Shown here: positions 1 to 64,000 of the stretch, in pieces | Position numbering within the stretch: position 1 is the stretch's first letter | Layout of the letters: each line of letters starts with the position of its first letter | From: Candidatus Methanomethylicia archaeon | Lineage (GTDB): Archaea > Thermoproteota > Methanomethylicia > CALHIW01 | Assembly (NCBI GenBank): GCA_038845975.1 | Contig: JAWBQF010000003.1 | Coordinates: forward strand, 32,001 to 96,000 | Reading direction: 5' to 3' | DNA length: 64,000 nt | Position numbers and translations under genes: made by a program | Notes under the pieces: generated by a model | The model's input: only the letters and a program-made list of their open reading frames with translations | Database searches by the model: none | Told to the model about the DNA's origin: nothing

Positions 1-201
1 TAGTAATGCAATATTTGGAGTGGAAATTATGGCTCCAGGTATAATGTATTGCTGAGCAAAAACCCATCGTGCAAGAAAATCGAAAATTAAAGCAATAACC
101 ATCGGTATTAATGACGGTACTAATATTACTGGATTCTTAAATACTACATCTAATCCACGAGATATCGAGTTTATAGAGGATGAAATTATTCCACCTAGCA
201 A
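1..201 (-). CDS. Membrane protein, N-terminal part (runs off the window edge)
   Basis: Manual translation from TTG at 201 gives MLGGIISSSINSISRGLDVVFKNPVILVPSLIPMVIALIFDFLARW..., open to position 1 and hydrophobic. A TATA-like box lies upstream. Confidence 0.6.
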   Translation of the reverse strand, partial: MLGGIISSSINSISRGLDVVFKNPVILVPSLIPMVIALIFDFLARWVFAQQYIIPGAIISTPNIALL

Positions 202-243
202 TTAAGATAGGCAATACTATATAAATTTAACTGTAAGTTAATG

Positions 244-974
244 GGCTTTGTTAACTTAAGCATGTTTTATCACCTCTATTTTCGGTATTGTATCTTCTAT
301 GAATTCCTTAGCTTTTATTTTCCTGTTAATCCATGTTTGTTTAGTATGTATATTATTGATTATAAGCATTAATGCATGTTCACCATCACATCTATCCTTC
401 ATACACGGTATATAATTATCGAATAGCTTAGTTCTATCCTTAACATACTGTATTATTCTCTCCATTAGATTCTTAACCTCTAAACTATACAATTCATGTT
501 TTAATTTTAATATTCTATGCCTTATAATATTGAGCTCCATCACTTAATACAACTATATTAGAACCGTAAATAGCTCTAATCTTTTAAGGAATGTTAGAGA
601 TGTAAGCATGTTGCAGCATAAAAACCCATATGTAGAGAATCCTCCTCAATAATGGCTTAAATGCAACATAAACAATCCTCCTCATAGACCCCACATTAAT
701 AATAGTATCATCAACCATAACAATCCTAACATCCCTCCTATCAAACTCAAATAGGAAGCTTAAAGATCTAAACCACGATAATATAGATACATAACTCCTA
801 ACAATAATGAAGCTTAGAATATCTGAAGCCATTCTAGAAGAACGAAAATATATGTAAGCACCATAACAACTAGAGTAAATGGAGTTCTCTCCCTAACAAA
901 CTTGATAACTTTAACCATAAACACACCATAAATAGGGGAGTGAACTCCCAAATAAATCTAAAGTTAACAAAGCC
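244..974 (-). mobile_element. IS6-family insertion sequence, full length, transposase frameshifted
   Basis: Perfect 14-bp TIRs GGCTTTGTTAACTT (244) and AAGTTAACAAAGCC (961-974). ORF pieces 584..832 and 256..543 plus the intervening frame give VMVDDT..., VLSDGA.YY and NLMERIIQYVKDRT, i.e. the IS6/IS240-type DDE motifs. Confidence 0.88.
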
Positions 975-1308
975 GGGCTAACTACCTAAAACTCATATTT
1001 CTCTTAAAGGTTGCTTTTAGCTTTCTTAAGTAGCTGAAATGCTTATTACCTATGTTCTTGCCTGATATCCTCATAACTAGAGTTGAGATTCTTGCTTTTA
1101 AATGTTTAATAACTTAGTATTCTTTTAGACTCTAACTAATTCCATCTTGGAAGCAAGAATTATTATATTAGCTTTTAGGTAGCTTAAATATTTGAAATCT
1201 TCCTTTAGCTATGTTTCTGAAGTGAATACTTAGATACATCTTAATGTTTCGTATTCGTTTACTTCAGCAATTTCATTTAAAACTTGTATATAGCGGTAAT
1301 TTATCTGC

Positions 1309-2550
1309 TTATTCAATTGGTCCTAGAAGCTCAACTTCAACTAGACTATTCTTCTCATATCCTTCAACTTCAGGAGGCATAATTATTACTCCATTACCTC
1401 TAGTAAGTGTTGACAAAATCCCTGAACCAGTTATTCTTAATGGTTCTACATACAATTCATCTCCACATCTAAATACTTTAACTCTAACGTATGATGTATA
1501 TCCTGTAGTATTTACTAGTCTTCTAGTAAGTTTTGCTTTTACTTTTAATCTTCCAAGTTCATTAATTCCTAGTATTCTTCTAATTGATGGTACTATTACT
1601 AAGTCTAAGCTAGTTAATGCTGCAACTGGATATCCTGAAACCATAAATATCAATTTATTATTAATTACTCCAGCTCCTATTGTTCTTCCCGGTCTTATAG
1701 CTACTCCTCTAAACAGTATTCTTCCCCCCTCCCTTTCTAACACTTTAGGAGCTAAATCCATCTCTCCTACACTACTCCCACCGATAATTATCACTATATC
1801 TGAGCTTCTTAATGTGTTTCTAAGTGTTTCACTAATTATTTCCACATCGTCTGGTTTAGGGTTTATCCTTATTAAATCAAGATATTTATAGTTTGATAGG
1901 TAAGAGTATACTAGGTAGGAGGTGCTCTCATAAACCTCCGTACTTAGAGGTGTGGGTTCTCTAGGTTCACGTATCTCACTTCCTGTAGGCATTATTGAAA
2001 TCATAACTTTCCTAAGTACTCTTACCTTAGAGAATCCGAATGAGGCTAACGTAGCTATATGCCATGGTTGAAGAACAGTTCTTTCTCTAACTATTAGAGA
2101 GTTGATTTCAAAATCCTCCCCTATCCTAGATATGTTTGCCCATTCTGCTACCGGCTTATATATTAAGACTTTATCTCCAATTCTTGAAGTATCTTCATAC
2201 ATGATAACTGCATTAGCATTTAATGGAAGCTTTGCTCCTGTAGCTATTTCAATAGCTGTATGAGGTTTCAGTTCTATAGGCTCCTCTCCAGCATGTACTT
2301 TACCTATGACTTCAAGCTCTATTGGGTTTGTTTGAGAGGCTCCATAAGTATCTTCAGCTCTAACAGCATAACCATCTACAACTGATCTATTTGATGTAGG
2401 TAAATTGTAGGGGGCATATATGTTCCCAGCTGAAATTCTTCCAGAAGCATCTAGAAGACTTATATCTTCAACCCCAATATTTAAATCAATACTACTCACT
2501 ATAATATCTATAGCCTTTCCTACACTTAATAGGGAGTAAAGCAGTTTCAT
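1309..2550 (-). CDS. moeA: Molybdopterin molybdenumtransferase MoeA
   Basis: Motifs SVVDGYAVRAEDT, IATGAKLP, TGSEI, GGSSVG..D, IRPG and GYPVAA; 413 aa. Confidence 0.93.
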   Translation of the reverse strand: MKLLYSLLSVGKAIDIIVSSIDLNIGVEDISLLDASGRISAGNIYAPYNLPTSNRSVVDGYAVRAEDTYGASQTNPIELEVIGKVHAGEEPIELKPHTAIEIATGAKLPLNANAVIMYEDTSRIGDKVLIYKPVAEWANISRIGEDFEINSLIVRERTVLQPWHIATLASFGFSKVRVLRKVMISIMPTGSEIREPREPTPLSTEVYESTSYLVYSYLSNYKYLDLIRINPKPDDVEIISETLRNTLRSSDIVIIIGGSSVGEMDLAPKVLEREGGRILFRGVAIRPGRTIGAGVINNKLIFMVSGYPVAALTSLDLVIVPSIRRILGINELGRLKVKAKLTRRLVNTTGYTSYVRVKVFRCGDELYVEPLRITGSGILSTLTRGNGVIIMPPEVEGYEKNSLVEVELLGPIE

Positions 2551-3029
2551 TCTAGCCTCAAGTATTCACCTACTGCTTATAAATGTTCTTAAGCTACAAT
2601 AATCCTATCTATGGAGGGTTAAGTAAAGTTATGAGGATTCTTCAAATATTGATAATAATTACTTATAGTCCCATATCTTTTACATATCCCATAGATTCAG
2701 TTCCCTATCAATATGCTTCACCTATTTTCTAATGTCTGTCATGTCTAACCAATACTCTACAAGTGTTGATTACCACAATACTCTTAAGCTTAGTAACATC
2801 CTAGGATGCTTTACAATTACTTTATAGGTCGTCTGTAGATACCTTCAAAGTATTGTGAGCCATTACGCTGAAGACTATGAGCTTATACAAGCTTATTTCC
2901 TCACAGCTTATAAACTTAGAATAGTACTTGAAAACCATATGAGCCATAATAAAAATTAATATATTCATAGCTATGAGATGTAAGTCTCAATGTAAAACTT
3001 TAGTTCAAGCTTATAGGAGCTAGGGTTTT

Positions 3030-3089
3030 GGCTTTATGAACCTAAGCTATTAACCATATATACTTATCATGTCTAAAGTTCACAAAACT
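3030..3089 (+). mobile_element. 60-bp MITE (family A) with IS6-type ends
   Basis: ggctttatgaacctaagctattaaccatatatacttatcatgtctaaagttcacaaaact aligns end to end with the 7134..7193 copy. Flanks tagggttt / tagtgttt resemble a TSD. Confidence 0.7.
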
Positions 3090-3177
3090 TAGTGTTTGCA
3101 AATTAATTCTGTGTATGGAATCTTAATAAGCAGCTATAATAGTATTTACATGAATGAAGTCTACGAATCTGTGGTGA

Positions 3178-3366
3178 TTAACTGTAGGTATAATATTCCT
3201 CAAAAACTTCTATCTCTTTATATTCAACTTCAGCTATACCATTACTTATTGATTTTACTATGTGTGGTGAGCCGCAGTCTAAGCATACAATTATATCGCC
3301 AATTATAATGTCTTCGTTTACCTCTATTTTACCTTTACATCGTGAACAATGAGCAAGCATTCCCAT
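3178..3366 (-). CDS. LysW-like small zinc-ribbon protein lacking the EDWGE tail
   Basis: CxxC...GDIIVCxDCG...acidic tail pattern of LysW/ArgW, but it ends in EEYYTYS. Confidence 0.6.
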   Translation of the reverse strand: MGMLAHCSRCKGKIEVNEDIIIGDIIVCLDCGSPHIVKSISNGIAEVEYKEIEVFEEYYTYS

Positions 3367-3577
3367 TTTTAAAGAAAAGGATTTAAAAACCTTACTACTA
3401 AAAATGTATACAAATGTTCATTTTAATGATTTAATTTACATGAGAATTAGAATTGTTTGTCTAGTATTCTAATTATTATGGATTAAAATCATTATTAAAT
3501 TTATTATGGGTAAATGTATTTATAGGGGTTATCATAGTAAAGTTTAAGATATTTAGTGGCTAATATTAGGGATTACT

Positions 3578-4918
3578 ATGTATGACGTTGTAGTTGTTGG
3601 AGGTGGAGTATCTGGACTTACTGCTGCTTATTTCCTATCTAGAGCTGGCTTTAAAGTTTTAGTTGTTGAAAGAGGAAGTGAGAGTAAAATTGGTGATAAG
3701 GTTTGCGGTGATGCTATTGGTAAGCATCACTTCGTAAATTCAGATTTTGAGGAGCCTAAATTAGGAGTTGATGCTGAAGGATTTTTTAAGGGTGTTAACG
3801 TTGTTTCACCTAATGAGCAGTACATCATACCTGTATATGGGGAGGGATATGCTTTAAATAGGAGGGGGTTTGGAGCTAGATTGTTTAGAGAAGCTATTAA
3901 TAGTGGTGCTGAAGTTTTCTTAGAGCATAGTTTTGTTAAGCCTATTATAAGTTATGATAGGGTTAAAGGAATATTTGTAAGATCTGGAGGCCATGTTAAG
4001 GATATTTATGCTAGAACTGTTATTGATGCTAGTGGTGCTCTAGCTTGTGTAAGAGGTTCTCTACCTAAGGAATGGTGGGTTTCAGAACAGATACCTAACA
4101 GCGACTTCAATATATGCTATAGGGAAATATGGGTTGGTAATTTAAACATAGACCATGATTTTGCATGGATATTTCTGAATGTCAATGTAGCTCCCGGAGG
4201 CTACTGGTGGCTTTTCCCTAAGAGAAGTGGGCTTTACAATGTTGGTTTAGGTATTCAGAAAGGGTTAAAAGGATTAAATCCGAGAATTCAGTTTGATAAA
4301 TATGTAAGAGGAAGATTTAAGATTGATAAGATTGTTCATGGCGGTGGTGGAATTGTCCCAACAAGAAGACCTATTCCATGTATGGTTTGGAATGGATTCA
4401 TGACTATAGGTGATGCTGCATCTACAGCTAATCCACTACATGGAGGTGGAATAGGGCCAGCAATGCTAAGTGCTAAAATAGCAGTGGAAGTATTGACTGA
4501 GGCCTTAAGTAGTGGTGAAGCAAATCTAGAGAAGCTTTGGAGCTATCATAGTAAATATCATAGGGCATATGGAGCAAAACAAGCCTCATTAGACGTTTTG
4601 AGAATGTATCTACAAACATTAGAGAATAATGATTTAAACTATATATTTAAATCAATACTGATAAATGGCGGTGAGCTTAACGAGCTTGGATATAAAGGTG
4701 AGATAGGGCAGAGTATTTTAAGTAGGGTAAAATCAATATTGAAGTTAACTGTTAAGCCGCTTATGTTAATGAGAATTATTAAGGTAAAACAGTACATGGA
4801 TCATGCGAAAGAGCTATATTTAAACTATCCGGAAACACCGTTAAAATACTTAGAGTGGAAGAGTAGCGAGGAGAAACTGTTCAGAGAATATAAGGAATGG
4901 ATAAAACATGTAGAGTAA
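3578..4918 (+). CDS. Digeranylgeranylglycerophospholipid / geranylgeranyl reductase
   Basis: GGGVSG FAD motif, KVCGDA, PGGYWWLFPK and GDAA...NPLHGGGI. Confidence 0.92.
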   Translation: MYDVVVVGGGVSGLTAAYFLSRAGFKVLVVERGSESKIGDKVCGDAIGKHHFVNSDFEEPKLGVDAEGFFKGVNVVSPNEQYIIPVYGEGYALNRRGFGARLFREAINSGAEVFLEHSFVKPIISYDRVKGIFVRSGGHVKDIYARTVIDASGALACVRGSLPKEWWVSEQIPNSDFNICYREIWVGNLNIDHDFAWIFLNVNVAPGGYWWLFPKRSGLYNVGLGIQKGLKGLNPRIQFDKYVRGRFKIDKIVHGGGGIVPTRRPIPCMVWNGFMTIGDAASTANPLHGGGIGPAMLSAKIAVEVLTEALSSGEANLEKLWSYHSKYHRAYGAKQASLDVLRMYLQTLENNDLNYIFKSILINGGELNELGYKGEIGQSILSRVKSILKLTVKPLMLMRIIKVKQYMDHAKELYLNYPETPLKYLEWKSSEEKLFREYKEWIKHVE

Positions 4919-5069
4919 AGTAAGCTATCTACTTTAAAGCTTAGAGAAGATTTAAAGTTTTAACTAGTAGATACTTTGAATCTATGGTGTTCTATATGTA
5001 TAGGTTTGGTATGCATGGAGGAGCTATATAGGTCTAAATTTAGGGGTAATTTAAGTCTGTAAATAGAGG

Positions 5070-5558
5070 CTAGCTTGAAGAGTTATATTCGATTAGTAGT
5101 TCGTTTCCGCCGAGATGTTTTATTTTACATCCATATTTTTGAGCTATGTGAATTGCAGGTGTGTTTGAGGTAAATGTGTATGCTATGCAGCTTTTAATCC
5201 CGTGTTTACCAGCAACCTCAAGTAAATATTTCAGTATAATTTCTCCCAATCCTCTTCCTTGGAAATCATCTCTAACAACAACGCCTAGCTCATTACTATT
5301 CTTAATATGTAAATCTGCTTCAGCAACAATATCATTATTATATTCAGCAATAACACAGATAAACTCATCACTAAGAACTTGATTAACAATATAGTTGAAG
5401 TCGCGTGTACGAAATAATTTAGTAAACCCTAGAAACCTCCTATAAATCGATTCAGCACTAAGTGATTTATACATTTTCAAGAGTTTATCACCATCATCTT
5501 TATTAGCTACTCTAAGCCTTACTCGTTTTCCATCCTTCAATATAGCTTCAGTAGCCAC
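5070..5558 (-). CDS. GNAT acetyltransferase (Pat-like)
   Basis: LKDG..V.LR, SIYRRF, VVRDDFQGRGLG and N..AI. Confidence 0.85.
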   Translation of the reverse strand: MATEAILKDGKRVRLRVANKDDGDKLLKMYKSLSAESIYRRFLGFTKLFRTRDFNYIVNQVLSDEFICVIAEYNNDIVAEADLHIKNSNELGVVVRDDFQGRGLGEIILKYLLEVAGKHGIKSCIAYTFTSNTPAIHIAQKYGCKIKHLGGNELLIEYNSSS

Positions 5559-5862
5559 ATATTAAATTAGCAATCAAATATTTAAATATTGATAGCTTAT
5601 GGAACTTTAGAGGACGATTTAAGCCTAACTCATACTCATGTTAAATCCATATTTCTCAATGCATTAAAGATGGATTGTAAGCCTACTTAGATGTATATTT
5701 AATAATTTTAAACATGTAGATACTAGTTAGCTGAAGATTTAATTTGTTAAGTGTTTACTGTGGTTTAAATCTACATTGAGTCGTATGGATAAGCAGCCTA
5801 ACAACTAGTTATTGGAGCTATATCCAGATTCATTAATATCCAATCTACCTATTTTGTAGTGG

Positions 5863-6894
5863 TTATATTGCTTTCAGTTTATGGAGTAGTTCATATTCTT
5901 CATTTTTAGTAATGAATAATCCTAAATTCCCTAGCCTAACATTCTTTAACCCAACATTTCTAGCTTCATTAAGAGCTTTAAACATTTGATTGAAACTTGG
6001 AGGCTTAATATTCCTCATTTTATTTTCAGGTAAGAATGCTATTATTGAGTATGGTATTTCAGGATCTACTTGAGCAAGTAATTCAGCAATTCTCCTTATT
6101 TGATCTTCTTCAACCCATCCCGGAATATATACTGTTGAAACTTCTAATGTAAATCCCCTATCAATGATTTCAGCTGGAAGTTTTAGAATCCATTCATTTG
6201 ATACTCCAGTAAGCTTTTTATGTATTTCTTCATCATATGCCTTAATATCAAGCCAGAAGGAATCTATTAAGCCCTCAAATAAATCTAGAGTTTTAGGAAT
6301 TAATCCATAACCATTTGTTTCAAGGAGAACCCATAAATCCTCATTTAGATTCTTAATTTCTCTAGTAGATTCAATATAGAATTTAGGTTGGCAGGATAGA
6401 TCTCCGCCAGTAAATGATATGATGTTTCTAGCTGGACCATATGTTCCATCATCTAGAATTGTTATATGATTTATGGATAGTTTTCCAGGACAGTATATTG
6501 ATCTTTTTCCTTTCTGTATGCATGACCCGCATCCACGACATAGCTCATGGGCATGCCAGCTAGTAATTCTTTTCCTATTTTCTCTATACATGTTTACTCT
6601 ATTCCTCTCAACATACTCCATAGCTATTTCAGCTATGCCCTTAGGTGAAACCCAATATCCTGAAGCATATTTAGTAAATCTCCATGAATGACATTTAAGA
6701 CAACTCCAATTACATCCAGATTGATAAATAGATAAATATTGTTCAGGAGCCTTATGAGCATATGAATGGATTAGCCTATATGGAATATTCCCTCTCCATC
6801 TAAAAGTTACCTCACATGCAGGCCTCCATAAACCCTCACTAAATGTTAAACAACTTCCAGGCTTAAATCCCTCTTTAACTAGTCTACAAATCAT
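5863..6894 (-). CDS. Radical SAM protein, PFL-activase/AmmeMemoRadiSam-like
   Basis: GCNWSCLKCHS motif, SFTGGD, LETNG and WLDIKA. Confidence 0.85.
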   Translation of the reverse strand: MICRLVKEGFKPGSCLTFSEGLWRPACEVTFRWRGNIPYRLIHSYAHKAPEQYLSIYQSGCNWSCLKCHSWRFTKYASGYWVSPKGIAEIAMEYVERNRVNMYRENRKRITSWHAHELCRGCGSCIQKGKRSIYCPGKLSINHITILDDGTYGPARNIISFTGGDLSCQPKFYIESTREIKNLNEDLWVLLETNGYGLIPKTLDLFEGLIDSFWLDIKAYDEEIHKKLTGVSNEWILKLPAEIIDRGFTLEVSTVYIPGWVEEDQIRRIAELLAQVDPEIPYSIIAFLPENKMRNIKPPSFNQMFKALNEARNVGLKNVRLGNLGLFITKNEEYELLHKLKAI

Positions 6895-6959
6895 AGCAAC
6901 CCATCGACTTTCATATTGACTTTACCCATATCATGAATTCTACAGCCAATTATATAAAT

Positions 6960-7365
6960 CTTTATTGTTTAGAGTATTAGTAATTCATTAAGTAAATTTA
7001 TGGATATAAATGTATTTGTAGCTCAATAAAGCAACACATATAATTTTACCCTGGAGCATATACTCATAACAGTACCTCTGCTTGACTACTCTAACATTTT
7101 CTTATTAAATTCGCTTAAGATAAACCATAACTCGGCTTTGTTAACTTAAGCTACTAACTATATATACTTGCAGTGTCTAAAGTTTACAGAGCCAATAACT
7201 CTATAGTAATAAGCTTAAATTTCTTAAGCTATTCTAAATGAGTAAATATGTAAGTATCATAACAACCAATACAAATGAGTTTCCTTCTGGTAAATTTAAC
7301 TTTAACCATGGTTTCACTATAATTAAGGGAATAAACCCTAAATAAATCTAGAGTATGTAAAGTAT
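6960..7365 (-). mobile_element. Heavily decayed IS6 copy hosting a nested MITE
   Basis: gcttaagataaacca, aatatgtaagtatcataacaac and aaataaatcta match the 770-960 part of the 244..974 copy. Boundaries are approximate. Confidence 0.6.
7134..7193 (+). mobile_element. 60-bp MITE (family A), best-preserved copy
   Basis: Left TIR GGCTTTGTTAACTT is identical to the IS6 TIR; right end is AAGTTTACAGAGCC. Flanked by cataactc / aataactc (7/8 TSD). Confidence 0.85.
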
Positions 7366-7409
7366 TTAATGTTTGAGTAAAACTTAACTATTTCCACGTA
7401 TTAGGCTTC

Positions 7410-8477
7410 ATGATGAAATGTATTCCAGATCTTGTTAAGAATATTTATGTTTTGAGGTTTAAGGATCTTAGAAGGGAAATTTTAAACATTTATGTTAAGC
7501 CAGTTCTAATTCAAGGAAAGGTTAAGAATAAAGCAATTAAGAGATACGTAGTTAAGGCTCAAAGAGTATATGGTCTACTTAGGAGTAGGCTTGGTGTTGT
7601 TAAGATGATGCCAAGTTGGAGTTTCTTCCATCCATTTTATAGAGAGCTTCTAAATATAGGAGGTGTACTAAGCTATGAGGAGAGTAGGAAAAAGGTTTTG
7701 CGAATGATTCATGTTTTAAGTAATCTTTGGAGTGAATATAAGGCTAATTTAGGGAAGTGTAGTAATGTTGATGAGGCTAAGAAGTATGTAAGGATATTTA
7801 TTGGTAGGTCTCTATCTATTGCTAGAAGAATAGATAGAGATCTTGATGTTTTAGATAAAGCTGTAAGTATACTTAAGTCTACTCCATGTATAAACCCTGA
7901 GGAACCAATTATAGTTATTGCCGGTATGCCTCAAACAGGTAAGTCAACACTTACTGGGAAAATATCAACAGTTAAGCCTAAAGTATCTCCATATCCATTC
8001 ACAACAAAGAATGTTATTCTAGGCCATTTAAAACTAATGAATTCTGTAAGACTTCAGATAATGGATACTCCTGGAATTCTTGATAGACCATTAGAGGATC
8101 TTAACGAGATTGAGAGAAAAGCAATAGCAGCAATTAATCATTTAGCTACAGTAATGGTTTTCCTTATAGATCCTAGAGAAGATAGCTATTATCCTCTTGA
8201 AAGCCAACTATACGTCTATAAAACTGTTAGTACAATCCTTAGAAATAATAGTAGAATCATTGTAGCGATAAACAAGATGGATATGATAGGTTTAAATCGT
8301 TTAAATCATGTTATCAACATGTTAAAAAGCTTTGGAGTCGAAAATCCATTAATGATTAGTGCTCTTAAAGGAGATGGTGTAGAGAATTTAATACTTAACA
8401 TACTTAACCTACTCAGTATAGAGATAGATAGGGAAAGAGTAAAAGAAGCATTATCAAGAATACAATTATATTTCTAA
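7410..8477 (+). CDS. NOG1-family GTPase
   Basis: HPFY in the N-domain, G1 GMPQTGKS, YPFTTK, DTPGILDRP...NEIE and NKMD. Confidence 0.92.
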   Translation: MMKCIPDLVKNIYVLRFKDLRREILNIYVKPVLIQGKVKNKAIKRYVVKAQRVYGLLRSRLGVVKMMPSWSFFHPFYRELLNIGGVLSYEESRKKVLRMIHVLSNLWSEYKANLGKCSNVDEAKKYVRIFIGRSLSIARRIDRDLDVLDKAVSILKSTPCINPEEPIIVIAGMPQTGKSTLTGKISTVKPKVSPYPFTTKNVILGHLKLMNSVRLQIMDTPGILDRPLEDLNEIERKAIAAINHLATVMVFLIDPREDSYYPLESQLYVYKTVSTILRNNSRIIVAINKMDMIGLNRLNHVINMLKSFGVENPLMISALKGDGVENLILNILNLLSIEIDRERVKEALSRIQLYF

Positions 8478-9072
8478 ATCTAAGTTAGCTCACTATAACT
8501 ATGGTTTAGGCTTAATGGATTTAGAAGCTTAATCCCTATTGTTCTTTAGTATGAATCCGTTAATATATTTACTTGAATTGGTGAAAATTTTCAATTAGAT
8601 AAAATCATCTTCTTCCCACATGCCCTTAATGCTTAGTTCCTATTGTCCTTTAGTCTTTTCTAGCTTAATTTTTAAACTATTTCTACTTAGCCTCTTGATA
8701 TGTTTTATCAATTCCTATTTCTAAGCTTATGAATAGCCTCTAGAAGGTTAAACACTTCCTAATAGATTTAGAGCTCTAACTATATCTCAAGTTTCTCTAT
8801 CTTAGCTATAGTAAAGCATTACGATATTAAGACTCCATATAGTCTATTAGTATCCTCCAGATGTATTTCATTTCTCTAAACCGTAAAGATCATTAGAAGT
8901 ATTTACACTTTACTGCGTAATGCTACTTGTAAGCTCCTTACTTAACTCCTAGACAATATAGTGGATATCGTGAAATTCTATTTTCATAAACGCTTCACTA
9001 TCCCTCATCATCCAGCCTAGATTAATGTTTAAGGTATTCCCTAATATTTACAATGTTAGTATGTTATAATGG

Positions 9073-9504
9073 CTACCTAGAAATGTATTCCTCTACTACT
9101 TTAACTAGACGTGTAGCTTCTCTTACAGTGTTTATGATATGGTCGCAGTAATGATATACTCTCTCCGTTGCCTTTGCAATTACGCTTGCCTGCTTCATAC
9201 TTACAATTTCCTCTCTACTGAATCCCCGTTTCTCCATATATTTTATCCATGCATCATCTACATCTTTAGGATAGGAATGCTCTATTTCCTCTCTTAGTTT
9301 TTTAGCTTCATTTAAGTATTTAAGGCATAAATATGCTCTCTCCGGGTTTCTGCATAGAAATGGGTATTTCTTAGCTATATTACTTATGAATATCTCTCTA
9401 TTATTTGCCCATACTTCCTCATTTTGGTAGGGGCAGTTCCCACATAATACGTTCAATACCTTCTTTAACTTCTCTATTAAAGCCCTAAGATCTTTACTAC
9501 TCAT
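9073..9504 (-). CDS. Hypothetical protein (CxxC near N-terminus)
   Basis: 143-aa ORF with plausible composition and an upstream TATA-like box; no family recognised. Confidence 0.6.
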   Translation of the reverse strand: MSSKDLRALIEKLKKVLNVLCGNCPYQNEEVWANNREIFISNIAKKYPFLCRNPERAYLCLKYLNEAKKLREEIEHSYPKDVDDAWIKYMEKRGFSREEIVSMKQASVIAKATERVYHYCDHIINTVREATRLVKVVEEYISR

Positions 9505-9967
9505 AAATTGCTATCTATAAATAGTTTAATAAATATTACGACACTAAATTATAGCTAGTCAGTTTATAGATTTATGTTTTTACTATGTTGTTAATGTTTC
9601 TTAATGGATAGGAATTCTATTTACTTTTAGCTCAGTATTACTTTATATTTAGAGTTAATAATGCACTAAGTGTATTTATGAATATCCATGTTAGTGTCTA
9701 TAAGTGCCCCAATTAGAATAATGATGTACTTTCATGATTTTGAATTAGTATTACTAAGAAATTATTTTGATTTCCATTCATATTTAATTCGTAACTTTAA
9801 TCACGAATTTCGGATATATTTGACATAAATTAGAGCATAAAATAGAATGATTTTACGCAAAACGCAATTAAACTATAATGATGGCTTTTTGAAATTAATA
9901 TGAGGACTATGTATTTTCATGATAAAATTTATAAGTTTTTTCATCTTTTTAAATTTAGGTGAAAAGT

Positions 9968-10030
9968 TTGCCTTGCTCAAAGAAGAAAAAAGAGGAAAAG
10001 AAGGCGGAAGAAAAAAAGAAAAAGAAGTAA
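9968..10030 (+). CDS. Lys/Glu-rich micropeptide MPCSKKKKEEKKAEEKKKKK
   Basis: TTG start with GGTGA SD at 9958-9962, BRE/TATA-like gataaaatttataag at ~9921-9935, and a T-rich tract after the stop. Confidence 0.6.
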   Translation: MPCSKKKKEEKKAEEKKKKK

Positions 10031-10232
10031 TCCAAACTTATTAATCTATTTTTATTTTCCGATTTACTCTATTACTGCATATTTTTGATTTTGCTTAGTT
10101 TGTATTGCTGATTTTACTAAAGTTTAAACTTATTATAGTCATTAATGAAATAGAAGCCTATAAATACATATCTACATATGGTAAGTCTAAATTCTATTAA
10201 TCATAATTAATATGATTTGCCGTTACGTAGTG

Positions 10233-11387
10233 TTAAGTTTTAGTCTTAATGCTAACTTCTGATATTAAGAGTACTAATATACTAGCTGTAAATACTAGGA
10301 TTGATGGTGTTAGAAAGGCGTTCATGTAGTTTCCTGAATATTCTACTAGTAAGCCGAGAAGTAGTGGCCCTGTAAGATTACCTAAATCCATTCCCATCGT
10401 GTATATACTTGTAAGAAAGCCTATACTACTTCTTTGTCTTCCAAGAGCTAAAGTCTGAGCGCTAGGTATGAATATTCCTACTCCTACTCCAAATACTATT
10501 GAGGCCAAGTATAGATGTGGGGGAGTAATGAATATATAGATCATGAAAAATGAAAGTGAAATTATGAGTAGACTTAAATAAGTTGTTCTTTCAGGATACT
10601 TATCTGATAGCTTACCCCCGATAATTCTAAGTATTAGGCTTGATAGAGCTTGCAGACTGACAAAGAATCCTATTTCAATATCCCCATAACCTAAAAGCTT
10701 CAGATATGCTGATAGAAACGTTAATAGCCCCATCCAGGCTACTGCATATACTATAAGACTAAAAAACGCTGTTAAAAAGTATTTATCACTTAATCCTCTA
10801 ATAGATATTTCTTCCGGTAACTGTTTCCTAGTAGGATTTGAAGTTTGTATTAAGGGTATGAGTAGTAGTAGGAGTAGAGAAGCTATAATAAACGTCACTT
10901 TATAACTGAAAAACTGTGATATTACTCCTCCGAGACCAGGTCCTACAGTAAAGCCTATACCTACCATAAGACTCCTCCATCCCAGTGTTTCTCCTACCTT
11001 TCCATTCGGTGCAGAATCTACAGCGCTAGCAATCGATGATGGAATAAAGGACGCTACTGCAACTCCCTCTATAAGTCTAGCTATTATTATTGTAAATATA
11101 TTGGTTGAGAAGAATAGTAAAGCATAAGATACTGATGCTAGAATAACTCCGAGAAGCATAAGTGATGAACGTATCCACTTATCACTTAATACACCGAATA
11201 AAGGTCTTAGAGATATAGCAGTTATAGACATACTAGAAACAGCAATCCCTATCATTGAGGGAGATGCCTCTATCATCAATACATATCTTGGAATAAGCGG
11301 TATAACCATCTGGATGAAGGTAAAGAATAGTATTGTAGCAATATTTAACCTCCAAGTCGCAGAGTTTAAATAGATACTAAATCTCAT
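10233..11387 (-). CDS. MFS transporter
   Basis: About 12 hydrophobic segments; motif A variants GVLSDKW and GKLSDKY. Confidence 0.9.
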   Translation of the reverse strand: MRFSIYLNSATWRLNIATILFFTFIQMVIPLIPRYVLMIEASPSMIGIAVSSMSITAISLRPLFGVLSDKWIRSSLMLLGVILASVSYALLFFSTNIFTIIIARLIEGVAVASFIPSSIASAVDSAPNGKVGETLGWRSLMVGIGFTVGPGLGGVISQFFSYKVTFIIASLLLLLLIPLIQTSNPTRKQLPEEISIRGLSDKYFLTAFFSLIVYAVAWMGLLTFLSAYLKLLGYGDIEIGFFVSLQALSSLILRIIGGKLSDKYPERTTYLSLLIISLSFFMIYIFITPPHLYLASIVFGVGVGIFIPSAQTLALGRQRSSIGFLTSIYTMGMDLGNLTGPLLLGLLVEYSGNYMNAFLTPSILVFTASILVLLISEVSIKTKT

Positions 11388-11445
11388 AACTCTAAAATAT
11401 TATCTAAAGAGCTAGCTTTAAGCCTTATTTAAGCTTTTCTAAAGT

Positions 11446-11502
11446 AGCTTTATTGCTTAAGCTATCAACTCATATAATATCAATATTTAAGTTCATAAAG
11501 CC
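11446..11502 (+). mobile_element. Degenerate family-A MITE
   Basis: agctttattgcttaagctatcaact...taagttcataaagcc resembles 7134..7193. Confidence 0.55.
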
Positions 11503-11603
11503 TATATTTCATGAAATGTATGCTTAAACTTTAAAGATATAATATGAGAATTTACAGTTAAGTTTATATATTGCCTAGGTGAAACCCAACTACTACAGAT
11601 AGG

Positions 11604-12089
11604 ATGAATAAAATGGAGAAGAGGAAAACTCTAAAAATTAGATGGCAACGGTTAGTACTTAAAGGGGAAACATGTTTAAGATGTAGGTTAACAGAAGAGG
11701 AGCTTGAAAAGGCTGTTTCTAGCCTTAAGCAATTTCTCACTCTACTGGGAATAGAAGTCATACTGGAAAAGAGTGAACTTTCCGTTGTAGAGTTTAAAAA
11801 GGACCCCTTACGATCTAACCAGGTTTGGCTTAATGATCGCCTACTGGAAGATTGGATTAATGGGAAAACTGGTCAGAGCCCATGTTGTGATGTTTGTGGC
11901 CCTTCCGAGTGTAAAACCGTTATTGTAGGAGAAGAATCTTACGAAGTAATCCCTGCAGAATTAATTATTAAAGCCGGTCTTCTTGCAGCTTTACAGCTAC
12001 TTGATGTAGAAATAAATAAATCATGCTGCGAAAATGAAATTTCAACAGCACCAGCTACAAGTTGCTGTAAAAGTAGACAAGCTCTTTAA
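11604..12089 (+). CDS. DUF2703-like Cys-rich thioredoxin-fold protein
   Basis: WQRLV..GETCxRCxxT, SN.VW.N..LLEDW and CC/CxxC motifs. Confidence 0.75.
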   Translation: MNKMEKRKTLKIRWQRLVLKGETCLRCRLTEEELEKAVSSLKQFLTLLGIEVILEKSELSVVEFKKDPLRSNQVWLNDRLLEDWINGKTGQSPCCDVCGPSECKTVIVGEESYEVIPAELIIKAGLLAALQLLDVEINKSCCENEISTAPATSCCKSRQAL

Positions 12090-12723
12090 GAAAGAATATT
12101 TTCTGAATTTATTCTTTAAAATATTTAGCTCTACTTAAAAGTACAGTTACTCCTAACTTCAATAAATCAAATTGACACATTAAGGAGTTTAGCTATTTTG
12201 AAGTATTAAATAAAGAATTAGTAATGCTGCCAACTTTAGTTACTTACTATGTTATGGAAAAAGTAAGCCAATTTAGAAGATAGTGTTGCAATAAATTCTT
12301 TATATTTTACTTATTGGTATGGTCTTTATTGAGATTGTAGTATTAAATAATAGTATGATATGTAGAAGCTTGAAAGCTTATTTTGACTAGGCTTAATATC
12401 TAGAATTCATTTAGTTATGTCAAGTTTAGATTGGCTTTAAGCTATATCTTGCCAAGTATTCTTAAATGATGGAGGAATTTAAAACTATTTTAAAACTATG
12501 TAAATAAGTATCCAGCTGTTAAAATAATACATTATACTTAACTCTAAAATCCAGTTAGACATATTCAGGTTTCTTAACTCTGTTATGATGTAGTAGTCTA
12601 AGTAAGTATTGAGTGTTGTAGTAGATTCTAAATTATGATGGCTGTATTGTTGAAGGCACTAGGAATATAGAGTGGATCTACATGTATTGGTATATTATTT
12701 GTGATGAAGCCTGCTTTCAGCTT

Positions 12724-14034
12724 TTACATTGATCTTTTAATTAGGTCCAGAGCTTTCTCATCTGCTTTCTTCATTATTTCTTCCTCATCTAGATGTATGC
12801 ATTTCCCATTTTTGACAAGTACTTTACCGTCAACAATAACTGTATCAACATTTAAGCCGCATGCTGAGTATACTATTGTAGAGTATATGTTATGGACTGG
12901 ATGTAGATATGGTGATTTCAAGTCTAGCAGGATAATATCTGCCTTTTTCCCCTTTTCTATATCCCCTATATCATTATTAATACCTAAGGCTTTAGCTCCA
13001 TTTATTGTTGCCATTTTTAGAATTTCTAAGCTACTTAAAGCTGTTGGGTCCAGATATTTTGCTTTCTGAATTATTGATGCAAATCTTAAGTCTCTAAGTA
13101 GATCTAGTGTATTGTTTGAGGCTGGGCCATCAGTTCCAATACCTACATTTATACCATGCCTTATCATTTCCCTAACTCTAGCAATCCCCTGAGCTAGTTT
13201 TGCATTCGATACTGGATTGTAAGCTATAGATACTTTCCTCTTAGCTAGTAGATCTATATCCTCCAACTCTAAATATATACAGTGAACTAGAGTTAATCTA
13301 TCATTTAATAGATTGATTTCGTCATATTTTTTAAGAGGATTTTCACCAGTTCTCCTCCATGTATCTTCAAGTAGTTCTTTCGACTCTGCATAGTGGAAAT
13401 GCACTGGTAAACCATATTTTCCAGAGTATTCCGCTATTCTTGCTAATAGTTCTGGTTGGACAGTATACTCTGCATGTGGACCTAGAGCTGTAAGTACTCT
13501 TCCATTTCCCCTACCTCTATTTTCAAGTGCAAATTTTAATCCCTCCTCTAAATCCTTTAATCCTCCATCAGGTTTACCAACCCCTATTATACCATGAGAT
13601 AATACTGCTCTAATACCTGTCTCCTCAACTGCTTTTGCAACCATATCCATATAGAAATACATATCGTTAAAACATGTAACTCCGGATTTCAGCATTTCAA
13701 TACATGCTAGCTTTGCACCCCAGTAAACATCTTCAGGTTTAAGATTAGCCTCTATAGGCCAGATAACTTCTCTAAGCCATCTATCTAAAGGAAGATCCTC
13801 AGCTACTCCTCGAAGTAAAGTCATCGGTGAATGCGTATGTAGATTTATTAATCCAGGCATTGCTACCATGCCTTTAGCTTCAATTATGGTTTCACCATGG
13901 TAACGACAATTCTCAATTCTACCGAAATCTAGTATTCGATCATCATTAATAGCGATAAATCCATGATCAATAACTCCACTATTAATAGTTGCAATTAAGC
14001 AATCTCTAATAAGAACATCAACAATTCCACTCAT
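12724..14034 (-). CDS. mtaD: MTA/SAH deaminase-family amidohydrolase
   Basis: PGLINLHTH, GPHAEYT, HYAES and GTDGPASNN. The probable start is MSGIVD at 14034 rather than the track's 14088. Confidence 0.85.
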   Translation of the reverse strand: MSGIVDVLIRDCLIATINSGVIDHGFIAINDDRILDFGRIENCRYHGETIIEAKGMVAMPGLINLHTHSPMTLLRGVAEDLPLDRWLREVIWPIEANLKPEDVYWGAKLACIEMLKSGVTCFNDMYFYMDMVAKAVEETGIRAVLSHGIIGVGKPDGGLKDLEEGLKFALENRGRGNGRVLTALGPHAEYTVQPELLARIAEYSGKYGLPVHFHYAESKELLEDTWRRTGENPLKKYDEINLLNDRLTLVHCIYLELEDIDLLAKRKVSIAYNPVSNAKLAQGIARVREMIRHGINVGIGTDGPASNNTLDLLRDLRFASIIQKAKYLDPTALSSLEILKMATINGAKALGINNDIGDIEKGKKADIILLDLKSPYLHPVHNIYSTIVYSACGLNVDTVIVDGKVLVKNGKCIHLDEEEIMKKADEKALDLIKRSM

Positions 14035-14481
14035 AAAAATCTTAAACTCAGATAAATAAATAGTTTTCCATAAGCTATAAGGCTCCATAAATCTAGTAAT
14101 GTAGAATACATGTGGTTGAAGAGTTAATATTGTATGCTAACTATATACTAAGTTCATTAAGATTCTAGGTGTTGCCTAGCTTTCAAGCTTTCCCATATTT
14201 GGATTGATCTCCTATTAAAACTGTTAGTAAAGTTAGAAACCTGCAAGTTTTACGCCGGTTATGGCTGCAGTATTAATACTTAATGCTCGTAGATCTTCTT
14301 TTGATAGTTGATAAACGTTATCATGACCTAAAAGCATTGTAGGCATTTTAATTTCTTCAGTTGTGGGGAAATTGAAGAAATTTCAATTTCTCAAGCTTAG
14401 CACATAATACGTATGCTTCAATATTCTTTATTAAAGTCATAAAGTCGTATATTAGTAATATGATAAGAATATTGCTATACT

Positions 14482-14536
14482 ACCCTATATGCTATAGTCA
14501 TTAACTATGTATATCTCCACATAAACTTACAGAGTT
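14482..14536 (+). mobile_element. Degenerate family-A MITE
   Basis: agtcattaactatgtatatc...aaacttacagag matches the core and right end of the MITE. Confidence 0.4.
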
Positions 14537-14559
14537 CCGTCTTTAGAGTTTAGATTAAA

Positions 14560-15738
14560 CTATTCTAAACGTTTATTTTTTCCAGTTTCTCTAACTGCTA
14601 GATTTAGTATTGTTGTTACTCCGGATATTATAGCAAGAAGTATTAGTGGTGGAGCTGGTGATCCCGTATTATCTATTAGGAAACCTACAATAACAGGGAA
14701 TAGGAAGGATCCTATATTACCAATTGAAGATATTAATCCAACAGTTCCACCTACAAGTCCGGAAAACTCTGAATGCTCTGTTGGTATAATGAGGGTTAAT
14801 GTTAAAATTCCCGATAAAGTAAACCCTACTACTAGTATAGATATCCATAGTAGTGTTCGGATGGTGTATGGGATAAGCGTTATGAATATTATGCTAGTAG
14901 CTCCAAGTATCCATATGAATGGCTTTCTTAACCCTATTTTATCAGATAATGTACCTATAACCGGTCCGGAAAGTAGGAATCCTAGCGGAAATATTGATGT
15001 AGTAATGCTTGCCTCCATAGCTGGTATTCCCTTAATTTCTAGTATGCTTGGAAGCCATGCTAGAATTGTATCGTAGCATCCCATTGAACATATACATAGC
15101 CCAGTTAGTATCCAGAGTTGTTTTAGTTTAATTAGGTTTTTAAATCTCCATTTAGGATGATTGCCTATATATGTTTTCCTTATTAGAATTCTCCTATCTA
15201 CTAGCCACCATAATACTGCTAGGGTAAGGCTCCATAATCCAAATATTTGAAATACTATTCTCCAATTTCCATTTAATGCTAGGAGTAGATAGGATGTTAA
15301 ACCTAATCCTGCAAGTTCACCAGCAGGAAATCCTGCAACATAGATTCCAGTAGCAAATCCTGTCCTATCCTGAAACATTACATTCACGATTTTAGCTAGA
15401 CATGGTAGAATAGCTGCAAATCCAGCTCCGAGAAGTAGCTGTGAAAATAGTAGAGTATAGTAGCCCTGGGAGAAGCCTCTTAGAAGACTAAAAACTCCAA
15501 TAAGTATCATAGCCATCTTTACTGTAGCCATAAAACCAATACAATCAATTATAAACCCCCAAGGTATTCGTAATAATATAACTGCTAAAATACAGATTGA
15601 AAATATAAATCCTGCTTCAGCATATGTTATTCCCATTTCTCTAATAACTAGTGGAATTATGGGTGAGTATGAAAATAGGAGGAGATGTAGAGTAAATGCT
15701 GTAAGGAAGGCCTGTACTAATATTATACTTCCAGACAT
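14560..15738 (-). CDS. MFS transporter (CynX-like)
   Basis: Hydrophobic 392 aa with GTLSDKIGLRK. Confidence 0.88.
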   Translation of the reverse strand: MSGSIILVQAFLTAFTLHLLLFSYSPIIPLVIREMGITYAEAGFIFSICILAVILLRIPWGFIIDCIGFMATVKMAMILIGVFSLLRGFSQGYYTLLFSQLLLGAGFAAILPCLAKIVNVMFQDRTGFATGIYVAGFPAGELAGLGLTSYLLLALNGNWRIVFQIFGLWSLTLAVLWWLVDRRILIRKTYIGNHPKWRFKNLIKLKQLWILTGLCICSMGCYDTILAWLPSILEIKGIPAMEASITTSIFPLGFLLSGPVIGTLSDKIGLRKPFIWILGATSIIFITLIPYTIRTLLWISILVVGFTLSGILTLTLIIPTEHSEFSGLVGGTVGLISSIGNIGSFLFPVIVGFLIDNTGSPAPPLILLAIISGVTTILNLAVRETGKNKRLE

Positions 15739-15783
15739 AAGCTATAGAGTAGTATTGATATTTTAGTTGATTGATGGATGCTA

Positions 15784-16323
15784 TTATGCTTTAATATATT
15801 TAATGGTTGTAAATATTCTTCCTCCTGCATGATGAAGTATATTTGCCTCCATACTCCATACTTTATCTTTAAATAGCTCCTCCTCAGCATAGGCCTTCAC
15901 TACTTCAGCAATATATAATGCCTGCTCGTTAATTGTAATCTTATTTTTAACTTTACATTCCAAAACACCTATACAGTTCTCAATTACCGGCGGCTTAACT
16001 GCTTTAGCCTGAGTAAATGTTAAATTTAACAATTTAACTTTATCAGTTTTACCTCCACTCTTAGTCCCAGCTATCCAAACCTGTTTCAGCAGGTTTACTG
16101 ATGGTATATTAACTGTAAACTCACCTGTTTCATCTATTAATTTATGTGTATATCCCTTAAGCCATAGAGATATAGCTATTAATGGGGGGTCATCACTTAT
16201 AGGGGTAATCCATGAACATGCCATAACATTTACTTTACCACTTCTATCAGCTGAACATATGAGTACAACGGGACGTGGGTGGAGAAGCCTATACGATTCA
16301 GCGAGATCAATTTCAGTCTTCAT
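15784..16323 (-). CDS. Flavin reductase-like (flavoredoxin family) protein
   Basis: LLHPRPVVL, NVMACSW, GEFTVNIP, GTKSG and LECKV. Confidence 0.9.
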   Translation of the reverse strand: MKTEIDLAESYRLLHPRPVVLICSADRSGKVNVMACSWITPISDDPPLIAISLWLKGYTHKLIDETGEFTVNIPSVNLLKQVWIAGTKSGGKTDKVKLLNLTFTQAKAVKPPVIENCIGVLECKVKNKITINEQALYIAEVVKAYAEEELFKDKVWSMEANILHHAGGRIFTTIKYIKA

Positions 16324-16758
16324 ATTTGTAAATAGTCTACAGAGAAATAAAAACTTAATGCTTAATGATGTTAGTATGATTAATTACGAAATCATTAATG
16401 GGGCTTAGAGATGTGGTAGGTAAGAGTTGTGAGAGGTCTTAATGAGACTTTATAAGCGTGATTTGTAAGTATGATTTACTAGACGGCGGAATCAGTTAAA
16501 CATGTAATGTGAGCATAGCTACAATACTTAAGGTTATGCATGTAGATAATGTCTAGAAGGATGATGCATAAATGCAGTATGATTGAGGATTAACTCAATA
16601 TATAAACTAATAGCTTTAATATATAGAATAATGTATCTAAGCTGATATGCTTTAAATTCCATGATCCTTAAGATTATAAACTAAAGTCTAAAATGGTTAA
16701 TATATGCTTTGGAGGCTTGAAGCTATAGTTGGATAGGTAAACATTTATTAGTCTAACT

Positions 16759-17391
16759 ATGGTTAGTATAGTAAAGGTTTAGCGATATTGATCGTTGGAG
16801 GAATACTGGTAGATGGTGTTAGTTTATGGTAGGAGGAAGACTGGTAAAGCTTCTTTATAAAGAACTATACGAAATGGGATAAATACTATTTTATTGGTAG
16901 GAGTGGGAATATATTTATTGATGATGAGAAGATAAGTTATGAAGCCTTTACTAGAGAGTTTCTTGATAGGCTTCACAGTATAGGTGTAAATGGAAGATTA
17001 ATAGCAGTAACCTCAACTCTCTGGTTTGCAAGGGAGCTTTTATGGAGGGCTTCACCTCTACCTGGTCTATTCTCGGAGTTTAAGGTAACTCCAATAGATG
17101 AAGGTGATATTCTTGTATTGTAAATATGTATGAATACATTAAGAACCTAAAGCTGCTTCTAGAGTATTCACTGTTTCTTAGGGAGCCTTGACTTATTTAG
17201 ATATGGGATAATGCTAAGGATTTCTTTAAGGCTCTACTGCAAACCATAAGGAATACTGTTCCCTCACTTATAGGTGAAATCTTCATTGAGGAAGAGAGGA
17301 CATATTCGCGAATATATGATACTGTGTTAAAGGCTATTGCTAACGGTAAGCAGATATCAACGGAAATGGCATCTTATCTATACTTGAGGAT
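16759..17391 (+). pseudogene. Archaeal AAA/ATPase_2-type ATP-binding protein, disrupted
   Basis: Fragments LVYGRRKTGK (Walker A), FFIKNYTKWDKYYFIGRSG and LIGEIFIEEER.YS.IY...LKAIA, with frameshifts and stops. Truncated by the IS6 copy at 17392. Confidence 0.75.
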
Positions 17392-18082
17392 GGCTTTGTT
17401 AACTTAAGCATGTTTATCACCTCTATTTTGGTATTGTATCTTCTATGAATTCTTAGCTTTTATCTTCCTTATCCATGTTTCGTTTAGCTATGCTATTGAC
17501 TTCATAAACATTAATGCCTGTTCATTACCGCGTTTATCCTCATGCACGGTATATAATTATCGAATAGCTTAGTTCTATCCTTAACATACTGTATTATTCC
17601 ATCCATTAATTCTAACCTCTAAACTATATCGTGTTTTAATATTCTCATGATGCTTATAGTATTGAGCTCCATCACTTAATACAACTATATTAACCGCAGA
17701 TAGCTCTAATCTTTTAAGGAATGTTAGTGATGTAAGCATGTTGCAACATCGCAAACCCATATGTAGAGAATCCTTCTCAATAATGGCTCAAACACAACAT
17801 AAATAACCTCCTCTTAAAACCTACTTATAATAGATCAACCATAATCCTAGCATCCCTCCCATCGAAATCAAATAGCTTAAGATAAACCACGATAATATAG
17901 ATACATAACCTAAAATAATAAAGCTTAGAATATCTGAAGCCATTCTAGATGAACGGAAATATATAAGTAATAAACAACTAGAGTAAATGAGGGTTCTCTC
18001 CCTACAAACCTAATAACTTTAGATATATCATCACCATAAATAGGGGAGGGAACTTCCAAATAAATCTAAAGTTAACAAAGCC
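17392..18082 (-). mobile_element. IS6-family element, full length with many small indels
   Basis: Both 14-bp TIRs are intact and the body is colinear with 244..974. Confidence 0.88.
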
Positions 18083-18162
18083 AGTATAAGCCACTCAACA
18101 ACTGCATCCCGATCTTCTTAATGTTTTTATAGTGATAAGTTAACAAAGCCAGTATAAGCCAC
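18069..18162. repeat. Exact 26-bp direct repeat separated by a 42-bp unique insert
   Basis: AAGTTAACAAAGCCAGTATAAGCCAC occurs at 18069-18094 and 18137-18162. Confidence 0.92.
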
Positions 18163-18198
18163 GTTAGCTTTAAATATAGGTTTTAAAACTCATGCTGG

Positions 18199-19128
18199 GT
18201 GGTATTGATGATTGATGAAAAATTAATGAGTATGAAGGAAGCAATAGGAAAATATGTTCATGATGGTGATACTGTGTATATGGCTGGATTTACACATTTA
18301 ATCCCCTTTGCGGCAGGCCATGAGATAATTAGGCAGAGGAAACGTAATCTAACATTGGTTAGGCTTACTCCAGATTTAATTCATGACCAAATGATAGCTG
18401 CTGGCTGTGTTAAGAAACTTGTTTTTAGTTGGGCTGGAAATCCTGGAGTTGGGCCTCTACATGCATTTAGAAGAGCTGTTGAGAAGGGTTTTCCGAATCC
18501 TATTGAGATTGAGGAGTATACTCATTTCGCTTTAGTATCACGTATTTTCGCGGGGGCTATTGGTCTTCCATTTATCCCACTTAGATCACTCCGGGGAAGT
18601 GACTTACCGAAACACAATCCAAACATAAAATTTGTAAAGTCTCCATATAGTGATGAGGAGGTAGCTATTGTTCCCCCTCTAAACCCTGATGTATCTATTA
18701 TACATGCTCAAAGAGCTGATGTGGAAGGTAATATTCAGGTATGGGGGTTAATATGTGATATTAGGGAAGCAGCTTTCGCTGCAAAAAGAGTTATTGTAAG
18801 TGTTGAGGAAATAGTTGATGAATACATTATTAGAAGTGATCCGAACAAGGTTATAATACCTAGCTTTATTGTTGATGCAGTTATAGAGGAGCCGTGGGCA
18901 GCTCATCCATCTTACGTACAGGGATATTATGATAGAGATAATGAATTCTATCTTGAATGGGATAAAATATCGAGAGATCCTGAACTACTTGAGAAATACA
19001 TGGATGAATGGATCTATAATATTCAGAACCGTAGGGAATATGTTAGGAAGCTTGGTGCTGAAAAGATAATGAAGCTAAAGCCAAAAAGCTTTTATAGTGT
19101 AACGGTTAACTACGGATTATACTACTAG
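18199..19128 (+). CDS. CoA-transferase subunit A (CatI/GctA-type, 3-oxoadipate/glutaconate)
   Basis: GFTHLIPFAAGHEIIRQ..LTLVRLTPDL..DQ, FSW.GNPGVG and AHPSY.QGYYDRD. Confidence 0.88.
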   Translation: MVLMIDEKLMSMKEAIGKYVHDGDTVYMAGFTHLIPFAAGHEIIRQRKRNLTLVRLTPDLIHDQMIAAGCVKKLVFSWAGNPGVGPLHAFRRAVEKGFPNPIEIEEYTHFALVSRIFAGAIGLPFIPLRSLRGSDLPKHNPNIKFVKSPYSDEEVAIVPPLNPDVSIIHAQRADVEGNIQVWGLICDIREAAFAAKRVIVSVEEIVDEYIIRSDPNKVIIPSFIVDAVIEEPWAAHPSYVQGYYDRDNEFYLEWDKISRDPELLEKYMDEWIYNIQNRREYVRKLGAEKIMKLKPKSFYSVTVNYGLYY

Positions 19129-19899
19129 GTGTATGTAATGGAGTATACAAAGGCAGAACTTATGGTAGTAGCTGCATCGAGAGAACTTCGAGATTATGAT
19201 GTGGTTTTTGTAGGTATTGGATTACCTAATCTCGCTGCAAACCTAGCTAAGAGAACTCATGCTCCACATCTAGTAATGATTTATGAGTCTGGAGTTATAG
19301 GTGCAAACCCTACAAGAGTACCTATCTCCATAGGTGATCCATGCCTGGTTTCCGGTTCTCAAAGTGTATGCTCCATATTTGATGTTTTCGCCTTCTATTT
19401 ACAGTCTGGGAAGATTGATGTAGGATTTCTTGAAGGAGCTCAAGTTGATAAATATGGAAATATAAATACTACAGTAATAGGAGAATATGTAAAGCCGAAA
19501 GTCAGATTACCGGGGAGTGGTGGTGGATGTGATATAGCTTCATTAGCTAAGAGAATCCTAATAATTATGCCTCATGAAGCCAGAAGATTCCCTGAAAAAG
19601 TAGATTTCATTACTAGTCCAGGCTTTCTCAGAGGGAAATGGGAGAGGAAGCAGCTTGGATTGAAGGGTGGAGGACCTGTTAAGGTAATTACAGATCTAGC
19701 AATTCTAGGATTTGATGAAGGGACAGGTGAAATGATACTTGAATCCATACATCCGGGAGTAACAGTAGAGGATGTAAAGAAGAATACTGGTTGGGATCTT
19801 AAAATATCAAGAGATCTAAAAACTACAGAAAATCCTTCAGAAAAAGATCTTCTAATTCTTCGGCGGCTTGATCCTAAAGGAGTATATCTAAGGAAATAA
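19129..19899 (+). CDS. CoA-transferase subunit B (CatJ/GctB-type)
   Basis: FVGIGLP, LVMIYESG (catalytic Glu), AQVDKYGNINTT and RLPGSGG; directly abuts subunit A. Confidence 0.88.
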   Translation: MYVMEYTKAELMVVAASRELRDYDVVFVGIGLPNLAANLAKRTHAPHLVMIYESGVIGANPTRVPISIGDPCLVSGSQSVCSIFDVFAFYLQSGKIDVGFLEGAQVDKYGNINTTVIGEYVKPKVRLPGSGGGCDIASLAKRILIIMPHEARRFPEKVDFITSPGFLRGKWERKQLGLKGGGPVKVITDLAILGFDEGTGEMILESIHPGVTVEDVKKNTGWDLKISRDLKTTENPSEKDLLILRRLDPKGVYLRK

Positions 19900-20262
19900 G
19901 TAATAGTAGCTCTACCCTATCAATCACTCTATCAGCTATAATAATCTTTAAAGCAGCTACTAGTCTGCATTTAGGAATTCATACTGGTAGCTCTATACTT
20001 CTAGTAAGCTTTCTAAGTTTGTAGTATTGCTAATTGATCACCAAATAATCTACACATATCCTTAAAAGAAACAACTTAATACAACAAATACATGAACTAT
20101 TCCGGAATTGTAAATTATTAGTTCTCAACTCTAGTGAAGTAGGTTTATAAGCCTTATAGACTAAGTGAAGAGCTTGTAGAGATTAGGAATCCTTAACTTT
20201 AATTGTGGGGTATTAATGAATTTCATTATTTCTACTAGTTGAGCTTCAGCTATATTTACCTG

Positions 20263-21465
20263 TTAAGGAGAGAATCTGAAGGATACATGGGCTAGAAGGA
20301 AGATTATAGCAACTAGAGGAAACAAATGTATAAATCCATAGTTTTGAGCAATAAATGGTCCTAAATATGCTCCTATAGCTTGACCTAAACCTATAAAAAC
20401 ATTAAATAGACCTACCTTCCCTTGAGGAATGATTTCCATGGATAAAGAGAGAACACAAATATGATATAAAGCATAAGCAAAGCCCATTAATGCTAGAATT
20501 AGAGATGTTGAAATCACCGTGTAGATATTTACTACAATAAGAACCTCTAGAATAAAAATAAGAATACTTCTAAGCAATGTAGTTTTCAATATTATCATTC
20601 TCCCCTCCTGATATCTTGCTCTACTACTTGCTAGAAAGTATCCTATAACTCCTCCACTTGAATTTAAAACATATATTGTAAAAACCATACTTGTAGATAA
20701 ACTTAAATCTTTAGAGAGGAAGATAGGTAGAGGGGTAAATAGAGTACTTGTAGCTAGTGAAAAGAGAACTAGCCCTCCACAGAAAGCATAAATATTTCCT
20801 TCCATTAATTCTTTATTGGTTGAGAATCCGTCTAGAGTTCTTGCTGCAATAGCTATTCCTCTATATGTAAGATCTGCAACTCTCTCTATACGGAGAAATG
20901 TTCTCTCAAATACTAGAAAAGGATCAGTAATTAAAATTATAGAAGTGAGAAAAGCTAGAAAGTTTAAGCCACTACATATCATTAAGATTGTTTTTGTACT
21001 AAATTCAAAGAATGAGAGGAAAACTCCACTAAGTAGTCCAGTAAGCCATCCAATCTCAGTTAATCCCTCATAAATAGCATAAGACTTCTCCCACTCTTCT
21101 CTTGAGTAGAGTTCTGCTATCAATATGTTTTTAGATGGTTCATGAGCTACATGGAGGACATCCATAATTACATATAGAGCTATAAGTATGAGGATGCTTG
21201 ATGTAGTGGTAAGAAGATATAGTATGATAGAACATGATAAAAATGAAACTAGAATATAGAATTTATAATGCTTTGTCTTATCGCAAACATACCCCCAGAA
21301 AAAGGATGCAGGTATACTTAAAAGCAAAGCCGTAGAAGACATAACTCCTATACTAAGTAGTGATCCGCCAATGCTAATAATATATAAAGTGAAGAAGACA
21401 GAAAATAAGCCGAAAGCAACTTCATGAAAGAAAAATCCAATCTGCCACATATTAAGTAGGCTCAA
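20263..21465 (-). CDS. MFS transporter
   Basis: About 12 TM segments; WGYVCD. Confidence 0.85.
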   Translation of the reverse strand: MSLLNMWQIGFFFHEVAFGLFSVFFTLYIISIGGSLLSIGVMSSTALLLSIPASFFWGYVCDKTKHYKFYILVSFLSCSIILYLLTTTSSILILIALYVIMDVLHVAHEPSKNILIAELYSREEWEKSYAIYEGLTEIGWLTGLLSGVFLSFFEFSTKTILMICSGLNFLAFLTSIILITDPFLVFERTFLRIERVADLTYRGIAIAARTLDGFSTNKELMEGNIYAFCGGLVLFSLATSTLFTPLPIFLSKDLSLSTSMVFTIYVLNSSGGVIGYFLASSRARYQEGRMIILKTTLLRSILIFILEVLIVVNIYTVISTSLILALMGFAYALYHICVLSLSMEIIPQGKVGLFNVFIGLGQAIGAYLGPFIAQNYGFIHLFPLVAIIFLLAHVSFRFSP

Positions 21466-21758
21466 TACTATGTAGAATATTTACAGTAATACACTGTCAA
21501 TTTCAACTATTTCTATTATAAATTATCTCTTCATCCTCATAATTTAAAGCATTCATAAACAAATATTTATATCCCAAACTTGTCAGATAGCCTAAAACAT
21601 AAGTAAGGAATTTAGAAGTAGTCATTAATATAAAGTCAAGTAGACTAGTTGTAAATACATTTATGAAGATGTTAGTAATATATGAAATCATAATGACCAT
21701 ATTAATCCCTAGCATAAATTTTATAAGTTTCTTGTAAACAGCTCTTAAATATCTTTCT

Positions 21759-21815
21759 ACTTTTTAAACTCTATAGATTTTAGGTATACATAGTTAATGA
21801 CTTAAATTCTAAGTT
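21759..21815 (-). mobile_element. Degenerate family-A MITE, reverse orientation
   Basis: The reverse complement ttaagtcattaactatgtatacct...tctatagagtttaaaaag matches the MITE core. Confidence 0.45.
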
Positions 21816-22235
21816 TAAATTTAGGGTTTTCTCCTATTAGCTATTTTGTTGCTACTTATTTAACTTATGAATGATTCATCACAACATCTTTAGCATTTAA
21901 AAATAATCTTCAGTAATTTAGAGTAAAGTATATTATAAAAATCTATATCCTGTATGCGAAATCTAATAGATAATACCGAACTAATTATGTTACTACATGT
22001 AGAGTATAGAATAAGTAGCATGAATATATGGTCCTAAATATCAATTTTAATGCTAGAATTAGCAGCTTGAGAATGCTTATTAAATTTTAGACTGTGGAGA
22101 CGTAGCTTAAGTTAAGCTCACTTTAATTTTATCCTTAATGTATATAGCTAAGTGTATTAAGAACAGCATTAGAGTAAACCTAGTTTAATGCTCCACACTA
22201 AACGATGTATTTCCTACTTTATACTTCGTGAAAAT

Positions 22236-22284
22236 GGACCTGCAACTTAGGAGGGAAGCTGCAATATGTTAAGTTGCTACTTAC
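22236..22284 (+). mobile_element. ~50-bp MITE (family B)
   Basis: ggacctgcaacttaggagggaagctgcaatatgttaagttgc; related copies at 30237 and 31116 (reverse). Confidence 0.7.
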
Positions 22285-22329
22285 TCAATTCTTGAAAAGA
22301 CTTAAATAGCCTTAAAGCTTATAATTATT

Positions 22330-22386
22330 GGAATGATGAGCTTATGCTTAAAGAATGATTAATGATTGTGGAGGTTTCGTCTGACC
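22330..22386 (+). ncRNA. C/D-box sRNA, predicted 16S rRNA 2'-O-methylation guide
   Basis: C box ATGATGA (22333-39), internal D'/C'-like atga/tgattg, D box CTGA (22381-84) and gg/cc terminal pair. The guide attgtggaggtttcg is antisense to archaeal 16S CGAAACCUCCRCAAU. Confidence 0.72.
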
Positions 22387-22659
22387 TAACCGCGATGTCA
22401 AGCTTCACATATTACAGCTTCAAAGCGTATTTCTTCAATTTTAAACGGTTTAACTTAGGATTATTAGTTTATTTTAGCTATTATCAGCCATTTAGATTAA
22501 TGATTAGTTTCAGATGGAAGGGTTATTTAGTTGTATTGATTTCATAGCTTAATATACTGTTTGTATTTCATTAGTACTATATTATAGCTATCTACTAGAA
22601 TTTCTCATTTATATAAAATTGGATTTATGAATTTCAGAATTAAGCCGTAAACGATTTTG

Positions 22660-23469
22660 TTATGGGGCTATTCCAGTAAACTTTCTTGGCTTCATTTTCT
22701 TCTTTTCAAGAAAGTCTCTACATCTTTCTCTAAACTCTTCAGATAGCCAAACCATTGATGTTATGTCTCTTGCTAGCTGCCAGTTAAGCATTGCTAGATC
22801 CGTCCAGAACTTTAATCCAGACTTAATGACACGAAATGCCTGTGGACTTTTCCCATTAATTATTTCTATAGCTAGCTTTCTAGCTTCATTCTCAACATCA
22901 ACATCATCTACAACCCTATTAACCAATCCAAACTGGTAGGCTTCACTTGCTGAAAGTATTCTTCCCGTGAAAAGTATTTCTCTTGCTCTTTTCTCACCTA
23001 CAACTAATGGCAGTAGCTGAACAGCTCCTCCGAGAGCTGTTGCACCTACGGTTGCTTCAGGTTGTCCTAGTCTTAGAGATTTACCTGCAACAACTAGGTC
23101 GCACATCATTGCAAGTTCATGTCCTCCAGCTACACATACACCCTTAATAGCCGCTATTACAGGCTTACCTGTCCCTTTTATAAGCTCCATGATCCGCCAA
23201 AATGCCTCCATCCATCTAACTCCCTTTTCAAAGTTCATTTCAATAAGCTCCTTAACATCAGCTCCAGCACAGAAATTGCTACCTGTGCTTGTAATGATTA
23301 TTGCATGTATGTCATCATCTTTATCTGCATTTAGTAATGCATTGTAAAGTTCATTCATAACCTCCATACCTAAGACATTTAAACGTTCAGGATTGTTTAA
23401 TTTAATCCATAGAATCCTACCATCTATAGAATCCTTCTCAACAACAATCTTTTCATACATAACTACCAC
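22660..23469 (-). CDS. Crotonase-family enoyl-CoA hydratase/hydrolase
   Basis: LNNPERLN, FCAGAD, AGGHEL..MCD and VGEKRARE. Confidence 0.88.
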   Translation of the reverse strand: MVVMYEKIVVEKDSIDGRILWIKLNNPERLNVLGMEVMNELYNALLNADKDDDIHAIIITSTGSNFCAGADVKELIEMNFEKGVRWMEAFWRIMELIKGTGKPVIAAIKGVCVAGGHELAMMCDLVVAGKSLRLGQPEATVGATALGGAVQLLPLVVGEKRAREILFTGRILSASEAYQFGLVNRVVDDVDVENEARKLAIEIINGKSPQAFRVIKSGLKFWTDLAMLNWQLARDITSMVWLSEEFRERCRDFLEKKKMKPRKFTGIAP

Positions 23470-23537
23470 CTATGGTAACCCTCTCAAACACTTACTATTA
23501 AGAAATACTTAAACTTAACCAATACTCTATTTACATT

Positions 23538-23997
23538 GGCTTTGTTAACTTAAGCATGTTTATTACCTCTATTTTGTTTTGTGTTTCTATGAATTCTTAG
23601 CTTTATCTTCTTATTAATCCATATCTTGTTTAGCATGTATACTATTGATTTTATAAGCATTAATACATGTTCCTATATTCTTCATATGGTATGTAGTTAT
23701 CGAATAGTTTATCTATCTAATATACTGTATTATTCCATCCATTAATTCTAACTTCTAAACTATATCATGTTTTAAGTTTAATATTCTACATGATGCTTAT
23801 AGTATTGAGCTTCATCACTTAATACAATTATATTTGAGCCATAGATAGCTCTAATCCTTTAATGTTATTGATGTAAGTATATTCGTAACATCACAACCCG
23901 TACGTATAGAATCCCTAACAATAGCTCAGCAACATAAATAACCCTACTATTAGAACAATTATAATAGTATCATCAACCAAAGGGGTGAACTTCTCAG
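23538..23997 (-). mobile_element. IS6 copy, internally deleted with one end lost
   Basis: Intact TIR at 23538; colinear with 244..~720, then jumps to a ggggtgaactt remnant. Confidence 0.8.
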
Positions 23998-24131
23998 TAT
24001 TCTTAGTAGGGTTTAGCAATTCTACCACTTATAATGTGGTTAATCTTTATCCATATAGTTTAGCATGTTGTAAAGTCTTGCAAATTATAGAAATGTTTAA
24101 AACCATTAAGAAATTTAGAAATGGTGACTCT

Positions 24132-24377
24132 ATGTCTGAGGAGAAGTTACCGATATCTGAGAAGCTTAAGATTCTACAGTATGAAAACATATTTAAGTCT
24201 AGTAAGTGGTGGGCTGCTGTAGTTCTTCTAGAAAGCTTCGGTAGGAGGCAGATTGCTCTATACTTATGGACGAGAAGGGGAAATCAATGGAAACGTAAAC
24301 AGAAATATGTAATACATAGTAAGGGGGAGTGGCTTCAGATAAGAGATACTATAGAGAAACTTATAGCTTCTATCTAG
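24132..24377 (+). CDS. Small protein with a possible PC4-like ssDNA-binding fold
   Basis: ATG at 24132 with GGTGA SD at 24123 (the track's longer ORF starts inside IS DNA). Beta-rich KWWAAVVLLESFGRRQIALYLW...WKRKQK...EWLQIRDTI; 9 bp upstream of hef. Confidence 0.65.
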   Translation: MSEEKLPISEKLKILQYENIFKSSKWWAAVVLLESFGRRQIALYLWTRRGNQWKRKQKYVIHSKGEWLQIRDTIEKLIASI

Positions 24378-24386
24378 TGGGCTGAA

Positions 24387-26231
24387 TTGGAGAGGAAGTA
24401 TATTCAGCATCCATTATTAAAGCCTGGAAGTGTTGAGAATAGAATCTACCAACATAGAATACTTGAAACAGCTAGAAGTAGAAATACTCTAGTAATACTT
24501 CCAACAGCTCTCGGTAAAACAGTTATAGCTATGCTTTTAGCATTGGAGAAGCTTAGTGAGGGTAAAGTGCTTTTTACAGCTCCAACAAGACCTCTTGTCC
24601 AGCAGCACTATGAGGTATTCACTAGTAAGACAAGACTTGACAGGAATGAATTAAGTCTAGTAACAGGAAAGATACCTCAGTATAAACGTATTCAGCTATA
24701 TAAATCTGGAAGAATTGTTTTCGCTACTCCACAATGTGTATTAAACGATCTTAAAGCCGGGGTATTAAGTCTAAAGGATTTCTCTCTAGTAGTATTTGAC
24801 GAGGCTCATAGAGCTAGAGGAAACTATGCCTATGTTGGTATAGCTTCAATGTATGTTAAGCAATGTAGTAAACCGTTAATACTTGGACTAACAGCTTCAC
24901 CTGGCGGATCTGAAGATAAAATAATACAGATATGTAAGTATCTATGTATTGAAGCTGTAGAGTATCGTTCAGATGATGATCCTGATGTAAAGCCATATAT
25001 ACAGCCAATAGATGTTCAATGGTTTAGAGTAAGGCTACCTGAAGAATATGTAAAGATTAGAAGTAGGCTTAGAGAAATATTGATAGAGAGAATTAAGTAT
25101 TTACAATCCATGGGTGTGTTAACATTTAAGGAGCCTGCATTCATAACAAAGAAGGATCTTGTTAATTTAAATATGGAGCTTGAGAGAAAGCTTGGTGAAG
25201 GGAGAGGAGGATACCTATACGAGATTAAAATTCAAGCTACAGCTGCATTAAGCATAGCACATATGATTGAACTTATAGAAACTCAAGGTCCTGAAACATT
25301 AAAGGCATTTATAGATAGAACTCTTACAAGCATGGTTGAAGAGGGAAGTAGAGGACATCAATACATAGCTAATCATCCCCTATTCATAGAGGCAAGAATA
25401 TATACAAGTCAAAGCCTATCACTACCAAATCCTAAAATAGAGAAGCTTAAAGAACTGGTAATAGAACAGTTTAAAACAAATCCAGAATCAAGAATAATAG
25501 TGTTCACACAGTATCGTGATACTGTTAGTATGATTTTAAGTAGGCTTAAAGATATTGTAGATGTTAAGGCAGCTCGATTTATAGGTCAAGGATTTAAGGA
25601 TGGAGACCCGGGAATGAATCAGAAGCAACAGTATGAAGTAATACAGAAGCTTCGAAGTGGAGAAGTTAATGTATTGGTTGCTACAAGTATAGCTGAGGAG
25701 GGGCTAGATATACCTGAAGTAGACCACGTAATATTCTATGAGCCTGTTCCAAGCGAGATAAGATATATACAGCGTCGCGGAAGAACAGGGAGGAAAGTAG
25801 CTGGTAAAGTATCAATAATAATGGCTGAGGGAACACTCGATGAAGTTTTCTACTGGTCAACAATAATGAAAGTTAAGAAAATGAGGAGAATTGTAAAGCA
25901 AATCAATAAAAAACTAGAACAACTTAAAAAAGAGAAACAGGTAGAATTAAGAATCAATGAGAAGCAGCTAGAGTCAGTAAGGGAAATTCAGCCAGTTAGA
26001 GAACAGATTAAGTACTTCATACCTGAACGCATAGAAGCCAAAGGGCTAAGTAAAGTGTTAAGATGGCTAATGGAGAACCTCCCTCTAAAACCAACACCAG
26101 TAGAGGATATTGTAAAGATAGCTACTGAAACATTAGGATTCAGTAAAACACAAGTAGAAACAGCAATATGGCGACTAATACAGCAAGGAATACTCTACGA
26201 GCCCAAGCCAGGAGTAGTAGCAAGACCATAA
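24387..26231 (+). CDS. Hef/FANCM-like SF2 helicase without an XPF nuclease domain
   Basis: LPTALGKT, DEAHRA.GNYAY, GLTASPG, TSIAEEGLDIP and IQRRGRTGR; short C-terminal wH-like domain. Confidence 0.9.
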   Translation: MERKYIQHPLLKPGSVENRIYQHRILETARSRNTLVILPTALGKTVIAMLLALEKLSEGKVLFTAPTRPLVQQHYEVFTSKTRLDRNELSLVTGKIPQYKRIQLYKSGRIVFATPQCVLNDLKAGVLSLKDFSLVVFDEAHRARGNYAYVGIASMYVKQCSKPLILGLTASPGGSEDKIIQICKYLCIEAVEYRSDDDPDVKPYIQPIDVQWFRVRLPEEYVKIRSRLREILIERIKYLQSMGVLTFKEPAFITKKDLVNLNMELERKLGEGRGGYLYEIKIQATAALSIAHMIELIETQGPETLKAFIDRTLTSMVEEGSRGHQYIANHPLFIEARIYTSQSLSLPNPKIEKLKELVIEQFKTNPESRIIVFTQYRDTVSMILSRLKDIVDVKAARFIGQGFKDGDPGMNQKQQYEVIQKLRSGEVNVLVATSIAEEGLDIPEVDHVIFYEPVPSEIRYIQRRGRTGRKVAGKVSIIMAEGTLDEVFYWSTIMKVKKMRRIVKQINKKLEQLKKEKQVELRINEKQLESVREIQPVREQIKYFIPERIEAKGLSKVLRWLMENLPLKPTPVEDIVKIATETLGFSKTQVETAIWRLIQQGILYEPKPGVVARP

Positions 26232-26315
26232 CATAATTTAGAGTATTACATAATCTATGAAGCTACCGCTACTAAGATAAGTTGCCTACTAATCCTAAAC
26301 GTTAAGTCTATAACT

Positions 26316-27113
26316 CTAATTAGCGTTAATATTAAAGGTAGATAATGCTTTCAATCCCTCCTCCTCCATGAAGTGAAGCTTAGGAGAGGTCAATACTAGT
26401 GTATGTGGTCCTCTATGTTTAGGAAGTGTTTTCAACTTCTTTAAGCTATTAAAACATATTCTCTGATTAGATCCACCCAGTCCCGATATCGCTACTGCTT
26501 TCCTCTCCTCATTTACTATTTTCTCCCCCCTCTTCTCTTCAAGTTTGAGAAGTATATCCACAGCATCACTAATACTCATAACTATGTTGTTTTCAAGATC
26601 TACTTCTAAAAGTAGAATTGTATGTAAGTTTCTCAAATCATTATCCTTAATTACATCATAAGGATAATCAGATAGAAAACCCTGTTTAGGATATGTTAGA
26701 GTAGTAACTTTACCTATTTTATACACCATTAATCCAGACATGCTTAAAGCGTTAGGTATTATTCCTGGAGCTGGTATAATTTCAAACATTATATTTCTAC
26801 GATATGCTTCAACAATAAGTGACACATGGGTTGTAGCATCCAACGGATTTCCTGGAACTATTAGTGATACATTCAATCCTTGAAGAACAGGTTTAAAAAG
26901 AACCTCCTCAAATCTCTCCTCCAAATCTACTCTACGAAGCTTATAGATTCTTCTACCAATAATATCCTCTAAATCTGAATTACAAAGCATACTTGTATAG
27001 GAATCCATGAAGATAATATCGCTGTTTTTAAGTGTTTTAATACCTCTTAATGTTATTAGATCTGATGATAATCCAGCACCAACTATGTAAAGTTTCCCAC
27101 CCATTACTATCAC
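26316..27113 (-). CDS. dph5: Diphthine synthase
   Basis: LYIVGAGL, DSYTS, PG.PL.ATTH, SGL..YK.GK.TT, LHT.LLL and LHFME. Confidence 0.9.
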   Translation of the reverse strand: MIVMGGKLYIVGAGLSSDLITLRGIKTLKNSDIIFMDSYTSMLCNSDLEDIIGRRIYKLRRVDLEERFEEVLFKPVLQGLNVSLIVPGNPLDATTHVSLIVEAYRRNIMFEIIPAPGIIPNALSMSGLMVYKIGKVTTLTYPKQGFLSDYPYDVIKDNDLRNLHTILLLEVDLENNIVMSISDAVDILLKLEEKRGEKIVNEERKAVAISGLGGSNQRICFNSLKKLKTLPKHRGPHTLVLTSPKLHFMEEEGLKALSTFNINAN

Positions 27114-27664
27114 TAGTAATTAACTACTTCAAATTTACCTTGTAAAGATATATATTTAGCTATTGTCTATCTAGTGAATGATATAGTTCTGCTAGCCCTC
27201 AGCCATCACTGTACTCTTCATAAATATTTAATGATTAGTTCCTACAGATTATAATAACTATAGTATTATGCTGGTTAAGATAATATTGATAGCCATTATT
27301 CACTAGAATATAAGGGCTATAATTATAGATATTATGAATAAGAAGGATTTAAGACTAACTATAGATATCCGGAGATGCTAGCTCTACTTTAATTAACTTA
27401 GTAAGGATGGCTTATGAGATAAGGTTCATAGCATCTCTAATGTTAAATAAAATTATTTAATGATTAAATATAATGCCTAAAGGAACTATCCACATTATAA
27501 CTATTAGATAGATATTTAGACTTAGTTAAGGAGGATTTATTACACTAGAAATGTAAATTCCCCCATATTGTGTAGATATATAATTCAGCTATAATCTTCA
27601 TAAGCTTTCTATCTTATACATGGAAACATTAACATCATTATGTACTTCGGAGTTGTTTATGATG

Positions 27665-28261
27665 CTAGCCTAGTCCAAGTTGATATGCTTCCATTCTGAT
27701 ACTTGATAATTCCTCTAGAACTTCATCTATTGTTGGAGGGATATAATCAGCTGATATAGGGTAATTAAGATCCTCCGCTATGAGCCCAGCTGGAAGCTTT
27801 AAATGGAAAACAATAGAATTATATGCTCTAGGTATTGTTTTCATAATCTTCTCAAGTAATCTAACCTCACCGTTTGATAATTCATTTTTAACTATTTTTT
27901 CTCGAATAGCTAGTATTACTGTCATACTTATAATGTCAAACTTATCAGCTATATCAATTAGCTTATCATCCCCTATTCCATATCGATAATGGAGGTCTTC
28001 ATAGAGACGATGAAGATTCTCAAGACTTACTTCTAAAATACCTATCTCATATAAAGCAGTAATATTATCCCCACCTCTTAAATTATTTAAAACAGATCGA
28101 GTCATACTGCATGCTCTTAGAGCTTCATCATGTAAAAGCGCAACATCACGCTTAAAACACCAATCCGTAGACCGATAAATAGTAAATAGTTGATAAACAA
28201 GAATAATATTAATCAAAATGGAAAAAACAAGAATGATTTTAAAGATTCTAATATGAGCCAT
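27665..28261 (-). CDS. Membrane-anchored hypothetical protein
   Basis: N-terminal TM helix followed by a helical domain; 9 bp downstream of 28271..29443. Confidence 0.75.
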   Translation of the reverse strand: MAHIRIFKIILVFSILINIILVYQLFTIYRSTDWCFKRDVALLHDEALRACSMTRSVLNNLRGGDNITALYEIGILEVSLENLHRLYEDLHYRYGIGDDKLIDIADKFDIISMTVILAIREKIVKNELSNGEVRLLEKIMKTIPRAYNSIVFHLKLPAGLIAEDLNYPISADYIPPTIDEVLEELSSIRMEAYQLGLG

Positions 28262-28270
28262 ACATTTACC

Positions 28271-29443
28271 CTACTTTATTGTTATACTAAATGTTCTTGC
28301 TGGAAAATCTATCCAGTGAGATACGAGATATCCTCCTTCATATTGATGTATAATAACGTTTCCCCAAATCGTGAAGGTATATGTTGTCTGCACATCACCT
28401 AAATCTTGCATTTGCCATCTTACACCAACATCCCTAGGTCTATTATTATTTAGAGAACCGAGAATTTCATTCCATCCTAAATAATCAGGATACTGTTTTC
28501 TCGGACCATAATTATACCAGCTTAAATCATGATCACCCTCATAGGTCTGAGCTCGTGTTTGAGCCCATGAAACAGTAATAGATATAAGCCCAATATTTGG
28601 AATGTATAAGTAAAGTGGAATGGAAACAGCATCCTTATCCGATTCTGGGTAAGGATCAGTAGGATTAAGAAGTGAGCTACTTGTTAATATGTATACTTTA
28701 AATGCGTTTCCTTGCCATATCATAGGCTCCCCCTCAGGGTAAGGCCATTGCTGAGTTGTTAAAAATTCAGCTCTAAAATATTTTGAGCTTCCTCTTTCCA
28801 ATTCATTATAATTTTCACCAGGTCTTATTTGCCCGAATACATCCATGTATATTTTCCAGAGTGTATTTCCTTCTTTACCTTGAATGTAGCCAAATCTTCC
28901 ATATTCTGCCTCTCCACTCTGTGTTGCCGTTTGCTGTAGCTCTTTGATGATTTGATGCTTATATAGTTCTTGTTGTTCTGATGTTTGTAAGTCTTTATTC
29001 TCCTCTATTATTCTTGATTCTATTAGTTTTCTTGATGCTTCTCTATGTATTTTTATTGCTTTCTCCTTATTTTTTAATGCTATGAATGATGATACATCCC
29101 TTATTAATCCTGATATTCCATCACTATATATTGATATGATTATTTTATTATCTTTTGATTCCATTATTTTAATGTCTTTATGAGTTTCAGCTTCAATACA
29201 TTTTGATTCATATGTTTCACCTAGATTCTCAAAAACAATCCTAACATAGACTTCATCCCCACTTATATTACCCAAATAAACCTTAACATCATCAACTACA
29301 CTAGGACCAATAAAGGCAACACCATAAAAAACATTTTCCTCAGCCATAATAACTGGTAAAGCAATATTTAGCGAAAGCATTAAAAGAATAACCACAGCTA
29401 AAACCCTAACCATAACACCACCAAACAAACATAGCAGAACCAA
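28271..29443 (-). CDS. Secreted hypothetical protein
   Basis: Signal-peptide-like N-terminus, charged linker and aromatic beta-rich C-terminal domain. The true start is probably the second Met (MVRVL). Confidence 0.75.
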   Translation of the reverse strand: MVLLCLFGGVMVRVLAVVILLMLSLNIALPVIMAEENVFYGVAFIGPSVVDDVKVYLGNISGDEVYVRIVFENLGETYESKCIEAETHKDIKIMESKDNKIIISIYSDGISGLIRDVSSFIALKNKEKAIKIHREASRKLIESRIIEENKDLQTSEQQELYKHQIIKELQQTATQSGEAEYGRFGYIQGKEGNTLWKIYMDVFGQIRPGENYNELERGSSKYFRAEFLTTQQWPYPEGEPMIWQGNAFKVYILTSSSLLNPTDPYPESDKDAVSIPLYLYIPNIGLISITVSWAQTRAQTYEGDHDLSWYNYGPRKQYPDYLGWNEILGSLNNNRPRDVGVRWQMQDLGDVQTTYTFTIWGNVIIHQYEGGYLVSHWIDFPARTFSITIK

Positions 29444-29626
29444 TATATATTACTGCTAAAAATATTCCTAATAGAATCAAACAATAAATTGATGTATTAA
29501 ACATCTATATACTCTAAGTTTACAGCTAACAAGCTCTGTTAATCTTAGAAACTCGTGAGGAATAATATGAGCTAGAATTCAAGCTAGACCACGTAAAATA
29601 TTTAAGTTTTGGCTTAATTGTGATTT

Positions 29627-29998
29627 ATGTCTAATAGTGATGTTTTAATAGCAACTGCTGAAGAGGTTTTAAAGTATGCTGAAGAAGAATTTGAGAAAGC
29701 CATTAAATTAGGTGATATGCTACTTTATAGGAATGCTGCTGATAAGGTATTTCTATCTATAGTTATAGCTGTAAACTCATATGTTAATCGTAAGCTTAAC
29801 ATAATTCCTAAATCACATAGTGAACGTAGATCCCTACTTAGAAAAATGGAGAGGGAAGATCTTAGAGCTGCTTACAGCGATTTGATGAAAACTCTTCATG
29901 AAGAAGCCTTCTATGAAGGCATCTATAACCCTGAAGAAGTTAAATACGCTATAAGCCTAGCTAGAAAGATTCTGAAGGAAATTAAAAACTCATTCTAA
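29627..29998 (+). CDS. PaREP1 / HEPN-like protein
   Basis: A.EE......RNAADK.FL, PKSHSERR and LHE.AFYEG. Confidence 0.8.
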   Translation: MSNSDVLIATAEEVLKYAEEEFEKAIKLGDMLLYRNAADKVFLSIVIAVNSYVNRKLNIIPKSHSERRSLLRKMEREDLRAAYSDLMKTLHEEAFYEGIYNPEEVKYAISLARKILKEIKNSF

Positions 29999-30059
29999 AT
30001 CTATTAATTAGTTAATAATTATTAGGTCATAAATTCTTTAACTTCTTCAGAATTTAAGG

Positions 30060-30233
30060 TCTAGCCGAATGGTAAATAGTTGTAGGTGGAAATGATATTA
30101 GCCAAAATGAAAAGTTGAGAATGATTAAGATTCTAATATGAATCATATATCTATCCTGCTTTATTGTTATACTAAATACTTAAGAGGGTTTATCTAGTAG
30201 GGTATAAATACTCCTATTGATTATGGTAACGTT
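30060..30233 (-). pseudogene. Decayed duplicate of the junction between the 28271..29443 and 27665..28261 genes
   Basis: Shares aagattctaatatga, ctttattgttatactaaat and gtaaatagttg with 28165-28340 in the same order. Confidence 0.7.
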
Positions 30234-30236
30234 TAA

Positions 30237-30284
30237 GGACCTGCAACTTAATAAGAAAGCTACAATAGCTAAGTTATCACATTC
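30237..30284 (+). mobile_element. ~50-bp MITE (family B)
   Basis: ggacctgcaacttaataagaaagctacaatagctaagtt matches the 22236 copy. Confidence 0.7.
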
Positions 30285-30439
30285 ACTATAACTATAGTAA
30301 CAATTTTATTTTTGGTTAGCCTTCAAAAGTTTAAGAAATAATTAATGGATCTATAGACTAACAGAAGGACAGTTGACAAGTCAAACCCTTACAAGGTATA
30401 GATCCCAGTTCATTTTTGGATAACTCCATTCGAAAACTA

Positions 30440-30859
30440 TTAAATTAATTCAACACCGTATCTTTTACCTTCCTTTTTAAGCTCTGAATCAAAAGTAAAA
30501 AGATGTGTCTTTCTCCTTTTAGCAATGGAGAGAATTATTTTATCGTTGAATTTTTTGAAAGAAAGTTTTTCTGAAAGAACAGAAATGCAAGCAGAGCTTA
30601 AGTCACTTCTTTCAATACTAACTATTTCTATTCTTTTACTCTTTAAAATTTCATCTATTTTCTTCCCTATAATTTCTCTTTTTAAATTAAGTTGATTTAA
30701 AACTAAAACAAATTCTTCTATTACTACAGAAGGAATTAGCCATCTATCCAGTTTATCTAAAGTTTTCTTAGCTTCTTCGTGGAAAACCGAATCTTCAATT
30801 GTGTCGTACACTAACACATTAGTATCAATTAATGCCTCCACTTTATTACTTCCTCCCAT
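30440..30859 (-). CDS. vapC: VapC-type PIN-domain toxin
   Basis: IDTNVLVY, E, ND and TFD PIN motifs. The real start is likely near VEAL, overlapping the antitoxin stop. Confidence 0.88.
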   Translation of the reverse strand: MGGSNKVEALIDTNVLVYDTIEDSVFHEEAKKTLDKLDRWLIPSVVIEEFVLVLNQLNLKREIIGKKIDEILKSKRIEIVSIERSDLSSACISVLSEKLSFKKFNDKIILSIAKRRKTHLFTFDSELKKEGKRYGVELI

Positions 30860-31068
30860 CCCTTTTCAATTAATTTCTCAATCTCTTCTGGTTTAAGCTT
30901 TTTTCCTATTTTGATAGTGGTTCTTTTTTGTTCTTTTTCTAAAACTTCTCCCTTTAATTTTTGGTTAATTAGAAGCGAAAGCTTCCTCGTACTTCCATAC
31001 TTTTCTAAAGCTTCCTTTACAAGCTGCTTGTACAGCTCATCTTCCAGGATTATAGTTGTTTTTACCAT
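30829..31068 (-). CDS. vapB: Cognate antitoxin (RHH-like)
   Basis: MVKTTIILEDELY..L ribbon-helix-helix start; overlaps the PIN gene. Confidence 0.82.
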   Translation of the reverse strand: MVKTTIILEDELYKQLVKEALEKYGSTRKLSLLINQKLKGEVLEKEQKRTTIKIGKKLKPEEIEKLIEKGWEEVIKWRH

Positions 31069-31115
31069 ATAGACATTTTATTTCTGTAAATATATAAATT
31101 TTACGTTTTAGAATT

Positions 31116-31164
31116 AGACATTGCAACTTAACATGTTATAGCTTTCTTCCTAAGTTACCAGTCC
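31116..31164 (-). mobile_element. ~50-bp MITE (family B), reverse orientation
   Basis: Reverse complement is ggactggtaacttaggaagaaagctataacatgttaagttgcaatgtct. Confidence 0.7.
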
Positions 31165-31306
31165 TAGATTATTTTACTTCATTTTGTAAATTATTTCTAT
31201 GGAAATATCGGAAATTTTTGGAAAATTAGTTAGCATCTCACTTTCAAAGGAATTAATTCCTCTTTAATTTTTGAAGTTATCCACAAAAATTTAAGGATTT
31301 AATAAA

Positions 31307-31720
31307 GGGTCATCTGGAAAGCTCTTAGTAGTGTTATTATGCATGCTATTTGTATGAATGTTGATGCTAGTCTTTCATGTCTTATTGTTATTTTCTGAAT
31401 GATGTCATCTGCAAGAATCTTTTAACAGTGTTTCTCATATGCTTGTATGTCTTTCTATCAAGCCCATATGGTCTTCCACGCTTAGGTTTATGTCTCAGGT
31501 TAGTTTTTATATTGTTTTATTCCTCTACGCTTAAGATATGCTCTAATCCCTTGTATGCTAAGTCTCCTACAGCTTCTTTAGACTGCTTATAGGTCTATCT
31601 CTACCATGCTTAACTCTCACATCTTCTAATAGAGATATGAAGTGTTGGAATCATTCTCATTACCTGAGTACTTCTTCAAGCTCTTGTTTAAGCTCTACTT
31701 CATCCATAATTCAAAGTTAA
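31307..31720 (-). pseudogene. IS5-family transposase remnant
   Basis: Minus-strand fragments GDLAYK and YKHMRNTVKRF...FRK/ITIRHERLASTF.QIACII resemble the IS5 Y-(2)-R-(3)-E-R-F...RYE C-terminal signature. Confidence 0.65.
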
Positions 31721-32479
31721 CAAGAAGAAATTTAAGCTTACTGGAGCATAATGAAAACATTCTTCACACAATTTTAAGTGTATATATTAATGATTGCGTT
31801 TCCAAATCATAAACTTTCCATTTCGTAATTCTCTTACTATCCCCATCCTTCCTCTGCATGCTGAAGAAGTTCTTTATCTATGAGCTTGGATGAAGCAAGG
31901 CGAGGCTCTTCGTAATTTAGATAGTTGATTTGAAGAGTAAGCATTTCAAAAGCTGATGAAGAGACCTGAAATACAACTCATACCATTAAACAAATGATAG
32001 AAAACGTAATCACTTCTATTCTAAATGTGGCTGAGGCATTTGAACGAAAAAGCTAGAATTACCTGCTAAAATTGAGCGATGATACCCCATAAGGTTCTAA
32101 TTCAAGGGTTTAAATGAGGATGATAGCCTATTTCCCGGCACTTATGCTTGTGCTGCACGTCAGTTTGTAACGAAATTCCTTAATTTATCATAAATGTGTA
32201 TATAAACAAGGTGGTCTGAGGTTAGGTTATGGCCGAGTCAACATGAATAAACTATTTCGTTACAAGCTAGTGCCGAAGAATGTAAGCTTTATTATCCATT
32301 TATGTGAGGTTTTAAATTAACTAGGCTTTCATCAACCTTAAACTCGCATAGATCCATCTAATTTCCATCTAGCCATTTCAAAGTTGAACTCAACGTTATT
32401 GTGGGTTAGCTATCTATAAATCCCACAATGGCTATAATGATTGTGAGTTATAATATAGACTATTAGAGTCAAATTCTTT

Positions 32480-32983
32480 TCATGCTTTTCTTAAGGTTTT
32501 TCTCGTTTCCATTATCATCCTATCGATGTCTACAAGTCTTTTTTTAACGTCTTCAATATCTAGTTTTGCCTCGTGGAAACCCCATACGTGTAGATAGTTT
32601 GCTTGGGCCCAAGCATCATAGAACCATTTTCCAAGTTTATCACTAATTCTTGAAGTACTCTTCTCAAGCTCCGTAACAGTCCATCTGCCTCTCTCCCTAA
32701 CCTTCACTAATATATCTTCAAATTTAAAGTGTATTGCTAGAGCTTTAATGCATTCTTCTGCTGCTTTATAAAGTTTCTCGCTTGTCTGTACTGGATCTTT
32801 ATCTATAAGCTGTTTTCCTTCTTCAAGAAATCTTTCAGCAAGTTCAGCGTGAATTTCTAGGATACTCTGCGGATCTAGTTTAAGTTCTTTAATAATAGTA
32901 TCGATGACGTAAGCTTCAGGATCTACATTAAGTTCTTTAAGTTTGGAAGCAAGCTTTTCAGGTAGGATTATTTGAAGCGACAT
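32480..32983 (-). CDS. PaREP1-family protein
   Basis: DPVQTSEKLYKAAEECIKALA, GRWT and LHVWGFHE. Start taken at MSLQII. Confidence 0.9.
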   Translation of the reverse strand: MSLQIILPEKLASKLKELNVDPEAYVIDTIIKELKLDPQSILEIHAELAERFLEEGKQLIDKDPVQTSEKLYKAAEECIKALAIHFKFEDILVKVRERGRWTVTELEKSTSRISDKLGKWFYDAWAQANYLHVWGFHEAKLDIEDVKKRLVDIDRMIMETRKTLRKA

Positions 32984-33375
32984 AATATCACTGCCAGATA
33001 AAAGCCTAAGCAAGTTAATAAATATTGCTTAGCTTTCCCTGCCTTAAAGAGTAGTAGGATTTTTATCTTCTCCCCTACATGAAATTGACAAGAAACCCTA
33101 TGGTTGTGGGTGAATGCTACATAAATAACTGTGAGAATAGAGCATCAATACTAAATGGCTAAAATTCATATAGGAATATGTAAGGATAACATAAGTCTAT
33201 ACCTACAGTCCTCAACATGTAGAAGATTAAGGAGAATAAACCTAACATAAGCAATAATAGAACCTTAAAATAATCTACATATCAATAGCCGTAAAATCTT
33301 ATTAAGAATGAAATCTGACTTTAAGTTTTGAATAACAAATTATTTAAACCCATACTTAACTCTTAAAGTGGCTGT

Positions 33376-34065
33376 ATGTCCTTGCTGAGGAAAATCGTTG
33401 ATAGCTATATGCAGAAGGTTTCGGGCTTGAAAGAGCATTGTGATAGATGTCTTAGAACGGAGAGATGGGGAGGAAGCGTTGTTTTAATGATTGTAGATGC
33501 TGCCTTTACTTCAATTGGCTTAAACTATTTTACTGCTGTAGTTCCAAAGGTTGAGGAATTTAATAGAAAATTTGTTGAAAATGGAAGAATAAGGAATCTT
33601 AAGGATCTTAAAGAGGCAGACATAGACGAGTTGAGAAGCATATGGAGGAATAATAGATCGTGGATTATTGCTAAGGAAATTGCCTCTTATCTTTCAAGTT
33701 TAAGTGAAGATGATAAAGCAGCTATTAGAGCTTGGGCAGGAAATGCTAGTCTTGAAAAATGGAGAGAAGATCCTATTGGAAGGATTAAAGGAGTTGGATT
33801 AATTACCTTTCAATATCTTAGAATGATGGGAGGTATTGATACTGTTATGCCTGATAAAATAGTTAAAAGGGTTATAAATGAGATTTTAGTTAAAGCTAAA
33901 TTAGAGCCTGTTAACGATGATGTTGAGTTTATAAGGAAGGCTGAGGAGGTTGCGTTAAGATGTGGATATCGACCTATAGAGCTTTGCTGGATGACTTGGC
34001 TTATTCAGCCTGAGGGGAAAATGATGAGAATGGAGAAATATTTAAGCATCCTCTCAAAAATCTAG
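33376..34065 (+). CDS. HhH-GPD-like hypothetical protein
   Basis: IKGVGLITFQYLRMMGG.DTVMPD helix-hairpin-helix plus PD. Confidence 0.6.
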   Translation: MSLLRKIVDSYMQKVSGLKEHCDRCLRTERWGGSVVLMIVDAAFTSIGLNYFTAVVPKVEEFNRKFVENGRIRNLKDLKEADIDELRSIWRNNRSWIIAKEIASYLSSLSEDDKAAIRAWAGNASLEKWREDPIGRIKGVGLITFQYLRMMGGIDTVMPDKIVKRVINEILVKAKLEPVNDDVEFIRKAEEVALRCGYRPIELCWMTWLIQPEGKMMRMEKYLSILSKI

Positions 34066-34462
34066 ATTCAATGCGGAATTTCTATTACGGTCACAGTTAG
34101 CAACTCTTATTTCCTTAACTCTCCAATTTCTCCTTCAATTAGCTTTTTCCTTAATAGCTTTGCGTCCTTATCTTTGCTTTACCGCAAATAGTTGGAGACA
34201 GCTTATTCAGTATGATAGAGTCTTGTTTTGTCGGCTACGCTTATCTCGACTTTTCATCTAGAGTATAGTAGATATTAAATTACTTTACACATCCTCTTTA
34301 CAAGATATACATTCTATGTTTCTTAACTCTTACATTTAAGCACTGTAGAATACTTCATAGTAATAAGAAAAAACTAAAATTAGCCGTTAATACTGATAAT
34401 CTGGCAATACCTATTTTGCTAAGATATATTAATATGTAAATTAGGATTTAGTAGGTATCTAA

Positions 34463-35020
34463 ATGGTTAGTAAATGGTTTAACTATCTAGGGAAAACTAA
34501 ACCTATCTATACGATTGGGCATTCAAATAGGAGCTTTAATGATTTTATGAATTTGCTTATGAGAAATAATGTAAATGTATTGGTTGATATTAGAAGATAT
34601 CCCCATTCAAAACTAGCATGGTTTAGTAGAGATAATTTAAGTAAATTATCAAGTTATGGAGTTAAATATTACTCATTTCCTGAACTTGGAGCTTTAGGTA
34701 TTGCTAAGTATGTGAAGCCTCTTCAAGATATTAATTGTACGAGTTCACTGACATATAGATCATACATAACACATATACTTACGAGCCTAAACGCTAAATT
34801 CAGAATTAAAGAGATTATAAATATGGTGAATAATGACTTATCCATATGTTTAATGTGTTGCGAAAAGCTTCCATGGAGATGTCACAGGAGATTTCTAAGC
34901 GATTACTTTAAAGCTTTTAGATATGATGTTATTCATATCATTGATTTTAATAGGGTAATTATACATAAAGGAACTAGATGCTACAACTATATTAAGGATA
35001 AAATACCTATTACTCATTAA
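34463..35020 (+). CDS. DUF488-family protein
   Basis: IYTIGHSNR, LVDIRRYP.S and CLMCCE..PWRCHR. Confidence 0.9.
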   Translation: MVSKWFNYLGKTKPIYTIGHSNRSFNDFMNLLMRNNVNVLVDIRRYPHSKLAWFSRDNLSKLSSYGVKYYSFPELGALGIAKYVKPLQDINCTSSLTYRSYITHILTSLNAKFRIKEIINMVNNDLSICLMCCEKLPWRCHRRFLSDYFKAFRYDVIHIIDFNRVIIHKGTRCYNYIKDKIPITH

Positions 35021-35079
35021 AGCTTATTCATGTTTAAACTTCTTCATGAAGTTTTCCATATTAGCTTAGCTATACTAGT

Positions 35080-35919
35080 CTATGGTGAATGTTTAGATTG
35101 AAATTTTCTAAATTCTTCATTATCCATATGGTAGCTATGCTCATCTGTTGGGAATCTTCCTGACTTAACATCTTCACTATAGCTTTTTAATACGTTAAGA
35201 ATAACTTCGCTAAGATTAATGTATTGCTTAATAAACTTTGGCTTCTCCATCCACATTGTTAATCCAAGAATGTCTGTTACTACAAGAACCTGTCCATCAC
35301 AGTATGGACCGGAGCCAACACCTATAGTTGGTATACTTAGTTTCTCAGTAATAACCTTAGCTACTTCGGAAGCTACAAGCTCAAGTACAACTGCAAATAC
35401 CCCAGCCTTTTCAAGAGCTTCCGCATCCCTAATAACACGTTCCGCCGACTCTACATCCCTACCTTGAACTCTATACCCTCCAAGTAGAGCATAGCGTTGA
35501 GGAGTTAAGCCTATATGACCCATGACGGGAATACCTGCATTCACAATAGCTCTTACAATCTCCACTATTTCAGCTCCTCCCTCTACCTTAACGGCATCAC
35601 ATCCAGCCCTCATGAGTAAGCCAGCATTCCTTACAGCGTCTCTTATACTACTATAAGACATGAAGGGCATATCCCCGACAATAAAAGCCCTCTTAATTCC
35701 TTTAACCACAGCTTTTACATGGTGAAGCATATCTCTCATAGTTACAGGTAGTGTACTCGAATATCCGAGCATAACCATCCCTACAGAATCTCCTATAAGA
35801 ACAGCATCAATACCTGCCTGATCAACAAGTATAGCTGTAGGATAATCGTAAGCAGTAATCATCGTAATCTTTTCCCTATTCTTCTTCATATTTAGAAGTT
35901 GAGGTATAGTTACCTTCAT
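35080..35919 (-). CDS. panB: Ketopantoate hydroxymethyltransferase
   Basis: TAYD, GDS, DMPFMSY, KVEGG, HIGLTPQ and CDGQVLV. Confidence 0.96.
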   Translation of the reverse strand: MKVTIPQLLNMKKNREKITMITAYDYPTAILVDQAGIDAVLIGDSVGMVMLGYSSTLPVTMRDMLHHVKAVVKGIKRAFIVGDMPFMSYSSIRDAVRNAGLLMRAGCDAVKVEGGAEIVEIVRAIVNAGIPVMGHIGLTPQRYALLGGYRVQGRDVESAERVIRDAEALEKAGVFAVVLELVASEVAKVITEKLSIPTIGVGSGPYCDGQVLVVTDILGLTMWMEKPKFIKQYINLSEVILNVLKSYSEDVKSGRFPTDEHSYHMDNEEFRKFQSKHSP

Positions 35920-36053
35920 AAGACATCAATTACCAACTACTATTTAAGCCTTCTGCAGGTTAAAAGATAATTTTATGGAGCTTTCAATTATATGTTTACA
36001 TAATTAAAATTATATTTCTAACATGCTTTATAACTTAACAGTATTTTAACATT

Positions 36054-37091
36054 TTATCTGTTACGATTTAAGTATTCCCTAAGCCTTTGAGCTACTTCTT
36101 CAGGTAGTGTTTCAATTACACATTCACCATGCCATATTTCAAGTACGCCACCATAGGCTGTATAGTATGGTTTAAATAATGGTCTTGAAGCTATTCTTAA
36201 ATTTAACCTATAGTATTTTAAGCTATCCCCTATACCTGCGGAGAATGTTGAGATATTAAATGAGTTTACACCATCCTTCTTGTAGAATTTCAAGATTAGT
36301 GATATGAAATCAGCGAGGTCTCTTGCCTCCTGTTTACCTATATCTGTTAAGCTACATATATCTTTAAATATGAGCTGAATCTCCCTATTGGCTTGAGGAG
36401 CAAAACTAGCTATAGCGGCTATGGATCTATTCTCCCCAATCCATCTATCACCATTTCTTTCAGCTTCAATTAAATCAATCCAGTAGCATCTTCCATTCTT
36501 GTTGAAATACTCTCTACTCCTCTTTAAAAGAAGTTTCTGCTGTATTGTTGGTTTTCTATCAACTATTACCTGCGTATGTGGATGTATAATTGATGCGGCA
36601 GCTGATGGTAGGTGATTCCATAGCCATAATGGATATCTTACCCTGCCATGTCTTTTATTAACTCTCATAACATACTTTACACATGCAAGTATATTATCAA
36701 TAATCATTTCTGGTGTAAACTCATCCAGTTCTAGAAAGTGTTTACTAGTCATTACTGCAACAGCATGATGCTCAGCGAAAGGATAACGATTAGGGAAAAC
36801 ATAGTATCCATCCCTTATCCTACCATTCCTCCAAATATCTCTAGGGAATAAAGGTGTATTCCTCTCTATGTTCTCAGGACAGAAGGGGCAATTAACTCTT
36901 GTTTTCTCAATAAAGCCCATAACATCAACATTAGTTTCCACCTGCTTTAGTCTTAAAGCTCTCTTAACATTTATTCTACTACGTATTCCAGTTAAAGGAT
37001 CAAACCTATACTCTATGGTTTGAGCTTCAAGCCTAAATTCTGGAGGAGCATAGAGCTTTGCTTCTCTGAAATCCTTCTTAAATTTCACCAT
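36054..37091 (-). CDS. GalT-like nucleotidyltransferase (HIT superfamily)
   Basis: RFDPLTG, CPFC, FPNRYPF and ASIIHPHTQ. Confidence 0.85.
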   Translation of the reverse strand: MVKFKKDFREAKLYAPPEFRLEAQTIEYRFDPLTGIRSRINVKRALRLKQVETNVDVMGFIEKTRVNCPFCPENIERNTPLFPRDIWRNGRIRDGYYVFPNRYPFAEHHAVAVMTSKHFLELDEFTPEMIIDNILACVKYVMRVNKRHGRVRYPLWLWNHLPSAAASIIHPHTQVIVDRKPTIQQKLLLKRSREYFNKNGRCYWIDLIEAERNGDRWIGENRSIAAIASFAPQANREIQLIFKDICSLTDIGKQEARDLADFISLILKFYKKDGVNSFNISTFSAGIGDSLKYYRLNLRIASRPLFKPYYTAYGGVLEIWHGECVIETLPEEVAQRLREYLNRNR

Positions 37092-37137
37092 AATATATAC
37101 TCTCTTCCAAACTTATGAGTTTTACCCTATCAGTAAG

Positions 37138-37843
37138 GGCTTTGTTAACTTTAGATTTATTTGGGAGTTCTCTCCCTTATTTATGGTGAATTATGGTTAA
37201 AGTTGTTAGGTTTGTAGGGAGTGAACTCCATTTACTCTAGTTGTTTATTACTTATATATTTCCGTTCTTCTAGAATGGCTTCAGATATTTAGTTTATTGT
37301 TGTAGGAGTTATTCTATATTATCGTGGTTTATCTTAATCTTCTATTGATGGGAGGGATGTTAGGATTGTTATGGTTGATCTATTGTAAGTAGGTTTTAAG
37401 AGTAAGGTTATTTATGTTGCGTTTGAGCCATTATTGAGGAGGATTCTCTATGTATGGGTTTGTGATGTTGCAAATATACTTACATCACTAACATTCCTTA
37501 AAAGATTAGAGCTATTTATGGTTCAAATATAGTTGTATTAAGTGATGGTGCTCATTATTATAAAGCATCATGTAGAATATTAAAATTAAAACATGAATTG
37601 TATAGTTTAGAAGTTAGAATTAATGGAGAGAATAATACAATACATTAAGGATAGAACTAAGCTATTCGATAACTACATACCATGCATGAAGGATAGATGT
37701 GATGGTGAACATGTATTAATGCTTATAAAATCAATAATATACATACTAAACAAACATGGATTAACAGGAAAATAAAAGCTAAGGAATTCATAGAAACACA
37801 ATACCAAAATAGAGGTAATAAACATGCTTAAGTTAACAAAGCC
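37138..37843 (+). mobile_element. IS6-family element with a perfect 8-bp TSD
   Basis: Both TIRs intact; TCAGTAAG at 37130-37137 and 37844-37851. The transposase is frameshifted. Confidence 0.92.
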
Positions 37844-37919
37844 TCAGTAAGTTTATCATATGGTAAATTATAGTTTAATTAGTGTAAAGTTAATTAGTTA
37901 GATCTATTAATCTGTACTA

Positions 37920-38846
37920 ATGAAGTGTACAAAATGTAGGAGGAGGCAAGCAGTATATTTAAGATCTTATTCAGGTGAAATGCTTTGCAGGTTTTGCTTT
38001 AAACGTTCATTAGAAGTGAAGGTTAAAAACACAATATCAAAGTATAGGCTTCTAAGCCATAACGACTCTATTCTTATTGCTGTTTCAGGAGGTAAGGATT
38101 CGTTAACTCTACTTAAGACTTTATGGAGGATTGAGAGTAGAATTCCAAGTGTTACTTTAGCTGTATTAACAATTGATGAGGGAGCTACTAGAAGCTATAG
38201 AGCAGAGGGGTTGAAGTTATCTAGGAAGATATGTGAAGATCTTAAAATCCCTCACTACATAGTATCCTTTAAGGAATATGTTGGCTATACGCTAAAGGAG
38301 CTATGGAGTAGGATTCAGGAGAAGAAGCTGGAGCTACTACCATGCTCCTACTGTGGAGTTTTAAGAAGAAGAATAATGAATACATTTGCTAAAGACCACG
38401 GCTTTACAAAGATAGCTACAGGCCATAATCTTGATGATGAAGTTCAAACATTCATAATGAACATAATGAGAGGAGATTACAGTAAACTATTCCGTTTCGG
38501 GGCTTCAATGGAGGTTGTTCCAGGATTTATACCAAGAATAAAACCTCTCAGATATATACCGGAGAAAGAAATTGCTTTTTATGCTTTTCTTGAAGGATTT
38601 AAGCTCTATGAGACTGAATGTCCCTATGTTCATCTATCAATGCGTGACGAAATAAGGTTTATGTTAAATGATTTTGAACGTAGATATCCTGGAATTAAGT
38701 TTTCAATAATGTCAGTAATGGATAAACTGAGTAAACAATTCAGTAAGTTAAGCAAGACATACTTCAAAACTTGTATAAGTTGTGGAGAACCAACATCAAG
38801 AGATAAATGTAGAGTATGTGAAATCATGGATTTAGTAAGTACATGA
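37920..38846 (+). CDS. tRNA 2-thiouridine synthetase (TtuA/Ncs6 family)
   Basis: N- and C-terminal CxxC Zn fingers, SGGKDS PP-loop, CSYCGVLRR and TGHNLDD. Confidence 0.92.
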   Translation: MKCTKCRRRQAVYLRSYSGEMLCRFCFKRSLEVKVKNTISKYRLLSHNDSILIAVSGGKDSLTLLKTLWRIESRIPSVTLAVLTIDEGATRSYRAEGLKLSRKICEDLKIPHYIVSFKEYVGYTLKELWSRIQEKKLELLPCSYCGVLRRRIMNTFAKDHGFTKIATGHNLDDEVQTFIMNIMRGDYSKLFRFGASMEVVPGFIPRIKPLRYIPEKEIAFYAFLEGFKLYETECPYVHLSMRDEIRFMLNDFERRYPGIKFSIMSVMDKLSKQFSKLSKTYFKTCISCGEPTSRDKCRVCEIMDLVST

Positions 38847-39149
38847 GTAAAGTTAGTGATACAGTTTAAGCATTATAATTCTCATACCTGAAATTAAAAG
38901 CTTATTCAAGATTATATGAAGTCCCCATGTCTTCCATTCTGGTTCATGAATTAAATCAATTTAAGATGTATTGATTAGCTCCCATTCCACTGAGAGATAA
39001 AGTTAGAACTCTATATAAAGGTCTTCTTGAAGTGACTGTAAGCCAAGCCAATCACGAAGATGTATCCCATAAATGCTTAGTAAAGTTCTAAATAGGAAAG
39101 GGCAGGATGGGGAACTATAGTATTCAATGTATTACTTGCAAACCCATAG

Positions 39150-41327
39150 TTAACTTACTTTAGAATAACAAGAATAATGTTTGAAACTGTAAATCCATTC
39201 TGGTTGTTGTGGAGCTTCCTTATTCTTAATCATTTCCCTCCATGCTTCATCTGTTAATCTATCGTTCTGAGGCCATGTGAATTCGTAGTAGCTCATCGTT
39301 GAGCCTGCTGCTAAATATGTTTTACTGTTTTCAGTTATATATGTAACTATTACTATGTCGAAGTATCCTGTTCCCACTTCAAGCACCATACTACTATTTG
39401 GATCTGTAAAGACATCAGTTATTATTCTTGAATCCTTCACCCTCCCTACAAAGTCTCTAAATAAATCTCTTATTTGATCATGGTATGATTTTATTAGGTA
39501 TTCCTCGTCTTCACTCAGTTTCTCTCCATTTAACTCCTTAATGGATATGTTGATCAGTAGTCTAAGGATTTGAGATAGTTTACCTAGCTTTTCACCATAT
39601 ACATCATTAATGAGATTCAGATTCTTTAGCCCGGTTGATGTAGCATCTACAAGGTTTTTAAGTCTTGAGTATAGTAGAGGGTTAGGCTCAACATAGCCGT
39701 AATGTGGTGGTTTTGGCGGTAGGGCTACTTTTGCAGCATATGGTTGTTTAGCGTATAGTATTGTATCATGTCTTAGCTGAGTCCAGCTTGCTAGAGCTGT
39801 ACTTAGGCTTTTATCAAGCCATGCTTCAGTCCTCATGTAGCTTGGATATCCCTCCGGAACCGGGCTTAGTAAAGCTTTAATTGTGTAGAGCCAATTCATG
39901 TATAGTGTTTCAGTCCATTCTCTACCAGTAATGCTCTCTACAAACTTCTTCATTTCCTCAAGCTTTTCAGAGTATCCTTTATATTTTGCTTTTTCATCCT
40001 CAAGATATTTCTCAGCTCTTTCAGATCCTAGAGCAGCCATTATATCCATTCCCTTAACCATAAATCTATAAATGTTTGGATAGCATAGTGATTGATGTAT
40101 GTATCCATCTATAATAAACCTCTGACCCATAAATCTTAAGCCAGCTATTCTAACTCTTTCTTGAGGATATATTGGAACATTAACTATTCTGGATTTGTCA
40201 AGCTTAACAATTTCATCCTGGAATCTTGAAAGCTTATCTCCATCACTAATCATGTTTGGATTAAAGTTTAAACCATATATCTCCATAGCCTTCTCAATGT
40301 AATCGTATAGGGTTAAATCATCTGATTTTCCAATTATAAATGCTGTTGGAACATATATTTTCTCCCAAATACTTAAAGCAGTTTCCCCTGAAATTTTTGT
40401 TGTAAGTATTAGGTATGTTAGAATTAATGCTTGAGCAGTCTGTATCCTAGCAAGTTCAGGATTAAACGGATCAGAAGCTTCAAACCTCATTCTTCCAAGC
40501 CACATCATCGCCTTAAAATACCTCTTCAACGTGTCGTTAACCGTATAGTGTCCTCTAGGTTTATATTGAGTATAATCCTCAATATACTTGAATATTGGGC
40601 TTTCAGCCTCAGTATCCTCAGCCTTATCTATAAGCCTCAACTCCATATCAGCAATTCCTGAAACTTGTTTGGGAACTATATAGCTAGGATTTAGAAGCTT
40701 ATAGGCTACGGAAAGATATGCAAGATCTCTTTCAGCTGCCTCTCTTACAAGCATATTTTGAGTTAATGAATCAATTATCCTTAAAATCTCATCTATAAGT
40801 GATTTAAGAAGCTTCTCTAGCAATGGATAAAACCTATTTTGCTCCATATCTATTAAAAGCTGATTGAAGAATGCATGATAAATAAATAAAATAGAATCTG
40901 ATGAAATGTATATCGGTATACCTAAATCATGAATATACATATAGATGTCCAAGAGATCGTTAAAGGAGCTGCCTATAACAACAAAACCATTACTTTTAAG
41001 CTTCTCTATAGCTTCACTACTTAATTTAAGCTTACTGGAAACATCATTGAAATTCAATACTTTATCTAGATCTAGCGGTAACATGTATTGGGAAGCATTA
41101 CCATGAGAAACATGAACCTCAACTCCATTAATTCTAAAAGCAGAAAAACCCATAATAACAGGTGTAATGGTAATTGGGGATATTGTTAAAGATTTAGAGG
41201 TTATGGTGAGTGATGTATGAGATATTGGTGATTTAGAAGGTATCATAACCATTACTGCAACTATAGATATAATGATTACTATTACGATTACTAAGGCTAT
41301 AATTTTAGATATAGCATATGAAGTCAT
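39150..41327 (-). CDS. DUF3160-family membrane-anchored protein
   Basis: EDYTQYKPRGHY, YFKAMMWLGR, GQRF..D, SWTQLRHDTILYAKQ, GYVEP and RLTDE.W. Confidence 0.9.
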   Translation of the reverse strand: MTSYAISKIIALVIVIVIIISIVAVMVMIPSKSPISHTSLTITSKSLTISPITITPVIMGFSAFRINGVEVHVSHGNASQYMLPLDLDKVLNFNDVSSKLKLSSEAIEKLKSNGFVVIGSSFNDLLDIYMYIHDLGIPIYISSDSILFIYHAFFNQLLIDMEQNRFYPLLEKLLKSLIDEILRIIDSLTQNMLVREAAERDLAYLSVAYKLLNPSYIVPKQVSGIADMELRLIDKAEDTEAESPIFKYIEDYTQYKPRGHYTVNDTLKRYFKAMMWLGRMRFEASDPFNPELARIQTAQALILTYLILTTKISGETALSIWEKIYVPTAFIIGKSDDLTLYDYIEKAMEIYGLNFNPNMISDGDKLSRFQDEIVKLDKSRIVNVPIYPQERVRIAGLRFMGQRFIIDGYIHQSLCYPNIYRFMVKGMDIMAALGSERAEKYLEDEKAKYKGYSEKLEEMKKFVESITGREWTETLYMNWLYTIKALLSPVPEGYPSYMRTEAWLDKSLSTALASWTQLRHDTILYAKQPYAAKVALPPKPPHYGYVEPNPLLYSRLKNLVDATSTGLKNLNLINDVYGEKLGKLSQILRLLINISIKELNGEKLSEDEEYLIKSYHDQIRDLFRDFVGRVKDSRIITDVFTDPNSSMVLEVGTGYFDIVIVTYITENSKTYLAAGSTMSYYEFTWPQNDRLTDEAWREMIKNKEAPQQPEWIYSFKHYSCYSKVS

Positions 41328-41374
41328 AAGTTAAAATTCTATAAGCTTTAAATATTTAATGCACCAGTAATACG

Positions 41375-41470
41375 TTCTATGAATTTTAGCTTTATTTAAA
41401 TTTCTCTTATTTATGATGGTATGGTTAGGTTTATTAGGGAAAGAACCTATTTATTTTAGATGTTATCTAA
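41375..41470 (+). mobile_element. Short decayed IS6 left-end remnant
   Basis: ttagctttattt...cttatttatg...tagggaaagaac...attt resembles 37150-37240. Confidence 0.45.
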
Positions 41471-41514
41471 ATTATAAGGATAGTTCTATAACCATGGGAA
41501 AAAATGGGTTAATG

Positions 41515-41958
41515 TTATTCCATGCCCCATTTTTTGGTTATTTTCACTATTAGAAAGATTACAAAGGCCACTATAATAAATGTTATTATGGATACAAGGA
41601 AGTTTCCAATGCCAAATAGTTGTCCTGTCCAGTTTGGATCTATTGGGTTTCCTTGGGGGTCTAAGGCTGTTGGTGGAACAGCGATTCTTAAAGTGGATAG
41701 GTTTCCCAAGCCAGGAAGTGCTAACCCTATTAGTGGCATTAATATATCCTTGACAAGCGACTGTACAACTTGACCGACATAAACACCCATGATGAAAGCT
41801 ACAGCAAGCCCTAACACTTTATATTTAGAAATGAAGTCTATGAACTCATTCCATAGGCTTTTTTTGGGCGGTGGAGCAGGCTTAGGCTCTAATAGCATCT
41901 TTATATCCTTCAAAACCTTCAGAATCTCTTCACCCACATTTTCTTCTATCTTAGACAT
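41515..41958 (-). CDS. mscL: Large-conductance mechanosensitive channel
   Basis: EF..F..KY.V.GLAVAFIMG, SLVKDILMP and G.FL..IITFII. Confidence 0.9.
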   Translation of the reverse strand: MSKIEENVGEEILKVLKDIKMLLEPKPAPPPKKSLWNEFIDFISKYKVLGLAVAFIMGVYVGQVVQSLVKDILMPLIGLALPGLGNLSTLRIAVPPTALDPQGNPIDPNWTGQLFGIGNFLVSIITFIIVAFVIFLIVKITKKWGME

Positions 41959-42017
41959 GCAACATTCTCCTTTAAGAAATTATCACAAAATTATTTAAAC
42001 TTTTCTTCCTTATTTAT

Positions 42018-42731
42018 GGCTTTGTTAACTTTAGATTTATTTGGGAGTTCTCTCCCTTATTTATGGTGTTAGTATGTCTAAAGTTGTTAGATTTGTTAGG
42101 GAGAGAACTCCATTTACTCTAGTTGTTTATGGTGCTTATATATTATTCCCATTCATGTTCTTCTAGGATGGCTTCAGATATTCTAAGCTTATTGTTGTTA
42201 GGAGTTATTCTATATTATCATGGTTTATCTTAATCTTCTATTGATGGGAGGGATGTTAGGATTGTGGTTGATGATACTATTATTAGTGTGGGGTCTATGA
42301 GGAGGATTGTTTATGTTGCGTTTGAGCCATTGTTGAGGAGGATTCTATATGTATGGGTTTGCGATATTGCAACATACTTACATCACTAACATTCCTTAAA
42401 AGATTAAAACTACCTATGGTTCTAATATAGTTGTATTAAGTGATGGAGCTCATTATTATAAAGCATCATGTAAGATATTAAAATTAAACATTATATAGTT
42501 TAGAGGTTAGAATTAATGGATGGAATAATACAGTATGTTAAGGATAGAACTAAGCTATTCGATAATTATATACCGTGCATGAGGATAAATGCGGTAATGA
42601 GCATGCATTAATGCTTATGAAGTCAATAATATACATACTAAACAAACATGGATAAGGAAGATAAAAGCTAAGAATTCTAGAAACACAATAACAAAATAGA
42701 GGTAATAAAACATGATTAAGTTAACAAAGCC
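42018..42731 (+). mobile_element. IS6-family element, full length, frameshifted
   Basis: Both TIRs present; flanks do not form a TSD. Confidence 0.88.
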
Positions 42732-42780
42732 TGAGAAAGTATAGTAAAATTTATATTTAATTGATGAAATTTATATTGCT

Positions 42781-43295
42781 ATGCCTCCACATCATATTGG
42801 TTATCGTATAGGTGAGGCTTTAGTTGGGGAGGGGGATGAAATAGCTCATATTGACTTAATAGTTGGAGATAAGGATGGACTGTTGGTGTAGCTTTTGCAG
42901 CTGCATTAGCTTCTCAAAACCCGGGGCATACAACACTATTTGCTGTTTTAGCTCCAAATCTACTAGTAAAGCCTGTAACTCTCATTGCTCCTAAGGTAAC
43001 GATTAAGAATATGAAGCAAGCTGAACTAGCTTTCGGCCCAGCTCAGTATGCAATAGCTAAAGCTGTTATAGATTCTGTTGCTGAAAATATAATTCCAAAA
43101 CATATTGTTGAGGATATTGTAATTATATGTGGCTTATTTATTCATCCTAATGCTAAGGATCCAGATAAGGTTTTTAAGTATAATTATGATGCTGTAAAGT
43201 TAGCTTTAAAAAGAGCATTAATATGTGAACCATCTATTGATGAAGTGCTTGCTAAGAGGGATACTGCAATACATCCATTCTATAAACCAAAATAA
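42781..43295 (+). pseudogene. fae: Formaldehyde-activating enzyme with a 1-nt frameshift (pseudogene or sequencing error)
   Basis: [23 protein letters not shown], then a shift at ~42880 (ggactgtt, expected gga cct gtt), continuing VGVAFA...KPVTL.APKVTIK...FGPAQ.AIAKAV...YNY.A. Confidence 0.85.
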
Positions 43296-43439
43296 TCTTT
43301 TTTGCAATACATCTATTCCTTAACACTTAGTTAATTCAACATATACATTATGTAGTATTTATTTTAGCTTTGTAGAGTGTAGTTTTAGTTTAACATATTA
43401 ACAATTTATCTTATATATGATTTCCCCAATTCTTGAATA

Positions 43440-45218
43440 CTATGGAATAAGGCTTACTGGCCTGTAGTTTACTGTGTCTATGAGTCCTTTCTCAGTTATT
43501 CTTAGTTCAGGTAGGACATCTAGAGCTAGTAGAGATATTGTCATGAATGGGGAAATCCATCTACATCCTTTCTCCCTCCATATTTTATATGTTTTTTCAA
43601 GTTCTTCAGCAACTGTTTCAGGCTCCTCTATTGACATGAGTCCAGCTAGGGGAAGCCTAATGAATGCTAGCTTCTCCCCTTTATCTACGGTGATTATTCC
43701 ACCTCCTTCTTTTTCAAGTTCTCTTATTGCCATTACCATGTCTTCATCTCTTAAACCTATTACTAATATATTATGGTTGTCATGAGCTACTGTTGATGCA
43801 ATTGCTCCAAGCTTAAATCCAAAGCCTTTTACGAATCCAAGTCCTATTTCTCCAGTCCCCCTATGTCTCTCGATTACGGCAATCTTGTATATATTTCTCT
43901 CAGCATCAGGTAGGATAATGCTATTGTTAACATGTAGCTCTTCTATGGAGCTTCTTGTTAATACGCTTCCTTCAATTGCTTCTATTGCTCTAACTTCAAT
44001 TTTTCCCTCTTCAATAGGGGCTCTTACCTCAAGATCCTTCGTTTTTATTTCTCTTCCTATATTTACTGTTTTTAAATGTTTTTCTTCATATTTCGGTTTC
44101 TCCAAATCTGCTAATAGCCTTCCATTTCTTGCAATTACTTTTCCATCTGCAATTACTGTTTCAACTTCAACCCTGCTTAGATTCCTCAATATAAGAATAT
44201 CGGCATATTTAGATGGTGCTATACTTCCTATTTCTCTATCTAGATTGTAGTGTTCTGCTGGATTTATTGTAGCCATCTGTATTGCTCTAATAGGGTCAAC
44301 TCCCTCCTCTATTGCTCTTCTTACAACATGATTCATATGTCCCTGCTTCAGTATGGAGTTTATTTCCCTATCGTCTGTTACTAGGCAGGCATGTCTTGAA
44401 TCTATTTTCGTCTCTGTTATTGCCTTTACTGTTTCAGCTACATCAAGCCAAGCAGATCCCTCCCTCATATATACATACATGCCAAGTCTCAGTCTTTCAA
44501 CCGCATCTATTTTCCTTGTTAATTCATGAGATGATGAAATTCCAGCAGCAACATAAGCTGTAAGATCTCTTCCTAATAGGCCTGCATCATGCCCCTCAAC
44601 TACTTTTCCAATTTTATGTGTAACATTTATCTTTTCAAACACCTCCATATCTACTGATAAAACTCCTGGATAATTCATCATTTCCCCTAGCCCTACTACC
44701 TCATTCCAGCTAAGCATTTCCTCTACTTCTCTTGGTCCAAGATATGCTCCGGATGTTTCAAACATCGGATTTGCTGGTACACATGATGGAGCAGTTATGA
44801 AAACCTTAAGAGGAAGATTTTTCCCCTCCATAATCATAAGTTTTACTCCATCTAGTCCTAGTACATTTGCTATTTCATGTGGATCTATGAAGACTGTTGT
44901 AGTTCCTCTCGGTAAAACAGTTTTCGCAAATCCTGTTAGATTTAGCATACTACTTTCAACATGAACGTGAGCATCTAAAAATCCTGGAACCACATATTTC
45001 CTCTCCGCATCAATAATGATGGTATTATCTCCTACTGTATGAGATATATCCCCAATACTTGCAATTCTATCCCCCTTTACAGCTATTCCCCAACCCTCCA
45101 GAACCTCTCCAGAATTCACGTTAACAAGAGTTGAGTTAAGAATAGCTAGATCTGCTTTCTCTATTCCTAAAGCCACCTTAACTAGAGATTTAGAAACTTC
45201 CCAAAGCTTACTTCTCAT
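43440..45218 (-). CDS. ade: Adenine deaminase
   Basis: DAHVHVESS, DPHEIANV, LGEMMN, REGS, VTDD and AHDNHN. Confidence 0.95.
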   Translation of the reverse strand: MRSKLWEVSKSLVKVALGIEKADLAILNSTLVNVNSGEVLEGWGIAVKGDRIASIGDISHTVGDNTIIIDAERKYVVPGFLDAHVHVESSMLNLTGFAKTVLPRGTTTVFIDPHEIANVLGLDGVKLMIMEGKNLPLKVFITAPSCVPANPMFETSGAYLGPREVEEMLSWNEVVGLGEMMNYPGVLSVDMEVFEKINVTHKIGKVVEGHDAGLLGRDLTAYVAAGISSSHELTRKIDAVERLRLGMYVYMREGSAWLDVAETVKAITETKIDSRHACLVTDDREINSILKQGHMNHVVRRAIEEGVDPIRAIQMATINPAEHYNLDREIGSIAPSKYADILILRNLSRVEVETVIADGKVIARNGRLLADLEKPKYEEKHLKTVNIGREIKTKDLEVRAPIEEGKIEVRAIEAIEGSVLTRSSIEELHVNNSIILPDAERNIYKIAVIERHRGTGEIGLGFVKGFGFKLGAIASTVAHDNHNILVIGLRDEDMVMAIRELEKEGGGIITVDKGEKLAFIRLPLAGLMSIEEPETVAEELEKTYKIWREKGCRWISPFMTISLLALDVLPELRITEKGLIDTVNYRPVSLIP

Positions 45219-45414
45219 AGGATTTCCTACATAGCTAGAATAAATACTTTCCTATAATCGGTACGATCAAGTTAAATCCTAAACTTTATGAGTTACTATA
45301 TACTAACTTAATGGTATTATCTATACCTCACAGTAAATTAGAGTTATGATTAACTAGGCTATTTGTATTTAGCTATAAGATTAGAATTATAGTGTTTATG
45401 ACGTCTATTAATTA

Positions 45415-46059
45415 CTATATATTGGGTTTTGTAAACTGTTCTGTTGCCTTTAGTAGCCATATGTTTTCTCTTCTTGCTTTCTCTATTAGTTCAGACATTG
45501 GTAGCGACGTGTAAATGTCTGGTATAATTCTTTCTCTAAGTAGATTTGGATACTTCTCCCTTAACTTCTTTGGTTTTCTCTTTAATTCATTTATAGCTTT
45601 CACTCCAGCTCTAACCTTAGCTTCACCAACAATACATAGATTATCTGAAACGCCATAAATATTAACTTCAATATCTGGAAGTGTTAAAGATGTAATCTCA
45701 ACATTAATACCCATCTCCTTAAGTCTATGCTTAACTACTGATCTAGCTTCATCTTCAACATCTACTGTAAGCTTCTCCAAAGTTTTCTCAATTCTGCCAA
45801 GTCTAGCAAGCATACTTCTAAAATCTTTTCTAAGTGCTATTTGCTCTTTTCTAAGTTCAGCTATCTCGTTGGTTAAGGACTCAAATTTCTTTGAGTGTTC
45901 AAGAAGTTTAGCTCCTATAGCTTCAAATCCATTTTTCATATATGTTGCTAGAGATTCAATAGCTTTAGCCATGGTCTTCATCTCTCTAGTTTTAGATTTC
46001 TCTACTGTCTTCTTAATGATTTTCTCAATATCACTCCATGAAATACTAGTTGAAGACAT
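45415..46059 (-). CDS. Coiled-coil protein with a PD-(D/E)XK-like C-terminal domain
   Basis: Heptad coiled coil, then EDEAR...EVNIYG...VGEAKVR. Confidence 0.65.
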   Translation of the reverse strand: MSSTSISWSDIEKIIKKTVEKSKTREMKTMAKAIESLATYMKNGFEAIGAKLLEHSKKFESLTNEIAELRKEQIALRKDFRSMLARLGRIEKTLEKLTVDVEDEARSVVKHRLKEMGINVEITSLTLPDIEVNIYGVSDNLCIVGEAKVRAGVKAINELKRKPKKLREKYPNLLRERIIPDIYTSLPMSELIEKARRENIWLLKATEQFTKPNI

Positions 46060-46148
46060 TACTCATTATAACACAAGATTATTTTTAAACATTTCTAAGC
46101 TTTGCATTCAATTATATGTGGTGCTTACATTTGCAGAGGAAATTAATC

Positions 46149-47009
46149 CTATGTGTAATACTTATTCTTCATGTTTACAATTTCTCTCATAAGCCTCTCT
46201 GCATAGCTTCTATCATGATATGCTTTAATTCTTTTAATTGTTGTATCGTAGACATCTATGGATTCCTCCTCTAATTCTCCCCTTGAATATCTTGGATCTA
46301 TCTCAATTAGCTTCTCAATTAATATTTTCCTCTCCTACTTAGGCATTATTTTCGGATCCGTCATTGCAGATGCTCTTGCAGGATTCCTTCATCTAATAGG
46401 TATTTTAAGGCTTTAAATGGTAATTCATAATATTCACCTAATGCTCCTGTTCTCTGAGTAAATCTTTCCGGAGTTGCAGCTTTAAATGAAACCCTAACAT
46501 AGATGAAGCTTGAAAACCTTGATAGCTTCCTTACATAGTCTCTATCAGCTCCGAGAATTATACCGTTTGTTTCAAGATAGAATGGGAAGTTTAGATTTTC
46601 AACATATTCCAGAAGAGTGAAAAGATGTTCCTTACCGATAGTAGGCTCACATCCAGATAGGCGGAGCTTATTGATTTTCGGTATCTTTAATCTCCAGTAT
46701 GGTGAGTATATATTATACCCTTCTCAGCTGCCTCTAGAAGTTTTTCAGCCGCATTTCTTGGGGAGTAGAATTCCCCAAAAATTTCAGGGAAGTCTCTTGA
46801 CCAGTTACTCCAACAATAGAAGTATCGTAAACAACAGCCAACAGCATAACCGGTAGCAATACCCCTATAAACAGGAACTGAGTAGAAATCAGTATATTTC
46901 CCCTCAACACCGTTGGGCCCCTCCTAGTAACTATGGCTTCTGTTCTCCTCGCTAACTCTAGAGGATCAAAGGGTTTAAACCCCTCAACTAGGAAATGCTG
47001 ATACTCCAT
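46149..47009 (-). pseudogene. Radical SAM protein pseudogene
   Basis: Manual re-framing gives IATGYAVGCCLRYFYCW (CxxxCxxC with the middle Cys changed to Tyr), RLSGCEPT, LETNG and VRVSFKA. There are at least two frameshifts and an in-frame TAG near 46340. Confidence 0.85.
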
Positions 47010-47146
47010 ATCCTTAAGCCACTTAATTTACTAATATTTCCTTAGCTTTAAAGCTTCCTATTATGTATTTTGTTACGTTTAAATTGCTGGAGTTGATGGG
47101 GAGCATTAAGTTAATGAGAACCTAATGTCAGCCTGAGAGCATGGGT

Positions 47147-47971
47147 TTAATGTTTCCTATTTCTATATCCATTAATGCAGCCGATCTTTATTTCGCTTGA
47201 AAGCTTAGCTATTTCAGGTAGTTTCTGAAAGGGGTTGTTTAAGTTTTCTGAATATACTTTTGCATAAGCACTTCCCACAACAACTCCATCCGCGCCAGCT
47301 GATACTATGGTTTCAGCATGTTCTCCTCTAGATACTCCGAATCCAACCATTACTGGGATTTCTGCTTCCTTCTTTACGTTTCTTATTAGGTTTGTTATTG
47401 TTTTCCAGCTCCTTATTTTTGATCCTGTAACTCCCTTGATTCCTATGATGTAAATGAAGCCTGAAGCCTCCGCTACTATCTTTCTAAGTCTCTCTCTAGA
47501 TGTTGTTGGTGAAACCTGTAGAATTAGGTTTAAATTTCTTCCTCTAATTATGTTTAGGAAGGGTTTAGCCTCCTCTATGGGTAGATCTGGAATTAAGATT
47601 CCTTGAGCTCCAGTTCGTTTTATCTTATCTAGGAAGTTATTGAAGCCCATAACGTATGGGATATTGAAGTACGTAGTAACTATTATAGGCATTTCTAATC
47701 CTAAATCTCTAAGCTTTTTAATTCCCTCTATACATCTATTCGGCGTTATGCCTGCTTTTAAAGCTCTTTCACATGCTGCCCGGAATACTTCACCGTCAGC
47801 TATAGGGTCTGAGAAGGGAATTCCGAACTCTACGATGTCCACTCCATTACTGGTAAGTGTTTCTATAAGTTTAATTGAGAACTCCTCGTTTGGATCTCCA
47901 TAGTATATATGGGCTATATGTCCACCCTCTTTACGTTTCTTTAACTCTTGGAGTTTCTCTTCAAGATCCAT
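47147..47971 (-). CDS. trpA: Tryptophan synthase alpha chain
   Basis: EFGIPFSDPIADG, PDLP, GVTG, VGFGVS and GVVVGSA. Confidence 0.96.
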   Translation of the reverse strand: MDLEEKLQELKKRKEGGHIAHIYYGDPNEEFSIKLIETLTSNGVDIVEFGIPFSDPIADGEVFRAACERALKAGITPNRCIEGIKKLRDLGLEMPIIVTTYFNIPYVMGFNNFLDKIKRTGAQGILIPDLPIEEAKPFLNIIRGRNLNLILQVSPTTSRERLRKIVAEASGFIYIIGIKGVTGSKIRSWKTITNLIRNVKKEAEIPVMVGFGVSRGEHAETIVSAGADGVVVGSAYAKVYSENLNNPFQKLPEIAKLSSEIKIGCINGYRNRKH

Positions 47972-49130
47972 AGAAACTCCTTAAAATAGTGTCTAGGTCT
48001 TTATCTCCTCTTCCAGAATGGTTTATAACGACTATTTCATCATGGCTAAATTCTTCCCTATGGTTTAACACGTATGCTATGGCATGTGCTGTTTCAAGAG
48101 CTGGTATAAGTCCTTCTGTTCTACACATTATTTTCACCGCCTCATAAACATCATTATCAAAAACATAGCATGGCTTAACTCTCCCGATCTCGCAGAGATA
48201 TGATATTTCAGGCCCTCTTCCAGGGTAATTTAGTCCAGCAGCTCTAGTTCTTGATGGTTTTATTTGTCCATACTCATCCTGTAGGATCTGCATTAAGCTT
48301 CCATGGAGAACTCCCGGTCTTCCAAGCTGGAAGGCAGCTGCACTATTATCAGCATTAAGGTTTTCCCCACCTCCCTCAACAAAGTATAGCCTAACGTTTT
48401 CCTCGTTAATGAATGGCTTAAATATGCCGAGAGCATTACTTCCACCGCTTCCACATGCTACTATAGCGTCAGGTAGTCTCCCCTCCTTCTCAAGTATTTG
48501 TTGTTTAGTCTCCTTTCCTATTATGCTTTGGAATGATGTGACAATTGTTGGAAATGGATGTGGGCCGACAGCCGATCCTATGAGGTAATGTGTTGTCTTC
48601 TGGCATGAAGCCCATTCCCTAAGGGTTTCCGAAACAGCATCCTTTAAAACACCTTCCCCTGCTTTTATAGGTCTTATTCTTGCTCCTAGAAGCTTCATCT
48701 TCTTAACGTTAACTGTTTGACGTTTAATATCCTTAACGCCTATAAATATTTCTGTTTTAAGACCACATATATTCCCAGCCATAACTGTAGCTAGGCCATG
48801 CTGTCCAGCAGCAGTTTCAGTTATTAAACGTTTCTTACCCATTTTTTTAGCTAGGAGAGCCTGCCCTAGAGTATTATTAAGCTTATGTGATCCGCCGCAA
48901 AGTAAATCCTCCCTCTTCAAATATATTTTGAAGCCTACAAATCTACTGAGGTTTCTCGCATAGTAGAGTGGTGTTGGTCTTCCACCGTAATCTCTTAGGA
49001 GCTCTATAAGCTCCTCTTGAAACTCTGGTGTTGGATATATTTTTTCGAATGCTTCTTCAAGCTCTATGAGGGCCTGCATTAAAACCTCACTTATGTATTG
49101 TCCACCATATCTTCCAAACCTTCCCTTCAA
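47961..49130 (-). CDS. trpB: Tryptophan synthase beta chain (TrpB1)
   Basis: LKREDL..GSHK, AGQHG, GPHPFP, GGSNA, PALETAHA and SGRGDKD. Confidence 0.96.
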   Translation of the reverse strand: MKGRFGRYGGQYISEVLMQALIELEEAFEKIYPTPEFQEELIELLRDYGGRPTPLYYARNLSRFVGFKIYLKREDLLCGGSHKLNNTLGQALLAKKMGKKRLITETAAGQHGLATVMAGNICGLKTEIFIGVKDIKRQTVNVKKMKLLGARIRPIKAGEGVLKDAVSETLREWASCQKTTHYLIGSAVGPHPFPTIVTSFQSIIGKETKQQILEKEGRLPDAIVACGSGGSNALGIFKPFINEENVRLYFVEGGGENLNADNSAAAFQLGRPGVLHGSLMQILQDEYGQIKPSRTRAAGLNYPGRGPEISYLCEIGRVKPCYVFDNDVYEAVKIMCRTEGLIPALETAHAIAYVLNHREEFSHDEIVVINHSGRGDKDLDTILRSFYGS

Positions 49131-49154
49131 GTACGTTCACCTAGTCATCTATAG

Positions 49155-49475
49155 CTATACTTGGAATCTTCTTCCAGTAGCGTATAGCATGCCCCCAGTA
49201 ATTTCCTTTACTGAGATTGGAGGATCATCCATACATATGGTATCTACTCTATCCTGTACTATAACTCTTCCATTCTTCACTATTACAATTATTTTAGGAT
49301 CAAAGCCTATGAAGGAGTATTCCGTAAGATTCTCAGGTTCAGTAAGAGATTCTAGAATGTGGATGTAATCATAGTGTTGATGGATTTTTACGAAGAACTC
49401 CAAAGGGAATTTTCTGTTTTTAATCCTTATTATTTCTGGTTTATGGTTAATGGTTTTCTGGAAGTTTAAGGTCAT
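49155..49475 (-). pseudogene. trpE: Truncated anthranilate synthase component I (N-terminus only)
   Basis: ILESL...L.EYSFIGFDP N-terminal motif; only 106 aa, and it sits inside the trp operon. Confidence 0.75.
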
Positions 49476-49539
49476 ATTAATCCCACTTAATCATACGACA
49501 TTTCCAACATATTAGTGGTTTATCTAGGTTAAGTATGAT

Positions 49540-50340
49540 TTATTTAGCTGTTTCATGTAGCTCTTGATTTAGTAAACATAGCTCCATAACTTTACCTCTT
49601 ATATCCCTAGCTTCACTTATAGCTGTTCCAACAAGTATTCCATCGGCATACTTCATTACGAACTTAACATCATCAACACATCTTATCCCTGACTCGCTTA
49701 CTAGGAATTCCGCATTAACCATTTCCGAAAGTATTTCCGTCTTCTTAAGATCTTTATCCTCCCCCTCACCGTTATTTATTCCTACAAGTCTTGTGGAAGT
49801 TCTGGATATTATTTCAGCATCTCTAGCTGTACTTATTTCAACTAACGGCTCCATATTGAAGCTTCTTCCAAGCTGTATTAGATCCTCTATATCCCTATGT
49901 TTTTCAAATTGGTCTGCTATGAGGAGGTATGAGCTTGCGCCTGTAGCTGCAGTTTCATATATTTGAAATTCCTCAATAATTAAATCCTTTCTTAAGGTTG
50001 GAATATTAAATAGTCTTGAGGTAACATATAGATAATATAGTGATCCACGATAGTATACGGGTTCAGTAAGTATTGAGATGGCTGCTGCTCCACCCTTAAT
50101 CATCTCCGATATTGTGGTAATAGGATCATAATAGAAGCGATATATGGCTCTAGGTGATGCTGGCTTAAACTCAGCTATAAGTGGAACCCTATCCTTAACT
50201 GATTTAAGCGTTGAAATGATGTTTAGCCTCATAATCTTTCTAGCTTCATCAGCAAGCTCTTCAAGCTGTTTAGTATCTATACGTTGCTTATCGTAGAGTA
50301 TATGTCTACGCATATCACTAAATATTTCACTTCTACTCAT
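49540..50340 (-). CDS. trpC: Indole-3-glycerol phosphate synthase
   Basis: IAEFKPASP, SILTEP, LRKD, PLVE, GINN and VSESGI. Confidence 0.93.
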   Translation of the reverse strand: MSRSEIFSDMRRHILYDKQRIDTKQLEELADEARKIMRLNIISTLKSVKDRVPLIAEFKPASPRAIYRFYYDPITTISEMIKGGAAAISILTEPVYYRGSLYYLYVTSRLFNIPTLRKDLIIEEFQIYETAATGASSYLLIADQFEKHRDIEDLIQLGRSFNMEPLVEISTARDAEIISRTSTRLVGINNGEGEDKDLKKTEILSEMVNAEFLVSESGIRCVDDVKFVMKYADGILVGTAISEARDIRGKVMELCLLNQELHETAK

Positions 50341-51420
50341 CTATATCCTCCATGAAGACTCAACTATTTCTTCAAGTTTCTTATAGGCTAATCCATCATC
50401 TATAATCTTCCCGGCAAGCTCAACCCCATCCCTAAAGCTTTTAACTAGCCTACCTACAAGAAGTGATCCTGCAGTATTTACAAGTAGGAAGTCTCTTTTC
50501 TCTTTCCTCTCCTCTCCTCTTAGAATTCTCCTTATTATTTCAGCATTACATTTAGGATTGTCCTCTTCAGGTTTTAAATCCTCCACTTTAGCCTTCTTAA
50601 TCCCGAAATCCTCAGGAGTAACTTCATATATGTCTTTAACTCTACCATTCTCGATTTCTGCTATTAGTGTAGGTCCTGTATTTGAAACTTCATCCAGTCC
50701 ATCCAATCCATGAACGACCAGAGCCTTAACGTATCCTAGTCTTGCAAGAACTTCAGCTACTGGTTTAACAAGCTCTCTCCTATATACTCCTAATACATGA
50801 GCCTTAACGTGAGCTGGATTTATTAATGGACCTATAACAGTATAGAATACTGTTTTAACTCCAAGTTCGCTTTCAGGCTTTAAAACCTTACCCATTACTG
50901 GATGGAATAGAGGAGCGTAGAGAAATGCGTATCCAACCGTTTCAATAAGTTTCTCAGCTTGGCTCTTCGTTAAATTTATGTTAATACCTAATGCCTCAAG
51001 TACATCTGCACTTCCTGACATATGGGAAATAGATCTACTTCCATGTTTTGCTACAGGTATTCCAGCGGCTGCAGTAACTATACTATTAGCAGTACTTACA
51101 TTAAATGTTAATAATCCACCACCAGTACCACAAACATCAACAATTAAATTGTTAACTCTAGGCTTCACAACAATAGCGTTTAAACGCATCCATTCAGCAA
51201 TAGCTGTAAGCTCCTCAACACTAACACCCTTAATTGCTAATCCTATAAGAAAACCGCCGATCTGTGTATCTGTCACATGATTATTCTTTATCTCTTCAAG
51301 AACGTTAAATATCTCATCCCTACTTAACCTCTCTCCTCTTACAAGTTTATCTATAGCTTCCTGGATATGTAATCCTTTAATTACCATTGGGACATAATTC
51401 CACCGGATATTAACGTTCAT
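50341..51420 (-). CDS. trpD: Anthranilate phosphoribosyltransferase
   Basis: DVCGTGG, FNVST, KHGSRS.S..SGSADVLE, GPLINP and GLDE. Confidence 0.95.
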   Translation of the reverse strand: MNVNIRWNYVPMVIKGLHIQEAIDKLVRGERLSRDEIFNVLEEIKNNHVTDTQIGGFLIGLAIKGVSVEELTAIAEWMRLNAIVVKPRVNNLIVDVCGTGGGLLTFNVSTANSIVTAAAGIPVAKHGSRSISHMSGSADVLEALGININLTKSQAEKLIETVGYAFLYAPLFHPVMGKVLKPESELGVKTVFYTVIGPLINPAHVKAHVLGVYRRELVKPVAEVLARLGYVKALVVHGLDGLDEVSNTGPTLIAEIENGRVKDIYEVTPEDFGIKKAKVEDLKPEEDNPKCNAEIIRRILRGEERKEKRDFLLVNTAGSLLVGRLVKSFRDGVELAGKIIDDGLAYKKLEEIVESSWRI

Positions 51421-52372
51421 ATTAAGCTATTTAAGTCTTTCCTGTACAAAAATGAGTATTGCAAATCTAGTGAAGTTGTAATTTGTAGACTAGATCTAGT
51501 AGAGAATTATTGAAATCTGTTTAAGTAGCTTGCTGATTGTAGTATTGGATTTCCAGCCCATATATTAAACATGTTCTGCAAGTTGTTGAAGTTATATTAG
51601 AGTTTGCGGTTTACTTGTATTTATTGCTTCTCTTGATTTACTGGATGCTTACTCATGTATTTAAGCGTTTTCTTCTATTTCATCAGTACAGCTTCCTATT
51701 GTTTATTATGTTAGGTTATGGTTTACTCAGCGTCTTAATATATTTATGAGTATGATTATCATTATTTATTAGCAGCTTAATGCTTAACATATACAATTCT
51801 AGGGATAGATTCCGTTAGCTTTGTGACTTAATATTCATTTCTCGTAATCTATATCATTAAATACTATGGTTATAGGAATGTTTATTAAGCTTTTCGTAAT
51901 TTATGTAAACTTGAATTTGCAAATTTCAGAATTAAGCCACAAAGCATTCCGTTTATTATTCTATAACTCCATCTATATATCAATGATGTGTTAGTATTTT
52001 AGAGCTATTGACTAGTAATGGTTGCTAATTTTCTTGATTGTTTGATGGAGATTCTGATTATGGATTGAATGTTTATACACTTCTATCGCTTACATATTCT
52101 AGTGGATGGCTATTCATATGTATTTCCATGATTACATGATACTGGAATTACTATAAATCTATTGGAAGCTAATCGATTAACTATGGAAACATTTAGTAAT
52201 GGGGAAGAGATTAACAGAACTATATCATTCATTAAAGAAGCGGAATTGAACCTGTAAGCCCAATAAGATACTAGTAGTAAAATTCAAGTTTACACTTATA
52301 GAATTTTCTTAATTCTACTTGAAGCTATAATGTTTACGTTAGATTTATATTTGTAGGGTTCATATATTTTCG

Positions 52373-52798
52373 GTGTTGGATATGCATTTATGGATTAAGG
52401 AGTTTGAGAAGGTTGTTGAAAGTATAAAAACATCTAATAGACGATTACAAACCCTTATAGAGCTTATGAAGTCTAAGAGGATTTCCCAATTAACATTTGA
52501 GTATTTAAAGAGAAGCTATGAATCTGAAGCTAAAAGTATCGAGGAGAGACGTAGAAGCCTACTTGATAGATTAAGAAATTACCTTAACGAAATCGATCAG
52601 CAGATAAAATCTATTGAGAAACGTATTGTCAGCATTGAGGAGAGATATACTGTAGGGGAAATAGATGAGGAATCCTACAAGAAACAGATAGAAGCATTAC
52701 AAACAATACTTCAAGGAGTAACTGAAGAATTCGAATCTGTCAAGAAATCAATAGCTGTACTAGAGGAGTTAAAGATAGAGCTTCCAGGAGAACTATAG
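52373..52798 (+). CDS. CdvA-like coiled-coil protein (no PRC barrel)
   Basis: RR...L..L....RIS..TF..L...Y and RY.VGEIDEE.Y patterns of the CdvA coiled coil. Confidence 0.7.
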   Translation: MLDMHLWIKEFEKVVESIKTSNRRLQTLIELMKSKRISQLTFEYLKRSYESEAKSIEERRRSLLDRLRNYLNEIDQQIKSIEKRIVSIEERYTVGEIDEESYKKQIEALQTILQGVTEEFESVKKSIAVLEELKIELPGEL

Positions 52799-52857
52799 TA
52801 GAACCCATACTCTAAAATGAAATACTGTTAGTGTATGGAGTTACATAAAGGATTTAG

Positions 52858-53334
52858 ATGGCTAAGAGACACTTAATGTTTTGTAAAGACTTTAAAGAGT
52901 TTGCTTATAACAAGTTTGAAAACTACATACTTAAAATTTTTGTTTTAGGTTCAGCTAAACGTGGAGAATGGGTTTACGGTAGGTCAGATATAGATATAAT
53001 TGTTGTATTGAGGAGAAAAGGTGTTGAAAGCTTTATATGTAAGTATTATTGGTATTTAGATTTAAAATATGAAACAAACATAATAAACATACCGTTCTAT
53101 CATCCTCCAATAATGTTTGTTAGAAATAATATAGATTATAAGCTTGCATTTATAGATTTAATTCCTAATAAATCTCCACGTTTAAGTATGATTTTGAAGA
53201 AATCACTTCACTGTATAGTTCCAAGAATTAAATACTTAAAACCATGGCTTACAAAACATCCAGTAATTGCTAGTAATCTATTCCTAGCAATACTCCTCCC
53301 TATTAGGAGTCTAGCTAGAAAGCTAGAGTCGTAA
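52858..53334 (+). CDS. Minimal nucleotidyltransferase (MNT) domain protein
   Basis: GSAKRG...SDIDIIVV. Confidence 0.8.
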   Translation: MAKRHLMFCKDFKEFAYNKFENYILKIFVLGSAKRGEWVYGRSDIDIIVVLRRKGVESFICKYYWYLDLKYETNIINIPFYHPPIMFVRNNIDYKLAFIDLIPNKSPRLSMILKKSLHCIVPRIKYLKPWLTKHPVIASNLFLAILLPIRSLARKLES

Positions 53335-53494
53335 AGTCTAAATACCACCATTCTACATAGCTTAAGTTACATTAAATTTGATGGGAGACATAAAGCTTTA
53401 GCTCTTGAATGAGTAAGTATACCAATACTATTCTAGGAGTATATTGCCTATTTTAGCATCTTACCTGTTTACTATAATGAAAAATAATGGGGAT

Positions 53495-53785
53495 TTATTT
53501 AAGCTCCTCCTCGGTCCTCCTCTTTTTTACAGCTCTATCAAACAATATCCAGTTTCTATACCACTCCTCATTCTCTCTTTTAAGCAGTTCAAGAATCATT
53601 TTAGTTAGCTCAATAGCACTTATATCTGAAACTCCCTTATCTAGAAGCCTTCCCTCAACGATCTTAGCTATCTTTCTAGAAGCCTCCAATGCCGCGCCGG
53701 CCTTTAAACAGCTTACAACCACCTTTTCATATACGAATTCCTCTCTTGACCCGTTACGTTTAGAAACATAAATCATAGACGTCAA
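53495..53785 (-). CDS. Stand-alone ATP-cone protein
   Basis: VSKRNGSREEF..EKV..S..KAGA and IS..EL. Confidence 0.85.
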   Translation of the reverse strand: MTSMIYVSKRNGSREEFVYEKVVVSCLKAGAALEASRKIAKIVEGRLLDKGVSDISAIELTKMILELLKRENEEWYRNWILFDRAVKKRRTEEELK

Positions 53786-54047
53786 AATATTATTACCTAA
53801 ATAATTTATAAAGTTTTACTATTATATCAATATTACCTCCATGTATTTAACTCTGAATAAGTTAATAAAGATACATTTCAAAATCATTTCTTAATTCCCC
53901 GTGAAGTTCAAGTTTAAATCTTGATATAATGAATCTGTAATCATATTAATAACCATGACAATCTAGGAAAGTGAATTTAAGTTACTATGTCCAAATTTAA
54001 ACAGGGAAAGTTTAAATATTGAAGGAATACTTAGCATGTAGAGTAGT

Positions 54048-54800
54048 ATGTCCTTTAAAAATTATGTTGAGAAGTTACAGCTTGAACAGCTTTTTCAAAG
54101 GCTATGTGTTTCTAATCCCGCATTATTAATAAAGGAGGTTAAACATTTCACAAATAAGGAAGCTGAAGATAGAGATAGAATTGTCTTGAATTATTTTGGA
54201 GAAAATGGAGTAAATCAAATAGTTAATACTATTTACGATTTCTTGTTTACATCACCAAGAATTTCTGTAAATGCTAAAGTGTTGGATATCGGTGCTGGTA
54301 CTGGTTTTTTCACGGTTAAACTATATAGTAAACTATGTGAAGAATTACCAGGGGTTCGTTTTTATGCTATGGATGCAACTCCAGCAATGCTCATATCATT
54401 AGAAAAGAAGAATACTGGAATAATACCATTTCTAGGCGTAGCGGAAAACATTAAGGGCAGTGTAAAAGAAGCAAGAAAATACTTTAAAATTCCAAGCAAA
54501 TTTGACATAGCTTTTTCAACGCTGATGCTTCACCATGTTGCTGAACCAGAAAAAGTTTTCAAAAGTATTAAAGAAATTCTGAAAAGTAGAGGTAAAGCCA
54601 TCGTTATAGATCTTTGTAAACACAATTTTGAAGAGTTTAAAACAGAAATGGGTGATATCCATCTAGGTTTCGACCTAGAAAGAATCAACGAGATGGCTTC
54701 TAAACATTTTTCAAGAATTAAAATTGAAAAGATTGCTAATATTCGCTGCGAATGCTCAAGCCGCTCCGCAGAAATATTTGCTGTTTCCCTGTGGAAATGA
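54048..54800 (+). CDS. Class I SAM-dependent methyltransferase
   Basis: VLDIGAGTG, LMLHHV..P and GD.HLGF. Confidence 0.88.
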   Translation: MSFKNYVEKLQLEQLFQRLCVSNPALLIKEVKHFTNKEAEDRDRIVLNYFGENGVNQIVNTIYDFLFTSPRISVNAKVLDIGAGTGFFTVKLYSKLCEELPGVRFYAMDATPAMLISLEKKNTGIIPFLGVAENIKGSVKEARKYFKIPSKFDIAFSTLMLHHVAEPEKVFKSIKEILKSRGKAIVIDLCKHNFEEFKTEMGDIHLGFDLERINEMASKHFSRIKIEKIANIRCECSSRSAEIFAVSLWK

Positions 54801-55834
54801 TTGATAACCAGTAAAATAACATTATATAATATGGGAGTATAAAGCATACAGTTCGTCAAGTATATAGTAAATTACAGATAGAAGCTTATAGGTAAAGAAA
54901 GAGTTTATAGAAAAGCTGATTTGAGGACTCGCAGCTGTTCATAGGAGGTAGACTGATAGAATACAGGAAGTGTTGCTCAGTGATGGATGGAGATGTCGCA
55001 GTAGTTTTGAGCCTTCAAATGTAGGGGCTGAACCTCCTTGAAAGCCCTTGATGAATTCGTAGAGAGGAAATAATTGAGTGGAGGTGAAAGTATATATATT
55101 TCCATCTAACCCAGAACCAGTAGCCTATATTGCTTAGCCATTATGTTTATATGCTCCTAAACATGGAAATGAAATTGATAAATTAAGATCATAGTTTAAA
55201 GGAGATAAGACATGGTCAATAATTATATATGGTAGAGAACTGAATAGATAAAGCTAGGTCTCCTTCCATATAGATATGCAAGTCTTTTCCTCAATAAATA
55301 CTTCCCAAAAGATAAAGTTAGAGGTATGCTATTCTTGGAGGGGCTCTATACCTATCTCTACAGATCAGAATCCGCCTTAATCGAAAACAGAAGCTTAAAT
55401 AATAAGTAACCTCCCCACTCTTTTAGAAGTCCTACGTAATTCTAAGTCAGAAAACTAGAGAGCTTCTTAAATACATGACTATACTTCAAGCAATAGAACT
55501 ATAAGTTCAAACGATCTTCCTAAGTATTTATAAATCTTAAAAGTCAAAACCCACACAATAAAGTATTAATTAAAAGTGGACTTAATACTAATGCTAGAAT
55601 TACTACTAACATTAATACAATAAGCTTACTTGTTCTCTATATCCTCTAGATATAAATATTATTAGAGTGATTTTACTCCTAGATACTATTAAGAATAATG
55701 CGAATACATTAGATTCCTCAATAACCTCACATATTCTAGTAATTTTAGTAACTAAAATATCGAATCATCTTAGTTGCTATATGTTTCTAATAGAAAAGCT
55801 TTAAATACAGTAAATAATAAATGAAGGTGGTAAG

Positions 55835-55981
55835 ATGAAAAAGCTATCGAAAAACCAAATATTAACATCAGTTTCAATTATTATACTGCTCTTTACAGCA
55901 ATTATTAACTGGAACATTTACTCATGGCTGATTTTAATCGCTATAATCCTGATATTGATTGCATGGTATCTTCAAAAATGA
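55835..55981 (+). CDS. 48-aa two-TM membrane microprotein
   Basis: MKKLSKNQILTSVSIIILLFTAIINWNIYSWLILIAIILILIAWYLQK; SD gaaggtgg and TTTAAATA box upstream. Confidence 0.65.
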   Translation: MKKLSKNQILTSVSIIILLFTAIINWNIYSWLILIAIILILIAWYLQK

Positions 55982-56102
55982 AATTTAGCTACTATGTATT
56001 TTCCAATACTAAGTTTATAGAATTATTAGAATTTAAGTAACTAGCCGTAGCTTTTAAATATCTTAGATGGTCTCCATTACTAAGTTATAGCTTAATAAAT
56101 CA

Positions 56103-56412
56103 AGATGTGGCAACTTAAGTTCACCTTTAGGTGGTTGTAGTATAATGATAGTTTATTAATAGGTTCAGTATTCAATTTTCTCTTATCTAGGATTTTGTAT
56201 TGGGTTAAGGTTATGCTGAGAATACTCTTATTCTCTGAATGATGATATCTTATCTACTATAAACCCATGAGCCTCAAGTAATACTTTACTTCTCAAACTA
56301 GACATCTAATATGAATACTATATCAGAATCTTAACCTCCAACAAGACCAAACCCTAATACTAACATAACAATAAACAGTAGAGTTTACATAACTTATTAA
56401 GTTGCCATGTCC
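56103..56412. mobile_element. ~310-bp non-autonomous element with family-B ends
   Basis: agatgtggcaacttaa ... ttaagttgccatgtcc inverted ends, flanked by aataaatca / aataaagca. Confidence 0.65.
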
Positions 56413-56743
56413 AATAAAGCATATGATTAACTTTATATGATGGCTTCCTCAATCCTTCTAGTTTCTTCCTCTCAGCCACGTCTTATAAATTCCTCTATTT
56501 CACGTTTATTATATGGATTCCTACATGTATTCTCAAGAGTCTCATTTATTCAATATGCCAGCGAGGTCAAGGTAGACAAGAACTCCTCCTATAGAGCTGC
56601 TTAACTTTTAAACCTCCTAGAAGTACCCATATCGTTAAGAATTGTTAAGAGGCAGTTCTACTCATCAAGAAGCTTCACTTATATCGATCTATAAATTTTT
56701 CTATATCTAGTTGGATTGCTATATTATTGAATGATCTATTATT

Positions 56744-56968
56744 TTATTCATGTAAGTTTCCTTGATTTTGTCTCTTCGGTTTAGGTATAACTATATATGT
56801 TATTATGCTTGCTATGATGTTTGCTAGAACGATGATTACGTATACTTCCTGCATATTCATTCCTGATAGATTTAAACCTATCATCTTCCCCCATACAATC
56901 ATGGCTGAAACTATAAATGAATTGAAAAGCTTCTCAAAAACCCACTTAGCAAATCTATATCTAATCAT
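56744..56968 (-). CDS. Small two-TM membrane protein
   Basis: 74 aa with two hydrophobic helices and a TATA-like box upstream. Confidence 0.55.
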   Translation of the reverse strand: MIRYRFAKWVFEKLFNSFIVSAMIVWGKMIGLNLSGMNMQEVYVIIVLANIIASIITYIVIPKPKRQNQGNLHE

Positions 56969-57046
56969 AAGATTATCTAAAAATTAAGCTTATAAACCTC
57001 TAGTAGTTTTAACAATTCCCTAAATGATCCTATATTGTTAGTAACA

Positions 57047-57549
57047 CTTTGTGAGCTTTAGCTTTATTTAAGTCTCCATTTACTTATGGTGAGGCTATGT
57101 CTAAAATTGTTAGGATTACTATGATTGATGATGCTATTACGAGTGTTAGTTCTAGGGTTAGGATTATGTATATTACTTGTTATTGAGGATATTATAGTAT
57201 GATTTGATATTGTGAATACGTTTACATCTTTATTATTTATTAGGGAGGCTATTTATGGATCTAAAATAATTAGGTTAAGTGATATCTCAATATCATAGGG
57301 CTACATGTAAAATACTATAAGCATCAAATATATTTTACGAGGTCTAAATAGAGAGAATCATAAAGTTAAGAATAAATAAGCTATTTGATAACTATATATG
57401 AGGGAAAACGCAATGATGAACAGCATTCATGCTTATGAAGTCAACTGCTTCATACTAAACAAACATGGATAAGGAAGATAAAAGCTAAGAATTCATAGAA
57501 ACATAATACTAAAATAGAGAGAATCAAACATGCTTAAGTTCACAAAATT
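57047..57549 (+). mobile_element. Decayed, internally deleted IS6 copy
   Basis: The 3' part catactaaacaaacatggataaggaagataaaagctaagaattc...catgcttaagttcacaaaa closely matches 42633-42731; the 5' part is degenerate. Confidence 0.78.
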
Positions 57550-57792
57550 TCTAAATTTCTACCTTACAAATATAAGTAAATTGAAATATTAAATTATGGA
57601 TAGAATCATTAGGATGATGGTTGAAGATTGTTATGATGATATAAATGGAAAATGTATGCTCCACCTCCATTTTAAACTTAGGAGGAAATATTACAGCATT
57701 TTTATTTAGCTTATTCGTTTTTATAGTTTTATAATTTATGCTTACAGGTTTTCTAGACGTTAGGTTTAAATAGTATGGTTTAGTCTTGATAT

Positions 57793-58743
57793 GTGAGTTT
57801 AGAGTTTAAGTGTGGTAGGTGTAGTGCCCCATTAACATATACACCTGAATCCATATTTTCGGTTTGTGATTATTGTGGTTACGTTAACTGGTTTAATGAA
57901 GAAGCTAAGGTAAAAATACTTGTTGCTCCTTCAAAGCCTAGAGAAGACATTATTAACGGTTTCTGGAGTAGGATGAGGATGGATAAGGATATGAGTAAAT
58001 ATGTAAGTATGATTAGTATTGAAGATGTTTACGGGGTTTATGTTCCGCTTTACATTTCAACAGTTAATGTAGATGTTGAATGGATTGGTTATAGGGTTGA
58101 AGCAAGGAGGAGTGGAAGAAATGTAACAACTAGTAAGGTTACGAGGAGGGGTAGGTTTAATACTGATATTAGACATGTTTATCATGCTAGAAGACATGTT
58201 GAAGAGTTTGGTTTAGATGAGCTTTGTGAGAGAGCTAAGGGTTTTAATGATTATGTAGCTTTAGATTCTTTAAGATGGGATGATGTTAAGCTTCAGGTTT
58301 TAAATGTTGAATACTCTATAAATGAAGTTTTAAATATTATTAGGGATGATGTTGAAGACCATGTTAGGGATGATGTTAAGATGAGGGAGCGGCTTCACGG
58401 CTTCTACTATTACTCCTGTAAAACTGATGTTAGAGATGTTAAGCTTGTATTAGCTCCACTATGGATTATTACATATAGGTTTAGAGGAGGAGTATTTAAG
58501 GTAGCGGTTTCAGGTTTCGATGTATCGATATTGAAGGCAAGTGAACCAGTATTTCTACATCAAAGACTAATATATATTATAGCTTCAATAATAGCAGCTA
58601 TTACAGGATCCCTATTAATGATTATTACTGCTAGCGGGTTTTTTGAAGTTAGCTTATGGATTCCTATTTTCTTCCTAGTCATAATCCTTACTGGAGCTGG
58701 ATTAGCAGCTAAAAGTATTAGTGATGTTAGGGAGGAGAAGTAA
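57793..58743 (+). CDS. Double-CxxC zinc-ribbon membrane protein
   Basis: CGRC...CDYC at the N-terminus, APLW...Y...V.VSG.D, and two C-terminal TM helices. Confidence 0.8.
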   Translation: MSLEFKCGRCSAPLTYTPESIFSVCDYCGYVNWFNEEAKVKILVAPSKPREDIINGFWSRMRMDKDMSKYVSMISIEDVYGVYVPLYISTVNVDVEWIGYRVEARRSGRNVTTSKVTRRGRFNTDIRHVYHARRHVEEFGLDELCERAKGFNDYVALDSLRWDDVKLQVLNVEYSINEVLNIIRDDVEDHVRDDVKMRERLHGFYYYSCKTDVRDVKLVLAPLWIITYRFRGGVFKVAVSGFDVSILKASEPVFLHQRLIYIIASIIAAITGSLLMIITASGFFEVSLWIPIFFLVIILTGAGLAAKSISDVREEK

Positions 58744-59726
58744 TGGGTCTTAAAAGTTTCGAATGTCCACACTGTAACGCATCCTTCCCTGCACCTAGTA
58801 CTATTTCAATTCTTACATGTCCATACTGTGGCTACACGTTTGAAGCTTCAAGTAGGAGGGAATGGAGTCACTTCTTCTTCCCAATACTTCTTGATGTTGG
58901 ATATGCATGGAGGAGAGGGTATCAGTTCATATCTAGAAGATATGGTGTTCCAAGCGATTTTAACACATCATTTCTAACATCATCATTACTACATAATGTT
59001 CCATTTCATATCTTCTACTGTGAAGCTAAGGCTGAGTGTAGGTATTCTAGGGGATTCATATTTAGGGATGAGAAGATAGCGGAATATACTGAAGCTATGG
59101 ATATATGTATTCCAGCAGTTTCAGTAGGGGAATGGATTGATAGGCTTCTCTGGAATCATACGTTTTCGGTTAAGAGTAGAATATATTTTAAGCCTGAAAT
59201 TATGAGGATAGGTAAATTCTATAATCCAACCTTAAGCTATGATGAAGCCTTAAAGTATGCTAGTGAAAGAATTTCTAGAGCTGTTATAGATGAAGCTGGA
59301 AAGAGCTGTAGTGGAGATAAGAAAATTATAGATGTTAAAGTTAAGTATTATGGACTTATCCACTATCCATTCTGGGAGTTAAAATATAGCTATAAAGGTG
59401 AATATTTCAACATGCTTATCGACGCATCTAGTGGAAGAATAATCTATGTAGAGTATCCTCTAAGTAGAACTGCAAGAACATTAATGCTCACCGCCTCAAC
59501 TATAATAGTTACTTCAACAGTAATTATTAGTGGACTTACTGGATTAGCTCTGGGAAGAATAGCTTTAGGATTAGTATCAGGAATTATAAGCTCAATCATA
59601 GCATCATCCCCAATAATTATAAAAGCATTAAGACTTAAAACAAGAGGATCTGAAGAAATCGGTAGAGAGGAAAAATATAGCTATAAGAATCTAGCAGATC
59701 TTGTGGGGAAGATTTTAAGAGTTTAA
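58743..59726 (+). CDS. Double-CxxC zinc-ribbon membrane protein (paralog-like)
   Basis: CPHC...CPYCG, YPFW...Y.YKG..F...IDA.SG, two C-terminal TM helices; TAATG translational coupling. Confidence 0.8.
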   Translation: MGLKSFECPHCNASFPAPSTISILTCPYCGYTFEASSRREWSHFFFPILLDVGYAWRRGYQFISRRYGVPSDFNTSFLTSSLLHNVPFHIFYCEAKAECRYSRGFIFRDEKIAEYTEAMDICIPAVSVGEWIDRLLWNHTFSVKSRIYFKPEIMRIGKFYNPTLSYDEALKYASERISRAVIDEAGKSCSGDKKIIDVKVKYYGLIHYPFWELKYSYKGEYFNMLIDASSGRIIYVEYPLSRTARTLMLTASTIIVTSTVIISGLTGLALGRIALGLVSGIISSIIASSPIIIKALRLKTRGSEEIGREEKYSYKNLADLVGKILRV

Positions 59727-59845
59727 GTTTACATGACCTCGCCAAGTCAAGCATCCCGCCTTAATGTTAATACCTTAGATATCCTACTTAATAGGATGCT
59801 ATTATTATGTGGAAATATTTAAATTAATCTACATGTTTCAATATT

Positions 59846-60889
59846 ATGCCTACTCCACCGTTTCTCGTTTCATACTCTATTACTAGGAAATGTAATCTTA
59901 AATGTAAACATTGTTATAGTGATGCTACAGAGGAATTTGCATCAGATGAGCTATCCACAATGGAGGCAAAGAAGCTTCTAGACGATATTGTAAGTTTGGG
60001 TGTAAGGCTCCTAATCTTAGATGGAGGTGAGCCTCTCTGTAGGGATGACTTCTACGAGGTTGCTGGATATGCTTCAAGTAGAGGTATTAGAGTTGTTGTT
60101 GGAAGTAATGGAACACTTATAGATGAGAATACTGCTAGAAGAATGGTAAGTGTAGGTGTGGGGTGTGTAGCAATATCCCTAGATGGAGCTAATCCTGAAA
60201 CCCATGACTCCTTTAGAGGTGAAAAAGACGCATTCAGTAAAGCTATTGAGGGGGTTAAGGCATGTAGGAAGGCTGGATTACCATTCCAGTTCAATATTGT
60301 AGCTAGGAAGCCTGTAATCGATGAGTTGCCCGATATTTTAAAGCTAGCTCTAAACTATGGAGCTGAAGCTATTGAAATCTTCGATTTAATCCAGGTTTCA
60401 AGAGTTAAAAATAGATGTTACGATGAAGTTTTAAGCATAAATGAAAGGAGAAGAATAATGGAATGGCTTGCTGAAACACAGAGGAATTATCCAATCATAA
60501 TTAGGACGCCTGCATGTCCAATGTATCCATTAATGCTTAAGGAGAGAAACATTCTTCCTAAATATTTCCCCCATCAAGCCCTAAGAAGAATACCATACTA
60601 TGATCGTGGATGTGCTGCAGGAATGCCTAATGGCTACATAACCATACTTTCAAACGGAGATGTTATACCATGCATGCTACTACAGGTTAAAATAGGTAAT
60701 GTAAGGATGGAGAATATCGTTAAGATATGGAATGAATCACCTATACTTTCCACTCTTAGGGCAAGAGAAAATCTACTTAAAGGTAGATGTGGTGAATGTA
60801 GATATAAGGGAATATGTGCTGGATGTCGTGGAAGAGCATTTGAAGAAACAGGAGACATTATGGCTGAAGATCCTGGATGCTGGCTATAG
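59846..60889 (+). CDS. Radical SAM/SPASM protein (NirJ/AhbCD-like)
   Basis: CNLKCKHC, GGEPL, GC.AG...G.V.PC and CxxCxxxxxCxGCR...DPGC. Confidence 0.88.
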   Translation: MPTPPFLVSYSITRKCNLKCKHCYSDATEEFASDELSTMEAKKLLDDIVSLGVRLLILDGGEPLCRDDFYEVAGYASSRGIRVVVGSNGTLIDENTARRMVSVGVGCVAISLDGANPETHDSFRGEKDAFSKAIEGVKACRKAGLPFQFNIVARKPVIDELPDILKLALNYGAEAIEIFDLIQVSRVKNRCYDEVLSINERRRIMEWLAETQRNYPIIIRTPACPMYPLMLKERNILPKYFPHQALRRIPYYDRGCAAGMPNGYITILSNGDVIPCMLLQVKIGNVRMENIVKIWNESPILSTLRARENLLKGRCGECRYKGICAGCRGRAFEETGDIMAEDPGCWL

Positions 60890-61050
60890 AATGTTTAAAT
60901 AGCTATATGTTCTTGTATTCTAGTGAATGATAGCCTACTTATAGTAACTTAATCTACGTGGTGCTATTATAAGTCTGATGAGAAACCAGTCAATTAATTT
61001 ATAATAGTAGGTAAAGACTGAAATACATCATTCATAGGAGACAAACATAG

Positions 61051-61572
61051 CTATATTTTTACTTTAGCTAGAATTTTAATCCATATTGTTGCTGCTAAGT
61101 ATCCGCCAATTATCCCCTGAATTAAACCCACTATAAATATTAAAGCTATAACTATTGTAGGTATTGGTAATCCTATCATTATCGTAATTAAAATACCTAA
61201 AAGCCCAACTACTATGCTAGCAATCCCGGCAGTAATAGCTAATCTACCCTTATTAACATTAAAATCAGCTTTTACCCTAAAAACCTTAGACAATATACTT
61301 ATCAGAAGTCCGTAGAGTAAAGCTAGAGTAATCGTAAATGGTGCAAGTCCACTTCTCATAGAGGCCAGGAGCCCAGAAACCAAACCTATAGCTATAGGTC
61401 CTGAAAACCCTACAATTATAAAGCCTAAGCATAGAAGAAGACTTTCAATAAGTATTGTGAAAAACTTATCGTAAGGAGGAGGTATAAAGGCCTTCTCAAT
61501 AAATATTATTAAGCTAAATAATGCAATAATAGCTACATCCCTAGCTCGACGATTAGTAAGCATAACTAACAA
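61051..61572 (-). CDS. Membrane protein, possible ECF S-component
   Basis: 5-6 TM helices; R..DVA.IALF N-terminus. Confidence 0.55.
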   Translation of the reverse strand: MLVMLTNRRARDVAIIALFSLIIFIEKAFIPPPYDKFFTILIESLLLCLGFIIVGFSGPIAIGLVSGLLASMRSGLAPFTITLALLYGLLISILSKVFRVKADFNVNKGRLAITAGIASIVVGLLGILITIMIGLPIPTIVIALIFIVGLIQGIIGGYLAATIWIKILAKVKI

Positions 61573-62442
61573 AATAACTTAAATATTTAAGTTTTACATC
61601 TTATAGAAACATTCCATAAATTTAGCTATATTAATTCTGGATAATCATTGATTATGGAAGAATTGGAAATTTGACTGTTAAGATAGATAAATGTAAGAAG
61701 GATATTAGTGTAGATCATCTTGTAAATAATCCTCTAAGCTTTTAAGTCTAGTAACTGATTATTTGGAATATGTGCTAAAGTTAAGCTGAGAACTTACATA
61801 GCTGTAAGAGAATACATATTAAACTTATTTAATATCGGTTAGTACTCAAGAGAAAGTTTTCTATAAGCCTCCTCATATTCCAGTTTTACAGGCTTAAACA
61901 TGTCTAATCCCTTATTTTGTACTATGTATCTACGATTCTTAACATTACCTTAAGATAGCATTAACAACTATGTAGTTCTAGCGTATTTAGATGAGGAGAT
62001 TCATAGATAAGCTAAACTAGAAGCTATCATTGAAGCATATTATGTAGTTGAACTCCATATTAACTTATGGCTATCAACGTTTCAGAATAGCTAAATTTAA
62101 TAGAGTCAAGCTAATAGATATGTTCCGCTGAATATATGTTCATGTTAGAGATTTTGATCTATACTAGTTTTGGACTACATTTAGGATTGTTAAAATACGT
62201 TCTAAAAGGTAATAGGAGGAAGAGCAGTAATAGAAATAGTCTACATCCGCCAGCCAACTATTAAGCATTCTTCAATCATATCTGAATTGCTAAGGGGAGA
62301 ATTCTCCTAAGCCCTTAGGATAATTGAAGATTTTACAAAATAGATATCCCTAACTTTAGTTGTGGGATGCTGGATCATATGGAGGAGGATCTAAATAGAT
62401 GTTAATAGTAATGCTTAAATATGTTACTTATATTAGGTATTC

Positions 62443-63186
62443 ATGTCGTTGCTTGTTGTTAATGATCTTCATGTAAATGTTAATGGTAGGAATGTATTGA
62501 AAGGTGTAAATATAAGTATTGGTCCTGGTGAAGTTCATGTACTTCTAGGCCCCAATGGCTCCGGTAAAACTACTCTTGTTAATGCTATCATAGGGAATCC
62601 TAAAGTTAAAGTCATTAGGGGGAAAATATACTTTAAGGGTAGGGATATAACAGATACGTCGATGTATGAAAGAGTAAGAATGGGAATTGGAGTTTCCTTC
62701 CAGCATCCACCGAGAATTAAGGGTGTAAAGCTTAGAGATCTACTTTTAAATATGGCTTCTAAGCTTGGCAGGGAGGTTAATATTGAGAGAGTTTCCTCTC
62801 TTGTTAAGATGAGAGATCTTATTGACCGTGATGTTAATGTTGGTTTTTCAGGTGGTGAACTTAAAAGATCCGAAATTCTACAGTTACTAATTCAATCCCC
62901 TGAGCTTGTACTACTTGATGAGCCTGACTCCGGTGTTGATGTTGAGAACCTCATAGTTATAGCAAATGCAATTAATGAAATGTGTGGGTTAAACATTAAG
63001 CCAAGTATGAGAAGTAAATCAGCTCTACTTATAACTCATCTAGGATACATATTAAATTATGTTAAGGCTGACCGTGCACATGTATTAGTGAATGGTAGAA
63101 TAGCATGTTCAGGTAAGCCTAATGAAATATTGGAGCAAATAGCTAAACATGGCTTTGAGAAATGTGCTGAATGCTTAGTGAAATAA
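62443..63186 (+). CDS. sufC: Fe-S assembly ATPase SufC (SmsC)
   Basis: GPNGSGKT, FQHPP, RDVNVGFSGGE.KR.E, LDEPDSGVD and C-terminal CxxC. Confidence 0.92.
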   Translation: MSLLVVNDLHVNVNGRNVLKGVNISIGPGEVHVLLGPNGSGKTTLVNAIIGNPKVKVIRGKIYFKGRDITDTSMYERVRMGIGVSFQHPPRIKGVKLRDLLLNMASKLGREVNIERVSSLVKMRDLIDRDVNVGFSGGELKRSEILQLLIQSPELVLLDEPDSGVDVENLIVIANAINEMCGLNIKPSMRSKSALLITHLGYILNYVKADRAHVLVNGRIACSGKPNEILEQIAKHGFEKCAECLVK

Positions 63187-63289
63187 ATCATGTGAACACT
63201 AATAAAGTATATCTATCAATATTTCAATAAATCCATTTTGGAAATGACTAAGGTAATTGTAGATTATAACACTTATTACATAACAAGCA

Positions 63290-63880
63290 TCTTATGAACT
63301 TTAGCTTTATTTAAGTTTTTCACTTTATTCATGGTGAAGCTATAGCTAAAGCTATTAGGTTTACTAGGAAGAGTTTCATTCATATTGGTTGTTTATAATG
63401 CTTATATATTTGTTATCTAGAAATGACTTATTATAGAGTTATACATCCATATCGTCCTAGTTCATCTTAAGTTTTCTATTTGAGCTTGATAAGAGGAATA
63501 TTAGAATTAATAGTTAATGATACTACTACTAGATTCTAGAGTGAAGTTGTATGCTATCTTAGTCTCTATCAAGAAAGGTGTTCACACAAGTTTGTGAGTT
63601 TAACTGATGGAGCACTATAGAGAAACATACAGAATACTAAACTTAAAGCATGAAGTATATAGTTTAGAGATTAGAAACCTAATGAGGCAAGTCATACAGT
63701 ATGTTAAAGATAGAACTAGGCTATTTGGTAATTATTGAAGAGAAATGTGATGGTGAGCATAAATATGTATCCATGAAGTTAATAGTGTGACTAAACGAAA
63801 CATTGATTAATGAGAAGATAAAATGGGAATTCATGGAAACAATATCAAAAATGATTAAATATGTTTAGATTCATAACCTG
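63290..63880 (+). mobile_element. Decayed IS6 copy
   Basis: tatagtttagagattagaa...atacagtatgttaaagatagaacta...tgtgatggtgagcat is colinear with 37138..37843. Confidence 0.75.
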
Positions 63881-64000
63881 TAACGTTATATTTTTATGTA
63901 AGCTATTCTTTAAGGGTTTATGAGTTTAAACAAGTCTAGAAGAATTGAGGAGGTAAAAGGAAAAGCTAAGGAGGCATTAACAAAACCTCCAAGTATTGGT

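Follow-up and report, generated by a model that had tools for sequence, protein, structure and literature searches.

A 26-bp stretch of non-CRISPR DNA in an uncultured hot-spring archaeon has been duplicated exactly around a unique 42-bp insert. The best reading of this unit, and one that we consider probable, is that the resident Cas1-Cas2 carried out an ectopic full-site integration of a spacer. The product would be a natural neo-CRISPR scar and probably not a working array. The unit (positions 18069-18162) is most likely an inert one-spacer pseudo-array with a two-copy pseudo-repeat, a 'neo-CRISPR' seed, and as such it is a natural new member of an already known type of event, off-target spacer integration. 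To our knowledge, such integration is known mainly from E. coli that over-produces Cas1-Cas2, and the natural cases are few and circumstantial. The unit is of interest because three natural 'mistakes' of this kind would bring to light a candidate leader signal of archaeal adaptation.

The DNA is from Candidatus Methanomethylicia archaeon (GCA_038845975.1, contig JAWBQF010000003.1, positions 32,001-96,000 of the forward strand). This whole stretch of 64,000 nucleotides (C3:32001-96000 in the contig numbering used below) is referred to as the window, and positions are those of the window unless another contig is named. The genome is a 2.77-Mb draft in 76 contigs with a GC content of 33.7%.

An exact 26-bp duplication encloses a unique 42-bp insert

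The unit has three parts, to which no strand was assigned:

18069..18094: pseudo-repeat A1 (copy 1 of the duplication), a 14-bp IS end followed by 12 bp of flank; an exact repeat with two copies in the genome
18095..18136: insert B, the candidate spacer; 42 bp, GC 33%, single copy in the genome, with no TIR-like sequence within it
18137..18162: A2 (copy 2 of the duplication); an exact repeat in which B, not the IS interior, precedes the IS-end part

The duplication, which a preliminary description of this DNA had noticed, was confirmed when the whole genome was searched. The 26-mer, AAGTTAACAAAGCCAGTATAAGCCAC, occurs exactly twice in the 2.77 Mb, at 18069-18094 and 18137-18162, and the unit therefore has a period of 68 bp (start to start of the 26-bp copies). 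The IS-end part of A2 spans 18137-18150. A short-word BLAST search with the 42-mer against the genome gave trivial partial matches only.

The arrangement is not that of a tandem duplication, in that B is not repeated after A2, nor is it that of a miniature TIR element, in that B contains no inverted TIR and is unique. The suggestion, made earlier as a way in which the CRISPR interpretation might fail, that the insert is the interior of another TIR-bearing mini-element did not hold: the 42-mer has no other copy and is not such an interior.

The unit is bridged by two run assemblies and one metagenome contig, providing the spanning support that had been proposed as a check. Logan contigs from two public runs belonging to two studies (X1, record 8, and X4, record 24; 5507 letters each) cover positions 18057-18600 with zero differences, and thus span A1-B-A2, including 38 letters leftward of B. 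A metagenome contig of 6193 bp (L007) has the identical unit plus 560 bp of the same IS relic; it differs from the window by one substitution, at 17809, in the 794 bases compared. One among X1, X4 and L007 may be the window's own source. Contigs from two further runs (X8, record 32, 3560 letters; X11, record 15, 114 letters) align from 18137 rightwards only. Leftward of that position they continue for 12 and 19 letters, respectively, in disagreement with B; neither run has a contig that covers B or joins the two sides. We suspect that X8 holds an allele without B and without one copy of A, because its 12 letters are the exact reach of the X1 contig into the IS before A1, and we treat this as a hint only.

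The unit lies at the end of an IS6-like relic

The left part of A1 is the right end of an insertion sequence:

17392..18082, minus strand: decayed IS6-like element ('IS-A' copy), 691 bp, with 14-bp TIRs at 17392-17405 and 18069-18082

The first 14-15 bp of the 26-bp repeat are the TIR of an abundant element of ~700 bp. The 15-mer has 53 exact copies in the genome. With one mismatch allowed there are 194 IS ends (97/97 by end type), and 63 element copies, about 660-740 bp in length, could be paired. The sequence past ..GCC varies from copy to copy, so the remaining 12 bp of the 26-bp repeat are local flank. The copy at 17392-18082 shares 81.5% identity along its full length with another genomic copy, of 708 bp, and contains broken ORFs only (59 aa or less).

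We consider 'IS6-like relic' a fair name for this element because of its 8-bp duplications and a weak match to a transposase model. The longest ORF of the family genome-wide (145 aa) matched NCBIfam NF033587 (IS6 transposase) with an E value of 2.2e-6 and 27.5 bits, a weak resemblance that is far under the curated cut-off of 125 bits, and it had no Pfam match. The target duplications of 8 bp that had been assumed for an IS6-type element were found, perfect in 21 of the 63 paired copies. There is no 8-bp duplication at the copy at 17392-18082, whose flanks (17384-17391 and 18083-18090) differ.

The 26-bp repeat does not have the form of an IS6 target-site duplication, since it includes the IS end and is found on one side only. 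The unit resembles an IS6-family duplication in that it lies at an IS6-like end and its flank includes the former target of the IS itself; it differs in that the IS6-like copies have duplications of 8 bp, whereas that of the unit is 26 bp, takes in the IS end and encloses an insert.

The duplication and the insert match the resident CRISPR-Cas system in size

The genome encodes an intact adaptation module next to a CRISPR array. The genes csa1, cas1 and cas2 are at C27:9247-11442, adjoining the array on that contig (Cas1, PF01867, E 2.9e-58; Cas2, PF09827, E 1.6e-16; Csa1, PF06023, E 3.7e-75). This is the single Cas1 match genome-wide, and with respect to the subtype of the system, the identified genes are csa1, cas1 and cas2 only. 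Contig C6 has an array of 15 repeats at its start, C27 has one of 50 repeats at its start, and the end of C65 carries a leader with the first repeat.

In these arrays the repeat measures 26 bp. Its position 26 is G in 15/15 repeats on C6 and either G (28/50) or A (22/50) on C27, and the bases outside it vary. The 62 genuine units that we measured, a set from which a filter excluded one unit of 105 bp, are 61-72 bp in length (median 65), with eighteen of 66 bp, three of 68 bp and two of 62 bp, and their spacers are 35-46 bp. The duplication thus has the length of the resident repeat and the 68-bp unit is within the resident range. These observations agree with the earlier proposal, which had named cas1/cas2 and arrays with ~26-bp repeats and ~42-bp spacers as things to look for in the genome.

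Two more units of this kind are present in the genome

We scanned the genome for exact repeats 30-150 bp apart. The scan gave 186 matches, 62 of them outside arrays after filtering and most of these in tandem or coding repeats. Only three of the 62 are clean, non-tandem A-B-A units in the CRISPR size range (lengths are given as duplication/insert):

window 18069-18162: the unit described above, 26/42 bp, at an IS end
C6:69748: C6 unit, 26/40 bp, at a 34-nt end relic of a second, related IS family
C20:30623: C20 unit, 28/34 bp, readable as 26/36, at no repeated element

The two additional units are what was obtained from a suggested search for further 24-27-bp duplications around 38-45-bp inserts. 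All three inserts (42, 40, and 34 or 36 bp) are single-copy in the genome, and the C6 duplication, like that in the window, consists of a 14-bp IS end and 12 bp of flank. For the C20 unit, an insert of 34 bp is 1 bp under the resident spacer range and one of 36 bp is within it. The 26-bp reading of its duplication, in which 28 bp is 26 plus 2 chance bases, was chosen post hoc; it avoids a T acceptor at the price of one 1-in-16 coincidence.

Other searches for related events were negative. A looser scan (2 mismatches per 24 bases; 133 segments, 18 after filtering) found no older, diverged units beyond the exact ones, with a filter that was imperfect in that it dropped the C6 unit itself. A degenerate pattern of two direct IS ends 44-62 bp apart had no match in the genome contig collection, from which the archaeon's own genome was possibly left out. 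The orthologous intergenic region was not recovered among the genomes of 41 relatives, in which the matches were to CoA-transferase coding sequence only (73-75% identity), and the C20 locus is absent from one genome of the same genus that is 62% complete. Two imperfect, operator-like 26-bp repeats on another contig were set aside, because their start-to-start distance of 41 bp does not fit the geometry of a CRISPR unit. The number of events is three.

The promoter side of the duplication resembles the end of a CRISPR leader

The duplication is adjoined on the right by the promoter of a CoA-transferase gene:

18163..18178, minus strand: leader-like segment, TATATTTAAAGCTAAC, followed by G, the first base of the duplication
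18169-18176: TATA-like box, TTTAAATA, within the leader-like segment and part of the promoter of the downstream gene
18199..19128, plus strand: CoA-transferase family gene (PF01144); the gene for the second subunit is at 19129-19899

The two CoA-transferase genes matched PF01144 with E values of 6e-26 and 2.8e-37, and the promoter stays intact after the insertion. A TATA-like box is found 4-6 bp past A2 in all three units.

We first compared the sites, ungapped, with the last 16 bases of the genome's own leader, relative to all positions in the genome. Read on the minus strand, the promoter sides had 10, 11 and 12 of 16 identities (p 0.011, 0.0026 and 0.0005), the last value being that of the C20 unit read as 26 bp. 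The IS or upstream sides had 7, 8 and 6 of 16 (p 0.21, 0.09 and 0.38). Because this comparison was made post hoc, we built an independent profile from leader-repeat junctions only, nine in number. They were taken from arrays of the same repeat family, which six other genomes of the class contain. The nine junctions have TATATAAGCTTTnA|G in common, and all the related arrays that we examined have a conserved TATA-like box where the leader ends. With this profile the genome's own leader reached 15.0 bits (p 6e-6). The promoter sides of the window, C6 and C20 sites scored 3.5, 5.9 and 6.5 bits (p 0.0025, 0.00095 and 0.00076), and all three have G at +1. In the opposite orientation, p was 0.54, 0.35 and 0.04-0.46, and the IS side of the site in the window scored -19.5 bits. 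Based on these profile scores, we conclude that the mimic of a leader end is the promoter side and not the interior of the IS.

That the AT-rich IS interior stands in as a leader had been part of the earlier proposal and did not survive this comparison. The two can be made to look similar by eye if gaps are allowed (..ATAAATCTA| versus ..ATAAACCTTTA|), but ungapped and profile scores were at chance, with p of 0.54 and 0.35 on the IS side of the two sites at IS ends. The rest of the proposal, that Cas1-Cas2 integrated a spacer ectopically at a transposon end, gained from the cas genes, the repeat length and the recurrence of such units.

The bodies of the pseudo-repeats do not resemble the real repeat. 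The three units had 5-10 of 26 identities with it (p 0.19-0.91), and that at 18069-18162 has the same base as the real repeat at 7-8 of 26 positions. We consider an inert scar most likely, rather than a working array, because of this dissimilarity.

The inserts behave like genuine spacers in copy number and GC content

None of the three inserts has a second copy in the genome, and 0/62 genuine spacers are fully matched there either. The GC content of the inserts is 33-41%, within one standard deviation of that of genuine spacers (40 ± 7%). In these two respects the inserts behave like genuine spacers.

Searches for a source of the inserts gave nothing in the collections used. The 42-mer had no exact match in a viral contig collection or in a genome contig collection. 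With up to 3 mismatches it was found in its own genome only, among 62 genomes of the class, and blastn against phages and plasmids gave chance matches only (E of at least 0.7). The C6 and C20 inserts had no exact match in the viral contig collection. The collections searched yielded neither a protospacer nor a PAM for the three inserts, and the control with genuine spacers was equally empty, with matches to the phage or plasmid collections for 0 of ~50 genuine spacers from the C27 array. Because genuine C27 spacers find nothing in the phage and plasmid collections either, the negative results carry little weight. The inserts may be of foreign origin.

A proposed mechanism, and an excess of events at IS ends

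The following course of events could have produced the unit. Before the event, the locus would have had the 14-bp end of the IS relic, 12 bp of flank and the promoter of the CoA-transferase gene. The integrase may have taken the promoter-side sequence (on the minus strand, the TATA-like box, 6 bp and G) as the end of a leader. The first joint would have been made there and the second on the opposite strand at a distance of 26 bp, where the IS end borders the IS interior. A 42-bp prespacer would have been inserted, and gap repair would have produced the 26-bp duplication. The same process presumably took place at the C6 and C20 sites.

The location of these IS elements relative to promoters could explain why the second joint coincides with the edge of the IS. 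A BRE/TATA-like motif is present 15-25 nt outside 40/97 and 33/97 IS ends of the two types, compared to 9/97 and 8/97 for a control window. Docking at a promoter leaves 12 bp between the IS end and a leader-like junction, and a span of 26 bp measured from that junction then stops where the 14-bp end meets the IS interior.

With two of the three events, IS ends are strongly over-represented, because few leader-like sites are IS ends. There are roughly 14,000 leader-like positions genome-wide (0.00254 of 5.5 million), and 21 of 233 IS ends are leader-like in register (at least 3.5 bits). The C6 site ranks 12th among IS ends by profile score; the site in the window was left out by the interior filter, and its 3.5 bits would rank about 22nd. 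When the motif shared by the sites, which was defined post hoc, is used instead, 9 of 461 sites with it are IS-adjacent. Higher-scoring leader mimics, up to 14.6 bits, occur at other IS ends and have no insert. The excess may mean either that the IS end supplies a feature that the integrase reads, or that IS ends are structurally favoured, or that retention is biased. It could also point to a process linked to the IS.

One extension of these ideas is speculative, and we offer it tentatively, as a doubtful possibility. The signal for Cas1-Cas2 in this lineage may be a promoter-type TATA-like box 6 bp before G, perhaps read via a general DNA-bending promoter factor as the archaeal counterpart of IHF. 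If so, latent integration sites would be present at ordinary promoters. IS6-like elements in the genome dock ~18 bp upstream of promoters, and their ends would thereby be placed, in register, to serve as the distal half of a pseudo-repeat; IS-docked promoters would be hot spots that seed new CRISPR loci.

Alternative explanations

The main rival to integration by Cas1-Cas2, although we think it rather unlikely, is a templated insertion linked to the IS or to repair, by aborted transposition or by break repair with template switching. The IS end and 12 bp of flank would have been recopied with filler between the copies, and Cas1-Cas2 would have had no part in it. Such a process would account for the fact that two of the three units, at two related IS families, start precisely at the inner boundary of the 14-bp end, and for a share of IS ends (2/3) far above that among leader-like sites. 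The elements are also very abundant (194 + 38 ends). However, duplications made by the family are 8 bp and not 26 bp (21/63 copies), the C20 unit is at no repeated element, and the filler has no template in the genome. In addition, the length of 26 bp, that of the CRISPR repeat, and inserts in the range of spacers would be left unaccounted for. We know of no IS6 pathway that gives such a product. Several points count against the reading that we favor. Precise 26-bp full-site integration into non-repeat DNA is not known for such systems, and specific integration in S. solfataricus needs a long leader, host factors and ATP in vitro. The others are the dissimilarity of the pseudo-repeats to the real repeat, the excess at IS ends, the higher-scoring mimics that have no insert, the post hoc reading of the C20 unit, the small number of events and, with little weight, the empty protospacer searches.

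The units could also be footprints of some small mobile element, or of an integrase, with target duplications of ~26 bp, the 34-42-bp inserts being remnants of excision or decay. Such an element would leave independent units whose duplications are exact and equal in length, as the three are. However, the three inserts have neither a common sequence nor terminal repeats, no longer version of any of them is present in the genome, their sizes are within the distribution of resident spacers, and the genome has no second Cas1 or casposase-like gene. Together, these findings make a mobile-element footprint improbable.

It is very improbable that the unit is a working new CRISPR locus, transcribed and processed to a guide RNA that gives immunity. 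A promoter-like box adjoins the unit, and off-target integration has been proposed as the seed of new arrays in the available parts of two reports that cite Nivala 2018 (10.1101/148544, PMC6698737). However, the unit has two repeat copies only, with the few bases in common with the real repeat given above, and because the pseudo-repeat is unrelated to the real one, the resident repeat-cutting enzyme should not recognise it. There is one insert per locus with no sign of growth, and we found no Rfam match in positions 17300-18400.

An assembly artefact or a chance repeat, for which a 76-contig draft rich in repeats might give cause, has a negligible probability, as X1 and X4 span the unit with no differences and L007 contains it, B is unique, the 31-letter words of the X1 and X4 assemblies exceed 26 bp in length, and an exact 26-mer repeat 68 bp apart has negligible expectation in 2.77 Mb.

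Based on this comparison, we favor ectopic spacer integration by the resident Cas1-Cas2. One wild archaeal genome contains three clean events, each a duplication of near-repeat length beside a mimic of the conserved leader motif. If these are the integrase's own mistakes, they point to a short determinant (TATA-like box, 6 bp, G) together with a contribution of the IS end. On that reading the units also illustrate a way in which new arrays might arise, and the adaptation machinery would be seen to leave detectable scars in genomes.

Comparison with known systems

In the literature searched, coverage of which was limited, we found no archaeal case of a natural ectopic integration at a promoter or an IS end. 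Reports of related events in other systems, several of them represented by part of their text, allow the following comparisons.

Off-target integration in E. coli gives rise to 'neo-CRISPR' arrays (Nivala et al. 2018, as described in the accessible parts of 10.1101/148544, PMC6698737, PMC7054753 and PMC9456107), and 10.1101/148544 states that the same study had 'circumstantial evidence' in two other species. As far as these partial accounts go, the three archaeal units are like those in E. coli over-producing Cas1-Cas2 (Nivala, Shipman & Church 2018) in that non-CRISPR DNA of repeat length is duplicated around an insert of spacer length, at an off-array site that resembles a leader-repeat junction. 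They differ in being natural, in being found in an uncultured hot-spring archaeon with a csa1-cas1-cas2 module and in numbering three loci within one genome. The leader mimic in the archaeon is a promoter-type TATA-like box, versus an IHF site in E. coli, and two of the three archaeal sites are at IS ends. The two other species are reportedly Yersinia pestis and Sulfolobus islandicus.

The canonical type I-A adaptation system of Sulfolobus likewise includes Csa1, Cas1 and Cas2. According to the parts of the reports available, S. solfataricus Cas1 prefers acceptors in the order G > C > A > T (PMC4574026), and S. solfataricus Cas1-Cas2 integrates promiscuously without host factors, its specificity in vitro needing an unidentified host factor, ATP and at least 400 bp of leader (PMC5815122). 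The Cas1 of S. islandicus binds to a leader-proximal motif (-25 to +7), and integration at other sites is restrained by Csa3a (PMC9456107). The archaeal units share with these systems, as described in the same parts of the three reports, the G acceptor at +1, the importance of the leader-proximal region, a promiscuity expected where host factors are absent, and a repeat duplicated around a spacer of ~40 bp. Unlike in Sulfolobus, the target of the unit described here is no CRISPR repeat and has no long leader.

Off-target sites used by P. furiosus Cas1-Cas2 in vitro have features of the repeat and of its leader junction, according to the accessible part of that report (PMC6698737). Within that account, the likeness is that both sets of sites resemble a leader-repeat junction and reveal what the integrase reads. 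The P. furiosus events took place on plasmids in vitro, whereas those described here are fixed in natural genomes, and the archaeal units, unlike the P. furiosus sites, have no detected similarity to the repeat body.

Coding capacity and mobility of the IS copies

The IS copies in the genome appear to have been moved by a transposase that none of them encodes. We found no intact transposase frame among the 63 paired copies of IS-A and 10 copies of IS-B (the two related IS families) genome-wide, and the longest open reading frame was 145 aa. The ends of the elements are nevertheless well preserved, and perfect 8-bp duplications flank 21 of the 63 IS-A copies. Together, these properties suggest mobilisation in trans, or a master copy that is missing from the 93%-complete draft. 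IS relics are unusually abundant in this genome, which at 2.77 Mb exceeds all listed relatives (0.5-2.3 Mb). Sampling of the lineage is sparse: the genomes available include one other from its family and 62 from its class.

Promoter-like motifs outside the IS ends

Throughout the genome (194 IS-A ends and 38 IS-B ends), a BRE/TATA-like motif, AA..TTTA.A, is found 15-25 nt outside IS6-like elements, at both ends. It was present at 40/97 and 33/97 ends, compared to 9/97 and 8/97 in a control window. Based on this enrichment, IS6-like elements seem to dock approximately 18 nt upstream of promoters. Within the window, one example is at the right end of the decayed IS-A copy, and others are in the flanks of other IS copies:

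18083-18110, region with the AA..TTTA.A motif

Two further sites associated with IS ends were noted in the genome:

C11:20863, minus strand, solitary IS-A end with a non-IS-like sequence on its interior side (ends ..CACAAACCTTA)
C4:29524-29614, exact 20-bp duplication around a 51-bp insert

The duplication on C4 is located 20 bp to the interior of an IS-like left end, and its dimensions fall outside the CRISPR unit range.

Variation around the IS relic and within the insert

Upstream of the decayed IS-A copy, a gene may have been truncated by the element. Only broken frames are present there, the last of which extends into the IS end:

16848-17391, plus strand, broken reading frames of 91 and 68 aa

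The left flank of the relic (17384-17391) differs in an assembled contig from X8, a public sequencing run. This contig carries three substitutions at 17289-17293, and behind 17384 it has 19 additional letters, which include, in inverted form, the 8 bases just past the right IS end (GTATAAGC). The difference may be the trace of an older IS-mediated rearrangement.

In X1, one of the two public runs whose contigs span the 42-bp insert, a contig with about one third of the local depth shows an additional C in the insert's CCC run (18107), and it therefore seems that two variants of the insert-bearing allele are present in that sample.

Leader ends in related arrays

The leader end of the resident CRISPR arrays has counterparts in relatives. 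Arrays of this 26-bp-repeat family from six further genomes in the class share the conserved sequence ..TATATAAGCTTTnA directly ahead of their first repeat, and a second CTTAAATAGGGG-like box often precedes it. Loci with this leader end are:

L026-L030, L018, L019 and L023, in relatives
G000:C65:7417-7437, in this genome
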